Assembly (NCBI GenBank): GCA_048538235.1
Contig: JBLYPX010000001.1
Span: forward strand, 328,013 to 392,012
Direction of reading: 5' to 3'
Length of the DNA stretch: 64,000 nucleotides
From: Candidatus Komeilibacteria bacterium
GTDB taxonomy: Bacteria; Patescibacteriota; Patescibacteriia; UBA1558
Part shown: one piece after another, positions 1 to 64,000 of the stretch
How the letters are laid out: each line of letters starts with the position of its first letter
Numbering within the stretch: the stretch's first letter is position 1
Notes under the pieces: model-generated
What the model was told of the DNA's origin: nothing
Databases searched by the model: none
The model's input: only the letters and a program-made list of their open reading frames with translations
Translations under genes and position numbers: made by a program

Positions 1-2
1 AG

Positions 3-1322
3 GAAATTATTGCAGTTTCTGCTAAAACAGGAAAGAACGTTGAAAGTATATTAGATGAGATTATAAAGTTAATACCAGCTCCTGAGAATAAAGATGATAA
101 ACCAGTGCAAGGATTAATATTTGATTCTCTTTTTGATGATTACAGAGGAGTTATTGTTTTTGTAAGAATGTTTGCTGGTAAAATAAAAAAAGGAGATAAA
201 ATAACTTTCTTAGGAACAGGGGCTGCTACAGAAGTATTAGAGGTGGGATTTTTTAAACCAAACCTTGTTAAACAAGATAATTTAGGATCTGGAGATATTG
301 GTTATGTAGTAACTGGTCTTAAAGAAATATCTCAAGCAAGAGTAGGTGATACAATAACTTTATCTGCAGATAAAGCAGAACCACTTGCCGGGTATAAAGA
401 AATACAGTCTATGGTGTTTGCAGGTTTCTTTTGTAAAGAAGGAGATGATTATCCTAAACTTAGAGCTGCTCTGGAAAAGCTTAAATTAAATGATGCAGCT
501 TTGTCTTATGAGCCAGAAAATTCTCCTGCACTTGGCTTTGGTTTTAGATGTGGCTTTTTAGGCCTTTTACATTTAGAAGTTATTCAAGAAAGATTGTCTC
601 GCGAATTTGATCTAGATTTAATTATTACAGTACCAGCGGTTGCTTACAAAGTAACATTTTCAGATGGCACGGTTGAAACTTTAAACAATCCGCAGGACTT
701 TACAGATTTAACAAAGATTGCAGAAGTAAAGGAGCCAATATTAAAAGCAGATATTGTTTGTCCTCAAGAATATATGGGCAATATTATGCAACTTGTTCAA
801 GATGCTAAAGGCGAATATGTAAATACAGAGTATTTAGATGAAAAAAGAGTAGTGCTGCATTATAAAATGCCACTAGCTTCTATGCTTTCAGATTTCTATT
901 CAAGTTTAAAGAGTGTTAGTTCTGGTTATGCGTCTTTAAACTATAATTTAGTTGGCTATGAACCAGTTAGAGTTGTTAAATTAGATATCCTTATTGCTGA
1001 AGATAAAGTTGAAGCTATGAGTTCTATGGTTTATGAAGAGGATGCGTATAGAGTAGCAAGAGCAATTGTTAAAAGATTAAAAGAAGTAATACCAAAACAA
1101 CAGTTTCAATTAAAGATTCAAGCTGCTATTGGTAGTAAAGTCATTGCTTCTGAGAGATTGTCTGCTCTAAGAAAAGATGTGACTGCTAAATTGTATGGAG
1201 GAGATGTAACTAGAAAGAGAAAGCTACTCGAAAAACAGAAAAAAGGTAAGAAAAAAATGGCTAAGTTTGGTAAGGTAGATATACCTAATGAAGCCTTTTT
1301 AGCCATTCTTAAAAAAGACTAG
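3..1322 (+). CDS. lepA: Elongation factor 4 (LepA), C-terminal part; 5' end lies outside the window
   Basis: Translation continues from the window edge in the same frame as ORF 105..1322. LepA-specific C-terminal domain sequence (YKVTFSDGTVETLNNPQDF..., KQKKGKKKMAKFGKVDIP). Confidence 0.88.
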   Translation, partial: EIIAVSAKTGKNVESILDEIIKLIPAPENKDDKPVQGLIFDSLFDDYRGVIVFVRMFAGKIKKGDKITFLGTGAATEVLEVGFFKPNLVKQDNLGSGDIGYVVTGLKEISQARVGDTITLSADKAEPLAGYKEIQSMVFAGFFCKEGDDYPKLRAALEKLKLNDAALSYEPENSPALGFGFRCGFLGLLHLEVIQERLSREFDLDLIITVPAVAYKVTFSDGTVETLNNPQDFTDLTKIAEVKEPILKADIVCPQEYMGNIMQLVQDAKGEYVNTEYLDEKRVVLHYKMPLASMLSDFYSSLKSVSSGYASLNYNLVGYEPVRVVKLDILIAEDKVEAMSSMVYEEDAYRVARAIVKRLKEVIPKQQFQLKIQAAIGSKVIASERLSALRKDVTAKLYGGDVTRKRKLLEKQKKGKKKMAKFGKVDIPNEAFLAILKKD

Positions 1323-1449
1323 TTTAGTAGTAGAGAAAGCCTAGTGTCCAGATAACCATAGATAGTATGATTATACTAGCCGCTACTGCCCAAAAGATTT
1401 TTTGTGTTCTTCTTTTCATAGTTTATTAATATTTTGCTATAATTAGTAT

Positions 1450-1854
1450 ATGAGTCAAGGTGGTATTAAAAGTTTCTATTATTCCAAGTATTTCTTACTA
1501 ATTATATTTGTAATTATTATATTTTTTTTATTCTCAGCTGTTAAAGATTATTATTCACAGGAAGATCTTAGAGAAGATATTAGTACCTTAGATTCACAGA
1601 TTAATGACTTACAAGCGCAGCAAACAGATTTGATTGCTACTCTAGCTCAAGTACAAAGTGAAGACTTTGTGGAAACAGAGGCTAGAACAAGACTTAATCT
1701 TCGTAAACCGGGTGAAAAGGTAATTATTGTATCTAGTGATGAGGATGTACAAAGATTAAATGACCAAGCTGGAGATAAGGGCATTAAAGATTTACTAGAA
1801 GAGCCAGATACTAATTCTAGTAAATGGTGGTCATATTTTTTTCCAGATTTTTAA
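1450..1854 (+). CDS. ftsB: Septum formation initiator (FtsB/DivIC-like) protein
   Basis: N-terminal TM helix, then a coiled coil and the ARTRLNLRKPGEKVIIV motif typical of FtsB/DivIC. Confidence 0.55.
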   Translation: MSQGGIKSFYYSKYFLLIIFVIIIFFLFSAVKDYYSQEDLREDISTLDSQINDLQAQQTDLIATLAQVQSEDFVETEARTRLNLRKPGEKVIIVSSDEDVQRLNDQAGDKGIKDLLEEPDTNSSKWWSYFFPDF

Positions 1855-1855
1855 T

Positions 1856-1931
1856 TGGAGCCAATGGGGGGAATCGAACCCACGACCTTTCCCTTACGAA
1901 GGGACTGCTCTACCAACTGAGCTACATTGGC
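1856..1931 (-). tRNA. tRNA-Thr (anticodon CGT)
   Basis: Reverse complement GCCAATGTAGCTCAGTTGGTAGAGCAGTCCCTTCGTAAGGGAAAGGTCGTGGGTTCGATTCC...ATTGGCTCCA. Cloverleaf with 7-bp acceptor stem, anticodon loop TTCGTAA, encoded CCA. Confidence 0.85.
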
Positions 1932-2005
1932 TGGAGCGGGTAACGGGAATCGAACCCGTACTTCATCCTTGGGAAGGATACGTTCTACCACTAAACCATA
2001 CCCGC
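1932..2005 (-). tRNA. tRNA-Gly (anticodon CCC)
   Basis: Reverse complement GCGGGTATGGTTTAGTGGTAGAACGTATCCTTCCCAAGGATGAAGTACGGGTTCGATTCCCGTTACCCGCTCCA. Anticodon loop TTCCCAA, encoded CCA. Confidence 0.85.
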
Positions 2006-2041
2006 AGAAAGCTTTTAGAATTATATTATATATACTATTAA

Positions 2042-3121
2042 ATGAAAAGCATAAAGAAAACATATAGCCTAATAATAATGACTATTTTTTTTATTGCTCC
2101 ATTTTTTTCATTAATTGGAGCAGAGGAGTATAGTCATTATTTTTATGCAGAGGATATTGCAGATGGTGCATATTTGGGCAGTTTAGATGATCAATTTCAT
2201 GTTTCTTTTCCAGCAGATACATATAATAAAGGATTGTCTGTATATATTAACGAATCAAGTGTAGACAATATGCCAGTTGCTAATATTGGTAATGTTTATT
2301 CATACTATATATTATCTTCACAAAAACCTGCTAAAGAATTTGAATTAGCTATTAGATTTACATCTGATTCAATTCAAGCAAAACATATTTGGCTTTATGA
2401 TTACAAAGCAAATGTTTGGGAAAAGCTTTTAACCAGAGTTGATCAACCAGGTAGATTAGCTATTGCTACAACAGATAAGCACTATGGTAAAGTAATATTA
2501 TCTGAAGATGAGCCTGTTAGTATTGAAGCAGGGGAGGAAGTATTAAGTTTTGACAATATGTTTAGTATTAATATGGAAGCAGATGGTGTTATAGATATTG
2601 AAAGCTATAACATGAATATGTATTCAGAAGAGTTACCTAGAGTTTCTTCTATTTACCAGTATGATATGCACCTTGCTCATATTTTAGAAGATCCTATTCG
2701 ATTAGTCTTTAATTATGAGGTTAAAGATTGGAAAATGCCTACGGTATATTATTGGGATAAATCTGAAGTTAAGTGGCAGGAATTAATAACTACGGCAGAT
2801 TTAGATAAGAATGAGATTTATGCAAGTACTGTATTACCATATTCTCGAGTAGCTTTGTTTATGAAGCCAGATGTATGGGCTGGAGAAGCTAGTTGGTATA
2901 AGTATAAAGACTGCGATTGTGCGGCTTCTAGAGACTATCCTAAGGGTGCAGAGCTTAAAATTACACACTTAAGCAGTGGTAAAACAGAAGTTATTAAGGT
3001 TAATGACTATGGACCTGAGCTATGGACTCATCGTATAATAGATTTAGACGCAACTGTGTTTAAAAAATTAATTAGTTTAGGTGCTGGCGTTACTGATGTC
3101 AGAGTAGAGTTAGTTAAATGA
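2042..3121 (+). CDS. Secreted protein with C-terminal RlpA-like double-psi beta-barrel domain
   Basis: Signal peptide. C-terminal ASWYKYK...VIKVNDYGP...RIIDLDATVFKKL resembles the RlpA/DPBB motif (VRVNDRGP...RIIDLS). Confidence 0.55.
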   Translation: MKSIKKTYSLIIMTIFFIAPFFSLIGAEEYSHYFYAEDIADGAYLGSLDDQFHVSFPADTYNKGLSVYINESSVDNMPVANIGNVYSYYILSSQKPAKEFELAIRFTSDSIQAKHIWLYDYKANVWEKLLTRVDQPGRLAIATTDKHYGKVILSEDEPVSIEAGEEVLSFDNMFSINMEADGVIDIESYNMNMYSEELPRVSSIYQYDMHLAHILEDPIRLVFNYEVKDWKMPTVYYWDKSEVKWQELITTADLDKNEIYASTVLPYSRVALFMKPDVWAGEASWYKYKDCDCAASRDYPKGAELKITHLSSGKTEVIKVNDYGPELWTHRIIDLDATVFKKLISLGAGVTDVRVELVK

Positions 3122-3795
3122 TTACAATAAAAAAAATTACAAAACAATATGGTAATTACACAGCACTAGATGATGTTTCTTTGCATATAGCATCTGGTGA
3201 ATTTGTGTCACTTGTTGGTCAATCTGGTACTGGTAAGACAACTCTTGTTAAATTAATAATTGCTGAAGAAAGACCAAATAAGGGGGATATAATAATTGGT
3301 GGTTGGGATATAACCGCTATTAAGTCATATGAAGTGCCATATTTAAGAAGACAGATTGGGGTTATTTTTCAGGACTTTAAATTATTACCTAAAAAGACAG
3401 TTTATGAGAATGTTGCTTTTGCACTAGAGTCGTGTGGTTCAGCTTCTGCTTCAATTGTAAAAACAGTACCGCAGGTCCTAAAGATTGTAGGGCTTGAGAA
3501 TAAAATGGATCATTACCCATGGCAATTATCTGGTGGTGAAAAACAAAGAGTAGCAATAGCTAGAGCATTGGTACATAAACCAAAGTTATTAATAGCAGAT
3601 GAGCCTACTGGTAATTTGGACTCTATTAATACTAAAGAAATTATAGATTTATTAATAAAGATTAATGAGATAGGTACAACCGTATTATTAGTAACTCACA
3701 ATAGAGATGTGGTTAATAGTTTAAGAAGAAGGGTTATAACTATTGAAGATGGTAAAATTATTTCCGACCAAGCTAAAGGTCGTTATGTATTATAA
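3118..3795 (+). CDS. ftsE: Cell-division ABC transporter ATP-binding protein FtsE
   Basis: Walker A GQSGTGKTT, signature LSGGEKQRVAIARAL, Walker B LLIADEPTGNLD. 4-nt overlap with the preceding gene and ftsX immediately downstream. Confidence 0.85.
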   Translation: MITIKKITKQYGNYTALDDVSLHIASGEFVSLVGQSGTGKTTLVKLIIAEERPNKGDIIIGGWDITAIKSYEVPYLRRQIGVIFQDFKLLPKKTVYENVAFALESCGSASASIVKTVPQVLKIVGLENKMDHYPWQLSGGEKQRVAIARALVHKPKLLIADEPTGNLDSINTKEIIDLLIKINEIGTTVLLVTHNRDVVNSLRRRVITIEDGKIISDQAKGRYVL

Positions 3796-3797
3796 TT

Positions 3798-4721
3798 ATG
3801 TTTTTTTTAGATTTATTTAGATCATTCAAGTTTGCATTACAATCGCTATGGCGAAATTTTTGGCTTACTATTGTAACCATAATAATAGTAACCCTTGCTA
3901 TGGCTTCTGTTAGCTTTCTTTTAGTATTTAATTTAGTTGCTAATAATGTAGTAGATACTGTTAAAGATAAGTCAGAGATATATATAGATTTAACAGAAGA
4001 TGCTAAACAAGCTCAGGTAGAGTTTTTAGTAACCGAACTTAATAAACTGGAAGATATACGAGAGGTAATATATATAACCCCATCAGAAACACTTGAAAGA
4101 TTTAAAGAAGAACATGCTAATGATGAAGTAATAATGGCTTCCCTTGAAAGTTTGTCTGCAAATCCTTTTACCGGTAGTTTAAAAATATCTGTTAAAGACA
4201 TTTCTAAATTTGATGCCCTGCTGACTGAGCTTTCCAGAGATGAGTACGGTCAAATATTAGAAATAAATAATTCAGAGTTTTTTGAAGCAAAAGATTTATT
4301 AAATGTAATTTCAGATTATTCAAAGAAAGTAGAGAAACTTGGTTTTGGAATTAGTATGTTTTTCATAATAATAAGTATTATAGTTGTATTTAATACTATT
4401 CAAATGGGTATATATTCACATCGTGAAGAAATAGGTATTATGAAACTCGTTGGTGCTTCAAATTGGTTTGTTAGATCCCCATTTATTATTGAAAGTATTC
4501 TATATAGTATATTCTCAGTTATTCTAATGATCCTAATCTTTTATCCGATTGCTATCTATGTTCAACCGCATGTAGATAATTTCTTAGGTGAATATACAAC
4601 AGATTTAATAGCATCAGTTTCTAGTAACTTTTTGTGGGTATTTGGATTAGAAATCGGTATTGCAATCTTAATCACAGTTTTATCCAGCCTATTTGCAACT
4701 AGAAGATATTTAGACGAATAA
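3798..4721 (+). CDS. ftsX: Cell-division permease FtsX
   Basis: One N-terminal TM helix, a large periplasmic domain and three C-terminal TM helices. Directly follows ftsE. Confidence 0.8.
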   Translation: MFFLDLFRSFKFALQSLWRNFWLTIVTIIIVTLAMASVSFLLVFNLVANNVVDTVKDKSEIYIDLTEDAKQAQVEFLVTELNKLEDIREVIYITPSETLERFKEEHANDEVIMASLESLSANPFTGSLKISVKDISKFDALLTELSRDEYGQILEINNSEFFEAKDLLNVISDYSKKVEKLGFGISMFFIIISIIVVFNTIQMGIYSHREEIGIMKLVGASNWFVRSPFIIESILYSIFSVILMILIFYPIAIYVQPHVDNFLGEYTTDLIASVSSNFLWVFGLEIGIAILITVLSSLFATRRYLDE

Positions 4722-4732
4722 ATTTAATAATA

Positions 4733-4766
4733 CAAAAACACCTAATTAGTAATTAGGTGTTTTTTA
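4733..4766. terminator. Bidirectional intrinsic terminator (ftsX / rpmA)
   Basis: Perfect hairpin ACACCTAATT-AGT-AATTAGGTGT flanked by an A-run and a T-run. Confidence 0.75.
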
Positions 4767-4775
4767 TATAATATA

Positions 4776-5048
4776 TTATTTTACATCAACAAAAGTTGTT
4801 GTCTGTAGACGACCGTCGTATTTCTTTATTTTACGTTGTCTGAAACTAATTACACCAGTAGATGTTGCCATCAAAGTGTCGTCTTTAGTCATTTTAACGT
4901 TTTCACCAGCTCTGAATTTACTACCTCTTTGTCTTACAATGATATTTCCTGACTTTGCTTGTTGTCCAGCATAAAGCTTTACACCTAAGCGCTGTGCATT
5001 TGAGTCTTTCAGATTGGACGCTGATCCGCCTGCTTTCTTATGTGCCAT
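4776..5048 (-). CDS. rpmA: 50S ribosomal protein L27
   Basis: [24 protein letters not shown]... Confidence 0.92.
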
Positions 5049-5170
5049 AGATGTTTAATTAATAATCTAATAATGCCACAATATGATAATATATAATCTA
5101 AAATTAGTCAATAGTAGTATTATTAGCTAGATTTCTATCCCTAATGAAATAATGGTATAATATATCCAAT

Positions 5171-5401
5171 ATGAAGAATATTTTAAAGAAAATAGAGAAA
5201 GAATTAGATGTAATTAGACCTTTTCTAGAAGGTCATGGTGGGGGAGTAGAAATTGATCATTTAGATGATCAAGGAGTACTTTATGTTAAGTTTAAAGGAG
5301 CGTGTGTTGCTTGTCCTTTATCTACCTTAACTTACCAAAATTTAATTGCCGACAGATTGTCTGTTTTACCTGAAGTTAAAGAGGTTAAGTTAATAGCTTA
5401 G
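5171..5401 (+). CDS. NifU/Nfu-type Fe-S cluster scaffold domain protein
   Basis: CxxC motif GACVACPLS in a Nfu C-terminal domain-like sequence. Directly upstream of a cysteine desulfurase gene. Confidence 0.75.
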   Translation: MKNILKKIEKELDVIRPFLEGHGGGVEIDHLDDQGVLYVKFKGACVACPLSTLTYQNLIADRLSVLPEVKEVKLIA

Positions 5402-5402
5402 T

Positions 5403-6584
5403 ATGTCAAAGTATATATATTTAGATCATGCAGCTGCAACTCCAGCTCACAAGTCTGTAATTAAAGCAATGAAACCATATTGGAATAAACAGTATGGTAA
5501 TTCTTCTTCTACACATCAATATGGTCAAAGAGCTAGTGCTGCTATTACAAAAGTGAGAAAAGAAATAGCAGACTTTTTTTATTGCACTCCAGAAGAGATA
5601 ATATTTACATCAGGAGCTACTGAATCTAATAATACAGCTATTAAAGGTGTAATGAGATTTTATGGAAAAAGATTTGCAAACAAAGGTAATAAATCTAAAC
5701 CACACATGATACTGTCTGCTATTGAACACCCTTCAGTTATAGAAACAGCTCTAGCTCTTGAAAGAGAGAATTATGAGATAAGTATTGTAAAACCAAATAA
5801 GGATGGTGAAATGGAAGTTAAAGATATTATTAAAGAGATAAAAGATAATACTGTTTTAATATCTATGATGTATGTAAATAATGAAACGGGTATTATTCAA
5901 CCGTCTCAAGAATTAGGTAAGAAATTATTGGAAATAAACAAGGATAGAGAGGATAGAATATATTACCATATAGATGCAGTTCAAGGATTTAGTTATTTAA
6001 ATTGTAGACCTGATCATTTAAAGGCAGATTTAATGTCATTTTCAGGTCACAAAATATATGGACCCAAAGGTATTGGTATTTTATATATTAGAGATAAGAC
6101 ACCACTTTTTAGATTAATGGATGGTGGTCATCAAGAAAGAGCAATAAGAGGAGGCACAAATAATACAACCGGAATTATTGGTCTTGGCCAAGCTATTAAA
6201 TTACATATTAAGAATACAGATAAGGATATACAACATATAAGAATGTTAGCAGACTGTTTGTATGCAGAATTAAAAAGTATTCCAAATTTAAGATTTAATA
6301 GTTCAGATAAATCTATACCAGGTATATTAAATATTGCAATTAAAGATATTGTAGGAAGTGATCTACAAATGAAACTAGATTTAGCTGGCTTTGCAACCTC
6401 AATGGGCGCTGCCTGTGCTTCAGGTTCTGCTCAGCCATCACCTGTACTTATTGCAATGAATCAGTCGGATAAAGAAGCTTCTGAAGGTATTAGAATAAGC
6501 TTAGGTAAACAAAACACTTTGAAAGATATGAAAAAGTTTGTTAAAACATTAGGAGATATTATTAATAATTGGAACAATGAATAA
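5403..6584 (+). CDS. Cysteine desulfurase (class V aminotransferase, NifS/IscS-like)
   Basis: PLP-lysine motif SFSGHKIYGPKGIGILY and class V fold. Paired with the NifU-like gene. Confidence 0.85.
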   Translation: MSKYIYLDHAAATPAHKSVIKAMKPYWNKQYGNSSSTHQYGQRASAAITKVRKEIADFFYCTPEEIIFTSGATESNNTAIKGVMRFYGKRFANKGNKSKPHMILSAIEHPSVIETALALERENYEISIVKPNKDGEMEVKDIIKEIKDNTVLISMMYVNNETGIIQPSQELGKKLLEINKDREDRIYYHIDAVQGFSYLNCRPDHLKADLMSFSGHKIYGPKGIGILYIRDKTPLFRLMDGGHQERAIRGGTNNTTGIIGLGQAIKLHIKNTDKDIQHIRMLADCLYAELKSIPNLRFNSSDKSIPGILNIAIKDIVGSDLQMKLDLAGFATSMGAACASGSAQPSPVLIAMNQSDKEASEGIRISLGKQNTLKDMKKFVKTLGDIINNWNNE

Positions 6585-6915
6585 TATTATTAAACATATT
6601 AGAAGATATTTAGTTAGTTTTATTGCTTTAATTGTAAACATTCTTTTATGGCTATGGCTTGTAATATATATACAACCAAGCACAGATAGTTTAGTTTTAC
6701 ATTACAATATATATTTTGGCATTGATCAGTTAGGTTCAGGCTTAAAACTATATTTAATGCCTTTATTTGGTTTAATAATATTAGCTATTAATTTATTACT
6801 TGTATTATCTGGTCAAGCAGATAAAAAGTTAGCTAATTATTCGTCTTGGATATCTTTAATTGTTCAAGTATTATTAATCGTCTCACTATTATTACTAGTA
6901 ATTAATTATTTTTAA
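6577..6915 (+). CDS. Small integral membrane protein, function unknown
   Basis: Three predicted TM helices. 8-nt overlap with the upstream gene. Confidence 0.45.
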   Translation: MNNIIKHIRRYLVSFIALIVNILLWLWLVIYIQPSTDSLVLHYNIYFGIDQLGSGLKLYLMPLFGLIILAINLLLVLSGQADKKLANYSSWISLIVQVLLIVSLLLLVINYF

Positions 6916-6916
6916 T

Positions 6917-7966
6917 ATGGATCCTATTACATTCGCAGTTACAAAAATATTTCTTCTAGCAGCTATAGCTTTTATTAGCGCTGGCGCAATAACTCCCTTA
7001 ATGACCCATTATTTGTATAAATACAAAATGGGTAAATCTATTCGTACTTCAGAAAAGGCTCCAGTATATTATGAGCATCACAAACAGAAATCTGGTACTC
7101 CTACTATGGGAGGTATTATGATTTGGTTAACTGTTGCTTTACTAGCATTATTAATTGCTTTACTTGCTCAGTTTGGCGGGGAGTTTTTTGAGAAGCTTAA
7201 TTTTTTAACAAGGTCTGAAACATTATTACCACTAGGTGCTTTAATTGCAGCAGCCTTGGTTGGTTTATTTGATGATTATTTAAATGTTCGTGGTATTGGA
7301 CTACATGGTGGAGGATTAAGAGTAAAACATAAATTATTAATATATTGTTTAATTGCTTTAATAGGAGCACTTTGGTTTTACTTTAAACTAGATTGGGATT
7401 TACTATATATTCCTTTTTTTGGTAATTTTGAAATTGGTTTGTGGTATATACCATTTTTTATTCTTGTTATTGTAGCAGCAGCTTTTTCTATGAATGAGGC
7501 AGATGGTTTAGATGGACTTGCTGGTGGTATGGTAGCAATAAACTTTTTAACAATTGGTGCTATTGCTTTTCTACAAGCTAGATATGATTTAGCTAGTTTT
7601 TGCGCGGTCATAGTTGGTGCATTGCTTGCTTTTCTTTGGTTTAATATTCCGCCCGCTAGATTTTTTATGGGAGATACAGGATCAATGGGTCTAGGCGTTA
7701 CTTTAGGAATTGTAGCTATGCTAACAAATACAGCTTTTCTATTACCAATAATAGGGATAGTATTTGTAATTGAATCATTGTCAGTAATAATTCAAGTTTT
7801 ATCTAAAAAGATTAGAAAGAAAAAAGTGTTTTTATCTGCACCTTGGCACCATCATTTAGAAGCTAAAGGTTGGCCAGAGTCTAAGATTGTAATGCGTTTA
7901 TGGGTTATTACAACACTATTTTCATTAATGGGTTTTGTAATATATATGGTAGATAAATATGTTTAA
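6917..7966 (+). CDS. mraY: Phospho-N-acetylmuramoyl-pentapeptide transferase MraY
   Basis: Polytopic membrane protein with DDxxN (DDYLNV) and NEADGLDGLAGG motifs. Confidence 0.9.
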   Translation: MDPITFAVTKIFLLAAIAFISAGAITPLMTHYLYKYKMGKSIRTSEKAPVYYEHHKQKSGTPTMGGIMIWLTVALLALLIALLAQFGGEFFEKLNFLTRSETLLPLGALIAAALVGLFDDYLNVRGIGLHGGGLRVKHKLLIYCLIALIGALWFYFKLDWDLLYIPFFGNFEIGLWYIPFFILVIVAAAFSMNEADGLDGLAGGMVAINFLTIGAIAFLQARYDLASFCAVIVGALLAFLWFNIPPARFFMGDTGSMGLGVTLGIVAMLTNTAFLLPIIGIVFVIESLSVIIQVLSKKIRKKKVFLSAPWHHHLEAKGWPESKIVMRLWVITTLFSLMGFVIYMVDKYV

Positions 7967-9311
7967 TTTAAAAGAAAAAAAAGTAGTTGTAATGGGATTA
8001 GGCCTGCACGGTGGTGGGGTAGGAGTTGCTATTTGGGCTGCAAAGCATGGAGCTAAGGTATTAGTAACAGATATGAAAAGCAGAGCAGAGCTTAAAGATT
8101 CTCTTTTACAATTAAAGAAGTTTAAAAATATCCAGTACAGATTAGGAAAGCATGTAGATAAAGATTTTCAGAATGTAGACATTGTAGTAGCAAATCCAAT
8201 TGTTAGAAAAGATAATAAATACTTAAAAATTGCACGTAAGAACGGTGCTTTAATTTACAACGATGTTTCTTTATTCATGGATCTTTGCCCTTGTAGGGTT
8301 ATTGGTATAACAGGAACAAAAGGTAAGAGTACAACTTCTGCTTTACTTTATCATTTAGTAAAGAATAAAAATGTATATTTGGGCGGTAATATTCGTATTA
8401 GCCCTTTTACTTTTTTAGATAAGTTAAAAAAGAATGATTGGGTAATATTGGAAATGTCTAGCTGGCAATGTGAAGGTCTTAGCTCTATTAAAAAGAGTCC
8501 ACATATTTCTGTATTAACTAATTTAGGTATTGATCATTTAAATACGTATAAATCATTTGCAGAGTATGCTAAAGCAAAAGCTTTAGTGTTTAAATACCAA
8601 GATAAGAATGATTATGCTGTTTTAAACAAACAAGATGATTATACAAAGAAATTAATTAAGAATATTAAAGCAAAGAAAAGTTATTTTAATATTAAAGGTA
8701 AATCTGGGAACTATTTTTTAAATAATTATATTTATTACAATAATACAAAATTAATATCTGCAGATAATATTAAACTAATAGGTTTACATAATATTACAAA
8801 TATATTAACTGTTTTAGAAGTGTGTAGTATTTTAAAGTTAAGTGCTGTTAAAGTTAAAAAAGGTCTAGCTAGTTTTAAGGGCTTAAGCGGTAGAATGGAA
8901 TTTGTTAAAAATATTAAAGGCGTAAAGTATATTAATGATACAACAGCCACTGCTCCCATAGCTGCCATCTCATCAATAAATTCATTAGATAGACCTATTA
9001 TATTAATAGCTGGTGGTAATGATAAAAAGTTAGACATTGAAAATTTTGCCAGTACTATTATTAATAAAATAGTTTCAGTAATACTATTACCAGGCACAGC
9101 TACAGATAAACTGGTCAGTATTTTTAAAAAGAAGAAGTTTGTAGATTATATTCTTGTTAATTCAATGCCAGAAGCTGTAAAGACTGCAAAAGATAAAGCA
9201 AGATATGGGGATATAGTATTATTATCTCCTGGCGCTACATCATTTGGATCTTTTGTTAATGAATTCGATAGAGGGGATCAATTTATTAAAGCAGTAAAAA
9301 AATTAAAATAA
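7959..9311 (+). CDS. murD: UDP-N-acetylmuramoylalanine--D-glutamate ligase MurD
   Basis: N-terminal Rossmann GLGLHGGG and Mur ligase P-loop GITGTKGKSTT. Confidence 0.88.
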   Translation: MFNLKEKKVVVMGLGLHGGGVGVAIWAAKHGAKVLVTDMKSRAELKDSLLQLKKFKNIQYRLGKHVDKDFQNVDIVVANPIVRKDNKYLKIARKNGALIYNDVSLFMDLCPCRVIGITGTKGKSTTSALLYHLVKNKNVYLGGNIRISPFTFLDKLKKNDWVILEMSSWQCEGLSSIKKSPHISVLTNLGIDHLNTYKSFAEYAKAKALVFKYQDKNDYAVLNKQDDYTKKLIKNIKAKKSYFNIKGKSGNYFLNNYIYYNNTKLISADNIKLIGLHNITNILTVLEVCSILKLSAVKVKKGLASFKGLSGRMEFVKNIKGVKYINDTTATAPIAAISSINSLDRPIILIAGGNDKKLDIENFASTIINKIVSVILLPGTATDKLVSIFKKKKFVDYILVNSMPEAVKTAKDKARYGDIVLLSPGATSFGSFVNEFDRGDQFIKAVKKLK

Positions 9312-10469
9312 ATGGCTAAATCTTTAGGAAATAGAATAGTTAATTGGATTAAGATACCTTTTACAACAGATAGATATTCTCATGCACCAGATTATGTATT
9401 ACTAGGCACTATTGGTATTTTATTAGTCTTTGGTATTTTAATGTTATCTTCAGCTAGTACAGTTGTTGCTTACCAATCATATGGAGATAGTTATCATTTT
9501 GTTAAGCATCAATTATTCTATGGTGTTATTCCTGGCATACTACTATTTTTATTAGCTATCAGACTACCCTATGCATTATGGAAGAAATTAGCTTTTTGGA
9601 TGCTAGTTATTTCTATTGTTTTGCTTGTCTTAGTATTAATACCAGGCATTGGTTTAACAATAAATGGTGCATCTAGATGGATAGATTTAAAGTTTTTTGC
9701 TTTTCAACCATCAGAGATTGTTAAGATAACCTTTTTAATATATTTAGCAACCTGGTTGGCTAAGAAAGGATCGCATGGTATTTCAGATGTGGAATACGGC
9801 ACTATTCCTTTTTTATCTATTATTGGAATAGTTACAGTATTATTTTTAAAACAACCAGACCTTGGTACATTGTTAGTTATTTTAGCAATGTCCTTTTTAA
9901 TATATTTTATAGCTGGAGCTCCGTGGAAACACATTATGTCTATTATTGGTGTGGGCGCTTTACTCCTTTTAATTTTAATTATGTCTAGTCCATACAGAGC
10001 AGAACGTTTAAAAACATTTTTAGGTGGTGGCGATGAATTAGGACAAGGTTATCATATACAACAAGCAAAAATTGCTATTGGAGCTGGTGGATTCTTTGGT
10101 TTAGGACTTGGCAGATCACAACAAAAGTTTAGATATTTACCGGAAGTTGAAGGAGATAGCATCTTTGCTATTATTTCTGAAGAGCTTGGTTTTATCTTTG
10201 GTGTTGCTGTAATACTTGCCTTTGTTTTAATAATGATAAGAGGATTTAAAATAGCTAGAGGTAGTCCAGATGAATTTGGTAAATTATTAGCAGCTGGTAT
10301 TACCATTTGGTTTGTTATTCAAGCAATGATGAATTTAGGTGCAATGGTGGGTCTTATACCATTGACAGGAATCACTTTACCGTTTATAAGTTATGGAGGC
10401 TCATCCTTAGCAATTTCATTATTTGCAGTAGGATTATTACTAAATATTTCAAGGTATACAAAGAATTAA
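9312..10469 (+). CDS. ftsW: SEDS-family peptidoglycan polymerase FtsW/RodA
   Basis: Ten-TM SEDS-family topology. Sits between murD and murG. Confidence 0.85.
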   Translation: MAKSLGNRIVNWIKIPFTTDRYSHAPDYVLLGTIGILLVFGILMLSSASTVVAYQSYGDSYHFVKHQLFYGVIPGILLFLLAIRLPYALWKKLAFWMLVISIVLLVLVLIPGIGLTINGASRWIDLKFFAFQPSEIVKITFLIYLATWLAKKGSHGISDVEYGTIPFLSIIGIVTVLFLKQPDLGTLLVILAMSFLIYFIAGAPWKHIMSIIGVGALLLLILIMSSPYRAERLKTFLGGGDELGQGYHIQQAKIAIGAGGFFGLGLGRSQQKFRYLPEVEGDSIFAIISEELGFIFGVAVILAFVLIMIRGFKIARGSPDEFGKLLAAGITIWFVIQAMMNLGAMVGLIPLTGITLPFISYGGSSLAISLFAVGLLLNISRYTKN

Positions 10470-10470
10470 T

Positions 10471-11547
10471 ATGCGTATATTATTTACAGGTGGTGGCACA
10501 ATGGGTTCTGTTTCGCCATTACTTGCACAAATAGATTATCTATTATCTGAACATGGTTTTTTACCAGCAGATTTTATGTGGATAGGAACAGCTACTGGAC
10601 CAGAAAAAGCTGTTATTGAACGCTATGACATTAAGTTTAAATCTATTCCAGCTGGTAAGTTAAGAAGATATTTTTCTTTACGTAATTTTACTGATCCATT
10701 TAGAATAAGTAGGGGATATTTACAATCATTAGAATATATACAAAAGTTTAAACCAGACTTAGTTGTTACAGCTGGTTCTTTTGTTTCAGTACCGGTAATT
10801 ATGGCAGCTAAAACATTAAGAAAACCAGTTCTTGTTCATCAGTTAGATTTAATACCTGGATTGGCTAATAAAATTATGGCTAAGGTGGCTAATGTCATTA
10901 CTGTATCTTGGCCAGAGTTATTAAATAAGTTTCCACAAAAGAATGTTAAATGGGTAGGAACACCAATACGTAAACATATATTAGAACCAATCACTGGTAC
11001 TTTAGCGCCATCTTTAGAACTAGATGAAGATTTACCCCTAATACTTGTTATGGGTGGTGGCACCGGAGCGGTTGCTATTAATAGATTAATTGGTAATGCT
11101 TTGCAAGATCTATTATCTAGATACCAAGTTGTACATATTACTGGAACTGGTAAAAAAGTTAATATAGACGTTAATAAAGAATTTAAACATAGGTATTGGC
11201 AATTTGAATTTATTCATGACGATTTAGGATATTTAATGCATAGAGCTGACCTAATTATTAGTAGAGCTGGTATTGGTACTATATCTGAGATACTAGCTTG
11301 TAATAAACCAAGTATTATTATTCCTATCCCAGATTCTCATCAGGAAGAGAATGCAAAATATTTTAATGACCAGGGAGCTATTAAAGTTGTATCTCAAGTT
11401 GGACAAAGCCCTAAATCTTTAGCACAAGAAATAGATAATATATTATTAGATGCAAAGGCTCAGGAAACAATCATGAACAATGCTAGTCTGCTTGTAAAAA
11501 AAGATGCTAATGAATTATTAACTCAAGAAATATTTAAATTTAAATAA
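10471..11547 (+). CDS. murG: Undecaprenyl-PP-MurNAc-pentapeptide GlcNAc transferase MurG
   Basis: MRILFTGGGTMGSVSPLLA N-terminus and GT28 C-terminal domain. Confidence 0.88.
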   Translation: MRILFTGGGTMGSVSPLLAQIDYLLSEHGFLPADFMWIGTATGPEKAVIERYDIKFKSIPAGKLRRYFSLRNFTDPFRISRGYLQSLEYIQKFKPDLVVTAGSFVSVPVIMAAKTLRKPVLVHQLDLIPGLANKIMAKVANVITVSWPELLNKFPQKNVKWVGTPIRKHILEPITGTLAPSLELDEDLPLILVMGGGTGAVAINRLIGNALQDLLSRYQVVHITGTGKKVNIDVNKEFKHRYWQFEFIHDDLGYLMHRADLIISRAGIGTISEILACNKPSIIIPIPDSHQEENAKYFNDQGAIKVVSQVGQSPKSLAQEIDNILLDAKAQETIMNNASLLVKKDANELLTQEIFKFK

Positions 11548-12932
11548 TGGAAATATATTCGAAGTACAAAAAAATATATTTAGCAGGTATTGGTGGCATT
11601 GGCATTTCAGCAATCGCTAGACTTTTTAAATACCATAATGCTAGCGTGGCTGGTTCAGATGCTGCTAAGTCTAGCATTACAGAAGATTTAGAGAAGGCAG
11701 GAATTAAAGTTAATTATGATCAAGTAGAAGATAATATTGATGAGGATTTAGATCTTTTCATCTATACAGCAGCTTTTCCTAAAGACCACCCTGAAAGGAT
11801 TAAGGCAGAAAAAGTTGGAGCAGATATATATTCTTATCCAGAATTTTTAGGACTTCTTTCTAAGTACTATTCAACAATAGCTGTATCTGGTACTCATGGT
11901 AAATCTTCAACTACATCAATGCTTGGTTTAATATTATCTGAAGCTGGACTTGATCCAACTGTTATTGTTGGTAGTCAAGTAAAAGGTTTTGATCATAATT
12001 TAAGAATTGGCAAAAGTAATATTTTGTTAATTGAAGCTTGCGAGTATAAGGGCCATATGTTGCTTACATCTCCTGAATATATTTGTTTAACAAATATTGA
12101 AGAAGATCATTTAGACTATTACAAAGATTTAGCAGATATTGAAGATCATTTTTCTAGATTTATTACAAAAGTAGATAATACAAAACTATTTTTGAATATA
12201 GATAATCCATCATTGTTTCAATTCAATGAAGAAGTTAAAGCTAATACATATAGTATAGATACTCCGGCAAAATACCAGGCAGCCAATATATTCATAAATA
12301 ATAACAAACAATACTTTGACCTATACATCAGTAATAAAAAAGTACAACAGATTTGTTTAAGTGTTCCTGGTAAATTTAATGTATATAATGCCTTAGCAGC
12401 TATTGCTGTGGCTGATTCACTTGGAGTAAAACCGGAAGTGTATAAAAAAGTATTAAGTGAATATACTGGTTGTTGGCGAAGGTTTGAGATTTTAGGAAGT
12501 GTTAAAACAAGAAAGACTAGTCTATTAATTTCAGATTATGCTCATCATCCAACGGCTGTTAGTTCAACTATTAAAGCAGCTAAAGAATTCTATCCAGATA
12601 AAAGATTAATAGCTGTTTTTGAACCTCATCAGCACAGTAGAACAAAAGAATTATTTGAAGATTTTGTAAAAGCTTTTTCTTTGGCTGACTATGTAATTAT
12701 TAGTGAGATCTATGATGTTAAAGGCAGGGAAGAAGCAAAAGATCAAGTTGTCTCATCTAAAGATTTAGTTGATGAAATAATTAATAGAGGGCAATTAAGA
12801 GAAGATCAAATAGAATACTCTCCTTCATTAAAAGCTACTAAAGCAAGAATTCTGGCTGAAACCAAAGCAGAAGATATTGTATTAGTAATGGGAGCTGGAG
12901 ATATAGATAGTATGGCTAGAAAATTAATATGA
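11547..12932 (+). CDS. murC: UDP-N-acetylmuramate--L-alanine ligase MurC
   Basis: AGIGGIGISAIARLF and Mur ligase P-loop VSGTHGKSSTTSM. Confidence 0.88.
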   Translation: MEIYSKYKKIYLAGIGGIGISAIARLFKYHNASVAGSDAAKSSITEDLEKAGIKVNYDQVEDNIDEDLDLFIYTAAFPKDHPERIKAEKVGADIYSYPEFLGLLSKYYSTIAVSGTHGKSSTTSMLGLILSEAGLDPTVIVGSQVKGFDHNLRIGKSNILLIEACEYKGHMLLTSPEYICLTNIEEDHLDYYKDLADIEDHFSRFITKVDNTKLFLNIDNPSLFQFNEEVKANTYSIDTPAKYQAANIFINNNKQYFDLYISNKKVQQICLSVPGKFNVYNALAAIAVADSLGVKPEVYKKVLSEYTGCWRRFEILGSVKTRKTSLLISDYAHHPTAVSSTIKAAKEFYPDKRLIAVFEPHQHSRTKELFEDFVKAFSLADYVIISEIYDVKGREEAKDQVVSSKDLVDEIINRGQLREDQIEYSPSLKATKARILAETKAEDIVLVMGAGDIDSMARKLI

Positions 12933-14026
12933 CAGATATATTAAACAAATTAAAAGAATTAGCAGTTGTTCAGGAGAATTATCCCTTGAGTAAATTAACT
13001 ACCTTTAAAATAGGTGGTCCAGCTAAATATTTCATTGAAGTAGAGAATATAGATAATCTGTCAGATATTTTTACTACTCTAAAAGATAATAATATACAGT
13101 ATTTCATTTTAGGTGGCGGGGCTAATATATTAGCTAGTGATGATGGATTTGATGGTGCTGTTATAAAGCTTAAAAATACCCAGTATACAGTTATTAGTGA
13201 GGATAATGATGAGATTATAGTAAAAGTAGATGCTGGCCTTGTTTGGGACGATTTTGTGGCAATTACAGTAGATAATAATTGGTGGGGAGTAGAGAATATG
13301 TCATATATTCCTGGTAGTTTTGGTGGTCTGGTTACAGTTAGTGCTGGAGCCTATGGTCAACAAGTTTCAGACTTTGTAGTAAAGGTTAATGTCTTTAATA
13401 TTGAAGATAATAAATTTGAAGAACTTAGTAATAAAGAATGTGAGTTTAAATACCGTAGTAGTTTGTTTACAAGTAAAGGGGAGAATAAATATATAGTATT
13501 ATCTGCTGAGATAAAATTAAAAAAGAATGGCCAACCATCTGTAAATTATCCAGATGTAATAAAATATTTTGCAGATAAGAAAATAGATAAGCCTAGTATA
13601 AAAGAAGTACGAGAAGCTTTGCATTTTATACGTTTCAATAAATTACCAGATTGGGAAAAAACTGGAACAGCAGGATCATATTTTAAAAACATTTATCTTC
13701 AACCAGAAGATATGAAGAGTTTTATGGAAAAGGTAGATAAGAATTTTGGTAAAGAGTATAAAGATGAAGCAGAGAATATGTGTAAGAAATTTGCTGACCA
13801 ATATGGTTGTAAAATACCAACCGGTTTTGTTTTAGATAAACTTCTTAATTTAAAAGGTAAGACTATGGGTGGAGCTAAGGTTTATGATAAACAAGCACTT
13901 GTTATTATTAACGACAACAATGCAACTGCTAAAGATGTTTTAATGCTTGTTAGCTATATTAAACAACAGGTTAGAGATAAAACCGGTGTGCAACTTCAGG
14001 AAGAAGTAAGATATTTAGGTTTTTAG
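12929..14026 (+). CDS. murB: UDP-N-acetylenolpyruvoylglucosamine reductase MurB (with a ~60-aa insertion)
   Basis: FAD-binding FKIGGPAKYF...ILGGGANIL plus a C-terminal MurB domain. Longer than typical MurB. Confidence 0.82.
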   Translation: MTDILNKLKELAVVQENYPLSKLTTFKIGGPAKYFIEVENIDNLSDIFTTLKDNNIQYFILGGGANILASDDGFDGAVIKLKNTQYTVISEDNDEIIVKVDAGLVWDDFVAITVDNNWWGVENMSYIPGSFGGLVTVSAGAYGQQVSDFVVKVNVFNIEDNKFEELSNKECEFKYRSSLFTSKGENKYIVLSAEIKLKKNGQPSVNYPDVIKYFADKKIDKPSIKEVREALHFIRFNKLPDWEKTGTAGSYFKNIYLQPEDMKSFMEKVDKNFGKEYKDEAENMCKKFADQYGCKIPTGFVLDKLLNLKGKTMGGAKVYDKQALVIINDNNATAKDVLMLVSYIKQQVRDKTGVQLQEEVRYLGF

Positions 14027-14031
14027 ATAAA

Positions 14032-14070
14032 TAAAAAAAGACGGAGATTTTTATTCAACGTCTTTTTTAT
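14032..14070. terminator. Bidirectional intrinsic terminator after murB
   Basis: Hairpin AAAGACG-(loop)-CGTCTTT followed by T-run. The complementary strand has an A-run. Confidence 0.7.
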
Positions 14071-14245
14071 ATTCCTCTAAGGTTTTTATTGGCATGAAGT
14101 TATATGTTTCCAGACTGTCTTCACATATGAAGAGTGGTCTGGTCGTAAACATTACAACATGGGTAACTTTGTTTAAGCAGCAACCAGCTTCACAGGTTAT
14201 TGGTATAACAACTTCGTTATAATCATGACCTTCTGAGCCGATCAT
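14051..14245 (-). CDS. Small Cys-rich protein of unknown function (64 aa)
   Basis: The start ATG overlaps the upstream ORF's stop as ATGA (translational coupling). Cys pattern C-x3-CC...C. Confidence 0.4.
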   Translation of the reverse strand: MIGSEGHDYNEVVIPITCEAGCCLNKVTHVVMFTTRPLFICEDSLETYNFMPIKTLEEYKKDVE

Positions 14246-14466
14246 AATGTAAACCATCCTAAGGTGGCGAAGAGAACTATGCCAATTAAGCCAGTGAGCA
14301 AGTACTTTTTTGCGCGCTCTTCGTACTGTTGCCTTGCTCCGAGACCTCTAGCTACATTCTTTCTAATATCTGACAAAGTCATTTCATTTAAAATCTCAAC
14401 CATGAACATACCTTTGCCAAATATGATAAGGCTAATTAGCGCACCTAATATAACAACTATTTCCAT
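14242..14466 (-). CDS. Small two-TM membrane protein (74 aa)
   Basis: SD GGAGGG 3 nt upstream of the ATG. Two hydrophobic helices. Confidence 0.5.
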   Translation of the reverse strand: MEIVVILGALISLIIFGKGMFMVEILNEMTLSDIRKNVARGLGARQQYEERAKKYLLTGLIGIVLFATLGWFTL

Positions 14467-14523
14467 AACCCCTCCAATTTAAAGTTCAAATATAATAATA
14501 TACATTAGTATAATTAAACATAT

Positions 14524-14550
14524 TTGTCAATAGTTGCTAAAAGATATAAT
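14524..14550 (+). promoter_or_regulatory. Putative sigma70 promoter of secA
   Basis: TTGTCA...TATAAT with 15-nt spacer. Confidence 0.35.
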
Positions 14551-14587
14551 ATGTATTAAATTAACTTTTTCTGTTAAAATATACACA

Positions 14588-17338
14588 ATGGGTATTTTAG
14601 ATAAAATATTTGGTGATGCTAATGAAAAATATTTAAAGTCATTGCAGCCAATTATAGACAAAATCAATGCTCTGGAACCAGAATTCCAGGGTTTTTCTGC
14701 TACTCAATTTAAAGACAAAACTAAAGAATTGCAGGATAGAATAAAAAATGGTGAAACAGAAGATGATGTCTTAGTAGAAGCTTTTGCTTTGGTAAGAGAA
14801 GCGGCTCGTCAAACATTAAATCAATTCCATTATGATGTTCAGCTTATTGGTGGACTAGTTCTTAATAGTGGGCAGATTGCTGAAATGAGAACCGGTGAAG
14901 GTAAGACTTTAACAGCAACCTTGGCAGTATATTTAAATGCATTATCTGGTAAGGGTGTGCACGTTGTTACTGTCAATGATTATTTAGCAAAACGTGATGC
15001 TGCTTGGATGGGACAAGTTTATGCAAAGCTTGGTTTAACAGTTGGAGTAATACAACACGAGAAAGCTTTTATCTATTCAGATAAAAAAGGTAATGAAGGA
15101 ACAGACGGGGTAAGAGATTTAGGTATTGAAGTTGAGGATGAGTATTTAGAACCATGTTCTAGAAAAGAAGCCTATGCTGCAGATATTACCTATGGTACAA
15201 ATAATGAATTTGGTTTTGACTATTTGAAAGACAATATGGTGATGAAAACAGAGATGATGGTACAAAGGCCATTACATTATGCCATTGTCGATGAGGTGGA
15301 TAGTATTTTAATAGATGAAGCTAGAACACCATTAATAATTTCAGCACCAGCTGAGGATAGTACTAAACAATATTACCAGTTTGCTAGTATTGTTAAGGGT
15401 TTGTCAGAGAATGCAGATTACAATGTAGATGAAAAGATGAGAGCCGTTACTTTGACAGAAGAGGGAATTATTAAAGTAGAAAAGATATTAGGCGTAGATA
15501 ATATTTATGAAACAAAGGGTTTGGCTACTGTTCATCACTTAGAGCAAGCATTAAAAGCTGAGGTATTATTTACTAAAGATAAAGACTATGTGGTTAAAGA
15601 TGGTGAGGTAATAATTATTGATGAATTCACCGGCAGAATGATGCACGGTAGAAGATACTCTGAAGGTCTTCATCAAGCAATTGAAGCTAAAGAAAATGTA
15701 GATATACAGAGAGAGAGTTTAACATTAGCTACTGTTACTTTCCAGAACTATTTTAGAATGTATGAAAAGCTTGCCGGTATGACTGGTACAGCAGCAACTG
15801 AAGCTGAAGAATTTTCTAAGATATATAATTTAGATGTAACGATTATACCAACTAATAATCCTATTCAAAGAAAAGATTCTAATGATCTAATTTACCAGAA
15901 TGAAAGAGGTAAATTTATGGCCATTATTCAAGATATTAAGAAAAGACATGAATTAGGACAACCAGTCTTGGTAGGTACAATCTCTATTGAAAAGAATGAA
16001 CTACTATCTGAACTCTTAACCAGAGAGGGTGTTCCTCATCAATTACTTAATGCTAAACAGCATGAAAAAGAAGCACAAATCATTGCTCAAGCTGGTAAAT
16101 TAGGAGCAGTAACCATTGCTACAAATATGGCTGGTCGTGGTGTAGATATTGTCCTTGGAGGTAATCCAGTAGATAAAGAGGAAGCTTCTAAGGTAAAAGA
16201 AGCTGGTGGTCTTCATGTTATTGGTACAGAAAGACATGAATCTAGAAGAATAGATAACCAGTTAAGAGGTAGATCTGGTCGTCAAGGTGATCCAGGATCT
16301 ACTCAATTCTTTGTTTGTATGGAAGATGATTTAATGAGAATCTTTGGTTCAGAAAGAATGAAGAATATTATGCAAACCTTAAAATTGCCAGAAGATACGC
16401 CAATAGAGAATGGTATTATTTCCAAATCTATTGAGTCAGCTCAAAAGAAAGTTGAGGGTAATAATTTTGACATCCGTAAACATTTAGTTGAATACGATGA
16501 TGTAATAAATAAACACAGGGAAGTAATATATACCAAACGTAGGGGCATATTAGACCTTGCTGAAGGTAGAGTTAAAGAAGTAAAGCTAGATGAAACAGAA
16601 GATGCTGCTAAGATTACAACATTAAAAGAATATATTTTAGATCTTGTTAATAAAGAGATTGATCAAGTTGTAACATTCCATACTAATTCCGAAGGACAAG
16701 AGACTATCAATGAGATTATTGAAACAATGAAAACTATCTTTCCATTAACTGCTGAAGAAGTAGCTGGTTATGAAAAGATATTGGAAAATAAAAATATAGA
16801 GACTCATGAATTAAGAGATAAGATAATTAATCATTTTAGTGAAATTGCTGTTAAGAAATATGAGCTATTAGAAACTGCCTTTAAGACTCAAGAAAATGGT
16901 GAACAGCAGTTAAGACAATTAGAGTTAGCCATACTATTAAGAACAATAGATAATCTATGGATAGAACATTTAGAAGCTATTGATCATTTAAGACGTGGTA
17001 TTGGTCTAAGAGGTTATGGTCAAAGAGATCCACTGGTTGAGTATAAAAAAGAATCATATATACTTTTTTCAGATATGATTGCTGCTATACAGAATCAGGT
17101 GGTATACAATATATATAAATTAGGACAAACAACAAATATTGGCGGTAAAACAATTGCAGATAATAAGACTGAACTATCTAGCGCTTCAGCTCAAACACAA
17201 TTTGCTGCCAGTGAAGATAAAAAATTAAAACCAGATGTTAAGGAAAAGGTAAAAGATTCTACTGGTCATAAAGTTGGTAGAAATGATCCTTGTCCTTGTG
17301 GGTCTGGGAAGAAATATAAGAAGTGTCATGGCGCTTAA
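14588..17338 (+). CDS. secA: Preprotein translocase ATPase SecA
   Basis: Start chosen at [14 protein letters not shown]-like motor motifs and a C-terminal zinc finger [14 protein letters not shown]. Confidence 0.9.
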
Positions 17339-17753
17339 AGTAGTAGCTGTTTCAGGAGGATTTGATCCTTTACATATTGGACATGTAAGGTTATTTGAAG
17401 CTGCTAAAAAACTTGGAGATAAACTTATTGTAATTATTAATAATGATAACTGGATTAAATTAAAAAAAGGTAAAGCTTTTATGCCAGATACAGAAAGAAA
17501 GGAATTAATAGAAGCTTTAAGAGTGGTAGATGAGGTATATTTAACAAAACATGAAGCAGATACAAAGGATATGAGTGTTTGTGAAGCTTTAAAAGATATT
17601 AAGCCAGATATATTTGCCAATGGCGGAGATAGAAAAGAAGATAATATTCCAGAGGTTGCTGTCTGTAAAGAAATAGGCTGTGAAATGGTATTTAATGTCG
17701 GAGAGGGTGGAAAAGTACAATCTAGTTCTTGGCTTATTGAGAAGTCTAAATAG
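17328..17753 (+). CDS. Cytidylyltransferase-like nucleotidyltransferase (TagD / HldE domain II-like)
   Basis: HxGH motif [23 protein letters not shown] and NGGD match the glycerol-3-P cytidylyltransferase / heptose-1-P adenylyltransferase fold. The start overlaps the secA stop by 11 nt. Confidence 0.6.
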
Positions 17754-17755
17754 TT

Positions 17756-18817
17756 ATGTTTAAAAAGAAAAAAATAAAAGTTGCGGTAGGACTATCTGGT
17801 GGAGTAGATTCATCAGTAGCTGCATATATATTATCTAAGGATCCTCGTTATGAAGTGGTGGGTATATATATGCGTAACTGGTCAGAAGAATTACCAGAAA
17901 TTAAAGGATGTCCTTGGGAAACAGATCAAAGAGATGCTCAACTGGTAGCAGCTCAGCTTAATATACCTTTTTATGTAGTTAATTTTGAGAAAGAATATTA
18001 CGATAGAGTAGTTACATATATGATAAATACATATAAAAATGGACAGACTCCAAATCCAGATATTATGTGTAATCAAGAAATAAAGTTTGGAGTATTTTTA
18101 GATAAGATGTTAAAGCTTGGTTTTGACAAGGTAGCAACAGGCCATTATGCCAGAGTAGATAGAAAAGGTAAGGAATATTTTCTAAAAGCTGGACTAGATA
18201 ATAATAAAGATCAATCATATTTCTTATGCAGATTAAATCAACAGCAATTATCTAAAACACTATTTCCAATAGGAGACACAGATAAATCAAAGGTAAGGGA
18301 AATTGCTAAAGAAATTGGTTTAACAACCGCTACTAAAAAAGATTCACAAGGTATTTGCTTTATTGGCAATATTAAAGTTAGAGATTTCCTTAAAAGATAT
18401 ATTAAAGGAACTCCTGGTAATATTGTAGATATGGATAATAAAATAGTTGGTAAGCATGAGGGTGTGGAGTTCTTTACAATTGGTCAAAGAGAAGGATTGG
18501 ACGTTGGTGGTACAGGACCATACTATGTTGTGTCTAGAGATTTAAAGACAGGGGATTTAAAAGTTACTAATGATCCTGAAGATAAAGCTTTGTTTAAAAA
18601 AAATATTGAGCTTGAAAATATAAACTGGATAAACAAGCCAAAGAAGTTTCCATTTAACTGTGGCGTTAGAATTAGATACCGTCATGCTATTGTAGATTGT
18701 ACAGTTGAAAAAGATAAAATAATATTTAAAGAAGAACAAAAAGCAGTAACACCGGGACAATCTGCTGCTTTATACATAGCAGACAAATTAATAGGTTCAG
18801 GAATTATTAAAGAATAG
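17756..18817 (+). CDS. mnmA: tRNA 2-thiouridylase MnmA
   Basis: PP-loop VGLSGGVDSSVAAYIL and a MnmA C-terminal domain. Confidence 0.9.
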   Translation: MFKKKKIKVAVGLSGGVDSSVAAYILSKDPRYEVVGIYMRNWSEELPEIKGCPWETDQRDAQLVAAQLNIPFYVVNFEKEYYDRVVTYMINTYKNGQTPNPDIMCNQEIKFGVFLDKMLKLGFDKVATGHYARVDRKGKEYFLKAGLDNNKDQSYFLCRLNQQQLSKTLFPIGDTDKSKVREIAKEIGLTTATKKDSQGICFIGNIKVRDFLKRYIKGTPGNIVDMDNKIVGKHEGVEFFTIGQREGLDVGGTGPYYVVSRDLKTGDLKVTNDPEDKALFKKNIELENINWINKPKKFPFNCGVRIRYRHAIVDCTVEKDKIIFKEEQKAVTPGQSAALYIADKLIGSGIIKE

Positions 18818-18822
18818 CTATT

Positions 18823-18851
18823 TTCATATATTTAATATAGATGATATACTG
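18823..18851 (+). promoter_or_regulatory. Putative promoter of mini-ORF unit A (shares 20/21 nt with the TA-locus promoter at 29709-29729)
   Basis: TTCATA-16 nt-TATACT. The TATAGATGATATACT+GTAAT block is identical to the one at 29709. Confidence 0.4.
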
Positions 18852-18902
18852 TAATCAATGTCTCCATGTAAACCGGTAACCAAAGAAAAGGAGGTAAAGC
18901 TT

Positions 18903-18965
18903 ATGCTTGTACTCATTTTGGAAATTACCAGTCCTCTCGCCGGAAACAAGGAAGCCTCAATGTAG
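18903..18965 (+). CDS. Mini-ORF A (20 codons, MLVLILEITSPLAGNKEASM)
   Basis: Perfect SD AAGGAGGTA 8 nt upstream of ATG. Followed by an intrinsic terminator. Confidence 0.3.
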   Translation: MLVLILEITSPLAGNKEASM

Positions 18966-18993
18966 CCACAGATCGCGCTACGGAGAAAAAACC

Positions 18994-19025
18994 GAGCCCT
19001 CTCAATGTCAGAGGGCTCTTTCATT
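18994..19025 (+). terminator. Intrinsic terminator of unit A
   Basis: GAGCCCTCT-CAATGTC-AGAGGGCTC then TTTCATTT. Confidence 0.65.
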
Positions 19026-19123
19026 TGCTTAAAAAAGTAATAAAATATATAATTAATACATCCTTAAAGGATGTTTTTTAGTTCATTGGTTTTAACATGG
19101 TGTTAAACAAGGAGGTATAGCCT

Positions 19124-19168
19124 ATGTACACGAACAATTTTACCGCAACGCTGGACGTCAGCAACTGA
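19124..19168 (+). CDS. Mini-ORF B (14 codons, MYTNNFTATLDVSN)
   Basis: SD AAGGAGGTA 8 nt upstream. The leader is 16/18 identical to the unit A leader. A terminator follows. Confidence 0.25.
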   Translation: MYTNNFTATLDVSN

Positions 19169-19196
19169 TCAATCGTCGAAACCTGAAAAGTGAACT

Positions 19197-19230
19197 GAGC
19201 CCCCAACTTCTATGAAGAGGGGCTCTTTAA
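19197..19230 (+). terminator. Intrinsic terminator of unit B
   Basis: GAGCCCC...GGGGCTC stem followed by TTTAATTT. Confidence 0.5.
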
Positions 19231-19284
19231 TTTACATTTTTAGCTAATATTAGCCATATTTATATAATATTAACAGCTAAAACC

Positions 19285-19313
19285 TTGACAGAATTAAGAA
19301 AATAGTGTAAGTT
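19285..19313 (+). promoter_or_regulatory. Putative promoter ahead of the GC-rich leader (unit C)
   Basis: TTGACA-17 nt-TAAGTT. Upstream palindrome GCTAATATTAGC at 19243-19254. Confidence 0.3.
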
Positions 19314-19349
19314 CATTTTATCGCACATTTTATATTAATAGTAAAAAAA

Positions 19350-19838
19350 GCCTGATCAGGGCTGGTATGCGCATTAAAAGATCGGAAATTGCCGATGGTG
19401 CGCGAGTGCCAGCAGTTCTGCTTGCGTGATCGCAAGCCGACATGAGGCCGCGTTGAATCTTTGTAGCAAACTTGGGCAATACAAAGAGGATAATCTGCGT
19501 TATTCGCATATGAATCTAAACGACGGTAGAAGTGCCCTGGATGAACAACCTGCTTGGTCCCATACCCGGACGCATCATCGTGCGTAACGGTCCAGGTAAC
19601 TATAGCCTGGCTGACCAGCAGGAATCTGCCTACGGGAAAGGGCGGGAATTTGGCTGAAGCGAGACAGCATCGAAAAGCTTCTGGCCCCGGTTTGTTCGCA
19701 TGCCCGGCACGTAAAGTGGTGCCTGGATCTCATAACGTCTCAGACTTGAGTCGTTTATCATCCGCGAACATCTCCCGCCCTACCCGTTATCAAGACAAGT
19801 TCAACATCTTATTCCAACAACCTGACAAAGGAGGTAAA
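19350..19838 (+). ncRNA. GC-rich (~50% vs ~30% background), hairpin-dense non-coding leader or structured RNA of unknown class
   Basis: Neither strand has an ORF of 60 codons or more except an SD-less, compositionally odd 96-codon frame. Many local stems, for example CTTGCG-TGAT-CGCAAG (19421-19436), ACGCA-TCATCG-TGCGT (19570-19585), CCAGG-TAACTATAG-CCTGG (19592-19610). Confidence 0.3.
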
Positions 19839-19840
19839 TC

Positions 19841-19951
19841 ATGAATTTTTCACGTGGTAGTCCTAATGGCTTCAATTCCTGCCGTAGTGCAGTTAAAGCC
19901 AACATGACATCATCTTCGATCAACCTGGCCACCGGCGGTCGCATCGCCTGA
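19841..19951 (+). CDS. Mini-ORF C (36 codons, MNFSRGSPNGFNSCRSAVKANMTSSSINLATGGRIA)
   Basis: SD AAGGAGGTAAATC then ATG. Lies at the 3' end of the GC-rich leader. A terminator follows. Confidence 0.3.
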   Translation: MNFSRGSPNGFNSCRSAVKANMTSSSINLATGGRIA

Positions 19952-20011
19952 CCCAACACCCCGGAGAACATCCATGACACTGCCTGAACCTTTTTACTAG
20001 CTATGCAACAA

Positions 20012-20046
20012 TAAAAGACCGAGCAAACAAACGCTCGGTTTTTTTC
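20012..20046 (+). terminator. Intrinsic terminator of unit C, upstream of alaS
   Basis: ACCGAGC-AAACAAAC-GCTCGGT followed by a 7-T run. Confidence 0.7.
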
Positions 20047-20084
20047 TTGCTTTTTTAGCTAAAATATATATACTAAATATTACT

Positions 20085-21830
20085 ATGATTACTACCAAAG
20101 AATTAAGAAATAAATATTTGGACTTCTTTAAGTCTAAAAATCACGCCATTATTGATGGTGCTTGTTTGATTCCAGAAAACGATCCATCTGTACTATTTAC
20201 AACAGCTGGTATGCATCCTTTGGTGCCATATTTACTTGGAGAAAAACATCCAGCTGGAACAAAACTAACAGATTTCCAGAAATGTATTAGAACAGGAGAT
20301 ATTGATGAAGTTGGAGATAATGGTCACTTAACTTTCTTTGAAATGCTTGGTAATTGGTCACTGGGTGAGTATTTTAAGAAAGAAGCTATTGAAATGAGCT
20401 TTGAATTCTTAACCAAAGAATTAGGAATAGATATATCTAAATTAGCAGTTTCTGTTTTTGCTGGAGACAATGATTCTCCTAAAGATGTAGAATCTGCACA
20501 GATTTGGATGAGCTTAGGTGTTTCTGAAGATAGAATTGCATATTTAGGTAAAGAAGATAATTGGTGGGGTCCTGCTGGTATTACTGGTCCTTGTGGACCA
20601 GATAGTGAGATGTTCTATTGGACAGGCAAGGAAGAGGCACCAGCTAAATTTGACCCAGCAGACGATAGATGGCTTGAAATATGGAATGATGTGTTTATGC
20701 AATACAATAAAGCTGAAGATGGTAAATATATTCCTTTGGAACAAAAGAATGTAGATACAGGCATGGGTTTAGAAAGAACTGTCGCTATTCTAAATGGTTA
20801 CGATAATGTCTATGAAGTAGATACTATTAAACCTATCTATGATGAAGTTAAGTCTTTAGTTGAAGATAAAGATAATGTTAGAGCTATTAGAATAATTACA
20901 GATCATATTCGTGCAGCAGTTATGATTATAGGAGACGATAGAGGAGCAAGTCCTTCTAATGTAGATCAAGGTTACGTTGTTAGAAGACTCATTCGTTCAG
21001 CTATTAGAAGAAGTAGGGAAGTTGGTGCTCCAGATGATTGTGTTTTTAAAGTTGCAACTAAAGTTATTGAAGTAAGTAAAGAACTATATCCTGAGATAGA
21101 AAATAACAGACAAAGAGTATTGTCAGAAATTAAAGTTGAAACAGAAAAGTTTTCTAAAGTTTTAGGTAAGGGTGAAGAAATGGTTAAGGAATACATTAAA
21201 GACGGTAAGATTGATGCTAATGAAGCCTTTCAACTATATACAACCTATGGTTTTCCAATTGAAGAAATACAAAGATTGGGTGTTGAAGTAGATATGGCTG
21301 GTTTTCAAAAGCAGATTAAAGATCATCAAGATTTATCTAGAAAAGGTGCTGAACAAAAATTTAAAGGTGGTTTAGCAGATAATTCTGAAGAAACAACTGC
21401 ACTCCATACTGCAACTCATCTATTACATGCAGCTCTACGTAAAGTTTTAGGCGATCATGTAGCTCAGAAAGGTTCAAACATTACTGCAGATAGAGCCCGT
21501 TTTGACTTTTCCCATCCAGATAAGCTTACTGATGAAGAAAAGGAAAAAGTCACTAATATGATCAATGAAGTTATTGATGCTAAATTACCAGTTTCGGTTG
21601 AAGAAATGACTGTTGAAGAAGCAAAAAATGCTGGAGCTTTAGGTCTTTTTAACCAAAAATATGGGGATAAAGTTAAAGTATATACAGTCGGAGAGGGAAA
21701 TAATGTCTTTTCAAGAGAGATTTGTGGCGGTCCTCATGTTAAAAATACAGCTGATTTAGGGCATTTTCGTATAAAAAAAGAAGAAGCTTCATCTGCAGGT
21801 ATTAGACGTATTAAAGCAGTGCTGGAATAA
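20085..21830 (+). CDS. alaS: Alanyl-tRNA synthetase, short form lacking the C-Ala domain
   Basis: Class II catalytic core (FTTAGMHPLVPY, FFEMLGNWSLGEYFK) plus editing domain HTATHLLHAAL. Ends at 581 aa. Confidence 0.85.
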   Translation: MITTKELRNKYLDFFKSKNHAIIDGACLIPENDPSVLFTTAGMHPLVPYLLGEKHPAGTKLTDFQKCIRTGDIDEVGDNGHLTFFEMLGNWSLGEYFKKEAIEMSFEFLTKELGIDISKLAVSVFAGDNDSPKDVESAQIWMSLGVSEDRIAYLGKEDNWWGPAGITGPCGPDSEMFYWTGKEEAPAKFDPADDRWLEIWNDVFMQYNKAEDGKYIPLEQKNVDTGMGLERTVAILNGYDNVYEVDTIKPIYDEVKSLVEDKDNVRAIRIITDHIRAAVMIIGDDRGASPSNVDQGYVVRRLIRSAIRRSREVGAPDDCVFKVATKVIEVSKELYPEIENNRQRVLSEIKVETEKFSKVLGKGEEMVKEYIKDGKIDANEAFQLYTTYGFPIEEIQRLGVEVDMAGFQKQIKDHQDLSRKGAEQKFKGGLADNSEETTALHTATHLLHAALRKVLGDHVAQKGSNITADRARFDFSHPDKLTDEEKEKVTNMINEVIDAKLPVSVEEMTVEEAKNAGALGLFNQKYGDKVKVYTVGEGNNVFSREICGGPHVKNTADLGHFRIKKEEASSAGIRRIKAVLE

Positions 21831-21867
21831 TTGACAATAGCTGCAAAATAATATATTATATTTACGC

Positions 21868-21895
21868 TTGACATTTAGAAGAAATCCCGTATAAT
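21868..21895 (+). promoter_or_regulatory. Consensus sigma70 promoter of the infA-ribosomal protein operon
   Basis: TTGACA-16 nt-TATAAT. Confidence 0.5.
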
Positions 21896-21957
21896 TGCAA
21901 GCGTGTTAATTAATATCAATTGAGATAAAAATATTTATCCAATACTTTAGAGGAACT

Positions 21958-22017
21958 ATGGTTAAAAACGTAAGATCTGAAGTGTGGTGTATTTTTTTTA
22001 CCCTGAATGGAAAATAA
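21958..22017 (+). CDS. Upstream leader mini-ORF (19 codons) overlapping the infA start
   Basis: SD AGAGGAA then ATG. Its stop TAA overlaps infA codons 3-4 (ATGGAAAATAA). infA itself has no SD. Confidence 0.25.
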
Positions 22018-22243
22018 CGAATTTGGAACAAATAAAAAAGGTTTTATTGAGGCAGTTGGCACTGTCATAGAATTATTGCCCGCTACAAACTTTAAAGTTG
22101 AGCTTGAAAATGGGCATGAGATTACAGCATACCTTTCTGGTAAATTAAGAAAATTTAGAATTAAAATTCTTCCTGGAGATAAGGTTAAAGTGGAAATGAG
22201 TCCATATGACTTAACTAAAGGTAGAATTACATATAGAAATTAA
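22007..22243 (+). CDS. infA: Translation initiation factor IF-1
   Basis: S1-like fold [21 protein letters not shown]...[21 protein letters not shown]. Confidence 0.85.
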
Positions 22244-22252
22244 ATTAATAAA

Positions 22253-22366
22253 ATGAAAGTTAGAGCTTCTGTAAAGAAAATGTGTAAAGATTGTAAGATT
22301 ACTCGCCGTAAAGGACGTGTAGTTTGTCTTTGTACAAATCCTAAACATAAGCAAAGACAAGGTTAA
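22253..22366 (+). CDS. rpmJ: 50S ribosomal protein L36
   Basis: [37 protein letters not shown]. Below the size cutoff of the ORF track. Confidence 0.85.
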
Positions 22367-22375
22367 TATAATACT

Positions 22376-22765
22376 ATGGCAAGAATCGCAAATGTAAATG
22401 TACCAAATGAAAAAAGAGTTGTTATTGGATTAACATATATCTATGGTATTGGTGCAACTACTGCAGCTAAAATATTAAAAGCTGTAAAGATAGATGAAAG
22501 TACAAGAGTCAAAGATTTAACTGAAGCTCAATTACAGACATTGAGAGATTTTATTGGTAAGTCACACAAAGTAGAAGGAGACTTAAGAAGAGAAGTTCTA
22601 CTTAATATTAAAAGATTAAAAGAAATTTCAGCATACCGTGGTTCTAGACATGCACGTTCTTTACCAGCACGTGGTCAAAGAACAAAGACTAATTCTAGAA
22701 CAGTTAGAGGTAATAAGAGAAGAACAATGGGTAGTGGTAAAGCTAAAGCTGCTGCTAAGACTTAA
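22376..22765 (+). CDS. rpsM: 30S ribosomal protein S13
   Basis: [26 protein letters not shown]... Confidence 0.9.
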
Positions 22766-22776
22766 TTTATACAAGT

Positions 22777-23229
22777 ATGTCACGTAAAAAAAGATTATTA
22801 GATAAACAAAGAAAAAGAGCAGTTAGTAAAAAAACTGTTGTTAATAAAGATAAGAAGCCTAAGCGTAAGAAAGTTAAACGTATTGTTAAACGTGGACAAG
22901 CTCACGTACAGGCTACATATAATAATACAATTGTAAGTATTTCAGATTTAAACGGTGGCGTATTAGCACAATCATCTGCAGGAGAGTCTGGTTTTAAAGG
23001 ACCAAAGAAAGCTACTCCATACGCAGCTACAGTTATTGTTAAAAACTTAGCTGAGAAAGTTAAGAATTATGGTGTACAAGAAGTAGATGTATTTGTTAAA
23101 GGTGTTGGTTCTGGAAGAGAATCAGCAGTACGTGCCTTACATGCTAATGGTATTAATGTTATGAGTATTAAGGACGTAACTCCAATACCACATAATGGCT
23201 GTAGACCTAAGAAACCTAGAAGAGTTTAA
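22777..23229 (+). CDS. rpsK: 30S ribosomal protein S11 with a ~30-aa basic N-terminal extension
   Basis: S11 core VSISDLNGGVLAQSSAGESGFKG... Confidence 0.88.
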   Translation: MSRKKRLLDKQRKRAVSKKTVVNKDKKPKRKKVKRIVKRGQAHVQATYNNTIVSISDLNGGVLAQSSAGESGFKGPKKATPYAATVIVKNLAEKVKNYGVQEVDVFVKGVGSGRESAVRALHANGINVMSIKDVTPIPHNGCRPKKPRRV

Positions 23230-23238
23230 TATAAATAT

Positions 23239-23853
23239 ATGGGAAGATATAGAGGACCAAAATGGAAACAATCAAGAAGAGAAGGCGTTGAACTTCGTGA
23301 AGAAGGGAAGCGTGCTTTAACCAAGAGAAATTATCCACCGGGTATTCATGGACCAATGTCTATGCGTAAACGTTTAACATCATATGGTAAACAGTTAAGA
23401 GAGAAACAGAAATGTAAACGTATGTACGGTGTATATGAAAAACAATTCTTGAATTATTATAAAAAAGCTGTTAACACAACTGGTAATGCTGCAGATAATC
23501 TTCGAACTCTACTTGAGTCTAGATTAGATAATGCTATTTACAGATTGGGTTGGGCTACTTCAAGACAACAAGCAAGACAGCTTGTTACACATGGTCATAT
23601 TGAAATAGACGGTAATAAGGTAGATATACCTTCATACCATGTAACTCCAGGCATGATCATAACTATTAAGAAATCATACCAAGATAAAGCATATTGGAAA
23701 GATGTTTTACCTAAAACTGCAAAGAAAGAAATGCCAGGTTGGATAGGCTATGATGCTACTAAAGCAGAAGCTACTATTACAACAGCTCCAGATATAGACG
23801 TTACAGTATCTATGTATGACGCTACTTTAATAATTGAATTTTATTCAAAATAA
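23239..23853 (+). CDS. rpsD: 30S ribosomal protein S4
   Basis: MGRYRGPKWKQSRREG... plus an S4 RNA-binding domain. Confidence 0.9.
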   Translation: MGRYRGPKWKQSRREGVELREEGKRALTKRNYPPGIHGPMSMRKRLTSYGKQLREKQKCKRMYGVYEKQFLNYYKKAVNTTGNAADNLRTLLESRLDNAIYRLGWATSRQQARQLVTHGHIEIDGNKVDIPSYHVTPGMIITIKKSYQDKAYWKDVLPKTAKKEMPGWIGYDATKAEATITTAPDIDVTVSMYDATLIIEFYSK

Positions 23854-23871
23854 AATCTTAACCAAAAAACT

Positions 23872-24666
23872 ATGTTGTCAATTACACCTCCACAAAATAT
23901 TACTTACAATGAACAAGCAGATAATAAAACTGAGGTTATTATTGAACCTTGTTATCCTGGATATGGTGTTACGATTGGTAATTCATTAAGAAGAGTATTA
24001 CTTGCATCACTAGATGGTGCTGCTATTGTCGGCTTTAAAATTAAAGGCGTAGATCATGAATTCTCAGCTATTGAGAATGTTAAAGAAGATGTGGTAGATA
24101 TTATACTTAATTTAAAGAAAGTAAGACTTAAAATTCATGAAATGCCAGAAGAAGGGGATGTAAGACTAACATTAAAGATGAGTGGTTCTAAAAAAGTAAC
24201 TGCTGGAGATATAGATAAAGATTCAAATGTAGAAATTATTAATAAAGATCAATTAATCGCTACTTTAACAGATGCCAAGGCTGAATTTGAAATGGAAATT
24301 TTTGCTAGAGTTGGTAGAGGTTATGAAACAGTTGAACAAAGAGATAAAGAAAAGTTAGAAATTGGTACAATTGCTATTGATTCACTTTACTCACCAGTTG
24401 TTAATGTAGGCTTTACTATTGAAAGTACTCGTGTTGGTGAAATGACTAACTATGAAAAGTTAATCATGTTAATTGAAACAGATGGTACTATTTCTACAGA
24501 AGATGCAGTAGATAGTTCAACTAAACTATTAGTAAATCAATTTACAGCTTTAATAAATTCTAAGGAAGAAAAAAAAGAGAAAAAGGTTAAATTAGAGGAA
24601 AAGGTTGAAGAACTTCCAGAAGAAGAGGCTGCTAAACCAGGAAGACCAAAAAAAGAAGATAAATAA
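23872..24666 (+). CDS. rpoA: RNA polymerase alpha subunit with NTD only and a K/E-rich tail instead of the CTD
   Basis: The alpha-NTD dimerisation region is conserved. The protein is 264 aa and ends EKKEKKVKLEEKVEELPEEEAAKPGRPKKEDK. Confidence 0.78.
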   Translation: MLSITPPQNITYNEQADNKTEVIIEPCYPGYGVTIGNSLRRVLLASLDGAAIVGFKIKGVDHEFSAIENVKEDVVDIILNLKKVRLKIHEMPEEGDVRLTLKMSGSKKVTAGDIDKDSNVEIINKDQLIATLTDAKAEFEMEIFARVGRGYETVEQRDKEKLEIGTIAIDSLYSPVVNVGFTIESTRVGEMTNYEKLIMLIETDGTISTEDAVDSSTKLLVNQFTALINSKEEKKEKKVKLEEKVEELPEEEAAKPGRPKKEDK

Positions 24667-24668
24667 TT

Positions 24669-25019
24669 ATGAGACATAATAAAACTACAGGTAAATTAAG
24701 TAGAAATGCAGGCGCTAGAAAATCACTAATGGCTAATTTAGCTATGCAGTTAATTATATTTGAAGGTATTACAACTACAGAAGCTAAAGCTAAAGAGCTT
24801 AGAAAGTATATTGAGCCAATGATAACAAAAGCCAAAAGAGGTAATTTAGCAGACAGACGTAAATTAATTGGTGTTTTGCCAATTAAGAAAGCTGTTGCTA
24901 AACTATTTGATGTAATTGGTCCAAAATATAAAGAAAGAAATGGTGGTTATACCAGAATTATTAAACTAGAACCTAGAGTAGGTGATGGTGCTAAAATGGC
25001 TAAAATTGAATTAGTATAA
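24669..25019 (+). CDS. rplQ: 50S ribosomal protein L17
   Basis: MRHNKTTGKLSRNAGARKSL... Confidence 0.9.
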   Translation: MRHNKTTGKLSRNAGARKSLMANLAMQLIIFEGITTTEAKAKELRKYIEPMITKAKRGNLADRRKLIGVLPIKKAVAKLFDVIGPKYKERNGGYTRIIKLEPRVGDGAKMAKIELV

Positions 25020-25021
25020 TT

Positions 25022-25381
25022 ATGAAATACAATAATAGAGAACATCATAAAATAGACGTTGAGGGTAAAGTAGCTGGCAGAATCGCTTCTGAAGTTGCTA
25101 AGATTTTAATTGGTAAGAATAAACCAGATTATGAACCTCATATAGATTCAGGAGATTATGTTGAAATTGCTAATGTAGATAAATTAGTATTTACTGGTAA
25201 TAAATTAGAGGATAAGAAATATCATAAATTTACTGGCTATATCGGTAATTTAAAAACAACTGTTCTTAAAGATTGGATGAATAAAAAACCAGATAAGCTT
25301 TTTCAGAGAATGGTTAGAAATATGTTACCAGATAATAGACTAAGAGCAGATAGATTAAAAAGATTAACTTTTAAGAAATAG
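25022..25381 (+). CDS. rplM: 50S ribosomal protein L13
   Basis: L13 family sequence. Position between rplQ and rpsI. Confidence 0.88.
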   Translation: MKYNNREHHKIDVEGKVAGRIASEVAKILIGKNKPDYEPHIDSGDYVEIANVDKLVFTGNKLEDKKYHKFTGYIGNLKTTVLKDWMNKKPDKLFQRMVRNMLPDNRLRADRLKRLTFKK

Positions 25382-25383
25382 AC

Positions 25384-25854
25384 ATGGCAGATACAGTAAC
25401 AAAAGAGAAACCTAAGGCAGCAGCTGTTAAAGCAGGAAATACACCTAAGGTTAAAAAATATAAAGGAATGTACCAATCAGTTGGTAAAAGAAAATCAGCT
25501 GTAGCTAGAGTACGTTTATCTGACAAAGGAGATAAAACAGAGATTGTTGTTAATGGTAAGCCAATGAATGAATATTTTAATAGTCCTATTTGGCAGAAAA
25601 CAATATTAGCTCCATTAGATATTACTGGTTATTTAAATAAGGTAGCTATTTCAGTAAAAGTTCAAGGTGGCGGACCTATGGGTCAAGCAGAAGCTATTCG
25701 TCATGGTATTGCTAAGATACTTGTAGGTATAAATGAAGCTCACCGTAAACCATTAAAAGTATTAGGCTTTTTAACTAGAGATCCTCGTGTTAAAGAAAGA
25801 AAGAAACCTGGTCTAAAACGTGCACGTCGTGCACCACAATGGTCAAAACGTTAA
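25384..25854 (+). CDS. rpsI: 30S ribosomal protein S9
   Basis: C-terminal ...GLKRARRAPQWSKR. Confidence 0.9.
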   Translation: MADTVTKEKPKAAAVKAGNTPKVKKYKGMYQSVGKRKSAVARVRLSDKGDKTEIVVNGKPMNEYFNSPIWQKTILAPLDITGYLNKVAISVKVQGGGPMGQAEAIRHGIAKILVGINEAHRKPLKVLGFLTRDPRVKERKKPGLKRARRAPQWSKR

Positions 25855-25880
25855 TTATTGCGTACATTATATATACATAT

Positions 25881-25908
25881 AAAACAGATTCCTTTGGAGT
25901 CTGTTTTA
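25881..25908 (+). terminator. Intrinsic terminator after rpsI
   Basis: AAACAGAT-TCCTTTGGAG-TCTGTTTT. Confidence 0.55.
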
Positions 25909-25913
25909 GTTTG

Positions 25914-25942
25914 TTGACAGGAAATATTATACATGGTTAAAT
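25914..25942 (+). promoter_or_regulatory. Putative promoter of membrane protein gene 25975
   Basis: TTGACA-17 nt-TTAAAT. The downstream gene has SD AAGGAGG. Confidence 0.3.
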
Positions 25943-25974
25943 ACAGTATTGTAATTTAACACAAAGGAGGGGTT

Positions 25975-26370
25975 ATGAAAAACGCTTATAAATGGCTGTT
26001 GATTACATTTAGTGTTGTTATATACACCCTGATGATAATCTCGGGTGTACATCTCAAATTCTGGGAAATTTTCACCAGAGGAAATGTTTGGACAATGCTA
26101 TTACTAATAGTTTTGTTCCTAACAGTGTTTGTTGCTCGTCTTCTGGTGTATATCGCCAGTAAATGGGGAACAGCTCCGTGTAATCCAGTTGCTTTCGGTA
26201 TCGGAGTAGGAGTGTTTGTTGTTCTGAATATATTTCCATCAACAAGGGAATTGTTCTTTTTTAGACCGGCAGCTGGTATCGCCACCATAATTATGGTTAT
26301 TACAGATCTTCATGTAATGGCTAACTATATTATGGACGATGACAAAATTTACAATTCAGCTGAAAGTTAG
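25975..26370 (+). CDS. Integral membrane protein (4 TM), function unknown
   Basis: SD AAGGAGGGG, four hydrophobic helices, own terminator. Confidence 0.55.
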   Translation: MKNAYKWLLITFSVVIYTLMIISGVHLKFWEIFTRGNVWTMLLLIVLFLTVFVARLLVYIASKWGTAPCNPVAFGIGVGVFVVLNIFPSTRELFFFRPAAGIATIIMVITDLHVMANYIMDDDKIYNSAES

Positions 26371-26387
26371 TCGCTCTTTTCAAAATG

Positions 26388-26417
26388 AAAACCACCTCAT
26401 TGTGAGGTGGTTTTTTT
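26388..26417. terminator. Bidirectional intrinsic terminator
   Basis: CCACCTCA-TTG-TGAGGTGG followed by a 7-T run. The complementary strand has an A-run. Overlaps the stop of the minus-strand gene. Confidence 0.7.
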
Positions 26418-26768
26418 GTTCTGCAAGTCATGAATATACCAAGCCATTATTGCGCTTGAATAAAAGGCAATGCTTGGTAAAAAAGCAAAGGCAAATTTGA
26501 ATGACCAGGATATGTTTTCAACATTCGTGTAAACAGATTCTGGATCAACAAACCATCTTAGCATTCCACCTAGAAAGATTCCAATTCCTAGTAGTGCTAA
26601 TAGTATTTTTCCACTAGGTACATTGTAGAATTTAGGAGCCAGTACAAAAGCAGATAGTGCAAAGAATGGTGAGAAGGTAATGTTTCCTAAGTACCCTGGA
26701 ATTCCACCAAATACTACGTAAATCAGGGGTAGGATTAAAACATGGAAATATCTTTTGTCGGTTATCAT
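26397..26768 (-). CDS. Integral membrane protein (4 TM), function unknown
   Basis: Start chosen at MITDKRY, which has SD AAGGAG. The ORF-track start at 26822 has no SD. Confidence 0.5.
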   Translation of the reverse strand: MITDKRYFHVLILPLIYVVFGGIPGYLGNITFSPFFALSAFVLAPKFYNVPSGKILLALLGIGIFLGGMLRWFVDPESVYTNVENISWSFKFAFAFLPSIAFYSSAIMAWYIHDLQNKKTTSQ

Positions 26769-26844
26769 TTTATTCTCCTTTGTATATTTCATTGTCAAAT
26801 AGCTAGTAGGAAATATTAACATGAAGCCCTGTATCAGTCAAGAC

Positions 26845-26878
26845 TAAAACAAAAACCGCTTCGATGTTCTGAAGCGGT
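26845..26878 (-). terminator. Intrinsic terminator of the 26888-27328 gene
   Basis: ACCGCTTC-AGAACATC-GAAGCGGT with a T-run on the minus strand. Confidence 0.7.
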
Positions 26879-26887
26879 CAATATGAC

Positions 26888-27328
26888 TTAGCCAGTCATA
26901 TCTTTACAATTCTTCTCGAATTGCTTGTATTCGTGTTGTTCTTCGGTGATCATTTTTTCCTTGCGAACATAGTTCCAGGCACCCAAGACAGCACCAATGA
27001 TTGAAAAGAACATACTCATAAGAGCGGCACTGAATCTCACCAATAATGTTTCAAGAACTGGTGAGAGAACTGTGTTTGGATTGTATACCTCTACATCAAA
27101 TGTAGATAAATATATTCCAGCCACAAGTGTTCCGAAAAGCCATGGGATTATAGAATGTATATCCCCAAGACGTAAAGCTGAATAACCAAGTACAAATGCT
27201 ATTAATGACACTATCCACCAAGATAGGTATGGATCGTGCCTAACTGCAGTACTGACAAAAAAAGCTGCTAGGGCAAATAACACCATTAGTGTTCTGCCTG
27301 GCTCAACATCCCAACCTCTTTCACTCAT
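26888..27328 (-). CDS. Integral membrane protein (4 TM), function unknown
   Basis: SD GGAGGA and hydrophobic helices. Confidence 0.55.
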   Translation of the reverse strand: MSERGWDVEPGRTLMVLFALAAFFVSTAVRHDPYLSWWIVSLIAFVLGYSALRLGDIHSIIPWLFGTLVAGIYLSTFDVEVYNPNTVLSPVLETLLVRFSAALMSMFFSIIGAVLGAWNYVRKEKMITEEQHEYKQFEKNCKDMTG

Positions 27329-27460
27329 TGTATTTCCTCCATTTAAATAATGTACGATTAGTAATACAAATTACCATGGATACACACTAAAGTCAATATA
27401 TTATTGACAATAATATATAATTGTGTTAATCTACACAGAACTTTGAAATAGGGGGTAGAT

Positions 27461-27661
27461 ATGGAATCTACAAAGCTACAAAAAATGCGTAAAGCTACCT
27501 TCATGAAAATTTGTCGTGAAGAAGGTGTCGTAGGTAATGCTGCAGAACACTTGTGGGAAATAATAAGTATTAACCCATGTAGCATACTAAATACTGATCC
27601 ATCATCAAAAGAATGGGTTAGAAAAATTGCCAAAGAAACATTAGTACTTTGGAGAAAATGA
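27461..27661 (+). CDS. Small basic protein, paralog 1 (66 aa)
   Basis: SD GGGGGT. Clear similarity to the next ORF (KICREEG...AEHLW...SIL..DPS.EWVRK.AK..L). Confidence 0.5.
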   Translation: MESTKLQKMRKATFMKICREEGVVGNAAEHLWEIISINPCSILNTDPSSKEWVRKIAKETLVLWRK

Positions 27662-27668
27662 GGAGTTC

Positions 27669-27872
27669 ATGTATAGACCAAAAAGATTACCCAGACGCAA
27701 ATTTATTCAAATTTGTACAGAACAAGGTTTAGATAAATATACAGCTGAAAATTTGTATCTTCGTCTTAAATCTAAAAGGAAAATTCTGTTGGTAAATACA
27801 CCAAGTAATGTAGACTGGATAAGAGCCAGTGCTAGAAAAGCAGCTCTTCGCCAGGCGAAAAGCAAAACCTAA
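27669..27872 (+). CDS. Small basic protein, paralog 2 (67 aa)
   Basis: SD GAGGAG. Sequence QICTEQG...AENLY...ILLVNTPSNVDWIRASARKAAL. Confidence 0.5.
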   Translation: MYRPKRLPRRKFIQICTEQGLDKYTAENLYLRLKSKRKILLVNTPSNVDWIRASARKAALRQAKSKT

Positions 27873-27876
27873 TTTA

Positions 27877-27906
27877 GGTTCATGATTAATTCATGGACCT
27901 TTTTTA
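27877..27906 (+). terminator. Intrinsic terminator after the paralog pair
   Basis: GGTTCATGA-TTAAT-TCATGGACC followed by a T-run. Confidence 0.6.
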
Positions 27907-27913
27907 TTTAAAT

Positions 27914-27950
27914 TAAAACCCAGCTAACTTTCGCTAGCTGGGCTGTTTTT
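27914..27950. terminator. Bidirectional intrinsic terminator
   Basis: CCCAGCTA-ACTTTCGC-TAGCTGGG with U-runs on both strands. Confidence 0.65.
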
Positions 27951-28779
27951 AAAACAGTGAAATAATGTCATTACCAAGAGATAGGACAACTAGTAAAACT
28001 ACCAGTATTACACCAATATTTTCAAAGGCCTTGTTTATTGTTGGGCTTATATTCTTAATATATGCTCCAACAATTCGTCCGCCGTCTAATGGAAACAATG
28101 GTAATGTGTTTAATAGTCCAATAGCAAGTGTTAATGTCATTGTTAATGACAGAAAGTCTACAAAACCATTAACAGTACCATTGGTCATATTAAAGATAGC
28201 AATAGGGCCACCAAATACGTCTCCTGTTGCAGATCCACCATCAACTGCACCTTTTAGACCATTACCAATACTATTAGCAGCAAGATCTGCAGAAATAGCA
28301 TCTCCTGTCATAGCTATTACAGCAAGTAGTCCAAGAATTGCCAGCACAGGCATAATTACATAGCTAAAAAATCTTTTAGCTAGCAATACCATTCCAAGTG
28401 CAAATAATAGCATCCAGAGATGGGGGATGAAAAATCCATACAGAATGGATAAGATCATTCCTAAAACCAGACCAAGACAATAGTTTGCCCAAGGGCCAGA
28501 ACCAGATATTACAACATTATCCTTAAGAGATATTTCCTCCCATATGTTAGATTTCTCCGGTTTAACATAAGCCATCACAACTAGAGGACTAAAAGTAACC
28601 GGACAATCAAAGTACTTACTGTACGTTTTTATGGTTAACCATTTAACTGGTACGCCAATTCCAATTGAGTTAATCTTAACACCACGTTTTCTCATTTCAT
28701 ATGCATGTGCAAATTCATGAACAGTGGCACTTATTCCAAAAGCAAAAAGCAGTATAGCGAATGTTAATAGTGAGGTCAT
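27949..28779 (-). CDS. Site-2 protease family (M50) zinc metalloprotease, short form without PDZ
   Basis: HEFAHA (HExxH) in TM1 and LFPLDGGRI (LDG motif). Polytopic membrane protein. Confidence 0.75.
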   Translation of the reverse strand: MTSLLTFAILLFAFGISATVHEFAHAYEMRKRGVKINSIGIGVPVKWLTIKTYSKYFDCPVTFSPLVVMAYVKPEKSNIWEEISLKDNVVISGSGPWANYCLGLVLGMILSILYGFFIPHLWMLLFALGMVLLAKRFFSYVIMPVLAILGLLAVIAMTGDAISADLAANSIGNGLKGAVDGGSATGDVFGGPIAIFNMTNGTVNGFVDFLSLTMTLTLAIGLLNTLPLFPLDGGRIVGAYIKNISPTINKAFENIGVILVVLLVVLSLGNDIISLF

Positions 28780-28897
28780 AACCTCCTCCTTTTATTTCAT
28801 GTTTAATGTTAATGAGCCAACAAAATACATTAGCATATATTTACATATTTGTCAATATTCTTTTGACTTTTTTACTTTAACAAGAGATAATTAGTCC

Positions 28898-29614
28898 ATG
28901 GATATAATATTATTAGACACAGAAACAACTGGTGTAGAACCAAATGCAAGACTAGTACAACTTGCATATAAAAACCTCAGTACAGGTAAATCTGTAAATG
29001 AGTATTTTAAGCCACCAATTCCTATTAGCATCAATGCTATGGCTACACACCATATTACGAATAGGGAAGTTGAAGATAAGCCAGCTTTTATTGGTTCAGA
29101 GTGTCAAAAAGAGATAAATAGACTATTACCTAAAAATATATTAGTTGCCCATAATGCATTATATGACATGACTATCTTAAGAAATGAAGATGTGGCTATC
29201 GGTAAATATATAGATACATTAAGATTGTCTAAGCATTTAATAGAGTCTGAAGCATATAATATGCAGTACTTAAGATATTTCCTGGATTTAAATGTTACAG
29301 CACTTGCACATAATGCAATGGGGGATGTAGCTGTACTGGAAGCTTTATTTAATCATTTGAAAGAACTTGTTAAAAAGAAGTTAAATGTTTCTTCAGATGA
29401 AGATATTTATACAGCGATGCTAGATTTAACACAGCAACCTGTATTATTAAAGACATTAATGTTTGGTAAGTATAAGGGTAAAACCTTTGCAGATGTGTTA
29501 GAATATGATAGAAATTACTTACAATGGCTATATGATGAACAGATGAAGAATGATGAGATAGACAGAAATGAGGATCTTGTTTATACCTTGAAGGAATATT
29601 TACAAGTTAGATAG
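28898..29614 (+). CDS. DEDDh 3'-5' exonuclease (DnaQ/ExoX-like) with C-terminal DUF3820-like domain
   Basis: Exo I LLDTETTG, Exo II VAHNALYDM, Exo III HNAMGDVAVLEALF. The C-terminal FGKYKGKTFADVLEYDRNYLQWL is DUF3820-like. Confidence 0.72.
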   Translation: MDIILLDTETTGVEPNARLVQLAYKNLSTGKSVNEYFKPPIPISINAMATHHITNREVEDKPAFIGSECQKEINRLLPKNILVAHNALYDMTILRNEDVAIGKYIDTLRLSKHLIESEAYNMQYLRYFLDLNVTALAHNAMGDVAVLEALFNHLKELVKKKLNVSSDEDIYTAMLDLTQQPVLLKTLMFGKYKGKTFADVLEYDRNYLQWLYDEQMKNDEIDRNEDLVYTLKEYLQVR

Positions 29615-29653
29615 TATTTGACATTGTTAAACTTACGCTGTAAGTTATTAGCG

Positions 29654-29689
29654 AACAGGGTCGTTGGTATTTTGCCAACCCTGTTTTTT
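29654..29689 (+). terminator. Intrinsic terminator after the exonuclease gene
   Basis: AACAGGGT...ACCCTGTT followed by a 6-T run. Confidence 0.65.
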
Positions 29690-29695
29690 ATTAGT

Positions 29696-29741
29696 TTGAC
29701 AAAATACATATAGATGATATACTTGTAATACATTGTATTAC
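29696..29741 (+). promoter_or_regulatory. Promoter (TTGACA-16-TATACT) plus a perfect palindromic operator GTAATACA-T-TGTATTAC for the TA operon
   Basis: Inverted repeat at 29725-29741 immediately after the -10 element, typical of an antitoxin autoregulation site. Confidence 0.55.
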
Positions 29742-29758
29742 AGTATTAAATAAATAAT

Positions 29759-29974
29759 ATGCGTGAAATATTAAATTTATCTTTGCCTAGTGAGATGGCT
29801 CAATCTGTTAAAAAGGCTGTAAAAAAAGGTCAGTATGCCAGTACCAGTGAATTTATTCGTAGTCTTATTCGTGATTGGCAGGAAAGTCAATTATTATCTC
29901 AGTTAGAGCAAAGTCAAACACAAATTAAACAAGGTAATTCCAGGGTCTTAAAATCTCTTAGAGATTTGCGTTAA
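29759..29974 (+). CDS. Type II antitoxin, ParD/RHH-like
   Basis: 71 aa. The motif SEFIRSLIRDW resembles ParD antitoxins. Directly upstream of the toxin gene. Confidence 0.65.
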   Translation: MREILNLSLPSEMAQSVKKAVKKGQYASTSEFIRSLIRDWQESQLLSQLEQSQTQIKQGNSRVLKSLRDLR

Positions 29975-29983
29975 AGACCAATT

Positions 29984-30241
29984 ATGGAAATAATATATTC
30001 AAATAGATTTAGTCGTATGTATAAAAAGTTGCCTACAGAAGTTAAGTTAGAGGCAGAGAAGAGAGAGATTATTTTTCGTAAAAATCCATTTGCGTCAGTT
30101 TTAAAAACTCATAAGCTAGCAGGTCGCTTAAAAGACTTTTGGTCTTTTTCAATAAATTATAAGTATAGGATTATATTTGAGTTTGGTACTGACAATATTG
30201 TTTATTTCCATTGGGTTGGTCAACATAGGATATATATCTAA
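29984..30241 (+). CDS. Type II toxin, RelE/ParE family
   Basis: 85 aa. The KLPTEVKLEAEKREIIFRKNPF...YRIIFEF pattern is typical of ParE/RelE. Confidence 0.7.
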   Translation: MEIIYSNRFSRMYKKLPTEVKLEAEKREIIFRKNPFASVLKTHKLAGRLKDFWSFSINYKYRIIFEFGTDNIVYFHWVGQHRIYI

Positions 30242-30298
30242 ATAATAGTTATTCTCGGTGTAGTATTTTACGATAGGTTTGTAAAATAATATATAAGT

Positions 30299-30326
30299 AA
30301 AAAACCCAGTCGTTTGACCGGGTTTT
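30299..30326 (-). terminator. Intrinsic terminator, copy 1 of an identical 28-nt repeat
   Basis: AAAAAACCCAGTCGTTTGACCGGGTTTT. The hairpin CCCGGTCAAACGACTGGG plus U-run sits on the minus strand, downstream of gene 30345-30731. Confidence 0.7.
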
Positions 30327-30344
30327 CATTTCTGATACTAAGTT

Positions 30345-30731
30345 TTATTCGTCAATATTTGCTACAGTGCGCTTTGCTATAAGTTTTACCAACATGTAAG
30401 TCGAAATATAACTTATGGTAAATCCTGCAATTGGAATTAATACCTCTGGAAAGGTACTCATTTTAATTGTAGTGGTTGCTGGCGAGATGATATATACGAA
30501 TATACCACCTGTAATAAAGCCGAGTAGGGATGGTGTTGGAATCATTTCGTGTAACTTTTTATACGTTACCAAACCTGTAAATGTTCCTTTCATCATGGCA
30601 AATACCACGAGTGAAGTAATGAGCGTAACTCTTTCTGGCTCGTCTATTATAGCTGAGCTAAACATTCCTTGTACAATAACACCTACAGTAAATAGAAATA
30701 GCCATATATTGACTCTTTGGATGCCATTCAT
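30345..30731 (-). CDS. Integral membrane protein (4 TM), function unknown
   Basis: SD TAAGGAGG. Hydrophobic helices. Terminator copy 1 downstream. Confidence 0.55.
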   Translation of the reverse strand: MNGIQRVNIWLFLFTVGVIVQGMFSSAIIDEPERVTLITSLVVFAMMKGTFTGLVTYKKLHEMIPTPSLLGFITGGIFVYIISPATTTIKMSTFPEVLIPIAGFTISYISTYMLVKLIAKRTVANIDE

Positions 30732-30818
30732 TGTGTACCTCCTTATTCTTAGTATATTTAATTATTAATGTGTGAATAATTTACATTAGCAAATAATCGT
30801 GGATTTGTCAATGTAAAC

Positions 30819-30846
30819 AAAAAACCCAGTCGTTTGACCGGGTTTT
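30819..30846 (-). terminator. Intrinsic terminator, copy 2 of the identical 28-nt repeat
   Basis: Same 28-nt sequence as at 30299-30326, downstream of the 32-codon peptide gene. Confidence 0.7.
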
Positions 30847-30879
30847 TAAAAAAGCTTTAAGCTTCATGTTTTCCTTGTA

Positions 30880-30978
30880 TCAGGAGAAAAGCTGAACAAG
30901 AATAACAATGATGGAGGCTACGATTCCGATAAAAACAAGCGTTGGGTATTTCGTTGTGATTGTGATTTTTACAGTCAT
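30880..30978 (-). CDS. Small single-TM peptide (32 aa, MTVKITITTKYPTLVFIGIVASIIVILVQLFS)
   Basis: SD AAGGAGGATAAA then ATG. Hydrophobic C-terminal helix and its own terminator. Below the ORF-track cutoff. Confidence 0.4.
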   Translation of the reverse strand: MTVKITITTKYPTLVFIGIVASIIVILVQLFS

Positions 30979-30997
30979 TTTATCCTCCTTAGGATAA

Positions 30998-31303
30998 TTA
31001 TTCGTTTAAAAACATTGAGGGTGTGTATGTTACATCATATACATCATGTGTGCCCACGTTGAGTATTACATAGGGCATTGGTGTATGCAGTGCTGGATCA
31101 TTCAGTAGTATTCTAAGTTCAGCTTCTACATCTGGCGGATTCACCATTTTATCTATGTAAGATATTATTGGTATTGAATCTGTAATACCGTTGGTGTAGA
31201 TATTACCCAGAGTATCTATGAATTCAATTACTACTGCGTTAGCCCAAACTGTAATAAGAAAGAATCTTACTACATTTGAAAACCTACTAAAAGTCCAATT
31301 CAT
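30998..31303 (-). CDS. Hypothetical protein (101 aa) with N-terminal hydrophobic segment
   Basis: SD AAGGAGGATGAA then ATG. The upstream context ATCCTAAGGAGGAT is a duplicate of that of the 32-aa peptide. Confidence 0.5.
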   Translation of the reverse strand: MNWTFSRFSNVVRFFLITVWANAVVIEFIDTLGNIYTNGITDSIPIISYIDKMVNPPDVEAELRILLNDPALHTPMPYVILNVGTHDVYDVTYTPSMFLNE

Positions 31304-31396
31304 TTCATCCTCCTTAGGATATTTATTTAATTGTCAAAAATCTTATTAATAGGGTAGTATAGCATATATTTACTAATTTGTCAATAGTGGTATAAT

Positions 31397-31606
31397 ATGT
31401 TTATGAAACATTTATCTGGCTTTGTGCCTGTAAATTTAAACCTTGTAGGTAAGATTCTATTAATATTAGGCTTAATTATTTTAATATTAAAAATAGGGTC
31501 TTTAACTATATGGTTATTTACTATGCCCGGTGTACTATTATTCATTGGTGTTTGTAGTATTATTGTTGGCATATATTTAATATATATTGTTCCTAAGATA
31601 GATTAG
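31397..31606 (+). CDS. Small two-TM membrane protein (69 aa)
   Basis: Preceded by TTGTCAATAGTGG-TATAAT. No SD, so possibly a leaderless mRNA. Confidence 0.4.
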   Translation: MFMKHLSGFVPVNLNLVGKILLILGLIILILKIGSLTIWLFTMPGVLLFIGVCSIIVGIYLIYIVPKID

Positions 31607-31686
31607 AGCTAGAATTGACAATTAAGCATACCTGTGCTAATTTACACTATTCATTGAACATATTAACAATAGAGGAGGAATAGACA

Positions 31687-32097
31687 ATGAAGTGGCTATT
31701 TTTACTGTTAAAAGTACTTCATTCATTTTTCATGGATGTTGTGGAGGTTTGCTTAGCCTTTGTACAAATGGGCAAGTTGTTTATTAAAAGTTTTGTTATT
31801 GCAACGCTTTTAATAACAATGAGTATCCCGGGTGCAATGCTTGACCGCAAACTACATGAGATGGGTCAAGACAATAAGACGGTATATGATATTGTTATGA
31901 CTCTTGATGCAATGGCATTCTTTTCAAACGGTGGTGGCTTCTTTGGAGCTAGTCAGAACTATTTTGGCTGGGCTTATGCCAAAGCAACTGCTGATAAGAA
32001 TCGTTCAGCATTGAGTAAGGTATTGTTTTGGGAAAATCCCTTTTATGTTACACAACCACCAGATGAGTGGCCGTACTATTACAGGGGTGAAGGATAA
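31687..32097 (+). CDS. Secreted or membrane-anchored hypothetical protein
   Basis: SD GAGGAGG. N-terminal hydrophobic region. No recognisable domain. Confidence 0.5.
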   Translation: MKWLFLLLKVLHSFFMDVVEVCLAFVQMGKLFIKSFVIATLLITMSIPGAMLDRKLHEMGQDNKTVYDIVMTLDAMAFFSNGGGFFGASQNYFGWAYAKATADKNRSALSKVLFWENPFYVTQPPDEWPYYYRGEG

Positions 32098-32122
32098 ACA
32101 ATATACCCATTATTTAAACTTA

Positions 32123-32155
32123 AAACGCATATACTACGGTATGTGCGTTTTTTTG
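32123..32155 (+). terminator. Intrinsic terminator
   Basis: AAACGCATAT...ATGTGCGTTT followed by a T-run. Confidence 0.5.
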
Positions 32156-32221
32156 TACACATTGCTAATATTATGTAAGAATGAGATAATAAAGGCGGTT
32201 TTACAATATATTTCATATATT

Positions 32222-32629
32222 ATGAATGTTTATTTAGATATTAATGGTGTGTTATTAACTAATAATATTCAACCAGCACAAAACGTGGTTGAATTTTTAA
32301 AATACTTAACAGACAATCATACAGTTTATTGGTTAACAACCCATTGTCGCGGAGGTGAAAATAGGGCAGTAGAATATTTAAGCGATAAATTGCCAGCTGA
32401 AGCTTTAGTGTACTTAAATAAAATATTACCTACTGATTGGGATACGCTCAAAACAGAGGCTATAGATTTCACAAATAAGTGTGTGTGGTTTGATGATCAA
32501 TCTATACGCGCAGAAGATAAGATATTAGCAAAACACGCAAATACTGTTAAATTTATACATGTTAATTTAAGTGTTGAGCCTGATTTAATATCTTATTTGT
32601 CCACTTTTGCGAATATTTCTGAAAAATGA
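32222..32629 (+). CDS. HAD-superfamily phosphatase-like protein (NT5C/PNKP-type motif I variant D-x-N)
   Basis: Start chosen at MNVYLDINGVLL, a HAD motif I analogue with N replacing the second Asp. The ORF-track start at 32045 overlaps the upstream gene and terminator. Confidence 0.45.
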   Translation: MNVYLDINGVLLTNNIQPAQNVVEFLKYLTDNHTVYWLTTHCRGGENRAVEYLSDKLPAEALVYLNKILPTDWDTLKTEAIDFTNKCVWFDDQSIRAEDKILAKHANTVKFIHVNLSVEPDLISYLSTFANISEK

Positions 32630-32653
32630 GATAATGAAGGGGATTTTTAAATT

Positions 32654-33448
32654 ATGACAAAAATAAAACCATATTTTCAAGGAACAAGATTTAATCTATA
32701 CAATGGTGATTGTATAGAAGTTCTTAAGCAATTTAAGGATAATTTTTTTGATATGATTTTTGCTGATCCTCCATATCATTTATCTAACGGAGGATTTACT
32801 GTACACGCAGGAAGAATGGTTAGTGTGAATAAGGGTGAGTGGGATAAGAGTTTAGGTGTTGAAAAAGATTTTGAATTTCATATGAAGTGGATAGAGGAGT
32901 GCAGGCGTGTTTTAAAACCAAATGGAACTATTTGGATTAGTGGAACGTATCACTCGATCTATCGTTGCGGCTATGCTTTACAGTTGTCAGGCTACCATAT
33001 TTTAAATGACATTTCTTGGTATAAGCCAAACGCTTCTCCTAATTTAAGTTGCAGATTTTTTACCGCTAGTCATGAAACATTAATTTGGGCTAGAAAGGAT
33101 AAGAAAGGTAAACATACTTTTAATTATCAGGAGATGAAGAATGGCGGTTGGCATGAAAGAGATTTTATCAAAAAGGATGGTAAGCAGATGCGCTCTGTTT
33201 GGTCTATAAATACTCCTAGACCTGAAGAAAAGAAATACGGTAAACATCCTACACAAAAACCAATGGCGTTACTAGAGAGAATAGTTTTAGCTAGTACAAA
33301 CAAAGGTGATAAAATACTTGACCCATTTACGGGTAGTTCAACAACAGGTTTGGCTGCATATAAACATGGACGCCAATTTGTTGGCGTAGATATGGAAAAA
33401 AAATATTTAGATTTGTCTAAAAAAAGGTTTAAAGAAATAAAAAAGTAA
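32654..33448 (+). CDS. DNA methyltransferase, beta-class amino-MTase (N6-adenine or N4-cytosine)
   Basis: Motif IV FADPPYH precedes motif I LDPFTGSSTTG, a circular permutation typical of N4C/N6A MTases. SD GAAGGGG. Confidence 0.8.
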   Translation: MTKIKPYFQGTRFNLYNGDCIEVLKQFKDNFFDMIFADPPYHLSNGGFTVHAGRMVSVNKGEWDKSLGVEKDFEFHMKWIEECRRVLKPNGTIWISGTYHSIYRCGYALQLSGYHILNDISWYKPNASPNLSCRFFTASHETLIWARKDKKGKHTFNYQEMKNGGWHERDFIKKDGKQMRSVWSINTPRPEEKKYGKHPTQKPMALLERIVLASTNKGDKILDPFTGSSTTGLAAYKHGRQFVGVDMEKKYLDLSKKRFKEIKK

Positions 33449-33463
33449 CAATAATATACTATC

Positions 33464-34075
33464 ATGCCAGAAAGTAACTTAAATTTATTAGATAATCCAA
33501 AGGTGATTAAATGGTGTTATGAGGGAATTACAGAACTTACACTAAGAGGTACTAGTAATCAAAATCGCTTAAATGAATATAAAGCCATTGAGAAGGACTG
33601 GGGTAATTCAATTACCGGCGGCGACGGTAATCAGTGGACGACCAAGCTTTGTGAGGATTTGGTTATGGAAGCTTTAACAAAACTTGGGCGACACAATGTA
33701 AGAAAAACTACTCCAAAACGAAGCACAATAAGAAGTAAACAATACAAGCCAGATCTAGAATGTGACGATTATGTCTATGAGGTAAAGGGTAGAAATTGGT
33801 GTGTTACTGGAACTGCTGGTGAAAAAATACTTGGAGTCCCTCTTAAGTACGGAGAGGTTCCTAGATTGTACGATAAACCACTACAAATAATTTTGGTTGG
33901 ATATCAAGAGTATGAAGCTAAAGAGGGGTATGCTTTTGGCGACCTGTTAGATGAAAGTAATCAAACTGAGGAATTGAAAAACAGTTTAGCCTTTTATAAA
34001 CAAAATAATATTGAGTACATAGGTTTTACAGATATTTTAAAAGAACTCGGTTTTGCAGAGGGGTGTTGGAGGTAA
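33464..34075 (+). CDS. Putative type II restriction endonuclease (PD-(D/E)xK)
   Basis: KPDLECDDYVYEVKG gives PD...D...EVK catalytic spacing. Immediately follows the MTase. Confidence 0.5.
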   Translation: MPESNLNLLDNPKVIKWCYEGITELTLRGTSNQNRLNEYKAIEKDWGNSITGGDGNQWTTKLCEDLVMEALTKLGRHNVRKTTPKRSTIRSKQYKPDLECDDYVYEVKGRNWCVTGTAGEKILGVPLKYGEVPRLYDKPLQIILVGYQEYEAKEGYAFGDLLDESNQTEELKNSLAFYKQNNIEYIGFTDILKELGFAEGCWR

Positions 34076-34175
34076 TTTGTTGTTTTTTTAAATAAGTAGT
34101 ATATTAAACAAAGTTAAATTATATTATCATTAGGAGGACCGGTTTAGCTGGTTTTTTAATAATTTATAGAGAATT

Positions 34176-35402
34176 ATGGATACTGCAAAGTTGTTAACAA
34201 TTACAAGAGATTTGACTCTTGAAGAGGATAGATATCAAATTAATTCAAAATTGGATGAATTTTATAATTTTATTTCACAGGGGAATGCTGAAGAAGCGGA
34301 TAAAAAGAAAATAGAAATAATTGAGTTGTCAAAGAAAAGTATAGTAAATGAATATACTAATAGTAATAACAAAATTTTAAAGAATATCGGAGGGACGCTC
34401 TATTTTGGCGATGGTGTGATTGTAGAAATAAATAATATCTTTTCAGAAGATAATTATAAATCATTAGAAAAATTAGGATTATATAAGAGCGAGAGGCAAA
34501 AATTTATTGAAAGAATTAGAGCTATAGATTCTCAGCTTGATAGTATAGGTGTTAAGCCTCACTTAATAGATGATAAATATGAAATTGGTTTAAGTTTGCC
34601 AACAAATGATTTTTCTCTAAAAGATGTCCAAAAATCTTTAGCAACGTGGGATAGTTTTATAGGCGATTTGTCAGAATTGTCGGGAGAAGAAAGAGGTAAT
34701 GTAATTTCAAAGGCATGTGACGGTAGTATAGAAATATTTTTGATTAAATCTGGAATTATTGCAAAAGCTCTCAATATAGTTTTAGATAAAATGGCAGATC
34801 TATATATCAAATATCAAACAATACAAAAAAATGAGGAAGAGTTGAAAGAGTTAAAAAATAAAACTATTGAAGCTGAATTAAAGGCGGAGAGAGAAAAACT
34901 AGTTAATACATTTATTGCAACAACTATTAAAGAAATAACTGATTGCGCCACTATTACAGATACAGAACGAATAAACGAATTACAGAATGGACTGAATGCA
35001 TCTTTGAAAAGAATATTAAAATTATCAAATCAGGGAGTTGAGTTTGAGGTGATAGCTCCGAGAATACCAGAGCCTAAAGAGCCAGAAGATCAAGCTGAGG
35101 ATACTCAAAAAAAATATAGAAAGGAGTTGGCAGAATATACAACAAAACTTAATAATATTCGTAAAGTTTCAACAGGAAGCCGTAAATTAATGAATCAAAA
35201 AAAGGTGAATAGTATATTATTATTAGATGACGTACTTAAGGATGAAGCTATAAACGGTGATGCTGTAAAATATTCAGAATCTGTTTCTGATTCCAAAAAG
35301 AAGTCAGATAAAGTATTAAATAGTAAGAAAGGTAGCGAGGTTACAGCAGCTTCTAAAACTCAACCCAAAGGAGCGCCATCAAATGAAAAAGAAAGTAAGT
35401 GA
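34176..35402 (+). CDS. Hypothetical coiled-coil protein (408 aa)
   Basis: No recognisable motif. Long predicted coiled coils and a K/E/S-rich tail. The nearest SD-like AGGAGG is 40 nt upstream, so the start is uncertain. Confidence 0.45.
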   Translation: MDTAKLLTITRDLTLEEDRYQINSKLDEFYNFISQGNAEEADKKKIEIIELSKKSIVNEYTNSNNKILKNIGGTLYFGDGVIVEINNIFSEDNYKSLEKLGLYKSERQKFIERIRAIDSQLDSIGVKPHLIDDKYEIGLSLPTNDFSLKDVQKSLATWDSFIGDLSELSGEERGNVISKACDGSIEIFLIKSGIIAKALNIVLDKMADLYIKYQTIQKNEEELKELKNKTIEAELKAEREKLVNTFIATTIKEITDCATITDTERINELQNGLNASLKRILKLSNQGVEFEVIAPRIPEPKEPEDQAEDTQKKYRKELAEYTTKLNNIRKVSTGSRKLMNQKKVNSILLLDDVLKDEAINGDAVKYSESVSDSKKKSDKVLNSKKGSEVTAASKTQPKGAPSNEKESK

Positions 35403-35433
35403 TACTCAGATATAAATTCAATATTAAGTACAA

Positions 35434-35474
35434 TTGACAAACCCCCTAAAACTAGCTAAAATTTAGCTAGTTTT
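35434..35474 (+). promoter_or_regulatory. TTGACA -35 element plus perfect 13-bp inverted repeat abutting the flippase start codon
   Basis: AAAACTAGCTAAA-A-TTTAGCTAGTTTT at 35448-35474, ending 1 nt before the ATG at 35475. Confidence 0.5.
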
Positions 35475-36905
35475 ATGAATATAACAACAGCTAAAATAGC
35501 GCGGAATACTGGAGTTTTAACAGCATCATTAATAATACAGAAAGTATTCTCGTTTATATACTTCTCATACCTTGCAACCCAGTTGGGCGTAACCCAAACT
35601 GGGCTGTATTTTTTTGTTCTATCTTTAGTAGGTATATGTTCTGTATTTATAGACTTTGGTTTAATAAATGCTCTAATTAGAGAGATTAGTAAAAAACCAG
35701 AAGAGGTTAATAAATATTATACGCATGCTATTATTACCAGATTAATATTAGCTGGTATTGTATTAGTAGCTTTCTATTTATTTACCCTGTTTTCTTCCTA
35801 TGACATTATTACTAAACAGTCTATGGTAATAGCAGGACTAATTATGACCATAGATTCATTTACACTATTGTTCTATGCAGTGTGGAGAGCTCATCATAAT
35901 ACTATGTGGGAATCTTTAGGTAATATTATATTCCAGATTACCTTACTGGTTGTTGGTGGGGTAGCAGTATATTTATCTAAGAATATTATCTTTGCTTTAC
36001 TTGCATTATTACTAGCTAGTAGTATTAATTTCTTACTTGCATATTTTAGTTCTAGGTTGAAGTTAAAATTAAAGTTTGCTTTTAATGTAGATTATGTATT
36101 TATTAAGAAGTTACTATTAGTAGCTCTACCTTTTGCATTAGCTGGAATATTTTCTAGAGTATATGGTTATGCAGATACATTTCTTTTAAAGAATTTAGTA
36201 GGGGATGCAGCTTTGGGATATTATTCTTTACCGTACAAGATAACCTTTGTTTGGCAATTTATACCACTAGCTGCTATTGCTACTTTGTATCCGGCATTTA
36301 CTAGCTATTATACTGAGAGTAAAGAAAAGTTATCTGCATTGTGGCAAAAAGCTTCTGTGTATTTACTAGCCTTAAGCATGCCTTTAACAGTTGGGCTATA
36401 TATATTTGCACCAGTAATATTTTTAAAGATATATGGTATAGAGTTTGTACCAAGTAGTTTTGCATTGCAAACTTTAATTTTAACTCTACCTTTATTGTTT
36501 TTAAACTTTCCTTTGGGTTATTTACTAAATGCAACTGGCAAACAAACAAAGAATACTATTAATATATTTATAGCGATGTGTGTATCTGTTATTGGTAATA
36601 TTATTCTAATACCACATTATTCATATATTGCAGCTAGTATGATGAGTATTATTTCTACTATGGTATTATTTGTCTTTGGTATGAGCTATGCAGTAAAGAT
36701 AATTAAATTAGATTATTTATCTTTATTTAAAGATATTGCTAAGATTACTTTAAGTATTATTGGTATGGTAGCTATTATATTAATTATTGGATCATACTTA
36801 CATTATTTATTGACTATACTAATTGCTGGTATTACATATGTAGCAATAATATTTATTACTAGGTTTGTTAGCATTGTAGATATTAAATCGTTCATTAAGA
36901 AATAA
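35475..36905 (+). CDS. Polysaccharide flippase (Wzx/MOP family)
   Basis: About 14 TM helices and an MOP-flippase-like layout. Heads the glycosyltransferase cluster. Confidence 0.72.
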   Translation: MNITTAKIARNTGVLTASLIIQKVFSFIYFSYLATQLGVTQTGLYFFVLSLVGICSVFIDFGLINALIREISKKPEEVNKYYTHAIITRLILAGIVLVAFYLFTLFSSYDIITKQSMVIAGLIMTIDSFTLLFYAVWRAHHNTMWESLGNIIFQITLLVVGGVAVYLSKNIIFALLALLLASSINFLLAYFSSRLKLKLKFAFNVDYVFIKKLLLVALPFALAGIFSRVYGYADTFLLKNLVGDAALGYYSLPYKITFVWQFIPLAAIATLYPAFTSYYTESKEKLSALWQKASVYLLALSMPLTVGLYIFAPVIFLKIYGIEFVPSSFALQTLILTLPLLFLNFPLGYLLNATGKQTKNTINIFIAMCVSVIGNIILIPHYSYIAASMMSIISTMVLFVFGMSYAVKIIKLDYLSLFKDIAKITLSIIGMVAIILIIGSYLHYLLTILIAGITYVAIIFITRFVSIVDIKSFIKK

Positions 36906-36907
36906 AA

Positions 36908-36943
36908 AAACAGACCCAGGTACTTGTTGTACGTGAGTCTGTT
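36908..36943. terminator. Bidirectional intrinsic terminator
   Basis: AACAGAC...GTCTGTT with an A-run upstream, which is a U-run for the minus-strand pair. Confidence 0.55.
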
Positions 36944-36950
36944 AGGTTGT

Positions 36951-37202
36951 TTATTTGAGGCGCCAGAGTCTTAACAAGGCAACTTCAAATATGCTGAAAT
37001 GTGCGGCGAAGGCGTTTGCCTTGGCAATACCTTGCAATTGAAATTTGATCTCAGTAACTGTGTTTTCCCAAGACTCTCCCAGTTCAATATACTGTTCCAG
37101 GATATTGCTAAACTCTACAATGAAATCTCCAAGTTTAGCCTTGTCTTCAATCATAGCGCTCAAGTGAACCATGATTTCTGCAAGATAATTAATACCAGTC
37201 AT
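36951..37202 (-). CDS. Small hypothetical protein (83 aa), second gene of a coupled pair
   Basis: SD GAGGAGG then ATG (MTGINYLAEIM...). The ORF-track start overlaps the upstream stop as ATGA. Confidence 0.45.
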   Translation of the reverse strand: MTGINYLAEIMVHLSAMIEDKAKLGDFIVEFSNILEQYIELGESWENTVTEIKFQLQGIAKANAFAAHFSIFEVALLRLWRLK

Positions 37203-37216
37203 TTTTCCTCCTCTTG

Positions 37217-37453
37217 TCATTGAAAGATGAAATTTATCATCTCAAGATACTTGTGCTGTCGTTCAGCGTTAAATTTGCCCTTGTGAAAGCTTTCTAAAGT
37301 ATCTCTGGTTTCCTGAATCGACTTTGACCCCTGTTGATATCTCATCATGGAAACATAGAGTATGCCAAGAAAATCCTGTAACTCTTTCGGATCATGAAAT
37401 ACTACTAAAGCTAGTTCAAGCACATCACATAGATCATTGTTACCGAGTAGCAT
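37217..37453 (-). CDS. Small hypothetical protein (78 aa), first gene of a coupled pair
   Basis: Predicted helical. No recognisable motif. Confidence 0.45.
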   Translation of the reverse strand: MLLGNNDLCDVLELALVVFHDPKELQDFLGILYVSMMRYQQGSKSIQETRDTLESFHKGKFNAERQHKYLEMINFIFQ

Positions 37454-37543
37454 GTTTCTTTCTCCTTATAATGTACATTTATGTAATATGGTATTTAAGC
37501 ACAATAAAGGTATAATGTCAATATTTATGTTAAAATATATATA

Positions 37544-38569
37544 ATGAAAATTAGATTGTATACAATGGAATATCCGCCATTTAAAGGTGGTGTAGGTAAT
37601 TACTACGCTGGTCTAGTTAAAGCTATAGAACCGGTGCAAAAGGTAGGTGTTACTACAATTAATCATACTGCTAGATTCTGGCAGGTTTTGCTAATGATGG
37701 TATTTAGTAAAGTAGAGTATTTGTGGGTAGGACACATATTGCCAATAGGAACAGCTGCATATATTTGTAATAGATTATTTAAAAAGAAATACTTTGTTTC
37801 TTTACACGGTATGGATATTAACTTAGCTCAGAAGAATAAACCTAGTTTAACAGCTAAAATATTAAAACACGCAGAGTTTATTACAGTTAATTCAGAGTAT
37901 ACAAAAAAACAGATAAATAATTATGAGGAGTTGATGAGTAAGATTATTGTTGTCTATCCTTGTCCTAATGTAGATAATGCAAATGTAGAAAAGTCTTTAA
38001 TTGAACAAGTTAAAAGCTCATACAGTTTAGAGAATAAAAAAATCATATTAAGTGTAGGAAGACTCGTTGAAAGAAAGGGTGTGCAGAATGTTATCCAGGT
38101 AATGCCAGAAATATTACAAACCTATCCTGAAGCTCTGTACGTAATTATTGGTTCAGGTGAACATTTACCAGAATTAAAAAGAATGGTTCAGGTTAAGAAT
38201 TTAGAAAAGAATGTTTTAATCTTAACTGGAGTTGGAAATAGTGAGCTAGCTGCATTCTATTCCTTAGCTGATCTATTTATTATGCCAACCATAGATGATG
38301 GTATGGATGTTGAAGGTTTTGGTATTGTCTATCTAGAAGCCGGTGTATTTGGAAAGCCAGTTATAGCAACACCAGTAGGTGGTGCTAAAGAAGCTGTTAA
38401 AGATAATGTAACCGGTATATTTACCAGTAGAGAAACAATGGTTTCAGACATTATTAAATTATTAAAAGATAAGAGCTTTGCAGATGAATTAGGTGCTAAT
38501 GCTAAAAATATTATTAAGAAAGAATATACATATACTGCACAAGCTAAAAAAATATTACAAAGAATATGA
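37544..38569 (+). CDS. Glycosyltransferase family 4 (GT-B)
   Basis: C-terminal E-x7-E region (FGIVYLEAGVFGKPVIAT). Confidence 0.78.
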   Translation: MKIRLYTMEYPPFKGGVGNYYAGLVKAIEPVQKVGVTTINHTARFWQVLLMMVFSKVEYLWVGHILPIGTAAYICNRLFKKKYFVSLHGMDINLAQKNKPSLTAKILKHAEFITVNSEYTKKQINNYEELMSKIIVVYPCPNVDNANVEKSLIEQVKSSYSLENKKIILSVGRLVERKGVQNVIQVMPEILQTYPEALYVIIGSGEHLPELKRMVQVKNLEKNVLILTGVGNSELAAFYSLADLFIMPTIDDGMDVEGFGIVYLEAGVFGKPVIATPVGGAKEAVKDNVTGIFTSRETMVSDIIKLLKDKSFADELGANAKNIIKKEYTYTAQAKKILQRI

Positions 38570-39747
38570 TAGATAAGAAAAGAAACATAGTGATGTTTAA
38601 TATGTCACCATATAGTGATTGGGAAGAGGGGATTTCAAACCGTAATCGTCATATTTTACAAACACTATTAAAAGATGAAAGTGTTAATAAGATAATAGCT
38701 ATAGACTATTTACCTTGGACTTGGAAAAAGGTTATTAAGCAATATATGTATAGTTATTTACCAAGTTTAAATAAACACAAGGGGATATATAAATCTTCTT
38801 TAACATCAGCTCGGGAATATTCAGATAAGCTTATTGTAGTATCTTCAGTTGCTAATTATTTTAGTAAAAAGATATTTTGGTCAGATATTAATAATATTAT
38901 TAAAAAGTCTGAAATAGATGAATATATTGTTTGGTCATACAATCCATTAATAACTGACTATTTTGAAAAACTTAATGCTACTTCATATATCTTTGATGCA
39001 GTAGATGATTGGTCTATTCACCCTTCTTACCAGATTATTAAAGATAAATTGCAAGCAAATTATACACTCATTGCAGAGAAGTCAGATATTATCTTTACTG
39101 TAGCTAAAGAATTGGGTAGAAAGTTTAATAAAGATAAAACCTATTGGGTACCTAATGGTATAGATATTAATCATTATGCTAAGAAATATAGTCTGGTGGA
39201 TAAAGAGATTGCAGATATACCAAAGCCTATTATTGGTTACATTGGAGTTATTTTAGGAAGATTAGATGAAAAGATTATTACATATTTAGCAGAGCATAAT
39301 CCTAATAAGTCTATTGTGTTAGCTGGATCATTTAAAGGTAAATTAAAGCATTGGGATAAAGAGCTAATTAAAAAACTTCAGTCTTATGCTAATATATATC
39401 TATTGGGATATATACCATATTCTAAAGCACCAATGTATATACAGCAGTTCGATGTCGCTATTATTCCACACAAAGCAGATACATATGTTGGTACAACCAA
39501 TCCAATGAAAATGTATGAGTATTTAGTTTGTGGTAGACCTATTGTAGCAACACCAGCTCCTGGTATAGACATGTTTGAAGAAATTAGGGTAGCTTCTACA
39601 CCAGAAGATTTTAATAAAGAAGTTATTAAAGCTTTAAAAGATAATACAGAAGAAAAAGAAGAGATAAGAGTTGAACTGGTTAAAGATCATACCTGGAAAG
39701 AAAGAGTTAATAAAATGTTAGAATTAATTAATACTAATGTCTCCTAA
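38566..39747 (+). CDS. Glycosyltransferase, GT-B fold (GT4-like)
   Basis: C-terminal nucleotide-sugar binding region PMKMYEYLVCGRPIVAT. 4-nt overlap with the preceding gene. Confidence 0.6.
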   Translation: MIDKKRNIVMFNMSPYSDWEEGISNRNRHILQTLLKDESVNKIIAIDYLPWTWKKVIKQYMYSYLPSLNKHKGIYKSSLTSAREYSDKLIVVSSVANYFSKKIFWSDINNIIKKSEIDEYIVWSYNPLITDYFEKLNATSYIFDAVDDWSIHPSYQIIKDKLQANYTLIAEKSDIIFTVAKELGRKFNKDKTYWVPNGIDINHYAKKYSLVDKEIADIPKPIIGYIGVILGRLDEKIITYLAEHNPNKSIVLAGSFKGKLKHWDKELIKKLQSYANIYLLGYIPYSKAPMYIQQFDVAIIPHKADTYVGTTNPMKMYEYLVCGRPIVATPAPGIDMFEEIRVASTPEDFNKEVIKALKDNTEEKEEIRVELVKDHTWKERVNKMLELINTNVS

Positions 39748-40603
39748 TATTAAATTAAGTATCATAATTGTTTCCTGGAATGTTGTAGTAGATTTGCAGC
39801 GTTGTTTAGATTCAATATATAAATATATATTTACTGACTTTGAAATAATAGTCGTAGATAATAAATCTACAGATAAAACTGTAGAGGTGCTATTAAAAGA
39901 TTATCCTCAGGTAAGAGTAATTGCTAATAAAAAAAATATTGGTTTTGCAGCTGCGAATAATGAAGCTATTAATATAGCAAAAGGTGAGTATTTACTATTT
40001 TTAAATCCAGATACATATTTTATTGATGAACATTCTATTCCTAAAGCTTTAGAATATTTAGCAGATCATCCAAATACTTTATTAACAGGTAATGTACTTA
40101 ATAAAGATCATACAAATCAAGTAGCAGTCAGAAAGTTTCCAACTTTGTATTCGCAAATAATAACCTTGCTTAAATTAAATAATATATTTCCTTTTTTAAA
40201 TAAAGCATATTATTCAAGAGATTTTGATTACACTAAATTACAAGAAGTAGATTCTGTTATTGGAGCTTTTATGTTAATTAAAGCTAGTACTATGAGATAT
40301 TTAGATGCTTTTGATGCAGATTACTTTATTTGGTTTGAAGAAGTAGATTTATGCTATAGAATGAAACAAAAGAAATATCCAGTAGTGTATTTCCCAGATG
40401 CTAAAATAGTACATACAGGCGGTCAAAGTTTTAAATTAATGCTTACTTTTAGAAAGCAATTAATCTTTAATAAATCATTATTAACATATTTTAAGAAACA
40501 TAAGCCAAGGTGGCAGTATAGTATTTTGTTTATTCTGCAACCTGTAAATATATTATTGGCTTTAATTCAACAAACATTTGGAGTAAAAAGAGGTGACTAT
40601 TAA
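39737..40603 (+). CDS. Glycosyltransferase family 2
   Basis: LSIIIVSWNVVVDLQRCL...VVDNKSTD and a DxD-type motif. Confidence 0.78.
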   Translation: MSPNIKLSIIIVSWNVVVDLQRCLDSIYKYIFTDFEIIVVDNKSTDKTVEVLLKDYPQVRVIANKKNIGFAAANNEAINIAKGEYLLFLNPDTYFIDEHSIPKALEYLADHPNTLLTGNVLNKDHTNQVAVRKFPTLYSQIITLLKLNNIFPFLNKAYYSRDFDYTKLQEVDSVIGAFMLIKASTMRYLDAFDADYFIWFEEVDLCYRMKQKKYPVVYFPDAKIVHTGGQSFKLMLTFRKQLIFNKSLLTYFKKHKPRWQYSILFILQPVNILLALIQQTFGVKRGDY

Positions 40604-42035
40604 TTTATTAACAAATTGGGCTAAAAAGCTATTTTGGATATTGATCATAGTAGAGTCAATATCTTTTTGGTCATATATTAAACCAGAGTTAACAGTTTAT
40701 GCTTTTGTATTACTTGTTGGTATTTGCTTAATAGCTAGTATTAGAAATATTGAGTGGGGAATATATATGCTTTTAACTGAAGTGTTTTTATCTTCACATG
40801 GTCGGATGTTATCTTTAGATATTGGTGGTTTGGCTGTTTCTTTAAGATATGGATTATTTGCAGCAGTATTTCTTGCTTCTATTTACTGGCTATTTAGAAA
40901 AGATAATTTTAAACATGTTTTAGGAAGGATATATAAATACAAGAGTTTAATCTTTCTTTTAATCTTTATTGCTATTGGTATTATTCAAGGAGTTGTGATT
41001 AATGGTTTTAGTACAAGCTTCTATGATTGGAATAGCTATTTGTTTCTTTTGTTAATTCCAGCTTTCTTAATGATTAAGAATACAGATTTTATTCTAAACA
41101 TAACCAGAATAATATTTATTGTTGCTAATTGGCTATTCATTAAAACATATATTTATTTGTATGTATTTTCTCATCATACAGATTGGTTAGATTTATCTTT
41201 GCTATATAAATTCTTTAGAGATACCAGAGTTGGTGAGATAACCTATGTAACACAAAACTTTTACAGAATATTTATGCCAGCTCAGGTTTTTGCAGCTATT
41301 ACTTTTATCTTAGTGGTCTTTGTCTTAATACTATATAAACAAGGGAAGCTATCTGTTAAAGATCAATGGTTTGCATATGTTACATTATTTACTTCATCTT
41401 TAACTGTTATGGCTAGCTTTTCTAGAAGTAATTGGTTAGGCCTTGCTATAGCTTTAGTATTTTTATTTACTTATCTATTATCTAAATACAAAATACCTAA
41501 ATTAAAATTAGGTGCCGCTATTATTATGCTTACGGTTGTCCTGTTTATTAATATTGGCTTCATGTATACTTGGACTGGTTCGTGGCAACAAAGAATTGTT
41601 TCATCTAGAATAGATAGTTTGGATGAAGCAGCTTTTTCATCTAGAACAGCTCAGCTTAAACCATTACTTTATGAGATAGGTAAATCTCCAGTTTGGGGTT
41701 ATGGTTTTGGTAAAACTGTTACTTACCAAAGCGATGATCCTAGGATTAAAAATGAAGCTAATCCTAATGGTATATATAATACTCAAGCCTTTGAATGGGG
41801 GTATTTAGACATCTGGCTAAAAATGGGATTATTTGGTCTTTTATCTTACTTGGGCATTATCTATGGCTTATTGCTTAAAAACCTTAAATATGGCCATTTT
41901 GAGGGTAAAATACAGGTATTAAAAGCTGGTTTTGGTATAGGTTTACTCCTTATTTGTATTATTAGTATATTTAGTCCATATATGAATCATCCCTTAGGTT
42001 TTTCTATGCTCTTAATTAATTTAGTAAATGAATAA
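40593..42035 (+). CDS. O-antigen ligase/polymerase-like (Wzy-type) membrane protein
   Basis: About 11 TM helices with a periplasmic loop. Sits inside the GT cluster. Confidence 0.55.
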   Translation: MTINLLTNWAKKLFWILIIVESISFWSYIKPELTVYAFVLLVGICLIASIRNIEWGIYMLLTEVFLSSHGRMLSLDIGGLAVSLRYGLFAAVFLASIYWLFRKDNFKHVLGRIYKYKSLIFLLIFIAIGIIQGVVINGFSTSFYDWNSYLFLLLIPAFLMIKNTDFILNITRIIFIVANWLFIKTYIYLYVFSHHTDWLDLSLLYKFFRDTRVGEITYVTQNFYRIFMPAQVFAAITFILVVFVLILYKQGKLSVKDQWFAYVTLFTSSLTVMASFSRSNWLGLAIALVFLFTYLLSKYKIPKLKLGAAIIMLTVVLFINIGFMYTWTGSWQQRIVSSRIDSLDEAAFSSRTAQLKPLLYEIGKSPVWGYGFGKTVTYQSDDPRIKNEANPNGIYNTQAFEWGYLDIWLKMGLFGLLSYLGIIYGLLLKNLKYGHFEGKIQVLKAGFGIGLLLICIISIFSPYMNHPLGFSMLLINLVNE

Positions 42036-43044
42036 ACAAAAGAAATTAATAATAGGTCTAGTTACATATAATGCAGAAAGATATCTGTATTCTTGTTTAA
42101 CATCTTTAAGTGAACAATCATTTAAAGATTGGGAAATATTAATAATAGACAATGGATCTACAGATAATACTATTAGATATATTAAAGAGAATTATCCTCA
42201 ATTTAAAATAGTAGAGCATAAAAAGAATTTAGGTTTTGCTCAAGCTCACAACCAAATAATATCTTGGACTAAAAGTGATTATATTATGTGTATGAATCAA
42301 GATATTGTTTTAGATAAAGATTATTTAAAAAATATTGTTAACTTCTTAGATAAACATCCTAAGGTGGGATCTGTTGCTGGTAAATTATATAAATGGAACT
42401 TTACAGATAATGTTAAAACAAAAACAATAGATAGTATTGGGCTAGAGCTTAATAGAAATTACAGAGTAGTAGATAAAGCAGAGGGAGAAAAGGATACTGG
42501 TCAGTTTAATGCAGATGAAGAAGTATTTGGTGTATCTGGTGCTGCTCCTGTTTACAGAAGAAAAGCACTGGATAAAGTTAAAATATATAATGCTAATAGG
42601 GAAGAGTATTTTGATGAAGATTTCTTTGCTTATAAAGAAGATGTAGATTTAGCATTTAGATTAAGACTAAATGGTTGGCAATCATATTGTGTTGTAAATT
42701 CAATAGCTTGGCATGATAGATCTACTGGTAATTCGCAATTACAAACTAATTGGAAAATTGCATCAGCTCATAGGAAAAAGAATAAGCTGGTAAATTATTT
42801 ATCTTACCGCAATCATTTACTAATGCTTTATAAGAATTGTTTTAGAATTAATATATTTAAAAACATCATACCGATTTTCTGGTATGAGTTTAGAAAATAT
42901 ATTTTTATGTTGTTATTTAATAGAGTTAAGGAAAAACATATTAAGAGCTATAGTAAGTTAAAACCTTTGATGAAGAATAAAAGGAGACAAATAAAGGAAT
43001 TGACTAAAGTAACAGCTCAGGATATGTTGGAATGGATAAAATAG
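42028..43044 (+). CDS. Glycosyltransferase family 2
   Basis: GLVTYNAERYL...IIDNGSTD. Confidence 0.78.
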   Translation: MNKQKKLIIGLVTYNAERYLYSCLTSLSEQSFKDWEILIIDNGSTDNTIRYIKENYPQFKIVEHKKNLGFAQAHNQIISWTKSDYIMCMNQDIVLDKDYLKNIVNFLDKHPKVGSVAGKLYKWNFTDNVKTKTIDSIGLELNRNYRVVDKAEGEKDTGQFNADEEVFGVSGAAPVYRRKALDKVKIYNANREEYFDEDFFAYKEDVDLAFRLRLNGWQSYCVVNSIAWHDRSTGNSQLQTNWKIASAHRKKNKLVNYLSYRNHLLMLYKNCFRINIFKNIIPIFWYEFRKYIFMLLFNRVKEKHIKSYSKLKPLMKNKRRQIKELTKVTAQDMLEWIK

Positions 43045-43045
43045 T

Positions 43046-43825
43046 ATGAAATTAAGCATAATAATATTAAATCATAGTACAGCCAAACTAGTTAAAAACT
43101 TAATAGCTAGTATTTTAGCTATGGAATTACCTTGGGCTTTTGAAATAATAGTGGTAGATAATGGTATTAAAGGTATACTGGCTAAAGAATTAAAGTCGTA
43201 TTCATCTCATGTAAAGCTATATGAAATTGAGAACAATGGTTATGCTCATGGTAATAATTATGGTATTCGTAAAGCAAAAGGTGAGTATATAATGATTCTA
43301 AATCCAGATATATATATTAAACAAGAAGCTATTATTTCCTTAGTAGAATATATTGAGTCTAATGAGAAGATTGGTATGGTTGGTCCAAAACTATTGAATG
43401 CTGATGGTACATACCAAAATTCATGTACTAGATATCCAGATTGGCATTTACCATTCTATAGAAGAACAAGACTGGGTAAAACAAAGAAAGGTCAGAAATG
43501 GTTGAGTAATTATCTCTATTTAGATTATGATCATAATACTCCTAAAAAAGTAGATGCTTTGTTTGGAGCAGCTTGGGTGATACGAAGAAAAGCTATTGAT
43601 GAAGTAGGACTACTTGATGAAAGATATTTTCTATACTTTGAGGATTTAGATTGGTGTAGACAATTTAATGAAAAGAATTGGGAAGTTTGGTATTTACCAG
43701 CAGCTGAGGTTATACATTTCCATCATAGAGATTCAGCAGATAAAAAAGGTATAGCTGGTGTATTTTCTAAATTAGGTAGAGTTCATTTATCTAGTTGGTT
43801 TAAATACCTATTAAAATGGAAATAA
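43046..43825 (+). CDS. Glycosyltransferase family 2
   Basis: LSIIILNHST...VVDNG. Confidence 0.75.
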   Translation: MKLSIIILNHSTAKLVKNLIASILAMELPWAFEIIVVDNGIKGILAKELKSYSSHVKLYEIENNGYAHGNNYGIRKAKGEYIMILNPDIYIKQEAIISLVEYIESNEKIGMVGPKLLNADGTYQNSCTRYPDWHLPFYRRTRLGKTKKGQKWLSNYLYLDYDHNTPKKVDALFGAAWVIRRKAIDEVGLLDERYFLYFEDLDWCRQFNEKNWEVWYLPAAEVIHFHHRDSADKKGIAGVFSKLGRVHLSSWFKYLLKWK

Positions 43826-43880
43826 TTGTTTATTTTAGCTAAATTCAGTATAATACATACACTAAATATATATAAAAACT

Positions 43881-45380
43881 ATGACAGAAGAGAAAAAAGA
43901 AATAAATCCATCAGATGAATATAATATTCGTTTAGATAAGCTAGCTAAATTAAAAAAGAATAAGGTAGATGCTTATCCTGCTGAAACATGTGAGGATAGA
44001 TTAGATATTAATGCAGCATTAACAGATTTTGATTCTTTAGAAAAAGAAGATAAAGAAATATGTATAGCTGGTAGAATTAGAAGTATTCGTTTACATGGTG
44101 GTTCTTGTTTTATTCACTCAGAGGATGGTTCTGCTAAGATGCAAGGATATATTAAAAAGGATGAAGTAAAGGCTAAGAATTATGAACAGTTTACAGACTT
44201 TTTTGACGTTGGTGATTTTGTAGAATTAAAAGGTAAACTATTTATTACTAAAAAAGGTGAAAAAACATTACTTGTTAAAAAGTTTAAACTATTATCTAAA
44301 GCTTTAATGCCATTACCAGAAAAGTGGCATGGTTTGTCAGATGTTGAAACAAGATTTAGGCAAAGGTATTTAGATTTACTTGCAAATAAAGAAGTAAAGG
44401 ATGTATTTAAACAAAGATCTGAGATTATTACTTTTATACGTACATATTTTAATAATTTAGGCTTTCTAGAAGTAGATACACCAATACTACAACCACTAGC
44501 TGGCGGTGCTATTGCTAAGCCATTTATTACTCACCATAATGCTTTAGATACAGAATTGTATCTAAGAGTTGCTCCAGAACTATATTTAAAAAAATTAATC
44601 ATTGGTGGTTACGATAAAGTCTATGAAATAGCTAGATGTTTTAGAAATGAAGGTGTAGATCATGCACATAATCCAGAATTTACACAGATTGAATTCTATT
44701 GGGCATATAAAGATTATGAAGATCTAATGAATCTTACTGAAGATTTAATGAGTAATTTAGTTAAAAGTATTAAAGGAGATACAAAACTCACATACCAAGA
44801 AAAGGAGTATGACTTTAAAGCTCCTTATCCTAGATTAGATTTTAAGAAAGAAATTAAAAAACGTTGTAAGTTAGATATAGATAAATACAAAACTAAGTTT
44901 GAATTAAAAGAACAAGTAGAAAAGCTTGGTATTAAAACAGAGGAAGAATGGGGGAGGGGTAAAATGTTAGATGAATTGTATAAGAAATATATTCGTGAAG
45001 TTGAAGATGGCCCTTTCTTTATTACAAACCATCCAATTGAATTATCTCCACTTGCTAAGAAGAACAAAGATGATGAAAACTATGTAGATAGATTTCAATT
45101 AGTAATTGCTGGTTTTGAACTTGGCAATGCTTTTTCAGAGCTTAATGATCCACAAGATCAATCTGAAAGATTTAAAGCTCAACAAGAGCTTAAAGATGGT
45201 GGTGATGAAGAAGCTTGGGATTATGATGATGAATTTGTTGAAGCTTTAAAGTATGGTATGCCACCAACCGCTGGTATGGGTATTGGTATAGATAGACTTG
45301 TTCAGATTTTAACTGACCAACATAATATTAAAGAAGTATTATTCTTTCCAACTTTAAAACCTAAAACAGATAACGAATAA
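43881..45380 (+). CDS. lysS: Lysyl-tRNA synthetase (class II)
   Basis: OB anticodon-binding domain and class II motifs ([14 protein letters not shown]). Confidence 0.9.
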
Positions 45381-45384
45381 ATAT

Positions 45385-46629
45385 ATGCTAGATATTAATA
45401 AAATACGTAATAATACTGAAGAGATAAAAACAAGCCTTTTAAAAAGAATGGATTTTGTAGATTTAGAATCTATTATTAAGCTTGACGATGAAAGAAAAGA
45501 TATTGTAACAGAGGTTGATAAGTTAAAAGCAGAAGCAAATAAGATAGCAAAAGGTGGCAAGCCAACACCAGAAGCCATTGAACAGGGTAAAAAATTACGT
45601 GAACAGATTAAAGAATTAGATGAAAAGTTAAATTCAGTAGATTCTAAATTAAAAGAAAAATTGGGAGAACTTCCTAATATTGTTGCAGATGATGTAATTG
45701 CTGGAGATAAAGATAAAAATGAAGTTATTAAAACTTATGGTAAAAAGCAAGAGTTTAAATTTGAACCAAAAGATCATGTAGAATTAGCAACTATGCACGG
45801 GCTAATAGATTATGAAAGGGCTGCTAAGATGTCTGGAGCTGGTTTTTGGGCATATACAGGTAAAGGAGCAGATTTAGAATGGGCACTACTTAATTACTTT
45901 GTAGACTTTCACAGAAAGAATAAGTATAAATTTTTACTACTTCCATATCTATTAACAGAAAAGTCAGCCTATACCTCTGGTCATTTACCAAAGTTTAGAG
46001 AAGATCTATTCTGGACAGAGGATAAATTATGTTTAAATGCGACCTCAGAAATGATGCTTGGTAATTTCCACAGAGAAGAAATACTTCCTGAAGAAGATTT
46101 ACCAATAAAATATTATTCATACTCATCTTGTTTCAGAAGAGAAGCTGGTGCTTATAGAACAGAGGAGAGGGGAATGATTAGAGGTCATCAATTTAATAAG
46201 ATAGAGATGTTTCATTTTACAAAACCGGAAGATTCGTGGAAAGCTTTTGATGAACTTGTTAGCAATGCAGAGAAATTAGTTGAAGGTTTAGGTTTACACT
46301 TTAACTCAGTGAAATTAGCAGCTAAAGATTGTTCTGCAGCTATGGCTAAAACAATAGATCTAGAAGTATATATACCTAGTATGAAAGGATATAAAGAAGT
46401 AAGTAGTATATCTAATGCTTTAGATTACCAAGCAAGAAGAGGTAGTATTAGGTATAAAGATTCAAAAACAGGTAAAAATGAGTTTGTACATACTTTAAAT
46501 GCATCAGGACTAGCAACTAGTAGACTATTACCAGCGATTTTAGAACAAAACCAACAAGAAGACGGTAGTATTAAAATACCAAAAGTATTACAAAAATATT
46601 GTGGATTTAAAAAGATAGAATTAAAATAG
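45385..46629 (+). CDS. serS: Seryl-tRNA synthetase
   Basis: N-terminal coiled coil and class II core (FRREAGAYRTEERGMIRGHQF). Confidence 0.9.
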   Translation: MLDINKIRNNTEEIKTSLLKRMDFVDLESIIKLDDERKDIVTEVDKLKAEANKIAKGGKPTPEAIEQGKKLREQIKELDEKLNSVDSKLKEKLGELPNIVADDVIAGDKDKNEVIKTYGKKQEFKFEPKDHVELATMHGLIDYERAAKMSGAGFWAYTGKGADLEWALLNYFVDFHRKNKYKFLLLPYLLTEKSAYTSGHLPKFREDLFWTEDKLCLNATSEMMLGNFHREEILPEEDLPIKYYSYSSCFRREAGAYRTEERGMIRGHQFNKIEMFHFTKPEDSWKAFDELVSNAEKLVEGLGLHFNSVKLAAKDCSAAMAKTIDLEVYIPSMKGYKEVSSISNALDYQARRGSIRYKDSKTGKNEFVHTLNASGLATSRLLPAILEQNQQEDGSIKIPKVLQKYCGFKKIELK

Positions 46630-46648
46630 AATAAGGGTCGTAAAATAT

Positions 46649-47473
46649 ATGGGATATGGTGATAGGCGTATGCAGAGAGGGAAGTCTATTAGACATCCTG
46701 AGAAAGCCAATTCAAAACTATTGAGAAAGAAAGTAAGTATGTATTTAATTTACATATTTACTTTTTTAATAATATATACATTATTTTTTTCTTTTGTATT
46801 TAAGATTGAATATATTAAAGTAGTGGGTAATGATTCAATTAATACACAAGAGATCGAAGATATTATCTGGCAAGCTGCAGATAAAAACATATTCCTAATA
46901 TTTAGTAGGAATAATTATTGGCTATTATCTACAGATTATCTATTAGAAAGCGTTGAAAAACAATTTGCCTTTGAAGATATTACCATAACTAAAAAGTTTC
47001 CAGATACTATATCCTTACATGTTATTGAAAGAATGGGTAGATTAGTATGGAAAACAGGTCCAGATTACTATGTAGTAGACGCTAGAGGTGTTATCACACG
47101 AAGACTTACAGAAATGAGGCTAGTTACTAGTGGAGATATACCCGTAATTGTAAATAAGGCAGAGAATGAAGTTTTAATTGGTGATACAATACTTAGTGAA
47201 TCAATGATAGCTAATATTTTAGACGCTTATGCTTATTACAATGAATATATAGATAGAGATGGTTTAAGATTTGATCGATTTGAAATAGATAGTGATGAAG
47301 CTGGCTTCTATAAAATAATAACCAGAGATGGACTTGAAATACATATGAATGATGAATCTACAGCTATAACGCAGTTAAGTAAGTTAAAAAGAGTAGTAGA
47401 TAGTCAGAATATTAACTTTAATAATTTATCCTATATAAATTTAAGAGTTGAGAATCAAGTTATATATAAATAA
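46649..47473 (+). CDS. ftsQ: FtsQ/DivIB-like cell-division protein (POTRA)
   Basis: Single TM, then a POTRA-like IEYIKVVGNDSINTQEIEDII and an FtsQ C-terminal domain. Confidence 0.55.
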   Translation: MGYGDRRMQRGKSIRHPEKANSKLLRKKVSMYLIYIFTFLIIYTLFFSFVFKIEYIKVVGNDSINTQEIEDIIWQAADKNIFLIFSRNNYWLLSTDYLLESVEKQFAFEDITITKKFPDTISLHVIERMGRLVWKTGPDYYVVDARGVITRRLTEMRLVTSGDIPVIVNKAENEVLIGDTILSESMIANILDAYAYYNEYIDRDGLRFDRFEIDSDEAGFYKIITRDGLEIHMNDESTAITQLSKLKRVVDSQNINFNNLSYINLRVENQVIYK

Positions 47474-47525
47474 TACCTTATATATTTTACGACGCTTATT
47501 ATTTAGACAATATATAGAGAAGAGA

Positions 47526-47556
47526 GAGTACACTAATTAGAGAGTGTATTTTTTTA
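47526..47556 (+). terminator. Intrinsic terminator after the ftsQ-like gene
   Basis: TACACT-AATTAGAG-AGTGTA followed by a 7-T run. Confidence 0.5.
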
Positions 47557-47857
47557 AATATGCCTGGTATATCCCTACCTATGACATACAAAATTTTACA
47601 CGTTCTAGAATGATGTTTTTTTAATAAATACCCGGTATGATCATACCAGTGACTTAAAAAACTTTTTAACTATACATGATATATACTTAAGTTATATAGA
47701 ATACATAATATTTTAAAAGAATAAGGTATATAGAGTCATAATACATAGAAATAGTACAAAATAGCCAAAACTACAGATTTACCTATTTTTAGATATTATA
47801 GTATATAATGGTTCGTATAAGATATATTGTGCGACACATAGTATATATAAAAATAAA

Positions 47858-47886
47858 GTAGAATAATACACTACTCTACTAAACAA
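47858..47886 (-). terminator. Intrinsic terminator of the M23 peptidase gene
   Basis: AGTAGA...TCTACT hairpin with a U-run on the minus strand. Confidence 0.5.
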
Positions 47887-47903
47887 TAAAATTATTTATT
47901 CAA

Positions 47904-49166
47904 TTAAGGTAAATAGTTTAATGGGTTAACAGGTATTCCGTTTTGTCTTATCTCTAAATGAAGATGAGGACCTGAAGTTAATGCACCTGCACCAGCTGTC
48001 CCAGGCATTCCCCCACTATATCCAATAATCTCACCCTGTACCACAAATGTATCCTCAGCTACTATCATCCTATTCATATGACCATATACTGAAGATATAC
48101 CTTCATTGTGTACAAGCATAATATAATTATATCCACCAGTACTACCAGTGTCTCTAACCTTAGCCACATAGCCAGATTTAACAGCTCTAACTGGTGTACC
48201 TTGAGGAGTTGAGCCAATATCTATAGCAGGATGTTCAAATATATGTCTATATGGATAATCTGGATCATGAAATGAAGCTGTAACACGTCTGGATGGTACT
48301 GGCCATATATAACCACTCTCAGAAGCTAAGAATTCTTCACCCTTTAATTCATACAATCTTTTACGAGCTTCTATTTCTAATGAATATATTTCATTATTAA
48401 TAGCTTGTTGCTCTGCTTTTAATTGAGCTACTAAATTAGCATACTTAGATTCCTCACCTTTAGTAGCAGCTAGTAAACTATCCTTTACAGATTTCTCACT
48501 ATCTAGCTTTTCTTTATTGGATGATAATCTATTATTTAAATCATCCAACTGATCATTCTTTTGAATAAGTAAATTCTTTTGTCTAGATAATTCATTCTTC
48601 TTATCTGTTAAAGATTCAAGTTCAACTTGCAGTCCAGCATGTATTTTATTTAATTCATTAATGTATGAAAAAAAATCTCCAATAGAACCTTTAGTAGAAA
48701 TAAAATTAGCAAGCTTACTTTGATGTGAATTAGTATTTAATGTTCTTAATAGACCAGTGATCTTATCTTCTTGTGAAGCTATACTTTCTTCATTCTCTTC
48801 TAAAACTAATTCTAATTGTTTAATTTGCAAGTTAACTGACTCTTTTTCCAAAGCTATGGTTTGTATTTCAATATTTATCTTAGCCCTAACTTGATCAATA
48901 TCATTTATCTGAGAGCTTAAGGTAGATATTTGTTGTCTAGATTTATTCAAATTCTGTTCATATATCTCCTTTTGCTTATTAAGCTCCTCTATTTGTCTTT
49001 GTTTGTCTTTAATGTCATCCTGCAGACCAGTTAATTCATCTGTAGATACAGCAATTGTTAAAGCTTGAACATTTGTAGATAAAATAAAAAGACTAATAAG
49101 AATTAGTCCAATAATACGTATGACTCCCCTTTTTTTTATTAGTTTTGTTTTTATTTTATTAACCAT
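47904..49166 (-). CDS. Coiled-coil M23 family peptidase (EnvC-like)
   Basis: Signal/TM, a long coiled coil and a C-terminal LytM/M23 domain (HLHLEIRQNG, GYSGGMPG). Start chosen at MVNKIK. Confidence 0.78.
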   Translation of the reverse strand: MVNKIKTKLIKKRGVIRIIGLILISLFILSTNVQALTIAVSTDELTGLQDDIKDKQRQIEELNKQKEIYEQNLNKSRQQISTLSSQINDIDQVRAKINIEIQTIALEKESVNLQIKQLELVLEENEESIASQEDKITGLLRTLNTNSHQSKLANFISTKGSIGDFFSYINELNKIHAGLQVELESLTDKKNELSRQKNLLIQKNDQLDDLNNRLSSNKEKLDSEKSVKDSLLAATKGEESKYANLVAQLKAEQQAINNEIYSLEIEARKRLYELKGEEFLASESGYIWPVPSRRVTASFHDPDYPYRHIFEHPAIDIGSTPQGTPVRAVKSGYVAKVRDTGSTGGYNYIMLVHNEGISSVYGHMNRMIVAEDTFVVQGEIIGYSGGMPGTAGAGALTSGPHLHLEIRQNGIPVNPLNYLP

Positions 49167-49186
49167 AAATATATTATAGCACAAAA

Positions 49187-50614
49187 CTACAACTTTTTCA
49201 AGGCTATATTTATTCTTCTAATAGATTCATCTTTACCAAGTTCTAATAATAGCTCAACTGGTGATTCACTCTTTTCCTTACCAGACAGTGCCATTCTTAT
49301 TGGCCAAAACACATCGCCATTACCTAAATTTGCTTCTTTAATAACTTCTTGTAGCTTTAATTGAATTAAGTTTTCATTCCATTTATTATCTTCAATAGCA
49401 GTTAATATTTCAAGAGCTAATTTTAATCCCTTAACCGTATCTTCTTTAGTACTTTTCTTAAAAATGAGTAATTCAGAATCATAATCTTCTAAATTAAAGA
49501 TGTGTGAAAATACTTCTGGTATTTCTGCAAAGTAAGATATTCTAGTATGTGCAGCAGAAGCTACAGCTTTAGTATACTTATCTATATCTATTTCAATATT
49601 CTTTTCTAAGTATTCTCTAGAAAGATTATAGAAAGTATCTAAGTCTAAATTTTGCATATACTGCAATCCAAACCAGTTTAATTTATCTAGGTCAAAGATA
49701 GCACCAGCTTTATTCATCTTATCTAAACTAAATTCTTTTTTAAGCTCATCCATGGTAAACATCTCTCTATCATTACCTGGATTCCAACCAAGCAAGGAAA
49801 TGAAATTAATAATAGCTGCTGGTAAATAGCCTTTGTTTAAATAATCTGAAGCTGCTACATCACCCTGTCTTTTACTTAATTTAGATCTATCTTTATTAAG
49901 TAATAATGGCATATGAGCAAAGGTTGGTAATTTCCAACTCAAGTATTTGTATAATAGTATATGTTTTGGTGTAGACGGTAACCACTCCTCACCTCTGACT
50001 ACATGAGTAACACCCATTTCGTAATCGTCAACAACAACTGCTAAATGATAAGTTGGAAAACCATCTGACTTCATAATAACTTGATCATCTAAATTAGCAG
50101 AGTTTATTGAAACGTGTCCGCGAATTGCATCATCGAATGATATATCTTCAGAAGCTGGCATTTTAAGTCTAATAACATATGGTTTATTAAGTTGATGCAT
50201 TCTTTTTACTTCATCTGCACTTAATTTACGACAATGGCCATCATATTTAGTTGGTTGTTTATTGGCTATCTGTTTTTCTCTAACTTCTGCAAGTCTCTCT
50301 GCTGAACAAAAACAATAGTATGCATTATTATCTTCAACTAATTTATCTGCATACTTTTTATAATTATCTAAATGCTCAGATTGATAATATGGTTTATTAT
50401 CTGGATGTATACCTAAGCTTTCTAAAGTTTCAATAATATTATCTACTGCACCTTCTACAAATCTAGATCTATCCGTATCTTCAATACGTAAGATAAACCT
50501 ACCCTTCTTTTGTTTAGCTAATAAATAGCTATAAAGGGCTGTTCTAAGACCACCAATATGTAGCATTCCAGTTGGTGATGGAGCAAATCTAGTTATTACT
50601 TTTTTCTTAAACAT
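49187..50614 (-). CDS. gltX: Glutamyl-tRNA synthetase
   Basis: Class I HIGH (MLHIGGLRTAL) and KMSKS-like (KLSKRQ) motifs. Confidence 0.9.
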   Translation of the reverse strand: MFKKKVITRFAPSPTGMLHIGGLRTALYSYLLAKQKKGRFILRIEDTDRSRFVEGAVDNIIETLESLGIHPDNKPYYQSEHLDNYKKYADKLVEDNNAYYCFCSAERLAEVREKQIANKQPTKYDGHCRKLSADEVKRMHQLNKPYVIRLKMPASEDISFDDAIRGHVSINSANLDDQVIMKSDGFPTYHLAVVVDDYEMGVTHVVRGEEWLPSTPKHILLYKYLSWKLPTFAHMPLLLNKDRSKLSKRQGDVAASDYLNKGYLPAAIINFISLLGWNPGNDREMFTMDELKKEFSLDKMNKAGAIFDLDKLNWFGLQYMQNLDLDTFYNLSREYLEKNIEIDIDKYTKAVASAAHTRISYFAEIPEVFSHIFNLEDYDSELLIFKKSTKEDTVKGLKLALEILTAIEDNKWNENLIQLKLQEVIKEANLGNGDVFWPIRMALSGKEKSESPVELLLELGKDESIRRINIALKKL

Positions 50615-50716
50615 TGTGCATATATTATATATTTATTACCTTTTTTAAGCAATAAATATTGACTTATAGAATATATAATGCTAAATTACTATCACTTTTA
50701 AATTATAGGAGGGATT

Positions 50717-51034
50717 ATGACCAGGTTAACAACCGCTTTACTTGAAGCTGGATTTATAGACATAACTGGTATGAATGAGGGGTCTATAAAATGCAGAAAT
50801 TTAGTACCTTTAAATCTTGCAGAAAAGCTATGTATGACAAAAACTGAAGGTGTTATTGGTGTCGTAGATAGTTATGGCCATACTTGGGTAAAACCAAATA
50901 TATTATCTACTACTGAAAAAACAGCTATTCAAAATATTGAGAAGCTGTTAAGAAGTAATAAGCAGATGAGGCGTGTACCATTTCAAGGAGATTTACAATT
51001 CCTGATGCAGGTTTGGCCACACAAGTATGATTAA
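50717..51034 (+). CDS. Hypothetical protein (105 aa)
   Basis: SD AGGAGGG then ATG. Own terminator. No recognisable motif. Confidence 0.45.
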   Translation: MTRLTTALLEAGFIDITGMNEGSIKCRNLVPLNLAEKLCMTKTEGVIGVVDSYGHTWVKPNILSTTEKTAIQNIEKLLRSNKQMRRVPFQGDLQFLMQVWPHKYD

Positions 51035-51040
51035 AAATTT

Positions 51041-51068
51041 AAAACTCTGGTTAAACCCAGAGTTTTCT
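51041..51068. terminator. Bidirectional intrinsic terminator
   Basis: AAACTCTGG-TTAAACC-CAGAGTTT flanked by A- and T-runs. Confidence 0.65.
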
Positions 51069-51816
51069 ATTTATCGTATCTAAAGTATAAGTACAGAAAC
51101 TTAAACACCGCATTATATATCCTCTTTATCCTACTCGGTTGTTTAATCAATCTGTAAAACCATTCAAGTCCAAGAGTTCTAAATATCTTAGGAGCTCTTT
51201 GAATAGTACCTGCTAAAAAGTCAAAAGTACCACCCAAGCCAATTGCTACTTTAACACTAGGCATTTTGTCTAAATACTCATCAATAAAAGCTTGAGCATA
51301 TGGTGCATTGTAAGCTACAAAAAGAATGGTTGGTTCCAATTGGTTAATATTACCTAAAATATTATTGTATTCATAAAGACTCGGCTCTTTAATATTTACA
51401 AACCCTGACATATATCCAACAATGTTTATGTTTGGATTAATCTGCTTTAATTTTTTAGAAGCTGCATAACCAATACCTTCTCTACCACCTAATAAATATA
51501 TCTTTTCTTTAGAAATGTATTCTTGTTTACAAAGCTCTGTTACTAAATCTATACCTGTACATCTTTTAAAAGAATAGCCCTTAAATAGTCCAGCAAGTTT
51601 AATACCAAAACCATCTACAGTATTATGACTACATCTATTTAAAATATCTTTAAACTCTTCATTGTAATGAGCATCAACCAAAAATTCAGGATTAACTGTA
51701 GCAATATGGTACTGGCCATTACTATTTAAATAATCCTGTATTTGATCAATAGTATGTGGCAAACTTAACCCATCTAATCTCACTCCTAATATCTTTTTCA
51801 TAATAATTCTATACAT
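51067..51816 (-). CDS. WecB/TagA/CpsF family glycosyltransferase
   Basis: TVDGFGIKLAG...LLGGREGIGY core typical of the GT26 family. Confidence 0.68.
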   Translation of the reverse strand: MYRIIMKKILGVRLDGLSLPHTIDQIQDYLNSNGQYHIATVNPEFLVDAHYNEEFKDILNRCSHNTVDGFGIKLAGLFKGYSFKRCTGIDLVTELCKQEYISKEKIYLLGGREGIGYAASKKLKQINPNINIVGYMSGFVNIKEPSLYEYNNILGNINQLEPTILFVAYNAPYAQAFIDEYLDKMPSVKVAIGLGGTFDFLAGTIQRAPKIFRTLGLEWFYRLIKQPSRIKRIYNAVFKFLYLYFRYDK

Positions 51817-51926
51817 TTACTGTTTAAAGCCTCGTATACGTCAATTTTAGCACTTTTAGAGGCATAATACCAGCTAAATATATGAATAATGTGGTATAAT
51901 ATTTGTATAAATATTAATAATTAAAA

Positions 51927-53336
51927 ATGAAACAAAAACTAATAGCTTTTTTAGGAATTATATTTTTAATATCTTCCTTTCCTTTTGCTGGTTTGGCTGT
52001 TACAACCTATGAAGATGCAGACCCTGCATATGATGAAGATTACATAATATCTGATGCTCATTTTACAGATCATGATTCAATGACATTAGAACAGATACAA
52101 GCCTTTTTAGAAGCTAGGGGTGTACTTGGAAATTATGTAGATCCACTAACACATATGACGGCTGCTTTTATTATTTACAATGAAGCTAAAACTTATGGCA
52201 TTAGCCCAAAGGTATTATTAACATTATTACAAAAAGAACAGAGTTTAGTTGAAGACGACTCTCCAAGTCAAAACCAATATGATTGGGCTACCGGGTATAG
52301 TTGTTATGCTGGTACCTGTGATGATGAATGGAAAGGTTTTTCTAGACAGGTTAAAGGTGCTGCTAGAAGATTTATGATTGGTTATTGGGATGATTTATCT
52401 ACTACTGGTTGTACTTTTACTAATTGGTGTATAAATGTAACTAAAAGAACTCAGGATGATATTTTAATTACACCTAGATCATTAGCAACTGCTGCTCTTT
52501 ATACATATAACCCATACAGGGGTAATACAGTAATGGATGGTATGAAGATTGGTGCAAATTATAATTTCTGGAAAATATGGAACAGATGGTTTTCTAATAC
52601 CTACCCGGATGGTTCGCTAGTTAAAGCTTCAAACGATAACAAGGTATATTTAATCCGTAATGGACAAAAAAGATGGATTACATCTTATGCAACACTTGTT
52701 ACTAGATATAATCCAGATTATATAATCACCATTGATCCGTCTGAACTTGCAGATTATGAAGAAGGTCCGGAAATTAAATTCCCACTATATGCTCTTGTTA
52801 AAACTCCAAATGGTTCAATCTATTTAATAGCTGATGATACAAAAAGGATGATTGTATCTTGGGAAGTATTTAGAACAATTGGATTTAATCCAGAAGAGGT
52901 TGAAGAGATATCCTTTAAAGATTTAGCTGGTATACCTTCAGGTAAAGCTTTAACACTATATGATGCCTATCCTGTTGGTGGTCTAGTGCAGTCAAAAACA
53001 ACAGATGATATATATTACATAGAAAGTGGTATTAAATACCCAGTTGTTAGTGAAAAGTTAGCTGAATTGCGCTTCCCTAGCTTAAGTATTACCACCATAG
53101 ATGATACAGAGCTAACTCAGTATGAAGAAGGTGATGTTGTTAAGTTAAGAGATGGTATTCTTGTTAAAACAGAAGATAGCTCCTCTGTTTATGTTATAGC
53201 TAATGGCATGAGAAGATTAATACCTTCTGAAGAAGTATTTAATAGTTATGGCTATAACTGGCTTAATGTTAAAACTATTTCTAGTGAACTAATGAACCTG
53301 CATCCATTGGGCGATAACCTAGAAGTTAAAGAATAA
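51927..53336 (+). CDS. Secreted protein with N-terminal putative glycoside-hydrolase-like region and four ~62-aa tandem repeats
   Basis: Signal peptide. Repeats are anchored on VYLIRNGQKRWITS, SIYLIADDTKRMIVS, DIYYIESGIKYPVVS and SVYVIANGMRRLIPS. Confidence 0.5.
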   Translation: MKQKLIAFLGIIFLISSFPFAGLAVTTYEDADPAYDEDYIISDAHFTDHDSMTLEQIQAFLEARGVLGNYVDPLTHMTAAFIIYNEAKTYGISPKVLLTLLQKEQSLVEDDSPSQNQYDWATGYSCYAGTCDDEWKGFSRQVKGAARRFMIGYWDDLSTTGCTFTNWCINVTKRTQDDILITPRSLATAALYTYNPYRGNTVMDGMKIGANYNFWKIWNRWFSNTYPDGSLVKASNDNKVYLIRNGQKRWITSYATLVTRYNPDYIITIDPSELADYEEGPEIKFPLYALVKTPNGSIYLIADDTKRMIVSWEVFRTIGFNPEEVEEISFKDLAGIPSGKALTLYDAYPVGGLVQSKTTDDIYYIESGIKYPVVSEKLAELRFPSLSITTIDDTELTQYEEGDVVKLRDGILVKTEDSSSVYVIANGMRRLIPSEEVFNSYGYNWLNVKTISSELMNLHPLGDNLEVKE

Positions 53337-53338
53337 TT

Positions 53339-54130
53339 ATGCCAATAAATTTTGCAGCTTTAGTACCACATCCCCCATTAACCATACCAACTATTGGTAA
53401 AGATAAAACTGAACTTGTTAAGAGTACAATCAATTCTTTTGAAACTTTAGCTGAAGAAATTTATCATGCTCAACTAGATACATTAATTATAATATCTGGC
53501 CACGGTCAAATACTAGATAGCGCTTTTTCTATTAATCACTCCCCTAAGTTGAATATAGATCTAACTAGTTTTGGAGATTTAACAAAGTACAATACTTTAA
53601 AGAATAATATTGGCTTGTCTTACCAAATACGTGAGTATATTGAAACAAGACTAGCATTAAATCTCTACAGTGAAGAAAACCTAGACTACGGTTCTGCTAT
53701 TCCCCTATTCTATCTAACAAAAAATTTACCAAAGGTTAAAGTAATACCAATAAATATTGCTAGCTTGAATTATGAGAAGCATGTACAACTTGGTGAATTT
53801 ATTAAAGAAGTATGTTTTAGATCAACAGATAAGATTGGAATTATAGCTTCCGCTGATCTTTCCCATAGATTAACAGATGATGCTCCGGGTGGCTTTTCAG
53901 AGCAAGGTAAAATTTTTGACAATTTAATTATTGAGTCATTAAAGGAAAAGAAATTGAATCAAATAATAAATATCTCACCAGAACTTGTTAAAGAAGCAGC
54001 TACTTGTGGCTTAAGATCACTACTTATTCTAATAGGTGCTATTAAAAACATGAACTATACAGCTGAGGTATTATCGTATGAAGCACCAATTGGTGTTGGT
54101 TATTTAACAGTAAACTTTAAACTAAATTAA
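53339..54130 (+). CDS. LigB-superfamily protein (MEMO1 / class III extradiol dioxygenase-like)
   Basis: VPHPPLTIP, IISGHGQ and ADLSHRL are residues of the metal-binding LigB fold. Confidence 0.45.
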   Translation: MPINFAALVPHPPLTIPTIGKDKTELVKSTINSFETLAEEIYHAQLDTLIIISGHGQILDSAFSINHSPKLNIDLTSFGDLTKYNTLKNNIGLSYQIREYIETRLALNLYSEENLDYGSAIPLFYLTKNLPKVKVIPINIASLNYEKHVQLGEFIKEVCFRSTDKIGIIASADLSHRLTDDAPGGFSEQGKIFDNLIIESLKEKKLNQIINISPELVKEAATCGLRSLLILIGAIKNMNYTAEVLSYEAPIGVGYLTVNFKLN

Positions 54131-54412
54131 ATGGATTCATTAAAAGATTTACTAAAATTAGACGAACGTGAAGAACAGCCAGATAAATGTCAGTATCCAT
54201 GGCAAGATTTAGCTAAAGAGATAGCTGAAAGTATTCCAGATACGAATAAGTATAAAAAAAGGAATGCTGTTTTTAAAGTTTGTAAACAAAATCCATCTGC
54301 TGCTGAAGCAGCTTTTAAAGATACAAAGGAATTAGGAAAGATGCATATATTGTACTTTTTTAAGACTTTCTATGAAATAGATAAAAGGCAAAAGACTGGA
54401 CAAGATAAGTAA
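54131..54412 (+). CDS. Hypothetical protein (93 aa)
   Basis: ORF contiguous with flanking genes. No recognisable motif. Confidence 0.35.
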   Translation: MDSLKDLLKLDEREEQPDKCQYPWQDLAKEIAESIPDTNKYKKRNAVFKVCKQNPSAAEAAFKDTKELGKMHILYFFKTFYEIDKRQKTGQDK

Positions 54413-54425
54413 ATTATACTAAGAT

Positions 54426-54923
54426 TTGCTTTACAAAATTATGATATTAAATGTACTAACATATCCAAATAAGTTTTTACGTACTAAAGGTAAAACTGTA
54501 CGTAATATCTTAGCTCCTGAAACACAGGAGTTTATTGCTAATTTAAAAGAGACTATGCTTAAAAAGGATGGTGTTGGACTAGCTGCTAGACAAGTTGGTA
54601 GAGAGGAAAATATTTTTGTAGTAAATATTGGCGCTTCTATTCTAACCTTTATTAATGCTAAGATTATTTTCAAATCTATGAATAAAATAGAGTTTGAAGA
54701 AGGTTGTCTATCTGTACCTAAGGTTTATGGTATGGTTAAAAGATCTAAATCTATTTTAATTAGCTATTATGATGAATTAGGCCAGTTCATAATTAAGAAG
54801 TTTACAGATATGCCAAGCATTGTTATACAACATGAGTATGATCATAATAGAGGTATATTATTTATAGATAAAGTCAATAAATTTACAAACGGCTTTGAAA
54901 ATATAAAAGATGTTAAAGAGTAA
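54426..54923 (+). CDS. def: Peptide deformylase
   Basis: Motifs EGCLSVP and QHEYDHNRG. Confidence 0.85.
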   Translation: MLYKIMILNVLTYPNKFLRTKGKTVRNILAPETQEFIANLKETMLKKDGVGLAARQVGREENIFVVNIGASILTFINAKIIFKSMNKIEFEEGCLSVPKVYGMVKRSKSILISYYDELGQFIIKKFTDMPSIVIQHEYDHNRGILFIDKVNKFTNGFENIKDVKE

Positions 54924-55839
54924 ACTAGTATTTCTATCTTCAGATAATATTGCTATCCCCTGTTTAGATAGTTTAAAAAAAGATTATGATGTTTTAGTAA
55001 TAACTAAAACAGATAAACAACAAAAAAGATCTTCTCAAAAAAAAGCTAATGACTTTGCTAGCTATTGTGAAGATAATAATTTAGATATTATTAAAATAGA
55101 TAAATTTACTGATGAGATAATAGATAAATTAAAAAACTATGCAGCTGAATACGCTGTCTGTTTTTCTTTTGGTTTAATTATTCCAAATAAAGTATTAGAT
55201 CTTTATCCTAATAAATTATTAAATGTACATCCTTCTAACTTACCAAAGTATAGAGGTCCTTCCCCTATTCAAGCAGCCCTACTTAATGGAGATACACAAA
55301 CTGCTATTTCTTTCATGATTATGGACGCTAAAATGGACGAAGGTGATGTTTTACAACAAATTAGTATAGATATTAAGCCTGAAGACAATTACACCACCTT
55401 AAGCAATAATATAGCTCAAATAGCTGGAGATAATATATCTAAAGTACTTGCAGATTATATGTCTGGTAGTATTAAACCTATGCCACAAACAGACAAGGCT
55501 ATTTATTGTAAAATGATTAAAAAAGAAGACGCTGAGATAGATTATTCTAAAACAGCTCAAGATATATATAATATGTACAGAGCATATTATGAATGGCCTA
55601 AACTATATACATATTGGAATGATAAAAAAATAATCTTAATTGAAATTGAGCTTAGTAGTCTTGTTAAAAAAAATATTGGAGATATATATACAGAAGATAA
55701 TAATGTATTATTACAACTTAAAGAAGGTTCTCTAATACTAAAAGAAATACAACTTGAGGGTAAAAAAAATATGCCTATTAAGGCATTTATTAACGGATAC
55801 AAAGAATTTATTAATTCAAATATTAATTCTTCTCAGTAA
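54910..55839 (+). CDS. fmt: Methionyl-tRNA formyltransferase
   Basis: HPSNLPKYRGPSPIQAALLNGD formyltransferase core. Overlaps def. Confidence 0.85.
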   Translation: MLKSKLVFLSSDNIAIPCLDSLKKDYDVLVITKTDKQQKRSSQKKANDFASYCEDNNLDIIKIDKFTDEIIDKLKNYAAEYAVCFSFGLIIPNKVLDLYPNKLLNVHPSNLPKYRGPSPIQAALLNGDTQTAISFMIMDAKMDEGDVLQQISIDIKPEDNYTTLSNNIAQIAGDNISKVLADYMSGSIKPMPQTDKAIYCKMIKKEDAEIDYSKTAQDIYNMYRAYYEWPKLYTYWNDKKIILIEIELSSLVKKNIGDIYTEDNNVLLQLKEGSLILKEIQLEGKKNMPIKAFINGYKEFINSNINSSQ

Positions 55840-57319
55840 CCCAAAAACCTAATCTAAACTTGCCACCCAACATTAATCTTGTTTGAGCATCTGTTGCTGG
55901 TATAGAACCAAATAAAATCATAGAGATTGGGAATACAAGCCACTGTACAACCATAATTAAATATTTGGTCCAGTGGTATTTTTTTGGTTTAACCGGAAGT
56001 ATGATTGTAGAAAATATAGCTGTAACTAGTAAACCAATCATACCAATACCCATAATTGTTTCTAAAATATATGGCGCTTGTTGAGCAATATATGTAGACT
56101 GTACTTGTTTGTCAGCCATCCATAAAGGCAACCTACCCATAATTAATATAATTAGTGGAGCGGTTGCCCACGAATATACACCCTCTGTCTGGTTCCATAA
56201 ATATCTTAACTTCTTAGTAAATGGAATAGACTTTTTCTTAGCAAAGTTCCAAGCCATGTATGGAAAATGCTCTACACCCCAAGCCCATCTTCTCATTTGC
56301 TTGTATTGATTAATTAAAGATTGGTAAAACTTACCCATATATACAGTATTCATAGAAACTGCTACATACATAGGCTTTACTTTGTAATCTCCATTATAGT
56401 AGATAAAACATTGTAAAAATATTCTAGAGTCTTCTGTTACAATATCTTTTTGCCAAAAACCAATATCTGTTAAAGCACGCCAACTCATTGAATGAGAAGA
56501 AAATGTAAATAGTCTTTCAGATCTTGCTAAATCTGTAAGTAACCAAAAAGTTGTTGAATTAGCAACAACTCTAGTTATGAAATTAGATTCCCAAATATTA
56601 TTATGGTAAAAAGCTAAAGGTTGGTATGAGTATCTAGTAGGATTCTCTGTTGTTAGATACTGGTATGTTAAATAACTAAAGTATTGCTCACTAACTTGTG
56701 TATCTACATCAAATGTTGAAACAATTATCTTATCATAATCCCAACCTTTTTCATCTACATATTTTTTAACTTGATGACCTGCATAATTTAAATTAGAACC
56801 TTTACCCGGCACTTCATCTGGTAAATCAGTTGGGTGAACAGTAATAATTAAATCTGCAAATACACCTTGGTACTTTCTTTCAATCTCACCTGCTATCTTT
56901 AAAAAGTTTTCTTCATCTCTACCTTCACCAGCAAGTACTAAAGTCATTTTATCTGCTGGATATTTAGCATTAGATAATATTTTAAAAGTCTCATCAATAA
57001 CACTAAAAGGTTCTTTGTAGGTTGGTAAGAATATAATATGATGATAATCTTTCCAATTTTTATCTTTAATAGTCTTTACCTTGGCCATCCAATCTATCTT
57101 AATATCTTTATGGTATCTAACCCAGGAGATCAGTAAAAAGACAAGCATATATGTAATTCTAGTAAACCAGTATAGATCAAAAGCTATTATGAAATATATA
57201 GCTGCTAAGGGATTTAAAATAGATAAACCTATACAAAAAATAAAAGTAATCCAGACAAGTATGCCCGGAAACATTTCAAGTAACCTATATAGATAGTAAT
57301 TCTTAGATTTGATCTTCAT
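55823..57319 (-). CDS. Membrane-embedded processive GT2 glycosyltransferase (cellulose/chitin synthase-like)
   Basis: D,D,D motifs and QMRRW (QxxRW), flanked by TM helices. Confidence 0.7.
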   Translation of the reverse strand: MKIKSKNYYLYRLLEMFPGILVWITFIFCIGLSILNPLAAIYFIIAFDLYWFTRITYMLVFLLISWVRYHKDIKIDWMAKVKTIKDKNWKDYHHIIFLPTYKEPFSVIDETFKILSNAKYPADKMTLVLAGEGRDEENFLKIAGEIERKYQGVFADLIITVHPTDLPDEVPGKGSNLNYAGHQVKKYVDEKGWDYDKIIVSTFDVDTQVSEQYFSYLTYQYLTTENPTRYSYQPLAFYHNNIWESNFITRVVANSTTFWLLTDLARSERLFTFSSHSMSWRALTDIGFWQKDIVTEDSRIFLQCFIYYNGDYKVKPMYVAVSMNTVYMGKFYQSLINQYKQMRRWAWGVEHFPYMAWNFAKKKSIPFTKKLRYLWNQTEGVYSWATAPLIILIMGRLPLWMADKQVQSTYIAQQAPYILETIMGIGMIGLLVTAIFSTIILPVKPKKYHWTKYLIMVVQWLVFPISMILFGSIPATDAQTRLMLGGKFRLGFWVTEKN

Positions 57320-57872
57320 TTTCTACTATTTGTGGCAATACATCATTAATAGATAAATCACCTACTCTTAGATACATATATTGTACTTTTGAGTCAGAAT
57401 TGTCAAATAAAATAGTATCTGGCAAATCATTATCATTTAAAAACACGCTTACATTTTCACCATACATCTCAGCTGCATAATAGCTAGTATTTTCTTTGTT
57501 ATTATAACTCAAGCCCTGTTTCATAGCACTTACTACCTGGTACGGATCATACTTAGTTAAAAAGTCGCTAAAATTACTACTAGGAGCCACTAATCTATCT
57601 TGATTATATACTTTTAAAGTGTCTGTACTTAAATCATAATAGAACTGTATTTGTTCGTCTTGTTGAAACTTAAGTAAGTTATCATACCTCCACAAAGTAT
57701 ATGTAACATTATCATAAGTCAATTTTACTTCATAATTATTTACAGGGTCTAAAACCAAACTATTTTCTTGAGTAACAACTCCCCCACTTTGCCAAGCTAA
57801 ATAAACAAATATTGCAATAAGTATTATTACAAAGAATATAAAACCTTTAATATTTGTTCCTTCTCTAAACAT
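57303..57872 (-). CDS. Membrane-anchored hypothetical protein
   Basis: N-terminal TM. Overlaps neighbours on both sides, which suggests an operon. Confidence 0.45.
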   Translation of the reverse strand: MFREGTNIKGFIFFVIILIAIFVYLAWQSGGVVTQENSLVLDPVNNYEVKLTYDNVTYTLWRYDNLLKFQQDEQIQFYYDLSTDTLKVYNQDRLVAPSSNFSDFLTKYDPYQVVSAMKQGLSYNNKENTSYYAAEMYGENVSVFLNDNDLPDTILFDNSDSKVQYMYLRVGDLSINDVLPQIVENEDQI

Positions 57873-58555
57873 TATTGAAGAATAATTTCATTAATCATAA
57901 TATCTTGTACTGGATGATCATTTGCTCCTGTTTCAACACCTTCAATCTGCTTTACAATATCCATACCGTCAATTACCTGACCAAAATTTGTATGCTTACC
58001 ATCAAGCCAAGGAGTACTCTCTGCTGTTACAATAAAGAATTGACTACCATTGGTATTAGCACCAGCATTAGCCATAGCAAGTGATCCGGCTATTAATTTA
58101 TGTGAATTAAACTCATCATTAAATCTATAATCTGGGCCGCCAGTTCCATGTCTTGAAACATCTGCTGTTTTAGATAATGGATCACCACCTTGAATCATAA
58201 AATCTTTAATAACTCTGTGGAATAATGTTCCGTTATAGAAACCCTTAGATGCTAAATACATAAAATTATTTACTGTTACTGGTGAATCATCACCATAGAA
58301 TTGAACGGTAATATCTCCTACATTAGTTTTAATTATTGCTTTTGAATAATCATTTAACAAATTAGGTTGATTCTCCGGGCTTAAAATTTGATCATCTGTC
58401 ATAGTTTTTTCATTTGAATTATTAGCTGCATTATTAGCAAGTTGCTCATACTTATTAGTTGTATCCTGTTCTGGAACAACAGATGTACTTGGCTCAGCAC
58501 TAGTACAACCAGTTAAAACTAGTAATAATACAAAGATAATAAGGATGTTTTTCAT
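57872..58555 (-). CDS. Cyclophilin-type peptidyl-prolyl isomerase, lipoprotein
   Basis: Lipobox LTGCTS. FHRVIKDFMIQGGDP cyclophilin core. Confidence 0.85.
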   Translation of the reverse strand: MKNILIIFVLLLVLTGCTSAEPSTSVVPEQDTTNKYEQLANNAANNSNEKTMTDDQILSPENQPNLLNDYSKAIIKTNVGDITVQFYGDDSPVTVNNFMYLASKGFYNGTLFHRVIKDFMIQGGDPLSKTADVSRHGTGGPDYRFNDEFNSHKLIAGSLAMANAGANTNGSQFFIVTAESTPWLDGKHTNFGQVIDGMDIVKQIEGVETGANDHPVQDIMINEIILQ

Positions 58556-58621
58556 AAATTATTTTTAATTATAATATACGCATTATAGCAGAAATATAGT
58601 CATATCAAAAGGCTTTTATTG

Positions 58622-58650
58622 TTGACATTTATCATAATTTAATATATATT
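58622..58650 (+). promoter_or_regulatory. Putative promoter of tRNA-Gln
   Basis: TTGACA-17 nt-TATATT. Confidence 0.35.
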
Positions 58651-58668
58651 TATTACCGTTATTTACAA

Positions 58669-58742
58669 TCGGAGATCGTCTAATGGTAGGACACCTGGTT
58701 TTGGTCCAGGCAATCGGGGTTCGAATCCCTGTCTCCGAACCA
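58669..58742 (+). tRNA. tRNA-Gln (anticodon TTG)
   Basis: TCGGAGA...TCTCCGA acceptor stem, anticodon loop TTTTGGT, T-loop GGTTCGAATCC, encoded CCA. Confidence 0.8.
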
Positions 58743-58744
58743 TC

Positions 58745-58776
58745 AAAAAACTACTAATTTCTATTAGTAGTTTTTT
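58745..58776. terminator. Bidirectional intrinsic terminator (tRNA-Gln / pyrG)
   Basis: AACTACTAAT-TTCT-ATTAGTAGTT flanked by A- and T-runs. Confidence 0.7.
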
Positions 58777-58785
58777 GTATATATT

Positions 58786-60477
58786 CTATTTTGTTGAAGC
58801 TTTAATGAATTCTATAAATAATGGATGTGGTTTATTAGGCCTACTCTTATACTCTGGATGACCTTGAGTTGCTATAAAGAATGGATGAATCTTTTTAGGA
58901 AGTTCAATCATTTCTACAAACATATTATCTGGTGATGTACCAGCAAATATTAAACCATTATCTCTTAATACATCTCTAAAGTCATTATTAAATTCAAATC
59001 TATGTCTATGCCTTTCACTAATAACACAATTACCTTCTGCTTTAATATTATTATTCTTTTTAAAGAAATCTGTTACTTCTTTACAGTCTTCATACTTTTT
59101 ATATATCTTAGCTATCTCAGTATCGTCTTTTAAAAAGCAATCATATGCACCTAGTCTCATAGAAGTATTCTTTCCCTTAATTGTCTGGTACTTAGAATCC
59201 ATTGGTATGTCATGTATGATTGGATATTTTGTATCTGGATCAATTTCTACAGTATTAGCACCCTTAAGTCCTGCTACATTACGAGCATATTCTACACAAG
59301 CAAGTTGCATACCATAGCATAAACCTAAATATGGTATTTTATTCTCTCTAGCAAATTTAATTGTCATTATTTTACCTTCAGCACCCCTTGCACCCCAACC
59401 AATAGGTACAATAATACCATCTGGTTTACCTATTAATTTAATACCTTTATTCTCAATATCTTCTGTATTAACAAACTTAAGTTCTGTATTAATATTTAAA
59501 TGCCAGCCAGCGTGCTTAATAGCTTCTATTAAAGCAGCGTATGAGTCAGATAATTCATAATCTCCAGTAGCAAAGTATTTACCAGCAATAACTATTTTAA
59601 CTTTTTTGGTTTTCTTTCTTTTAATCTTTGTTACTAATTTTCTCCATTCAGTTAAACTTTGCTTTCTGTAATTTAACTTAAACTCCTTTAATATCTTTCT
59701 ATCGAATTCCTGTTGTGCAAATATTAATGGTATTTCATAAATAGTACCGACATCTGGTGACATCACAACATTATCCCCAGGTACAGAACACTTTAAGCCA
59801 AGTAAATATCTTCTTCTTTTATCTAGAGTGGCTGTTGATCTTAATACCAAAAACTCTGGATGAATACCCATACTCATTACTGTACGTATAGACAATTGAG
59901 TAGGCATTGTCTTTGGTTCACCAATATGTACTGGCAATGGAACATAAGAAACGTGAACATTAATAACAAGCTCTGGTTCTTTTGCCTTCATTATTCTACA
60001 AGCTTCATAGTAAAGCATGTTTTGGTATTCACCAGCTGTACCACCAAGTTCTATTATTAAAATATCGTGTCCTTCACCTGCTTTTTTAATCCTGCTTATT
60101 ATTTCATCTGTAATATGTGGAATAGCCTCTACATCTTCACCGTTGTAACCAAAAGATCTTTCTCTATCTATAACTGTCTTATATATCTGACCGATGGTTG
60201 TAAAATTTCTATGACCCATATCATAATCTAGAAATCTTTCATAAGTTCCTAAGTCCATATCTGCTTCAAGACCATCCTCACATAAAAAAGCATCCCCATG
60301 TTCAATGGGGTTGATAGTGCCTGAATCTATGTTCAGATAGTTTTCACATTTTATTACTCCAACTTTATATCCTCTATTTTGAAGTAAGAAACCAAGAGAT
60401 GCGGCCACGACGCCCTTACCTAGTCCAGATAAGACGCCTCCAGAGACAAATATGTATCTAGTTTGCTTGGTTATCAT
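58786..60477 (-). CDS. pyrG: CTP synthase
   Basis: N-terminal synthetase domain (VSGGVLSGLGKG) and C-terminal glutaminase (GLCYGMQ). Confidence 0.9.
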   Translation of the reverse strand: MITKQTRYIFVSGGVLSGLGKGVVAASLGFLLQNRGYKVGVIKCENYLNIDSGTINPIEHGDAFLCEDGLEADMDLGTYERFLDYDMGHRNFTTIGQIYKTVIDRERSFGYNGEDVEAIPHITDEIISRIKKAGEGHDILIIELGGTAGEYQNMLYYEACRIMKAKEPELVINVHVSYVPLPVHIGEPKTMPTQLSIRTVMSMGIHPEFLVLRSTATLDKRRRYLLGLKCSVPGDNVVMSPDVGTIYEIPLIFAQQEFDRKILKEFKLNYRKQSLTEWRKLVTKIKRKKTKKVKIVIAGKYFATGDYELSDSYAALIEAIKHAGWHLNINTELKFVNTEDIENKGIKLIGKPDGIIVPIGWGARGAEGKIMTIKFARENKIPYLGLCYGMQLACVEYARNVAGLKGANTVEIDPDTKYPIIHDIPMDSKYQTIKGKNTSMRLGAYDCFLKDDTEIAKIYKKYEDCKEVTDFFKKNNNIKAEGNCVISERHRHRFEFNNDFRDVLRDNGLIFAGTSPDNMFVEMIELPKKIHPFFIATQGHPEYKSRPNKPHPLFIEFIKASTK

Positions 60478-60913
60478 CTTTAATGTTTAAAATTATCTTC
60501 TTTTTAATATTATTTATTGAAAATTCTACTTCTTGTTTTCCCAATTCTTTAACTACTGTTATTAATTTAATGGTTAAATTTCCTTTAGGTATCCCTAATT
60601 GACTTTCTAATGCTTTAATAAACTCTGCATCTTGCAGGGCTGCATATAGATGTCCCTTTTCATTAGCTGTGCTGTGAATATTTAAAACTGAATCTTTCTT
60701 AATTTTATTTACAGCTGTATTTAATTCAAGGTCCTTATTCTTTTTAACCTTAGATACTTTTGTAGCAATATTTTTATACATTTCCCTATTCTTGGCAGAA
60801 TCTTTAACAGCTAATCCTTGCTTAATTAAAAAATTAGTAGCAAAACCTGCTTTAACATCTACAACTTCTCCAACCTTACCGTAATTACATTTGTTTATTA
60901 TTACTACTTTCAT
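60458..60913 (-). CDS. rplI: 50S ribosomal protein L9
   Basis: MKVVIINKCNYGKVGEVVDVKAGFATNFLI... Confidence 0.85.
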   Translation of the reverse strand: MKVVIINKCNYGKVGEVVDVKAGFATNFLIKQGLAVKDSAKNREMYKNIATKVSKVKKNKDLELNTAVNKIKKDSVLNIHSTANEKGHLYAALQDAEFIKALESQLGIPKGNLTIKLITVVKELGKQEVEFSINNIKKKIILNIKDDNQAN

Positions 60914-62151
60914 TCTAATTCATTAATTATTCTTAAAGCTTCATCTAATTGATTATCTCCATCATTGTTATATACTTCTTCATCAAACTCTACAATCTGA
61001 TCTGGTTCAATACCAACTTCATTAATAGCTCTACCTTTTGGTGTTAACCACTCTGCAACTGTTATTTTAATAGCTGAACCATCAGATAATGACTCAAGTT
61101 CTTGAACAGATCCTTTACCAAATGTTTGTTCACCAATAATTGTAGCAAGTCCATAATCTTGTAAAGCACCAGCTAAAATCTCTGAAGCTGAAGCAGAGCC
61201 ACCATTAACAATAACTACTGTTGGAATATCTGCTAAAACAGCTCTACCAGATGATCTGTAATCGTGGTTTTTACTTTCATCATAGAAAGACTCTTTTACA
61301 ACCACATCATTATCTATCCAATAACCAGCAATCTGTATAGCTACATCTAAAAAGCCACCCGGATCATTTCTTAAATCTACTACCAGCTTATCTATATTTT
61401 GATCAAGCAAATTTGTAATTTCTGTTTTAAATCTTTTACTAGTATCTTCATTAAAATGTGTAATTCTAATATATCCAACATTATTCTCCTTAACTTCGCT
61501 CTGTACACTTAATATTTTAATAGTATCTCTAATAATTGGTATTTCAATAGCTTCAGTATCTGTTTTATGTAATATTGTTAAAACAACTTCAGTACCACCT
61601 TCGCCACGAATTAAATTAACTGCTCTATCTGTAGACATGCCTGTTGTGTCCAGACCATCAATAGCAAGTATTTTATCTCCGGCTCTTATACCAGCTTTAT
61701 CTGCAGGAGTATCTGGCAGTGGAGCAATAATTGTTAATCTATTCTGTTTAATACCAATCTCAGCACCAATGCCTTCAAATCTACCAGATAATTCCTCTGT
61801 AAATTTATCTGCTACTTCAGGATTGAAAAATACTGAATAAGGATCACCTAAAGCAGCCACAGAGCCAGCCAGTGAGCCATAGAATAGATCAATGTCATGA
61901 ATCTCATCCTTATGTAGATATTTCTGCTTAGCTATATTCCAAACCTGCCAGAAAAGATCAAAATTTACATCATTACCCAAATATGATGGCACATCTGTTA
62001 CTTCTACATCTCCATATTCAAAAGCTAAATCTTGGTCTAATTTAGATATTAAACCAATAGCTAAACCAATAAAAAAGGCTAAAATAATTAAAACAATTAC
62101 CACCAATGTGGTAATGTTTTTTTTCTTATCTGTTGTTATTTCATCAATCAT
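60910..62151 (-). CDS. Carboxyl-terminal processing protease (S41)
   Basis: N-terminal TM, PDZ, and S41 catalytic region (GGSASASE...K). Confidence 0.8.
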   Translation of the reverse strand: MIDEITTDKKKNITTLVVIVLIILAFFIGLAIGLISKLDQDLAFEYGDVEVTDVPSYLGNDVNFDLFWQVWNIAKQKYLHKDEIHDIDLFYGSLAGSVAALGDPYSVFFNPEVADKFTEELSGRFEGIGAEIGIKQNRLTIIAPLPDTPADKAGIRAGDKILAIDGLDTTGMSTDRAVNLIRGEGGTEVVLTILHKTDTEAIEIPIIRDTIKILSVQSEVKENNVGYIRITHFNEDTSKRFKTEITNLLDQNIDKLVVDLRNDPGGFLDVAIQIAGYWIDNDVVVKESFYDESKNHDYRSSGRAVLADIPTVVIVNGGSASASEILAGALQDYGLATIIGEQTFGKGSVQELESLSDGSAIKITVAEWLTPKGRAINEVGIEPDQIVEFDEEVYNNDGDNQLDEALRIINELE

Positions 62152-62190
62152 AAAAGAATTATACCAGAATCGCTATAACCTGCCAATAAA

Positions 62191-63450
62191 TTATTCTTCT
62201 ACCCTTTTAATATCTACACCAATATTTGTTAATCTCTCTACAATATTCTCATAACCCCTCTCAATCTGGTATATATTCCCTATTTCTGTCTCACCCTCTG
62301 CAATTGTAGCAGCTATTACCATAGCAATACCAGCTCTTAAATCTGGGCTCTCTACTTTCTTACCATATAGTTTAACCCTGCCCTGAACAATTACTCTGTG
62401 TGGATCACACTGAATAATATTAGCACCCATAGTGTTTAATTTATCTGTGTATAGTAATCTACTCTCATAAATAGTTTCATGTACAAGACTTAAACCTTCT
62501 GCTTGAGTAAGAAGTACTGTCATGGGTGGCTGCATATCTGTTGGAAAGCCAGGATATTCATGAGTAGCTATTTTAATAGCTTTTAATTCCTTAGCCTTCT
62601 TAACTTTAATTGTATCTTTACCAACTTCTAAATTAACACCCATTTGCTCAAATATCCTTAGAGGCACTGCTAAATGTTTTGGTTCACAATTAGTTATTGT
62701 TAACTCTGCATTATTGGCAGCAGCTAAACAAATAAATGTACCAACCTCTATTCTATCTGGCATAACAGTATACTCCACGCCTTTTAATTCTTTAACACCC
62801 TCAATAGTAATATATGGTGTACCTGCTCCAGAAATTTTAGCACCCATCATATTAAGCATCTCAGCTAAGGCCAGAACCTCTGGTTCACAAGCTGCATTGT
62901 CTATATGGGTTGTTCCTTCAGCTAGAACAGCTGCTAAGATCATAGATTCTGTACCCGTATGACTTATTTGAGGAAATACAATTTCTGCACCCTTAACTTT
63001 AGATGCTTCAAAATGATAAGCTTCATCTTTGTACTTAACATCTCCACCAAATTTACTAAACCCATCAATAAAGAAATCTATTGGTCTTTTACCAATAATA
63101 CATCCACCTGGATGAGGTAGAGTTACTTTTTTAAACCTACCAAGTAGTGGAGCTATTAACATAATGGAGCTTCTTAGTTTTTTAGCAAGCTCTGTATCTA
63201 TTTCTGTTGTTTTAATATTATCTGCTTTTAAACTAAAGCTACCATTACCCAAATCTTTTACAGTAACTCCTAGTTCTTTAATAATATCTATTAAAATATG
63301 TATATCCTGAATATCTGGAACATTATGGATGATACATTCCTTACTAGTAAGAAGTGTGGCTGGTAATAATTTTAAGGCATTATTCTTAGCACCAGCAACC
63401 TTAATATTTCCGCTTATTTTTTTGTTTCCTTGAATTATATACTTTGACAT
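62191..63450 (-). CDS. murA: UDP-N-acetylglucosamine 1-carboxyvinyltransferase
   Basis: EPT family with motifs GAKNNALKLL and PGFPTDMQ. Confidence 0.9.
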   Translation of the reverse strand: MSKYIIQGNKKISGNIKVAGAKNNALKLLPATLLTSKECIIHNVPDIQDIHILIDIIKELGVTVKDLGNGSFSLKADNIKTTEIDTELAKKLRSSIMLIAPLLGRFKKVTLPHPGGCIIGKRPIDFFIDGFSKFGGDVKYKDEAYHFEASKVKGAEIVFPQISHTGTESMILAAVLAEGTTHIDNAACEPEVLALAEMLNMMGAKISGAGTPYITIEGVKELKGVEYTVMPDRIEVGTFICLAAANNAELTITNCEPKHLAVPLRIFEQMGVNLEVGKDTIKVKKAKELKAIKIATHEYPGFPTDMQPPMTVLLTQAEGLSLVHETIYESRLLYTDKLNTMGANIIQCDPHRVIVQGRVKLYGKKVESPDLRAGIAMVIAATIAEGETEIGNIYQIERGYENIVERLTNIGVDIKRVEE

Positions 63451-63513
63451 ATAGTATTAAATTATGTATAAATATAGCTGTTTATATTCTATATTATTTC
63501 AACAGATTAAACA

Positions 63514-64000
63514 ATGGAAAAGCTTTACCAAAAAAGAATAGCGTGGATAGGATTTGTAGTCCTATTTTTTCTAATTCTACCCGTTCTTTTCTCTCAAGCT
63601 TTAGGTTATAAATACAACTCAGATAAGCACAAATTTGAAGCAACTGGCATACTATTTGTTAAAACTTATCCTAGAGATGCACAGCTTATCTTAAACGATA
63701 AAGCGATGGATGACAAGACCCCTTGGCAACAACCAAAATTATTACCTGGAGTATATAATTTAAAGATTACCAAACCTAATTATTTAGACTGGGAAAAGAA
63801 TATTACAATCTATGAACATACCACAACATTTGTTGAAGATATTGTTCTATTCAAAAGATCATTACCCTCTCCTGTTAAAAAATTTGAGCTATTAGATTCT
63901 TTAACACAAGATAATAGAATACACATATTATTGGGTAAGAATAATAATATGATCTCTATTGTTAAATATAATGTTAATTCAGATCAGTGGGATATTATTA
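63514..64000 (+). CDS. PEGA-domain membrane protein, N-terminal part; 3' end lies outside the window
   Basis: ATG at 63514, TM helix, PEGA-like FVKTYPRDAQLILND...PGVYNLKITKPNYLDWEKNITI. No stop before the window end. Confidence 0.55.
   Translation, partial: MEKLYQKRIAWIGFVVLFFLILPVLFSQALGYKYNSDKHKFEATGILFVKTYPRDAQLILNDKAMDDKTPWQQPKLLPGVYNLKITKPNYLDWEKNITIYEHTTTFVEDIVLFKRSLPSPVKKFELLDSLTQDNRIHILLGKNNNMISIVKYNVNSDQWDII

Follow-up and report, generated by a model that had tools for sequence, protein, structure and literature searches.

The 64,000-nucleotide stretch of a Candidatus Komeilibacteria genome analysed here (the window, whose numbering is used throughout) has a 1.27 kb gap between the housekeeping genes mnmA and alaS, at 18818–20084, in which lie three plus-strand units, A, B and C. 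In each unit a promoter-like tract and AAGGAGGT precede a short ORF that opens with an ATG, and an intrinsic terminator follows. AAGGAGGT occurs at 18888, 19109 and 19828, three of its four copies in the whole window, and the ATGs at 18903, 19124 and 19841 open ORFs of 20, 14 and 36 codons, respectively; the leaders of A and B are identical at 16 of 18 positions. At all three terminators (18994–19018, 19197–19225 and 20013–20044) a GC-rich hairpin is followed by a U tract; the first and last were found by a scan (nine terminator-like sites versus 1.5 expected) and the second by reading the sequence together with RNAfold. The initial annotation had placed all of these elements correctly, and the alternation of GC-rich and AT-rich segments that it described is seen in the composition profile. 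Its claim that the three units are of identical design holds for A and B but not for C, whose promoter lies about 520 nt upstream of its own SD; that interval is a conserved structured RNA. The features are listed here; promoters, transcription starts and transcript ends are pattern-based and so putative.

18821–18850, plus strand: promoter-like site of unit A (TTTTCA, 18-nt spacer, TGaTATACT extended -10; consensus scan, pattern match)
18857–19027, plus strand: predicted small RNA A, about 170 nt, with SD-ATG box, variable body and terminator (conservation, fold)
18888–18905, plus strand: SD-ATG box of A, AAGGAGGTAAAGCTTATG (identical in L081)
18903–18965, plus strand: mini-ORF A, 20 codons and stop, MLVLILEITSPLAGNKEASM (translation)
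18994–19018, plus strand: terminator of A, 9-bp stem then TTTCATTT (scan; 97% identical in L081)
19025–19053, plus strand: putative promoter of unit B (weak -35 TTGCTT, 17-nt spacer, perfect TATAAT; read from the sequence)
19058–19233, plus strand: predicted small RNA B, about 175 nt (fold, consensus structure)
19109–19126, plus strand: SD-ATG box of B, AAGGAGGTATAGCCTATG (sequence)
19124–19168, plus strand: mini-ORF B, 14 codons and stop, MYTNNFTATLDVSN (translation)
19197–19225, plus strand: terminator of B, GAGCCCCC...GGGGCTC then TTTAATTT (sequence reading and RNAfold minimum-energy structure)
19241–19256, no strand: palindrome TAGCTAATATTAGCCA, candidate transcription-factor site
19285–19313, plus strand: putative promoter of RNA C (TTGACA, 17-nt spacer, TAAGTT preceded by ATAGTG; pattern, conservation)
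19320–20050, plus strand: predicted RNA C, about 730 nt, with structured core, 3' SD/mini-ORF module and terminator (fold, orthologues)
19339–19347, plus strand: 5' strand of closing helix P1, TAGTAAAAA (pairs with 19991–19999)
19355–19541, plus strand: 5' domain of the RNA C core (helices 1–8 of the clade-1 consensus, several with compensatory pairs)
19547–19624, plus strand: middle domain, hairpin with conserved loop GTAACTATA (clade-1 consensus)
19623–19797, plus strand: 3' domain of the core, 49 pairs in 8 helices (covariance model)
19828–19951, plus strand: SD (19828–19835) and mini-ORF C1 (19841–19951, 36 codons and stop; sequence)
19974–20000, plus strand: mini-ORF C2, MTLPEPFY, whose end overlaps the P1 3' strand TTTTTACTA (19991–19999)
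20013–20044, plus strand: terminator of RNA C (scan; 95% identical in L081)
20047–20074, plus strand: putative alaS promoter (TTGCTT in the terminator tail, 16-nt spacer, TATACT; read from the sequence)

The island has 42% GC overall and up to 58% locally, in a window of 31.6%, and 19351–20050 is the window's sole stretch of at least 45% GC besides one tRNA pair. SDs are absent from 51 of 63 genes in this genome, and the strong ones found elsewhere precede real accessory small or membrane proteins. The design of the island is absent from two other long intergenic gaps of the window. The candidate alaS -10 box (TATACT, 20069–20074) lies downstream of the last terminator and ends 10 nt before the ATG at 20085, an arrangement that is the same in relatives L081, L082, L084 and L086. 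The gap had been described as having no protein-sized ORF; ORFs of 96 (19554–19844, plus strand) and 66 (18824–19024, minus strand) amino acids do exist, but neither holds up as real, since both are broken by 1–2-nt indels in L081 and their translated similarity fades outside near-identical DNA. Neither has a Pfam match.

Nine relatives (Komeilibacteria-like, with MnmA 61–91% identical) all keep a gap of 1.1–1.7 kb between mnmA and alaS, which has between one and six plus-strand terminators (two to six in eight of the nine), and the order mnmA-gap-alaS-infA-rpmJ-rpsM recurs on independent metagenomic contigs from separate JGI, NCBI, ENA and Logan assemblies. The comparison with related genomes suggested in the initial annotation thus finds the island conserved and in the same synteny. 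Its closest relative, L081, is 83% identical over 1282 columns of the island, while fourfold-degenerate sites in the flanking mnmA and alaS genes are only 61–72% identical between the same two genomes; the island is under purifying selection. The order and number of units nevertheless differ among the relatives. Next to alaS stands RNA C in the window, but in L084 the neighbour is of B type and in L086 of another type. L082, L084 and L086 also have a further plus-strand small RNA, whose CUCUCCUU and ACUCCUUUUUC motifs are complementary to the SD boxes; the window itself has no such CUCC-motif RNA. In view of the island's deviant GC content and of several related contigs that end in or near the locus (two of them before the island or within it), one might suspect an assembly artefact, a contaminant or a decayed remnant of foreign DNA. 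The initial annotation had itself raised a scaffold join or contamination as a weakness, but the identical gene order in independent assemblies contradicts this, as do the purifying selection and the compensatory base-pair changes described below, and a sensitive blastn search found no match to E. coli genomes, plasmids or phages. We regard such an origin as barely credible. Outside these loci the searches found little: among the matches listed by a scan of a genome collection with MnmA, relatives were all at most 52% identical; a metagenome scan with an 18-base core motif gave one chance match (L212, in a transporter-like ORF of a high-GC organism), and a viral scan with it gave none; the matches listed in a viral scan with the SD-box motif were ordinary phage gene starts, so the motif alone is unspecific; and exact look-ups of the window's MnmA and InfA returned nothing on record.

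Units A and B are best read as genes of paralogous small RNAs of about 170 nt. The putative promoter of A is conserved in L081, transcription would start near 18857, and most segments of RNA A are 84–97% identical in L081; an A-type orthologue is also present in L086, where the counterpart of the SD-ATG box is the similar GGAGGAAAAGCCTATG. The tail of terminator A overlaps the TTGCTT that is the presumed -35 of unit B. That hexamer scores below the threshold of the promoter scan; L082 has TTGACT-17-TATAAT at the same position. RNA B is predicted to have a 5'-terminal hairpin (19058–19074) and a closing helix, with the SD left single-stranded; its body is variable, and its terminator is conserved in L081 and L082. 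Folding of each unit, as the initial annotation had proposed, gave z-scores of -2.2, -3.5 and -4.0 for A, B and C, respectively. A consensus fold derived from four B-type units leaves the SD unpaired between two hairpins, and 9 of its 31 pairs show compensatory changes, which is modest covariation support for the B-type RNAs; outside the closing helix and the terminator, A and B covary little. The stop codon lies 26–30 nt before the terminator in five A/B-type units.

RNA C is larger, has a GC content of 50–58%, and has orthologues in L081, L082, L084 and L086. Its putative promoter is conserved as TTGACA-N11-ATAGTGTA in the window, L081, L083, L084, L088 and L090. The palindrome TAGCTAATATTAGCCA is centred about 72 nt upstream of the presumed RNA C start; the window has no other close match to it (the rest have two or three mismatches, which is the chance level), and variants of it stand at the same place in L081, L084, L086, L087, L090 and L213. 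The ends of the RNA are predicted to be joined by P1, which is part of the minimum-energy fold and whose two strands remain complementary in five of five RNAs, including that of L082, which has no mini-ORFs. From the clade-1 alignment, 19 helices with 131 pairs are obtained for the first ~480 nt; 95% of cells pair versus 35–39% when the alignment is slid, and 24 of the 131 pairs have double changes versus 0–5 when slid, a number that none of 500 shuffles reach. The window has CCAGG/CCTGG as the stem of the middle-domain hairpin, where L082 has CCAAG/CTTGG and L084 has GACGG/CCGTC. When a covariance model of the 3' domain was built from clade 1 only, it recovered L084 (E 1e-4) and L086 (E 4e-3) in the syntenic position, and across the two clades 27 of its 49 pairs are changed on both sides (again reached by 0 of 500 shuffles), with 92% of cells pairing versus 39–52% when slid. 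The compensatory pairs of the RNA C core thus stand above both the shifted and the shuffled controls, in a set of five sequences from two clades whose five-sequence alignment was fitted to the model. Mini-ORF C1 is present in L081, L084 and L086 (21–37 codons). L082 has the core, P1 and a conserved terminator (also found in L084 and L086) but wholly lacks the SD/mini-ORF module, so the core works without the ORF; similarly, the "...PFY stop" ending of C2 is due to the P1 strand, which is kept in L082 without any ATG. The five-sequence model did not find RNA C in L083 (79% MnmA identity), L087, L088 or L090, so the RNA has a narrow distribution and is dispensable, and the model found no further copy in the window or in 80 mnmA loci of other phyla.

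Do the mini-ORFs encode functional peptides? The conservation of their translation signals is striking. An SD and an ATG at 6–9-nt spacing are present in nearly every unit of nearly every relative, while the wording of the SD varies (GGAGG, GGAGA, GAGGT); in seven of the nine lineages the plus strand of the gap has 3–7 such modules, versus about 1.3 in shuffles and 0–2 on the minus strand. The ORFs might therefore not be wholly incidental, and the units could be genuine small-protein genes, in which a fast-evolving signalling, antimicrobial or interaction peptide of 14–36 residues is the product and the conserved RNA around it is only an expression signal. The perfect, ideally spaced SDs favour such genes, as do the use of strong SDs by real accessory proteins elsewhere in the genome, the constant distance from stop codon to terminator, which would fit real translation, and features of C1: its sole indel relative to L081 is 3 nt, and it has 21 codons in both L084 and L086, with two synonymous changes within the N-terminus common to these two, M-x-x-A-R-x-G-P. 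In addition, L083 has two paralogous ORFs of 39 and 41 codons whose length is marginally above chance (P 0.048 and 0.040) and whose other two frames are full of stops, so some members of the family may encode peptides.

The pattern of substitution in the window's mini-ORFs points the other way. Compared with L081, identity at the three codon positions is 66/78, 68/78 and 74/78, so that third positions are the most conserved, in contrast to 0.69–0.76 at third positions of the flanking genes (P about 1e-6), which means that protein is not what is constrained. All six substitutions in mini-ORF A are non-synonymous and its third positions are identical in 20 of 20 codons; mini-ORF B, at 76% identity the least conserved part of its unit, has an altered amino acid at each changed codon; and C1 has two synonymous and about five non-synonymous changes. 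Orthologous peptides are common to only their first three or four residues and cannot be aligned beyond them, and none matches Pfam or NCBIfam. The lengths of the window ORFs are at chance (P=0.38, 0.48 and 0.23 for A, B and C1 versus shuffles), and other frames are as open as the ORF frame. L090 has an ORF of only seven codons inside the terminator hairpin, L082 lacks C1, and a peptide product would leave the 480-nt covarying core unexplained. By these sequence comparisons no protein-level selection is seen on the mini-ORFs, and small-protein genes are rather unlikely. What looks selected is ribosome binding or initiation, not the peptide. That peptides might fail to be conserved where the nucleotide sequence is conserved had been named beforehand as a weakness of the finding, and this is what is found; of the three readings then offered, small RNAs with incidental ORFs fares best, with the proviso above about how incidental they are.

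The attenuator reading fails, and so does the type I toxin suggested for peptide A within the small-peptide reading. Ahead of the aminoacyl-tRNA synthetase gene alaS, and on its strand, an SD and a mini-ORF precede a terminator, with a constant stop-to-terminator distance; the E. coli pheST leader and the T-box of Firmicute alaS offer precedents for this arrangement, and translation or tRNA-Ala charging could in such a leader set read-through into alaS and the infA/ribosomal-protein operon. No T-box (RF00230) match was found on 18700–20200 at E up to 10, however, and alanine codons are not enriched (2/20 in A, 1/14 in B, 4/36 in C1 and 0/8 in C2). Antiterminator pairing is not above chance (shuffles are at least as good in fractions of 0.13, 0.89 and 0.45), and the best pairing between a terminator 5' arm and upstream sequence is 6–9 kcal/mol weaker than the terminator hairpin; with no antiterminator partner above chance the terminators look constitutive. 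Each unit also appears to have its own promoter, and by its pattern-based -10 box alaS has one too, so that no terminator would stand between alaS and a sole promoter. The unit next to alaS is, moreover, not the same one in all relatives, and the order and number of units vary. Attenuation is thus highly unlikely, and tmRNA fits no better: ARAGORN and Rfam find none, and its tag ORF has no SD or AUG, whereas the ORFs here have both. With a tandem type I toxin-antitoxin locus that encodes small toxic peptides (like ldr/rdl, ibs/sib or zor/orz) the island would share repeated small-ORF units whose copy number varies within one intergenic region; peptide A begins with the hydrophobic MLVLILEI, and the CUCUCCUU/ACUCCUUUUUC RNAs of L082, L084 and L086 are complementary to SD boxes. 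But only the first eight residues of peptide A are hydrophobic, most of the peptides are polar (rich in N, S and T) and too short or hydrophilic to span a membrane, and they are not conserved. In addition, the CUCC-motif RNA is absent from the window, no antisense promoter or RNA was found there (minus-strand promoters are not above chance), and the sole Rfam antitoxin match (ohsC, E 4.4) is noise. We give such a locus a very small chance.

The island RNAs do not belong to any described family that we could find. At gathering score Rfam 15 finds only three tRNAs in the whole window; on the island matches at E up to 10 are noise (the best has 24 bits versus a gathering score of 60), and the nine related loci have no match. 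Potential trans targets of the three RNAs in the rest of the window are only chance-level 11–14-mers inside coding regions, and a literature search turned up no account of comparable non-coding RNAs, small or large, in CPR bacteria. Five known systems come closest. Like the dual-function small RNAs (S. aureus RNAIII/hld, SgrS/SgrT and B. subtilis SR1/SR1P), the island RNAs are structured, would be independently transcribed from their own promoters to their own terminators and carry an SD-led ORF of about 20–40 codons, and RNA C is like RNAIII in size, layout and an upstream regulator site (here a candidate one). They differ in having no sequence or Rfam relationship to them, in that the peptide is conserved in the known cases, in that no pairing motif or target was found in the window, and in that one RNA C orthologue has no ORF. 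The STAB-SD elements and 5' stabilisers of the B. thuringiensis cryIIIA and ermC leaders likewise place a perfect SD-like element in a transcript where it is selected for binding the ribosome or 30S subunit and not for a product; the likeness would be one of mechanism by analogy only, as those elements belong to the leaders of long mRNAs and do without a start codon, whereas the island conserves the ATG and has no cargo gene. RNA C is also like OLE, ROOL, GOLLD, raiA and HEARO in being multi-domain, several hundred nt long and covarying, in forming a GC-rich island in an AT-rich genome and in having its own (putative) promoter and terminator and no obvious cis target. It matches none of their Rfam models at E up to 10, has a core of about 480 nt and only five representatives in one narrow CPR lineage, and unlike them carries a translation-initiation module. 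Attenuators and T-box leaders, as well as tandem toxin-antitoxin loci, are separated from the island by the differences given above.

We conclude that the island is probably a lineage-specific cluster of three independent plus-strand RNA genes, whose function lies in the RNAs and not in peptides. The small RNA reading fits best because nucleotide sequence is conserved and peptides are not, the ORF lengths are those of chance, and the 480-nt fold covaries. The RNAs would be new and non-coding, and possibly ribosome-engaged. Each gene would be served by a separate sigma-70-type promoter and end in a constitutive intrinsic terminator, whose U-rich tail would run into the -35 region of the next promoter. 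RNAs A and B would present an exposed SD and AUG module between a 5' hairpin/closing helix and a fast-changing body that ends in the terminator. RNA C, its ends paired by P1, would be a stand-alone structured non-coding RNA with a three-domain fold of ~480 nt, to which the 3' SD/mini-ORF module would be an optional addition; the conserved palindrome ahead of its promoter makes regulation by a dimeric DNA-binding protein probable. The SD-AUG modules probably serve as binding sites for ribosomes or 30S subunits, and the short ORFs may be translated, but a functional peptide is presumably not the purpose. Such binding could act in cis, by protecting the RNA from nucleases as in STAB-SD elements and 5' stabilisers, or alternatively by remodelling its fold as in dual-function small RNAs. 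We also consider, as a distinctly unlikely idea, that the SD-box RNAs are ribosome decoys that titrate free 30S subunits or an SD-binding factor. Core genes here are SD-less or leaderless and only accessory genes have a strong SD; abundant small RNAs that display a perfect exposed SD-AUG site could do the titrating, and the SD module of RNA C, behind its conserved candidate operator, could make the titration a regulated one. If so, translation would shift between SD-led accessory and SD-independent core genes, and RNA C would be a new class of large structured RNA in which a sensing or scaffolding fold is coupled to a ribosome-binding module.

To our knowledge CPR bacteria, whose genomes are very small, have essentially no described regulatory RNAs. 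The narrow distribution found here (five genomes for RNA C) limits the significance of the present case, yet a whole lineage keeps 1.1–1.7 kb of non-coding DNA between two housekeeping genes and appears to fill it with RNA genes, one of which has a fold with unusually clear covariation and nothing matching it in Rfam. A part of the tree that is not yet culturable thereby gains a family of SD-bearing small RNAs and a candidate large structured RNA. What ribosome binding does on RNAs that carry an SD but have unconserved peptides, in a genome whose core genes are SD-less, is a question that can be tested.

The modular island between mnmA and alaS is confirmed as an observation of the initial annotation. 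It lies in the setting listed here, and the proteins nearest to the window's MnmA are those of uncultured Candidatus Komeilibacteria (Patescibacteria/CPR group).

Upstream of mnmA: secA, then a cytidylyltransferase-like gene (gene order in the window)
17756-18817: mnmA
18818-20084: island, with the plus-strand units A, B and C
Unit A, promoter-like site: TTTTCA, 18-nt spacer, TGaTATACT
Unit B, promoter-like site: weak TTGCTT, 17-nt spacer, perfect TATAAT (read from the sequence)
19241-19256: palindrome TAGCTAATATTAGCCA (also given as TAGCYAATATTAGSYA), with no second close match in the window
19285-19313: RNA C promoter, TTGACA, 17-nt spacer, TAAGTT, conserved in relatives
20085-21830: alaS, 581 aa
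After alaS: infA, rpmJ, rpsM, rpsK, rpsD (judged by position and by gene order as annotated in relatives)

The SD motif AAGGAGGT reported for each unit is found at 18888, 19109 and 19828 (three of its four copies in the 64 kb), and the mini-ORFs of 20, 14 and 36 codons start at ATGs at 18903, 19124 and 19841. The three hairpin and T-run terminators are present (a scan gave 9 terminator-like sites versus 1.5 expected), and GC content does alternate as described; in a window of 31.6% GC, 19351-20050 is the sole stretch of at least 45% GC apart from a tRNA pair. The "identical design" ascribed to all three units does not extend to unit C, whose promoter is about 520 nt 5' of its SD; the interval between them is a structured RNA. 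The terminators of A (18994-19018) and C (20018-20039) score on the minus strand as well, with A-runs preceding the stems, so these two may act bidirectionally.

Contigs with the closest MnmA proteins were compared, representing nine lineages with MnmA 61–91% identical, from JGI, NCBI, ENA and Logan assemblies. All nine have a gap of 1.1–1.7 kb 3' of mnmA, and alaS is annotated beyond it in every lineage whose downstream gene was scorable. (The window, L081 and L082 have an AlaS of only 581 aa, made up of the catalytic domain and a short second additional domain, with the C-terminal region missing; AlaS is 707–737 aa in the more distant L083, L088 and L090.) Each gap holds 1–6 plus-strand terminators (2–6 in eight of the nine), and in seven of the nine there are 3–7 plus-strand SD+ATG modules, compared with about 1.3 in shuffles and 0–2 on the minus strand. 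Such a conserved gap in nine lineages and independent assemblies contradicts an artefact or contaminant. The island is conserved in related genomes, a point that the initial annotation had raised: the alignment of the window with its closest relative, L081, spans the whole island at 83% identity, versus 61–72% at fourfold-degenerate sites in mnmA and alaS on either side, so purifying selection acts on the nucleotide sequence of the island. Lineages differ in how many units they have, of which types and in what order, and the locus behaves like an array of independent small genes. The L213 (6413), L214 (5944), L084, L086 and L087 contigs end within the locus or 1–2 kb from it, which may reflect strain variation or assembly-breaking repeats.

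For RNA C (19320-20050), the window, L081 and L082 were aligned with plain MAFFT, and RNAalifold then predicted a fold of 19 helices with 131 pairs. In this fold 95% of cells are paired versus 35–39% with the partners slid, and two-sided changes occur in 24 pairs versus 0–5; none of 500 shuffles equals it. The same three sequences alone were used to build a covariance model for the 3' domain (19623-19797), and it picks out the syntenic site in two more distant relatives, L084 (E = 1e-4) and L086 (E = 4e-3). With all five aligned, 27 of the 49 pairs show two-sided changes and 92% of cells are paired (slid, 39–52%), figures that carry the caveat that this alignment was fitted to the model. A hairpin of the middle domain keeps the loop GTAACTATA in four of five RNAs, on stems that vary (CCAGG/CCTGG, CCAAG/CTTGG, GACGG/CCGTC). 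The two ends of RNA C are joined in all five by the helix P1, a predicted pairing of TAGTAAAAA (19339-19347) with the complementary TTTTTACTA (19991-19999, immediately 5' of the terminator); P1 is also seen in the minimum-energy fold, and the resulting model of RNA C has three domains closed by P1. L082 retains core, P1 and terminator and is missing the entire SD/mini-ORF segment, so the core is an RNA in its own right, into which the ORF module is optionally inserted. The palindrome at 19241-19256 recurs at the corresponding place in six other lineages and is probably a regulator binding site.

The distribution of RNA C is narrow. Model R2, a covariance model of the five sequences, detects it in five genomes and finds none in L083, L087, L088, L090, 80 mnmA loci of other phyla or the rest of the window. 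GC-rich RNA-like segments of other sequence, missed by R2, occupy the same slot in L087 (6360-6950) and L090 (6290-6610), the former downstream of the same palindrome and TTGACA promoter and the latter just 5' of the palindrome and promoter. The L087 RNA has the same layout of palindrome, promoter-like site and end pairing (UAAAAGGC at the 5' end with GCCUUUUA at the 3' end), and may be a very divergent RNA C homologue.

Units A and B are of another kind, and units of these two types, taken from four genomes, fit into a single family alignment. Its members have the SD box GGAG..A...CYTATG, a variable body, a stop codon 26–30 nt upstream of the terminator and a common terminator tail, TCTTTNATTTG, that doubles as the -35-like hexamer of the following promoter. 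The B-type RNAs have a common 5'-terminal hairpin and a closing helix, with the SD single-stranded and flanked by two hairpins; compensatory changes support their fold only modestly (9 of 31 pairs). Unit A folds with a z-score of -2.2 and unit B with one of -3.5. A further conserved small RNA type, not present in the window, lies directly 3' of mnmA in L084 (6069-6265), L086 (5824-6018) and L082 (~1230-1390). It carries the motifs CUCUCCUUAUG and ACUCCUUUUUC, complementary to neighbouring SD boxes (up to 10 bp with GAAAAAGGAG), and could be an anti-SD regulator of the neighbouring RNAs.

Are the mini-ORFs genuine peptide genes, as the initial annotation thought possible? SD, spacing and ATG are kept nearly everywhere (the wording of the SD varies), and the position of the stop relative to the terminator is constant. 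SDs are otherwise rare in the window, where usage is split in two: 51 of the 63 ORFs of at least 100 aa have no SD-like motif, among them ribosomal-protein genes, secA, mnmA and alaS (examples are the starts at 20085 and 22007-25384). Perfect GGAGG sites precede a minority of proteins, clustered at ~26–32 kb and mostly small, hydrophobic and family-less; the proteins behind strong SDs are accessory, small or membrane ones (strong SDs at 25975, 27328, 28779, 30731, 30978, 31303, 31687, 37202 and 50717, for example). Two L083 paralogues also have marginally long ORFs in a single open frame. Against these points, a comparison of the window with L081 gives identities of 66/78, 68/78 and 74/78 at first, second and third codon positions; conservation is highest at the third, and 74/78 compares with 69–76% at third positions of the flanking genes (binomial P ~1e-6). 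All changed codons in A and B are nonsynonymous, the lengths are ordinary for the composition (P = 0.38, 0.48 and 0.23) with other frames equally open, orthologous peptides have only 3–4 N-terminal residues in common, and Pfam and NCBIfam gave no match to the peptides. RNA C also has a second tiny ORF, whose "...PFY stop" ending is accounted for by the P1 strand. We read these data as probable selection for ribosome binding or initiation, and none for peptide sequence. Nor do the peptides, which are polar and unconserved, fit the suggested type I toxins. There is no support for control of alaS by an attenuator or a T-box: Ala codons are not enriched in the mini-ORFs, no antiterminator exceeds chance, a T-box search gave no match, a -10 box belonging to alaS itself lies 10 nt 5' of the alaS ATG, and the unit adjacent to the gene differs among relatives.

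Several other small coding features were seen. The L083 gap (contig 6900-7600, gap positions 829-1500) has three paralogous units with ORFs of 26, 39 and 41 codons, which have one open frame and two stop-rich ones and have in common M-x-V-K and a T-x-R-(R/S)-V motif, the latter overlapping a CUACG...CGUAG hairpin; one is called a gene in the source annotation. The claim that the island has no protein-sized ORF needs qualification, as ORFs of 96 aa (plus) and 66 aa (minus) exist; both are broken by indels in L081, their translated similarity is mostly confined to near-identical DNA, and they were rejected. Elsewhere in the window, unannotated-looking small ORFs of 32–83 aa with perfect SDs lie at 30880-30978 (-), 14242-14466 (-), 27669-27872 (+) and 36951-37453 (-); one encodes a 32-residue hydrophobic single-helix peptide, and none matched Pfam. 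At the gene starts 1450, 2042, 20085, 33464 and 60910 a TATAAT-like box ends 5–10 nt 5' of the ATG, a distance that suggests leaderless or near-leaderless mRNAs.

Rfam 15 matches nothing in the island or the related loci, and no match to the island was found by BLAST in E. coli genomes, in plasmids or in phages. The nearest analogues, by functional likeness only, are RNAIII and other dual-function sRNAs, ribosome-dependent RNA stabilisers (STAB-SD), and the large structured RNAs OLE, ROOL and GOLLD, which are known to oligomerise. Among the three readings first proposed, "sRNAs with incidental ORFs" is the best supported. On the comparative sequence evidence, the island appears to be a cluster of non-coding RNA genes that is new and confined to this lineage, and one of these genes is a well-supported candidate for a new structured RNA.

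Follow-up and report, generated by a model that had tools for sequence, protein, structure and literature searches.

A predicted large structured RNA that matches no described family, in a narrow clade of Candidatus Komeilibacteria

Bacterial RNAs with a conserved structured core of several hundred nucleotides are rare, and those whose functions are known (ribosomal RNAs, RNase P, group I/II introns, tmRNA) carry out central biochemistry. Next to these stand a number of orphan large ncRNAs (OLE, ROOL, GOLLD, HEARO, raiA), which are several hundred nucleotides long, have many helices supported by covariation and lack a known function; new orphan classes such as OLE, GOLLD and ROOL have each become a target for structural and functional work. 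In the CPR bacteria, which have tiny genomes and are uncultured, the non-coding RNA content is almost unexplored. We have analyzed a GC-rich element from this group that resembles the orphan RNAs in being an apparently independent transcription unit and a GC-rich island in a long spacer of an AT-rich genome, but that matches none of their Rfam models, is found only in one narrow clade at one fixed locus, and carries a Shine-Dalgarno (SD) hairpin and a variable mini-ORF near its 3' end. With bacterial RNase P RNA (RF00010), including the diverged CPR forms reported by Lui et al. 2021 (PMC8172020), it shares the size, the GC-richness, a promoter and terminator of its own and ends that can pair. 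Dual-function regulatory RNAs such as S. aureus RNAIII (hld) or B. subtilis SR1 are likewise generally long and hairpin-rich and carry a short SD-led ORF. However, the peptide encoded here is not conserved and is missing in one lineage, no target pairing region was identified, and there is no sequence relation. The element also recalls tmRNA in its paired ends, its internal short ORF and its position next to alaS, whose product charges tmRNA. Nevertheless, it has no tRNA-like domain, T-arm or CCA end, and its ORF has an SD and an AUG, which tmRNA tags lack.

The element was studied in a stretch of 64,000 nucleotides (the window) from a Candidatus Komeilibacteria (CPR/Patescibacteria) genome, and it lies in the spacer between mnmA and a short alaS, which is followed by infA and ribosomal protein genes (Table 1). 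A preliminary description of the sequence had pointed to a GC-rich, hairpin-dense non-coding segment of about 500 nt and had left open whether this was an unclassified large ncRNA or a long riboswitch-like leader controlling the mini-ORF at its 3' end (mini-ORF C). The observation itself was confirmed. The GC content is 0.515-0.545 in 200-nt windows across 19400-19799, against 0.316 for the whole 64 kb, and the only places that reach at least 46% GC in 150-nt windows are a tRNA pair, a small cassette in the same spacer (unit 1) and the GC-rich block itself. The statements on the longest ORF, the promoter, the SD, the mini-ORF and the terminator were correct, and the five short perfect stems that had been listed were all found at or next to the positions given. 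Three of these are helices of the consensus structure (H6, H10 and H11). The stem CTGG-CTGA-CCAG overlaps H11 and is not kept in a close relative (L095, see below), which has CTGGCTGGTTAG, whereas GCAG-GAAT-CTGC is kept in two relatives (L095 and L082) but not in two others (L081 and L141). The description nevertheless needs correction in that the element is longer than was reported and runs from the promoter to the terminator, in that one of the five stems is not conserved, and in that the start of the mini-ORF lies inside an RNA hairpin.

Table 1. Positions of the features in the 64,000-nt window.
Feature	Position	Strand	Description
tRNA pair	1801-2030		GC-rich
mnmA	17756-18817
Spacer	18818-20084		1267 nt
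Unit 1	18861-19030		Small GC-rich cassette
Promoter	19285-19313	+	Sigma-70-type; -35 TTGACA (19285-19290), 17-nt spacer, -10 TAAGTT (19308-19313); transcription start inferred near 19320
GC-rich block	19311-20070		At least 46% GC in 150-nt windows
Leader block	19339-19350	+	UAGUAAAAAAAG; proposed 5' strand of terminal helix P1
hp1	19350-19362	+	Small 5' hairpin, GCCUGAUCAGGGC
5' domain	19361-19625	+	H3, H6, H7-H9, H10 and H11
H3	19361-19413	+
H6	19417-19440	+	Contains listed stem 19421-19436
H7/H8/H9	19447-19527	+	Three-way junction
Longest ORF	19554-19844		96 aa, TTG start
H10	19566-19590	+	Contains listed stem 19570-19585
H11	19592-19610	+	CCAGGU/GCCUGG, loop AACUAUA; listed stem at the same position
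CTGG-CTGA-CCAG	19607-19618		Listed stem overlapping H11
GCAG-GAAT-CTGC	19618-19629		Listed stem
3' domain	19629-19790	+	Closing helices H13 and H14 (UACGGG/CCCGUU and AGGGCGGG/CCCGCCCU) around hairpin H15 and around H16, which closes hairpins H17 and H18
P4-like helix (H14)	19639-19646 with 19774-19781	+
SD hairpin	19788-19866	+	UUAUCA...AAGUUCA pairs with UGAAUUU...UGGUAG; AUG (19841) at the base of the 3' strand
SD	19828-19836	+	AAAGGAGGU, in the loop of the SD hairpin
Mini-ORF C	19841-19951	+	36 codons, inside a variable GC-rich insert
Tail block	19989-20001	+	CCUUUUUACUAGC; proposed 3' strand of P1
Terminator	20013-20044	+	Intrinsic; 12-pair stem followed by a U tract; transcript end inferred at about 20050
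alaS	20085-21830		Short alaS

A comparison with related genomes showed that the element is conserved, but only among close relatives. The AlaRS of the window is 100% identical to a protein of a Candidatus Komeilibacteria MAG on an 860-kb contig. Among GTDB species representatives the best AlaRS is only 57% identical, and none of the 80 loci recovered holds the RNA. AlaRS and IF-1 homologues taken from a large protein collection, and the contigs that encode them, yielded four further lineages with the mnmA-spacer-alaS arrangement and the element: L095 (87% nucleotide identity to the window over the 4.5-kb mnmA-infA region), L082-L085 (AlaRS 86% identical), L081 (AlaRS 89% identical) and the divergent L141/L094 (AlaRS about 81% identical). 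Relatives a little further out lack it. L088 has a spacer of 44 nt and L087 one of 360 nt without a match to the RNA, while L086 and L090 have long spacers with other content; no homologue was found in the spacers of L086, L090 and L087, even by covariance model searches with filters off. Pattern scans of the JGI metagenome collection, which evidently lacks the L095 contig, gave no hits with a first pattern and 45 hits in high-GC contigs with a second, none of which was confirmed by nhmmer. Three scans of viral contigs gave 0, 2 (chance) and 0 hits, and blastn of the spacer and the RNA found no match in E. coli genomes, phages or plasmids. The family is therefore known from five lineages of one narrow clade, two of them close, so that there are few independent comparisons.

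The element matches no described RNA family. Rfam 15 found only three tRNAs in the window at gathering scores, and searches at gathering scores on five relatives, at E≤10 on sub-regions of 1601, 684 and 508 nt, and at E≤5 on four homologous loci gave only chance-level hits to unrelated families. There were no hits to SRP or 6S RNA, to the T-box leader (RF00230), to known riboswitch classes (cobalamin, lysine, glmS and others) or to OLE, ROOL, GOLLD, HEARO or raiA, and ARAGORN found only three tRNAs and no tmRNA.

The alignment of the homologous loci revealed a common anatomy. The promoter is conserved in all five lineages as TTGACA-17-TAAGTT/TAATGT/TAATCT/TAAGGT. It is followed by a leader that ends in the invariant UAGUAAAAAG and by a small hairpin, which is invariant in four lineages and has a different sequence, GUUGUUGACAAC, in L141 that forms the same hairpin at the same place. 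This hairpin contradicts the long-range helices H1 and H2 that RNAalifold drew here, which have no covariation and are probably wrong. A 5' domain and a 3' domain then form the core, of about 450 nt. Between the core and the tail sits a variable insert that begins with the SD hairpin, and the element ends with the conserved tail, C(U/A)UUUUACUAG (CCAUUUUACUAGC in L141/L094), and an intrinsic terminator. The terminator is conserved, with one compensatory pair, in L095, L082 and L081, and L141 has an equivalent one at 2826-2852. The leader and tail blocks are complementary over 10 nt, with duplex energies of -7.3 to -12.0 kcal/mol against about -4±2 for shuffles, and they pair in the minimum free energy (MFE) folds of the full transcripts. 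This terminal helix (P1) is plausible, but it rests on conservation only, as it never covaries and has one mismatch in L141.

The pairing within the core is under selection. The + strand of the core has an MFE of -183.7 kcal/mol against -150.8±6.9 for dinucleotide shuffles (z = -4.7), whereas the - strand gives z = -3.35; for the full transcript of the window z is -4.0, and for L081 and L141 it is -6.6 and -7.3. On the four-sequence alignment with the RNAalifold consensus, 96.1% of cells are paired and 20 of 116 predicted pairs carry changes on both sides (H6 3, H7 2, H8 2, H9 1 and H11 1 among the helices of the 5' domain, where H10 never varies). In contrast, 500 column shuffles gave 7.1±1.9, none reaching 20, and sliding the partners by 1-3 columns gave 0-3. 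For the 3' domain, a covariance model built from three sequences (R1) found L095 at 133 bits and, with filters off, the divergent L141 over its full length at 21.7 bits (E = 3.7e-5 over the 1.2-kb spacer, 0.0011 in a search of four loci), although nhmmer misses L141. On the resulting alignment 31 of 53 pairs carry compensatory changes and 92.5% of cells pair, against 9.8±2.4 in shuffles (0/500) and 1-10 in slid controls. Although this alignment was fitted to the model, which favours pairing, the margin is large. Moreover, a model built without the window (R2) scores the window at 120.9 bits and nothing else in 1.03 Mb of other loci. Read by eye, the H11 stem changes to GACGGU/ACCGUC in L141 with the same loop, and the closing helices of the 3' domain change from ACGGG+GGGCGGG to ACGUGGA+GGGGCAG.

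The consensus pairs hold 35 G·U cells and 7 A·C cells, which points to the + strand as the folded one, in agreement with the direction of the promoter and terminator. There is no sign that the core codes for protein. Most indels against the window are not multiples of three (9 of 11, 14 of 17 and 15 of 20), every frame of every homologue has stops, and no ORF in the region has a Pfam hit, including the 96-aa ORF and a 191-aa antisense gene call in L141. The mini-ORF has 36, 37, 25 and 21 codons in the window, L095, L082 and L141, respectively, and is absent in L081, where the core joins the tail directly. The window and L095 differ by 2 synonymous and 5 non-synonymous codon changes plus one in-frame insertion, and the GC content of about 0.47-0.53 is unlike that of coding DNA here (about 0.32). 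Only the first 8 or so codons are alike, M-x-F-[SA]-R-[GC]-[SG]-P in the window, L095 and L141, whereas L082 (MNVRGSPS) lacks the F-[SA] pair. Those codons are the 3' strand of the covarying SD hairpin, for which L141 has UCCAC...AAACU pairing with AGUUU...GUGGA around its own SD and AUG, and which is absent in L081. The apparent conservation of the peptide is therefore an RNA constraint.

Taken together, these data support, with reasonable though not complete confidence, the reading as a stand-alone gene for a large structured non-coding RNA of a family not yet described, with an inferred transcript of about 0.55-0.73 kb. This reading rests on sequence comparison, without expression data or mapped ends. 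As to the mechanism, we can only infer that the RNA may act in trans through its folded shape, as a scaffold for a protein partner or as a catalytic RNA, although nothing points to a partner or a substrate. In four of the five lineages the SD hairpin would also let 30S subunits engage it, either to translate a short, unconstrained peptide or to dock the RNA on ribosomes, an engagement that is dispensable because L081 lacks it.

The main alternative, which we consider unlikely but cannot dismiss, is that of a dual-function RNA or long structured 5' UTR, in which the folded core controls access to the SD and AUG like a riboswitch or thermosensor and the peptide is the product that matters. In its favour, a perfect 9-nt SD and an AUG are kept in the window, L095 and L082 (L141 has a weaker SD), the AUG lies at the base of a conserved hairpin and the insertion in L095 is in frame; an SD plus AUG in four of five lineages indeed leaves room for a coding or dual role. 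However, L081 keeps the whole core without SD or ORF, the peptide varies in length and sequence, the codon changes between window and L095 do not show the purifying selection expected of an RNAIII-like ORF, and a core of about 450 nt is far larger than any known riboswitch aptamer. A cis-acting leader that controls read-through into alaS and the genes downstream is very improbable, even though the element lies directly upstream of alaS in four lineages, its terminator ends 40 nt before the alaS start and the alaS -35 element is weak (TTGCTT). No T-box sequence or antiterminator alternative was seen, the terminator is strong (12 pairs and 7 U), and a -10-like hexamer (TATACT/TATAAT) sits 7-10 nt before the alaS ATG in each lineage, as for many leaderless-looking genes of this genome. 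In addition, the order of modules in the spacer differs between lineages, being unit 1, unit 2, RNA in the window, unit 1, RNA in L082, unit 2, RNA in L081, and another unit, RNA, unit 2 in L141, where a cassette with its own terminator thus separates the RNA from alaS.

A highly diverged RNase P RNA had to be taken seriously, considering that Lui et al. 2021 could not detect RNase P RNA in 10 of 35 circular CPR genomes until bit-score cut-offs were lowered to 5. There are superficial likenesses, of GGGAAAGGGCGGG...CCCGCCCUA to what appear to be the P4 strands GGAAAGUCCGGG...CCCGGCUUA and of CCAGGUAAC...CCUGG possibly to E. coli P8, and no RNase P RNA was found in the window, which is however only 7% of the 860-kb contig. 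Nevertheless, RF00010/RF00011 gave no match among hits listed down to about 12 bits, although lower scores could not be excluded, nor at E≤5 in L141, L095 or L085. The topology does not fit either. The only P4-like helix, H14, encloses about 125 nt, and its neighbour H16 is nested inside it, with covariation, whereas in RNase P the P2 and P4 helices probably cross. The CR-I and CR-V motifs (probably GGAAAGUCC and CCGGCUUA) are not conserved across the five sequences and are not kept in L141, where the 5' domain is about 120 nt shorter and lacks H6-H9. Hence we regard this possibility as quite improbable. Least likely of all is a decayed foreign protein gene or other non-functional GC-rich insert. 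The foreign GC content, the narrow distribution and the fast evolution would be in line with it, but compensatory changes keep 92-96% of cells paired, the promoter and terminator are conserved, and neither Pfam nor blastn in the collections searched gave a match. We also rejected a DGR template or other repeat, as the spacer has no second copy in the window, a MITE, as the 10-bp inverted repeat of leader and tail belongs to a single-copy, orthologous element without target-site duplication, and a CsrB-like sponge, as the GGA count (8 by eye) is about what chance predicts.

Interestingly, AAGGAGGT occurs only four times in 64 kb, three of them in this spacer, while 43 of 56 long ORFs have no SD at all. 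A speculative possibility, which we consider rather unlikely but which is not excluded, is that the element represents a new class of large RNA, specific to one CPR lineage, that works through its fold as a ribozyme or as the RNA core of an unknown ribonucleoprotein and docks on the small ribosomal subunit through the exposed perfect SD loop. As most mRNAs in this genome have no SD, the anti-SD of 16S rRNA would be largely free to bind it.

Remarkably, the core evolves about as fast as synonymous sites. Its identity to the window is 0.79, 0.79, 0.66 and 0.45 for L095, L082, L081 and L141, respectively, whereas third-codon positions at identical residues in mnmA and alaS are 0.60-0.78 identical. 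The sequence thus changes about as fast as silent sites while the pairing is kept, and whole subdomains are gained and lost between close relatives, which is an unusual evolutionary mode and not what a universal housekeeping RNA does, but which fits a lineage-specific RNA whose shape matters more than its sequence.

The spacer between mnmA and alaS harbours two further small cassettes, units 1 and 2, each with a perfect SD (AAGGAGGT), a mini-ORF (of 20 and 14 codons, respectively) and an intrinsic terminator. Unit 1 is one of only three places in the window with a GC content of at least 46%. It is 82-88% identical in L095 and L082, two of the lineages that carry the large RNA at the same locus, and it shows no substitution at all from the SD to codon 8, whereas the changes after that are mostly non-synonymous. 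Unit 2 has relatives in L095 and in two other RNA-carrying lineages, L081 and L141/L094, with peptides such as MYTNNFTATLDVSN and MYRFNLIANTEEARIR. No covariation was found beyond the terminators, and the two units may represent either small proteins or sRNAs.

A comparison of the mnmA-alaS spacer in the window, L082, L081 and L141 and in the relatives that lack the RNA (L086, L090, L087 and L088) revealed that this spacer is a variable hot spot. Its length runs from 44 nt in L088 to about 1700 nt in L086, and the content and order of the cassettes differ between close relatives. L141 holds yet another terminator-bearing unit, whereas the long spacers of L086 and L090 have content that is unrelated to that of the window. 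The JGI contig that represents L095 (JGI 3300009451, contig Ga0127402_1003696) matches the first DNA pattern used to scan the metagenome contigs exactly, and yet it was not returned by that scan. The collection is therefore not complete for short contigs, and a zero result obtained from it is weak evidence of absence. Public gene calls inside the spacer look spurious. One of these is a 191-aa antisense ORF across the RNA in L141, which has no Pfam hit and is not conserved, and the other is a 77-aa ORF in L082 that merely extends the mini-ORF of unit 1 upstream.

Coordinates of the cassettes, gene calls and gene starts in the window and in related loci
Feature	Locus	Position	Strand
Unit 1	window	18858-19030	
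Unit 2	window	19085-19235	
Further terminator-bearing unit	L141	1890-2200	
Antisense ORF across the RNA (public gene call)	L141	2405-2980	-
ORF extending the unit 1 mini-ORF (public gene call)	L082	4468-4701	
Examples of gene starts considered for SD-like sequences	window	1450, 2042, 20085, 49166-, 62151-	
TATACT before alaS	window	20069-20074	
ATG of alaS	window	20085	
alaS	window	20085-21830	
Cluster of genes with a full GGAGG SD	window	25975-32097	

Considering the gene starts over the whole window, 43 of 56 long ORFs, including ribosomal protein genes, have no SD-like sequence within 22 nt of the start. Many have TATAAT or TATACT 7-10 nt before the ATG, which suggests widespread leaderless mRNAs, and alaS likewise looks leaderless. 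Interestingly, the few genes with a full GGAGG SD are clustered. They are small hypothetical ORFs on both strands, which hints at an accessory or horizontally acquired block with a different mode of translation initiation. The AlaRS encoded in the window is a short form of 581 aa that comprises tRNA-synt_2c plus tRNA_SAD only, whereas the calls of 707-717 aa in L086 and L090 (P0006, P0020) may be N-terminal over-extensions into the spacer.
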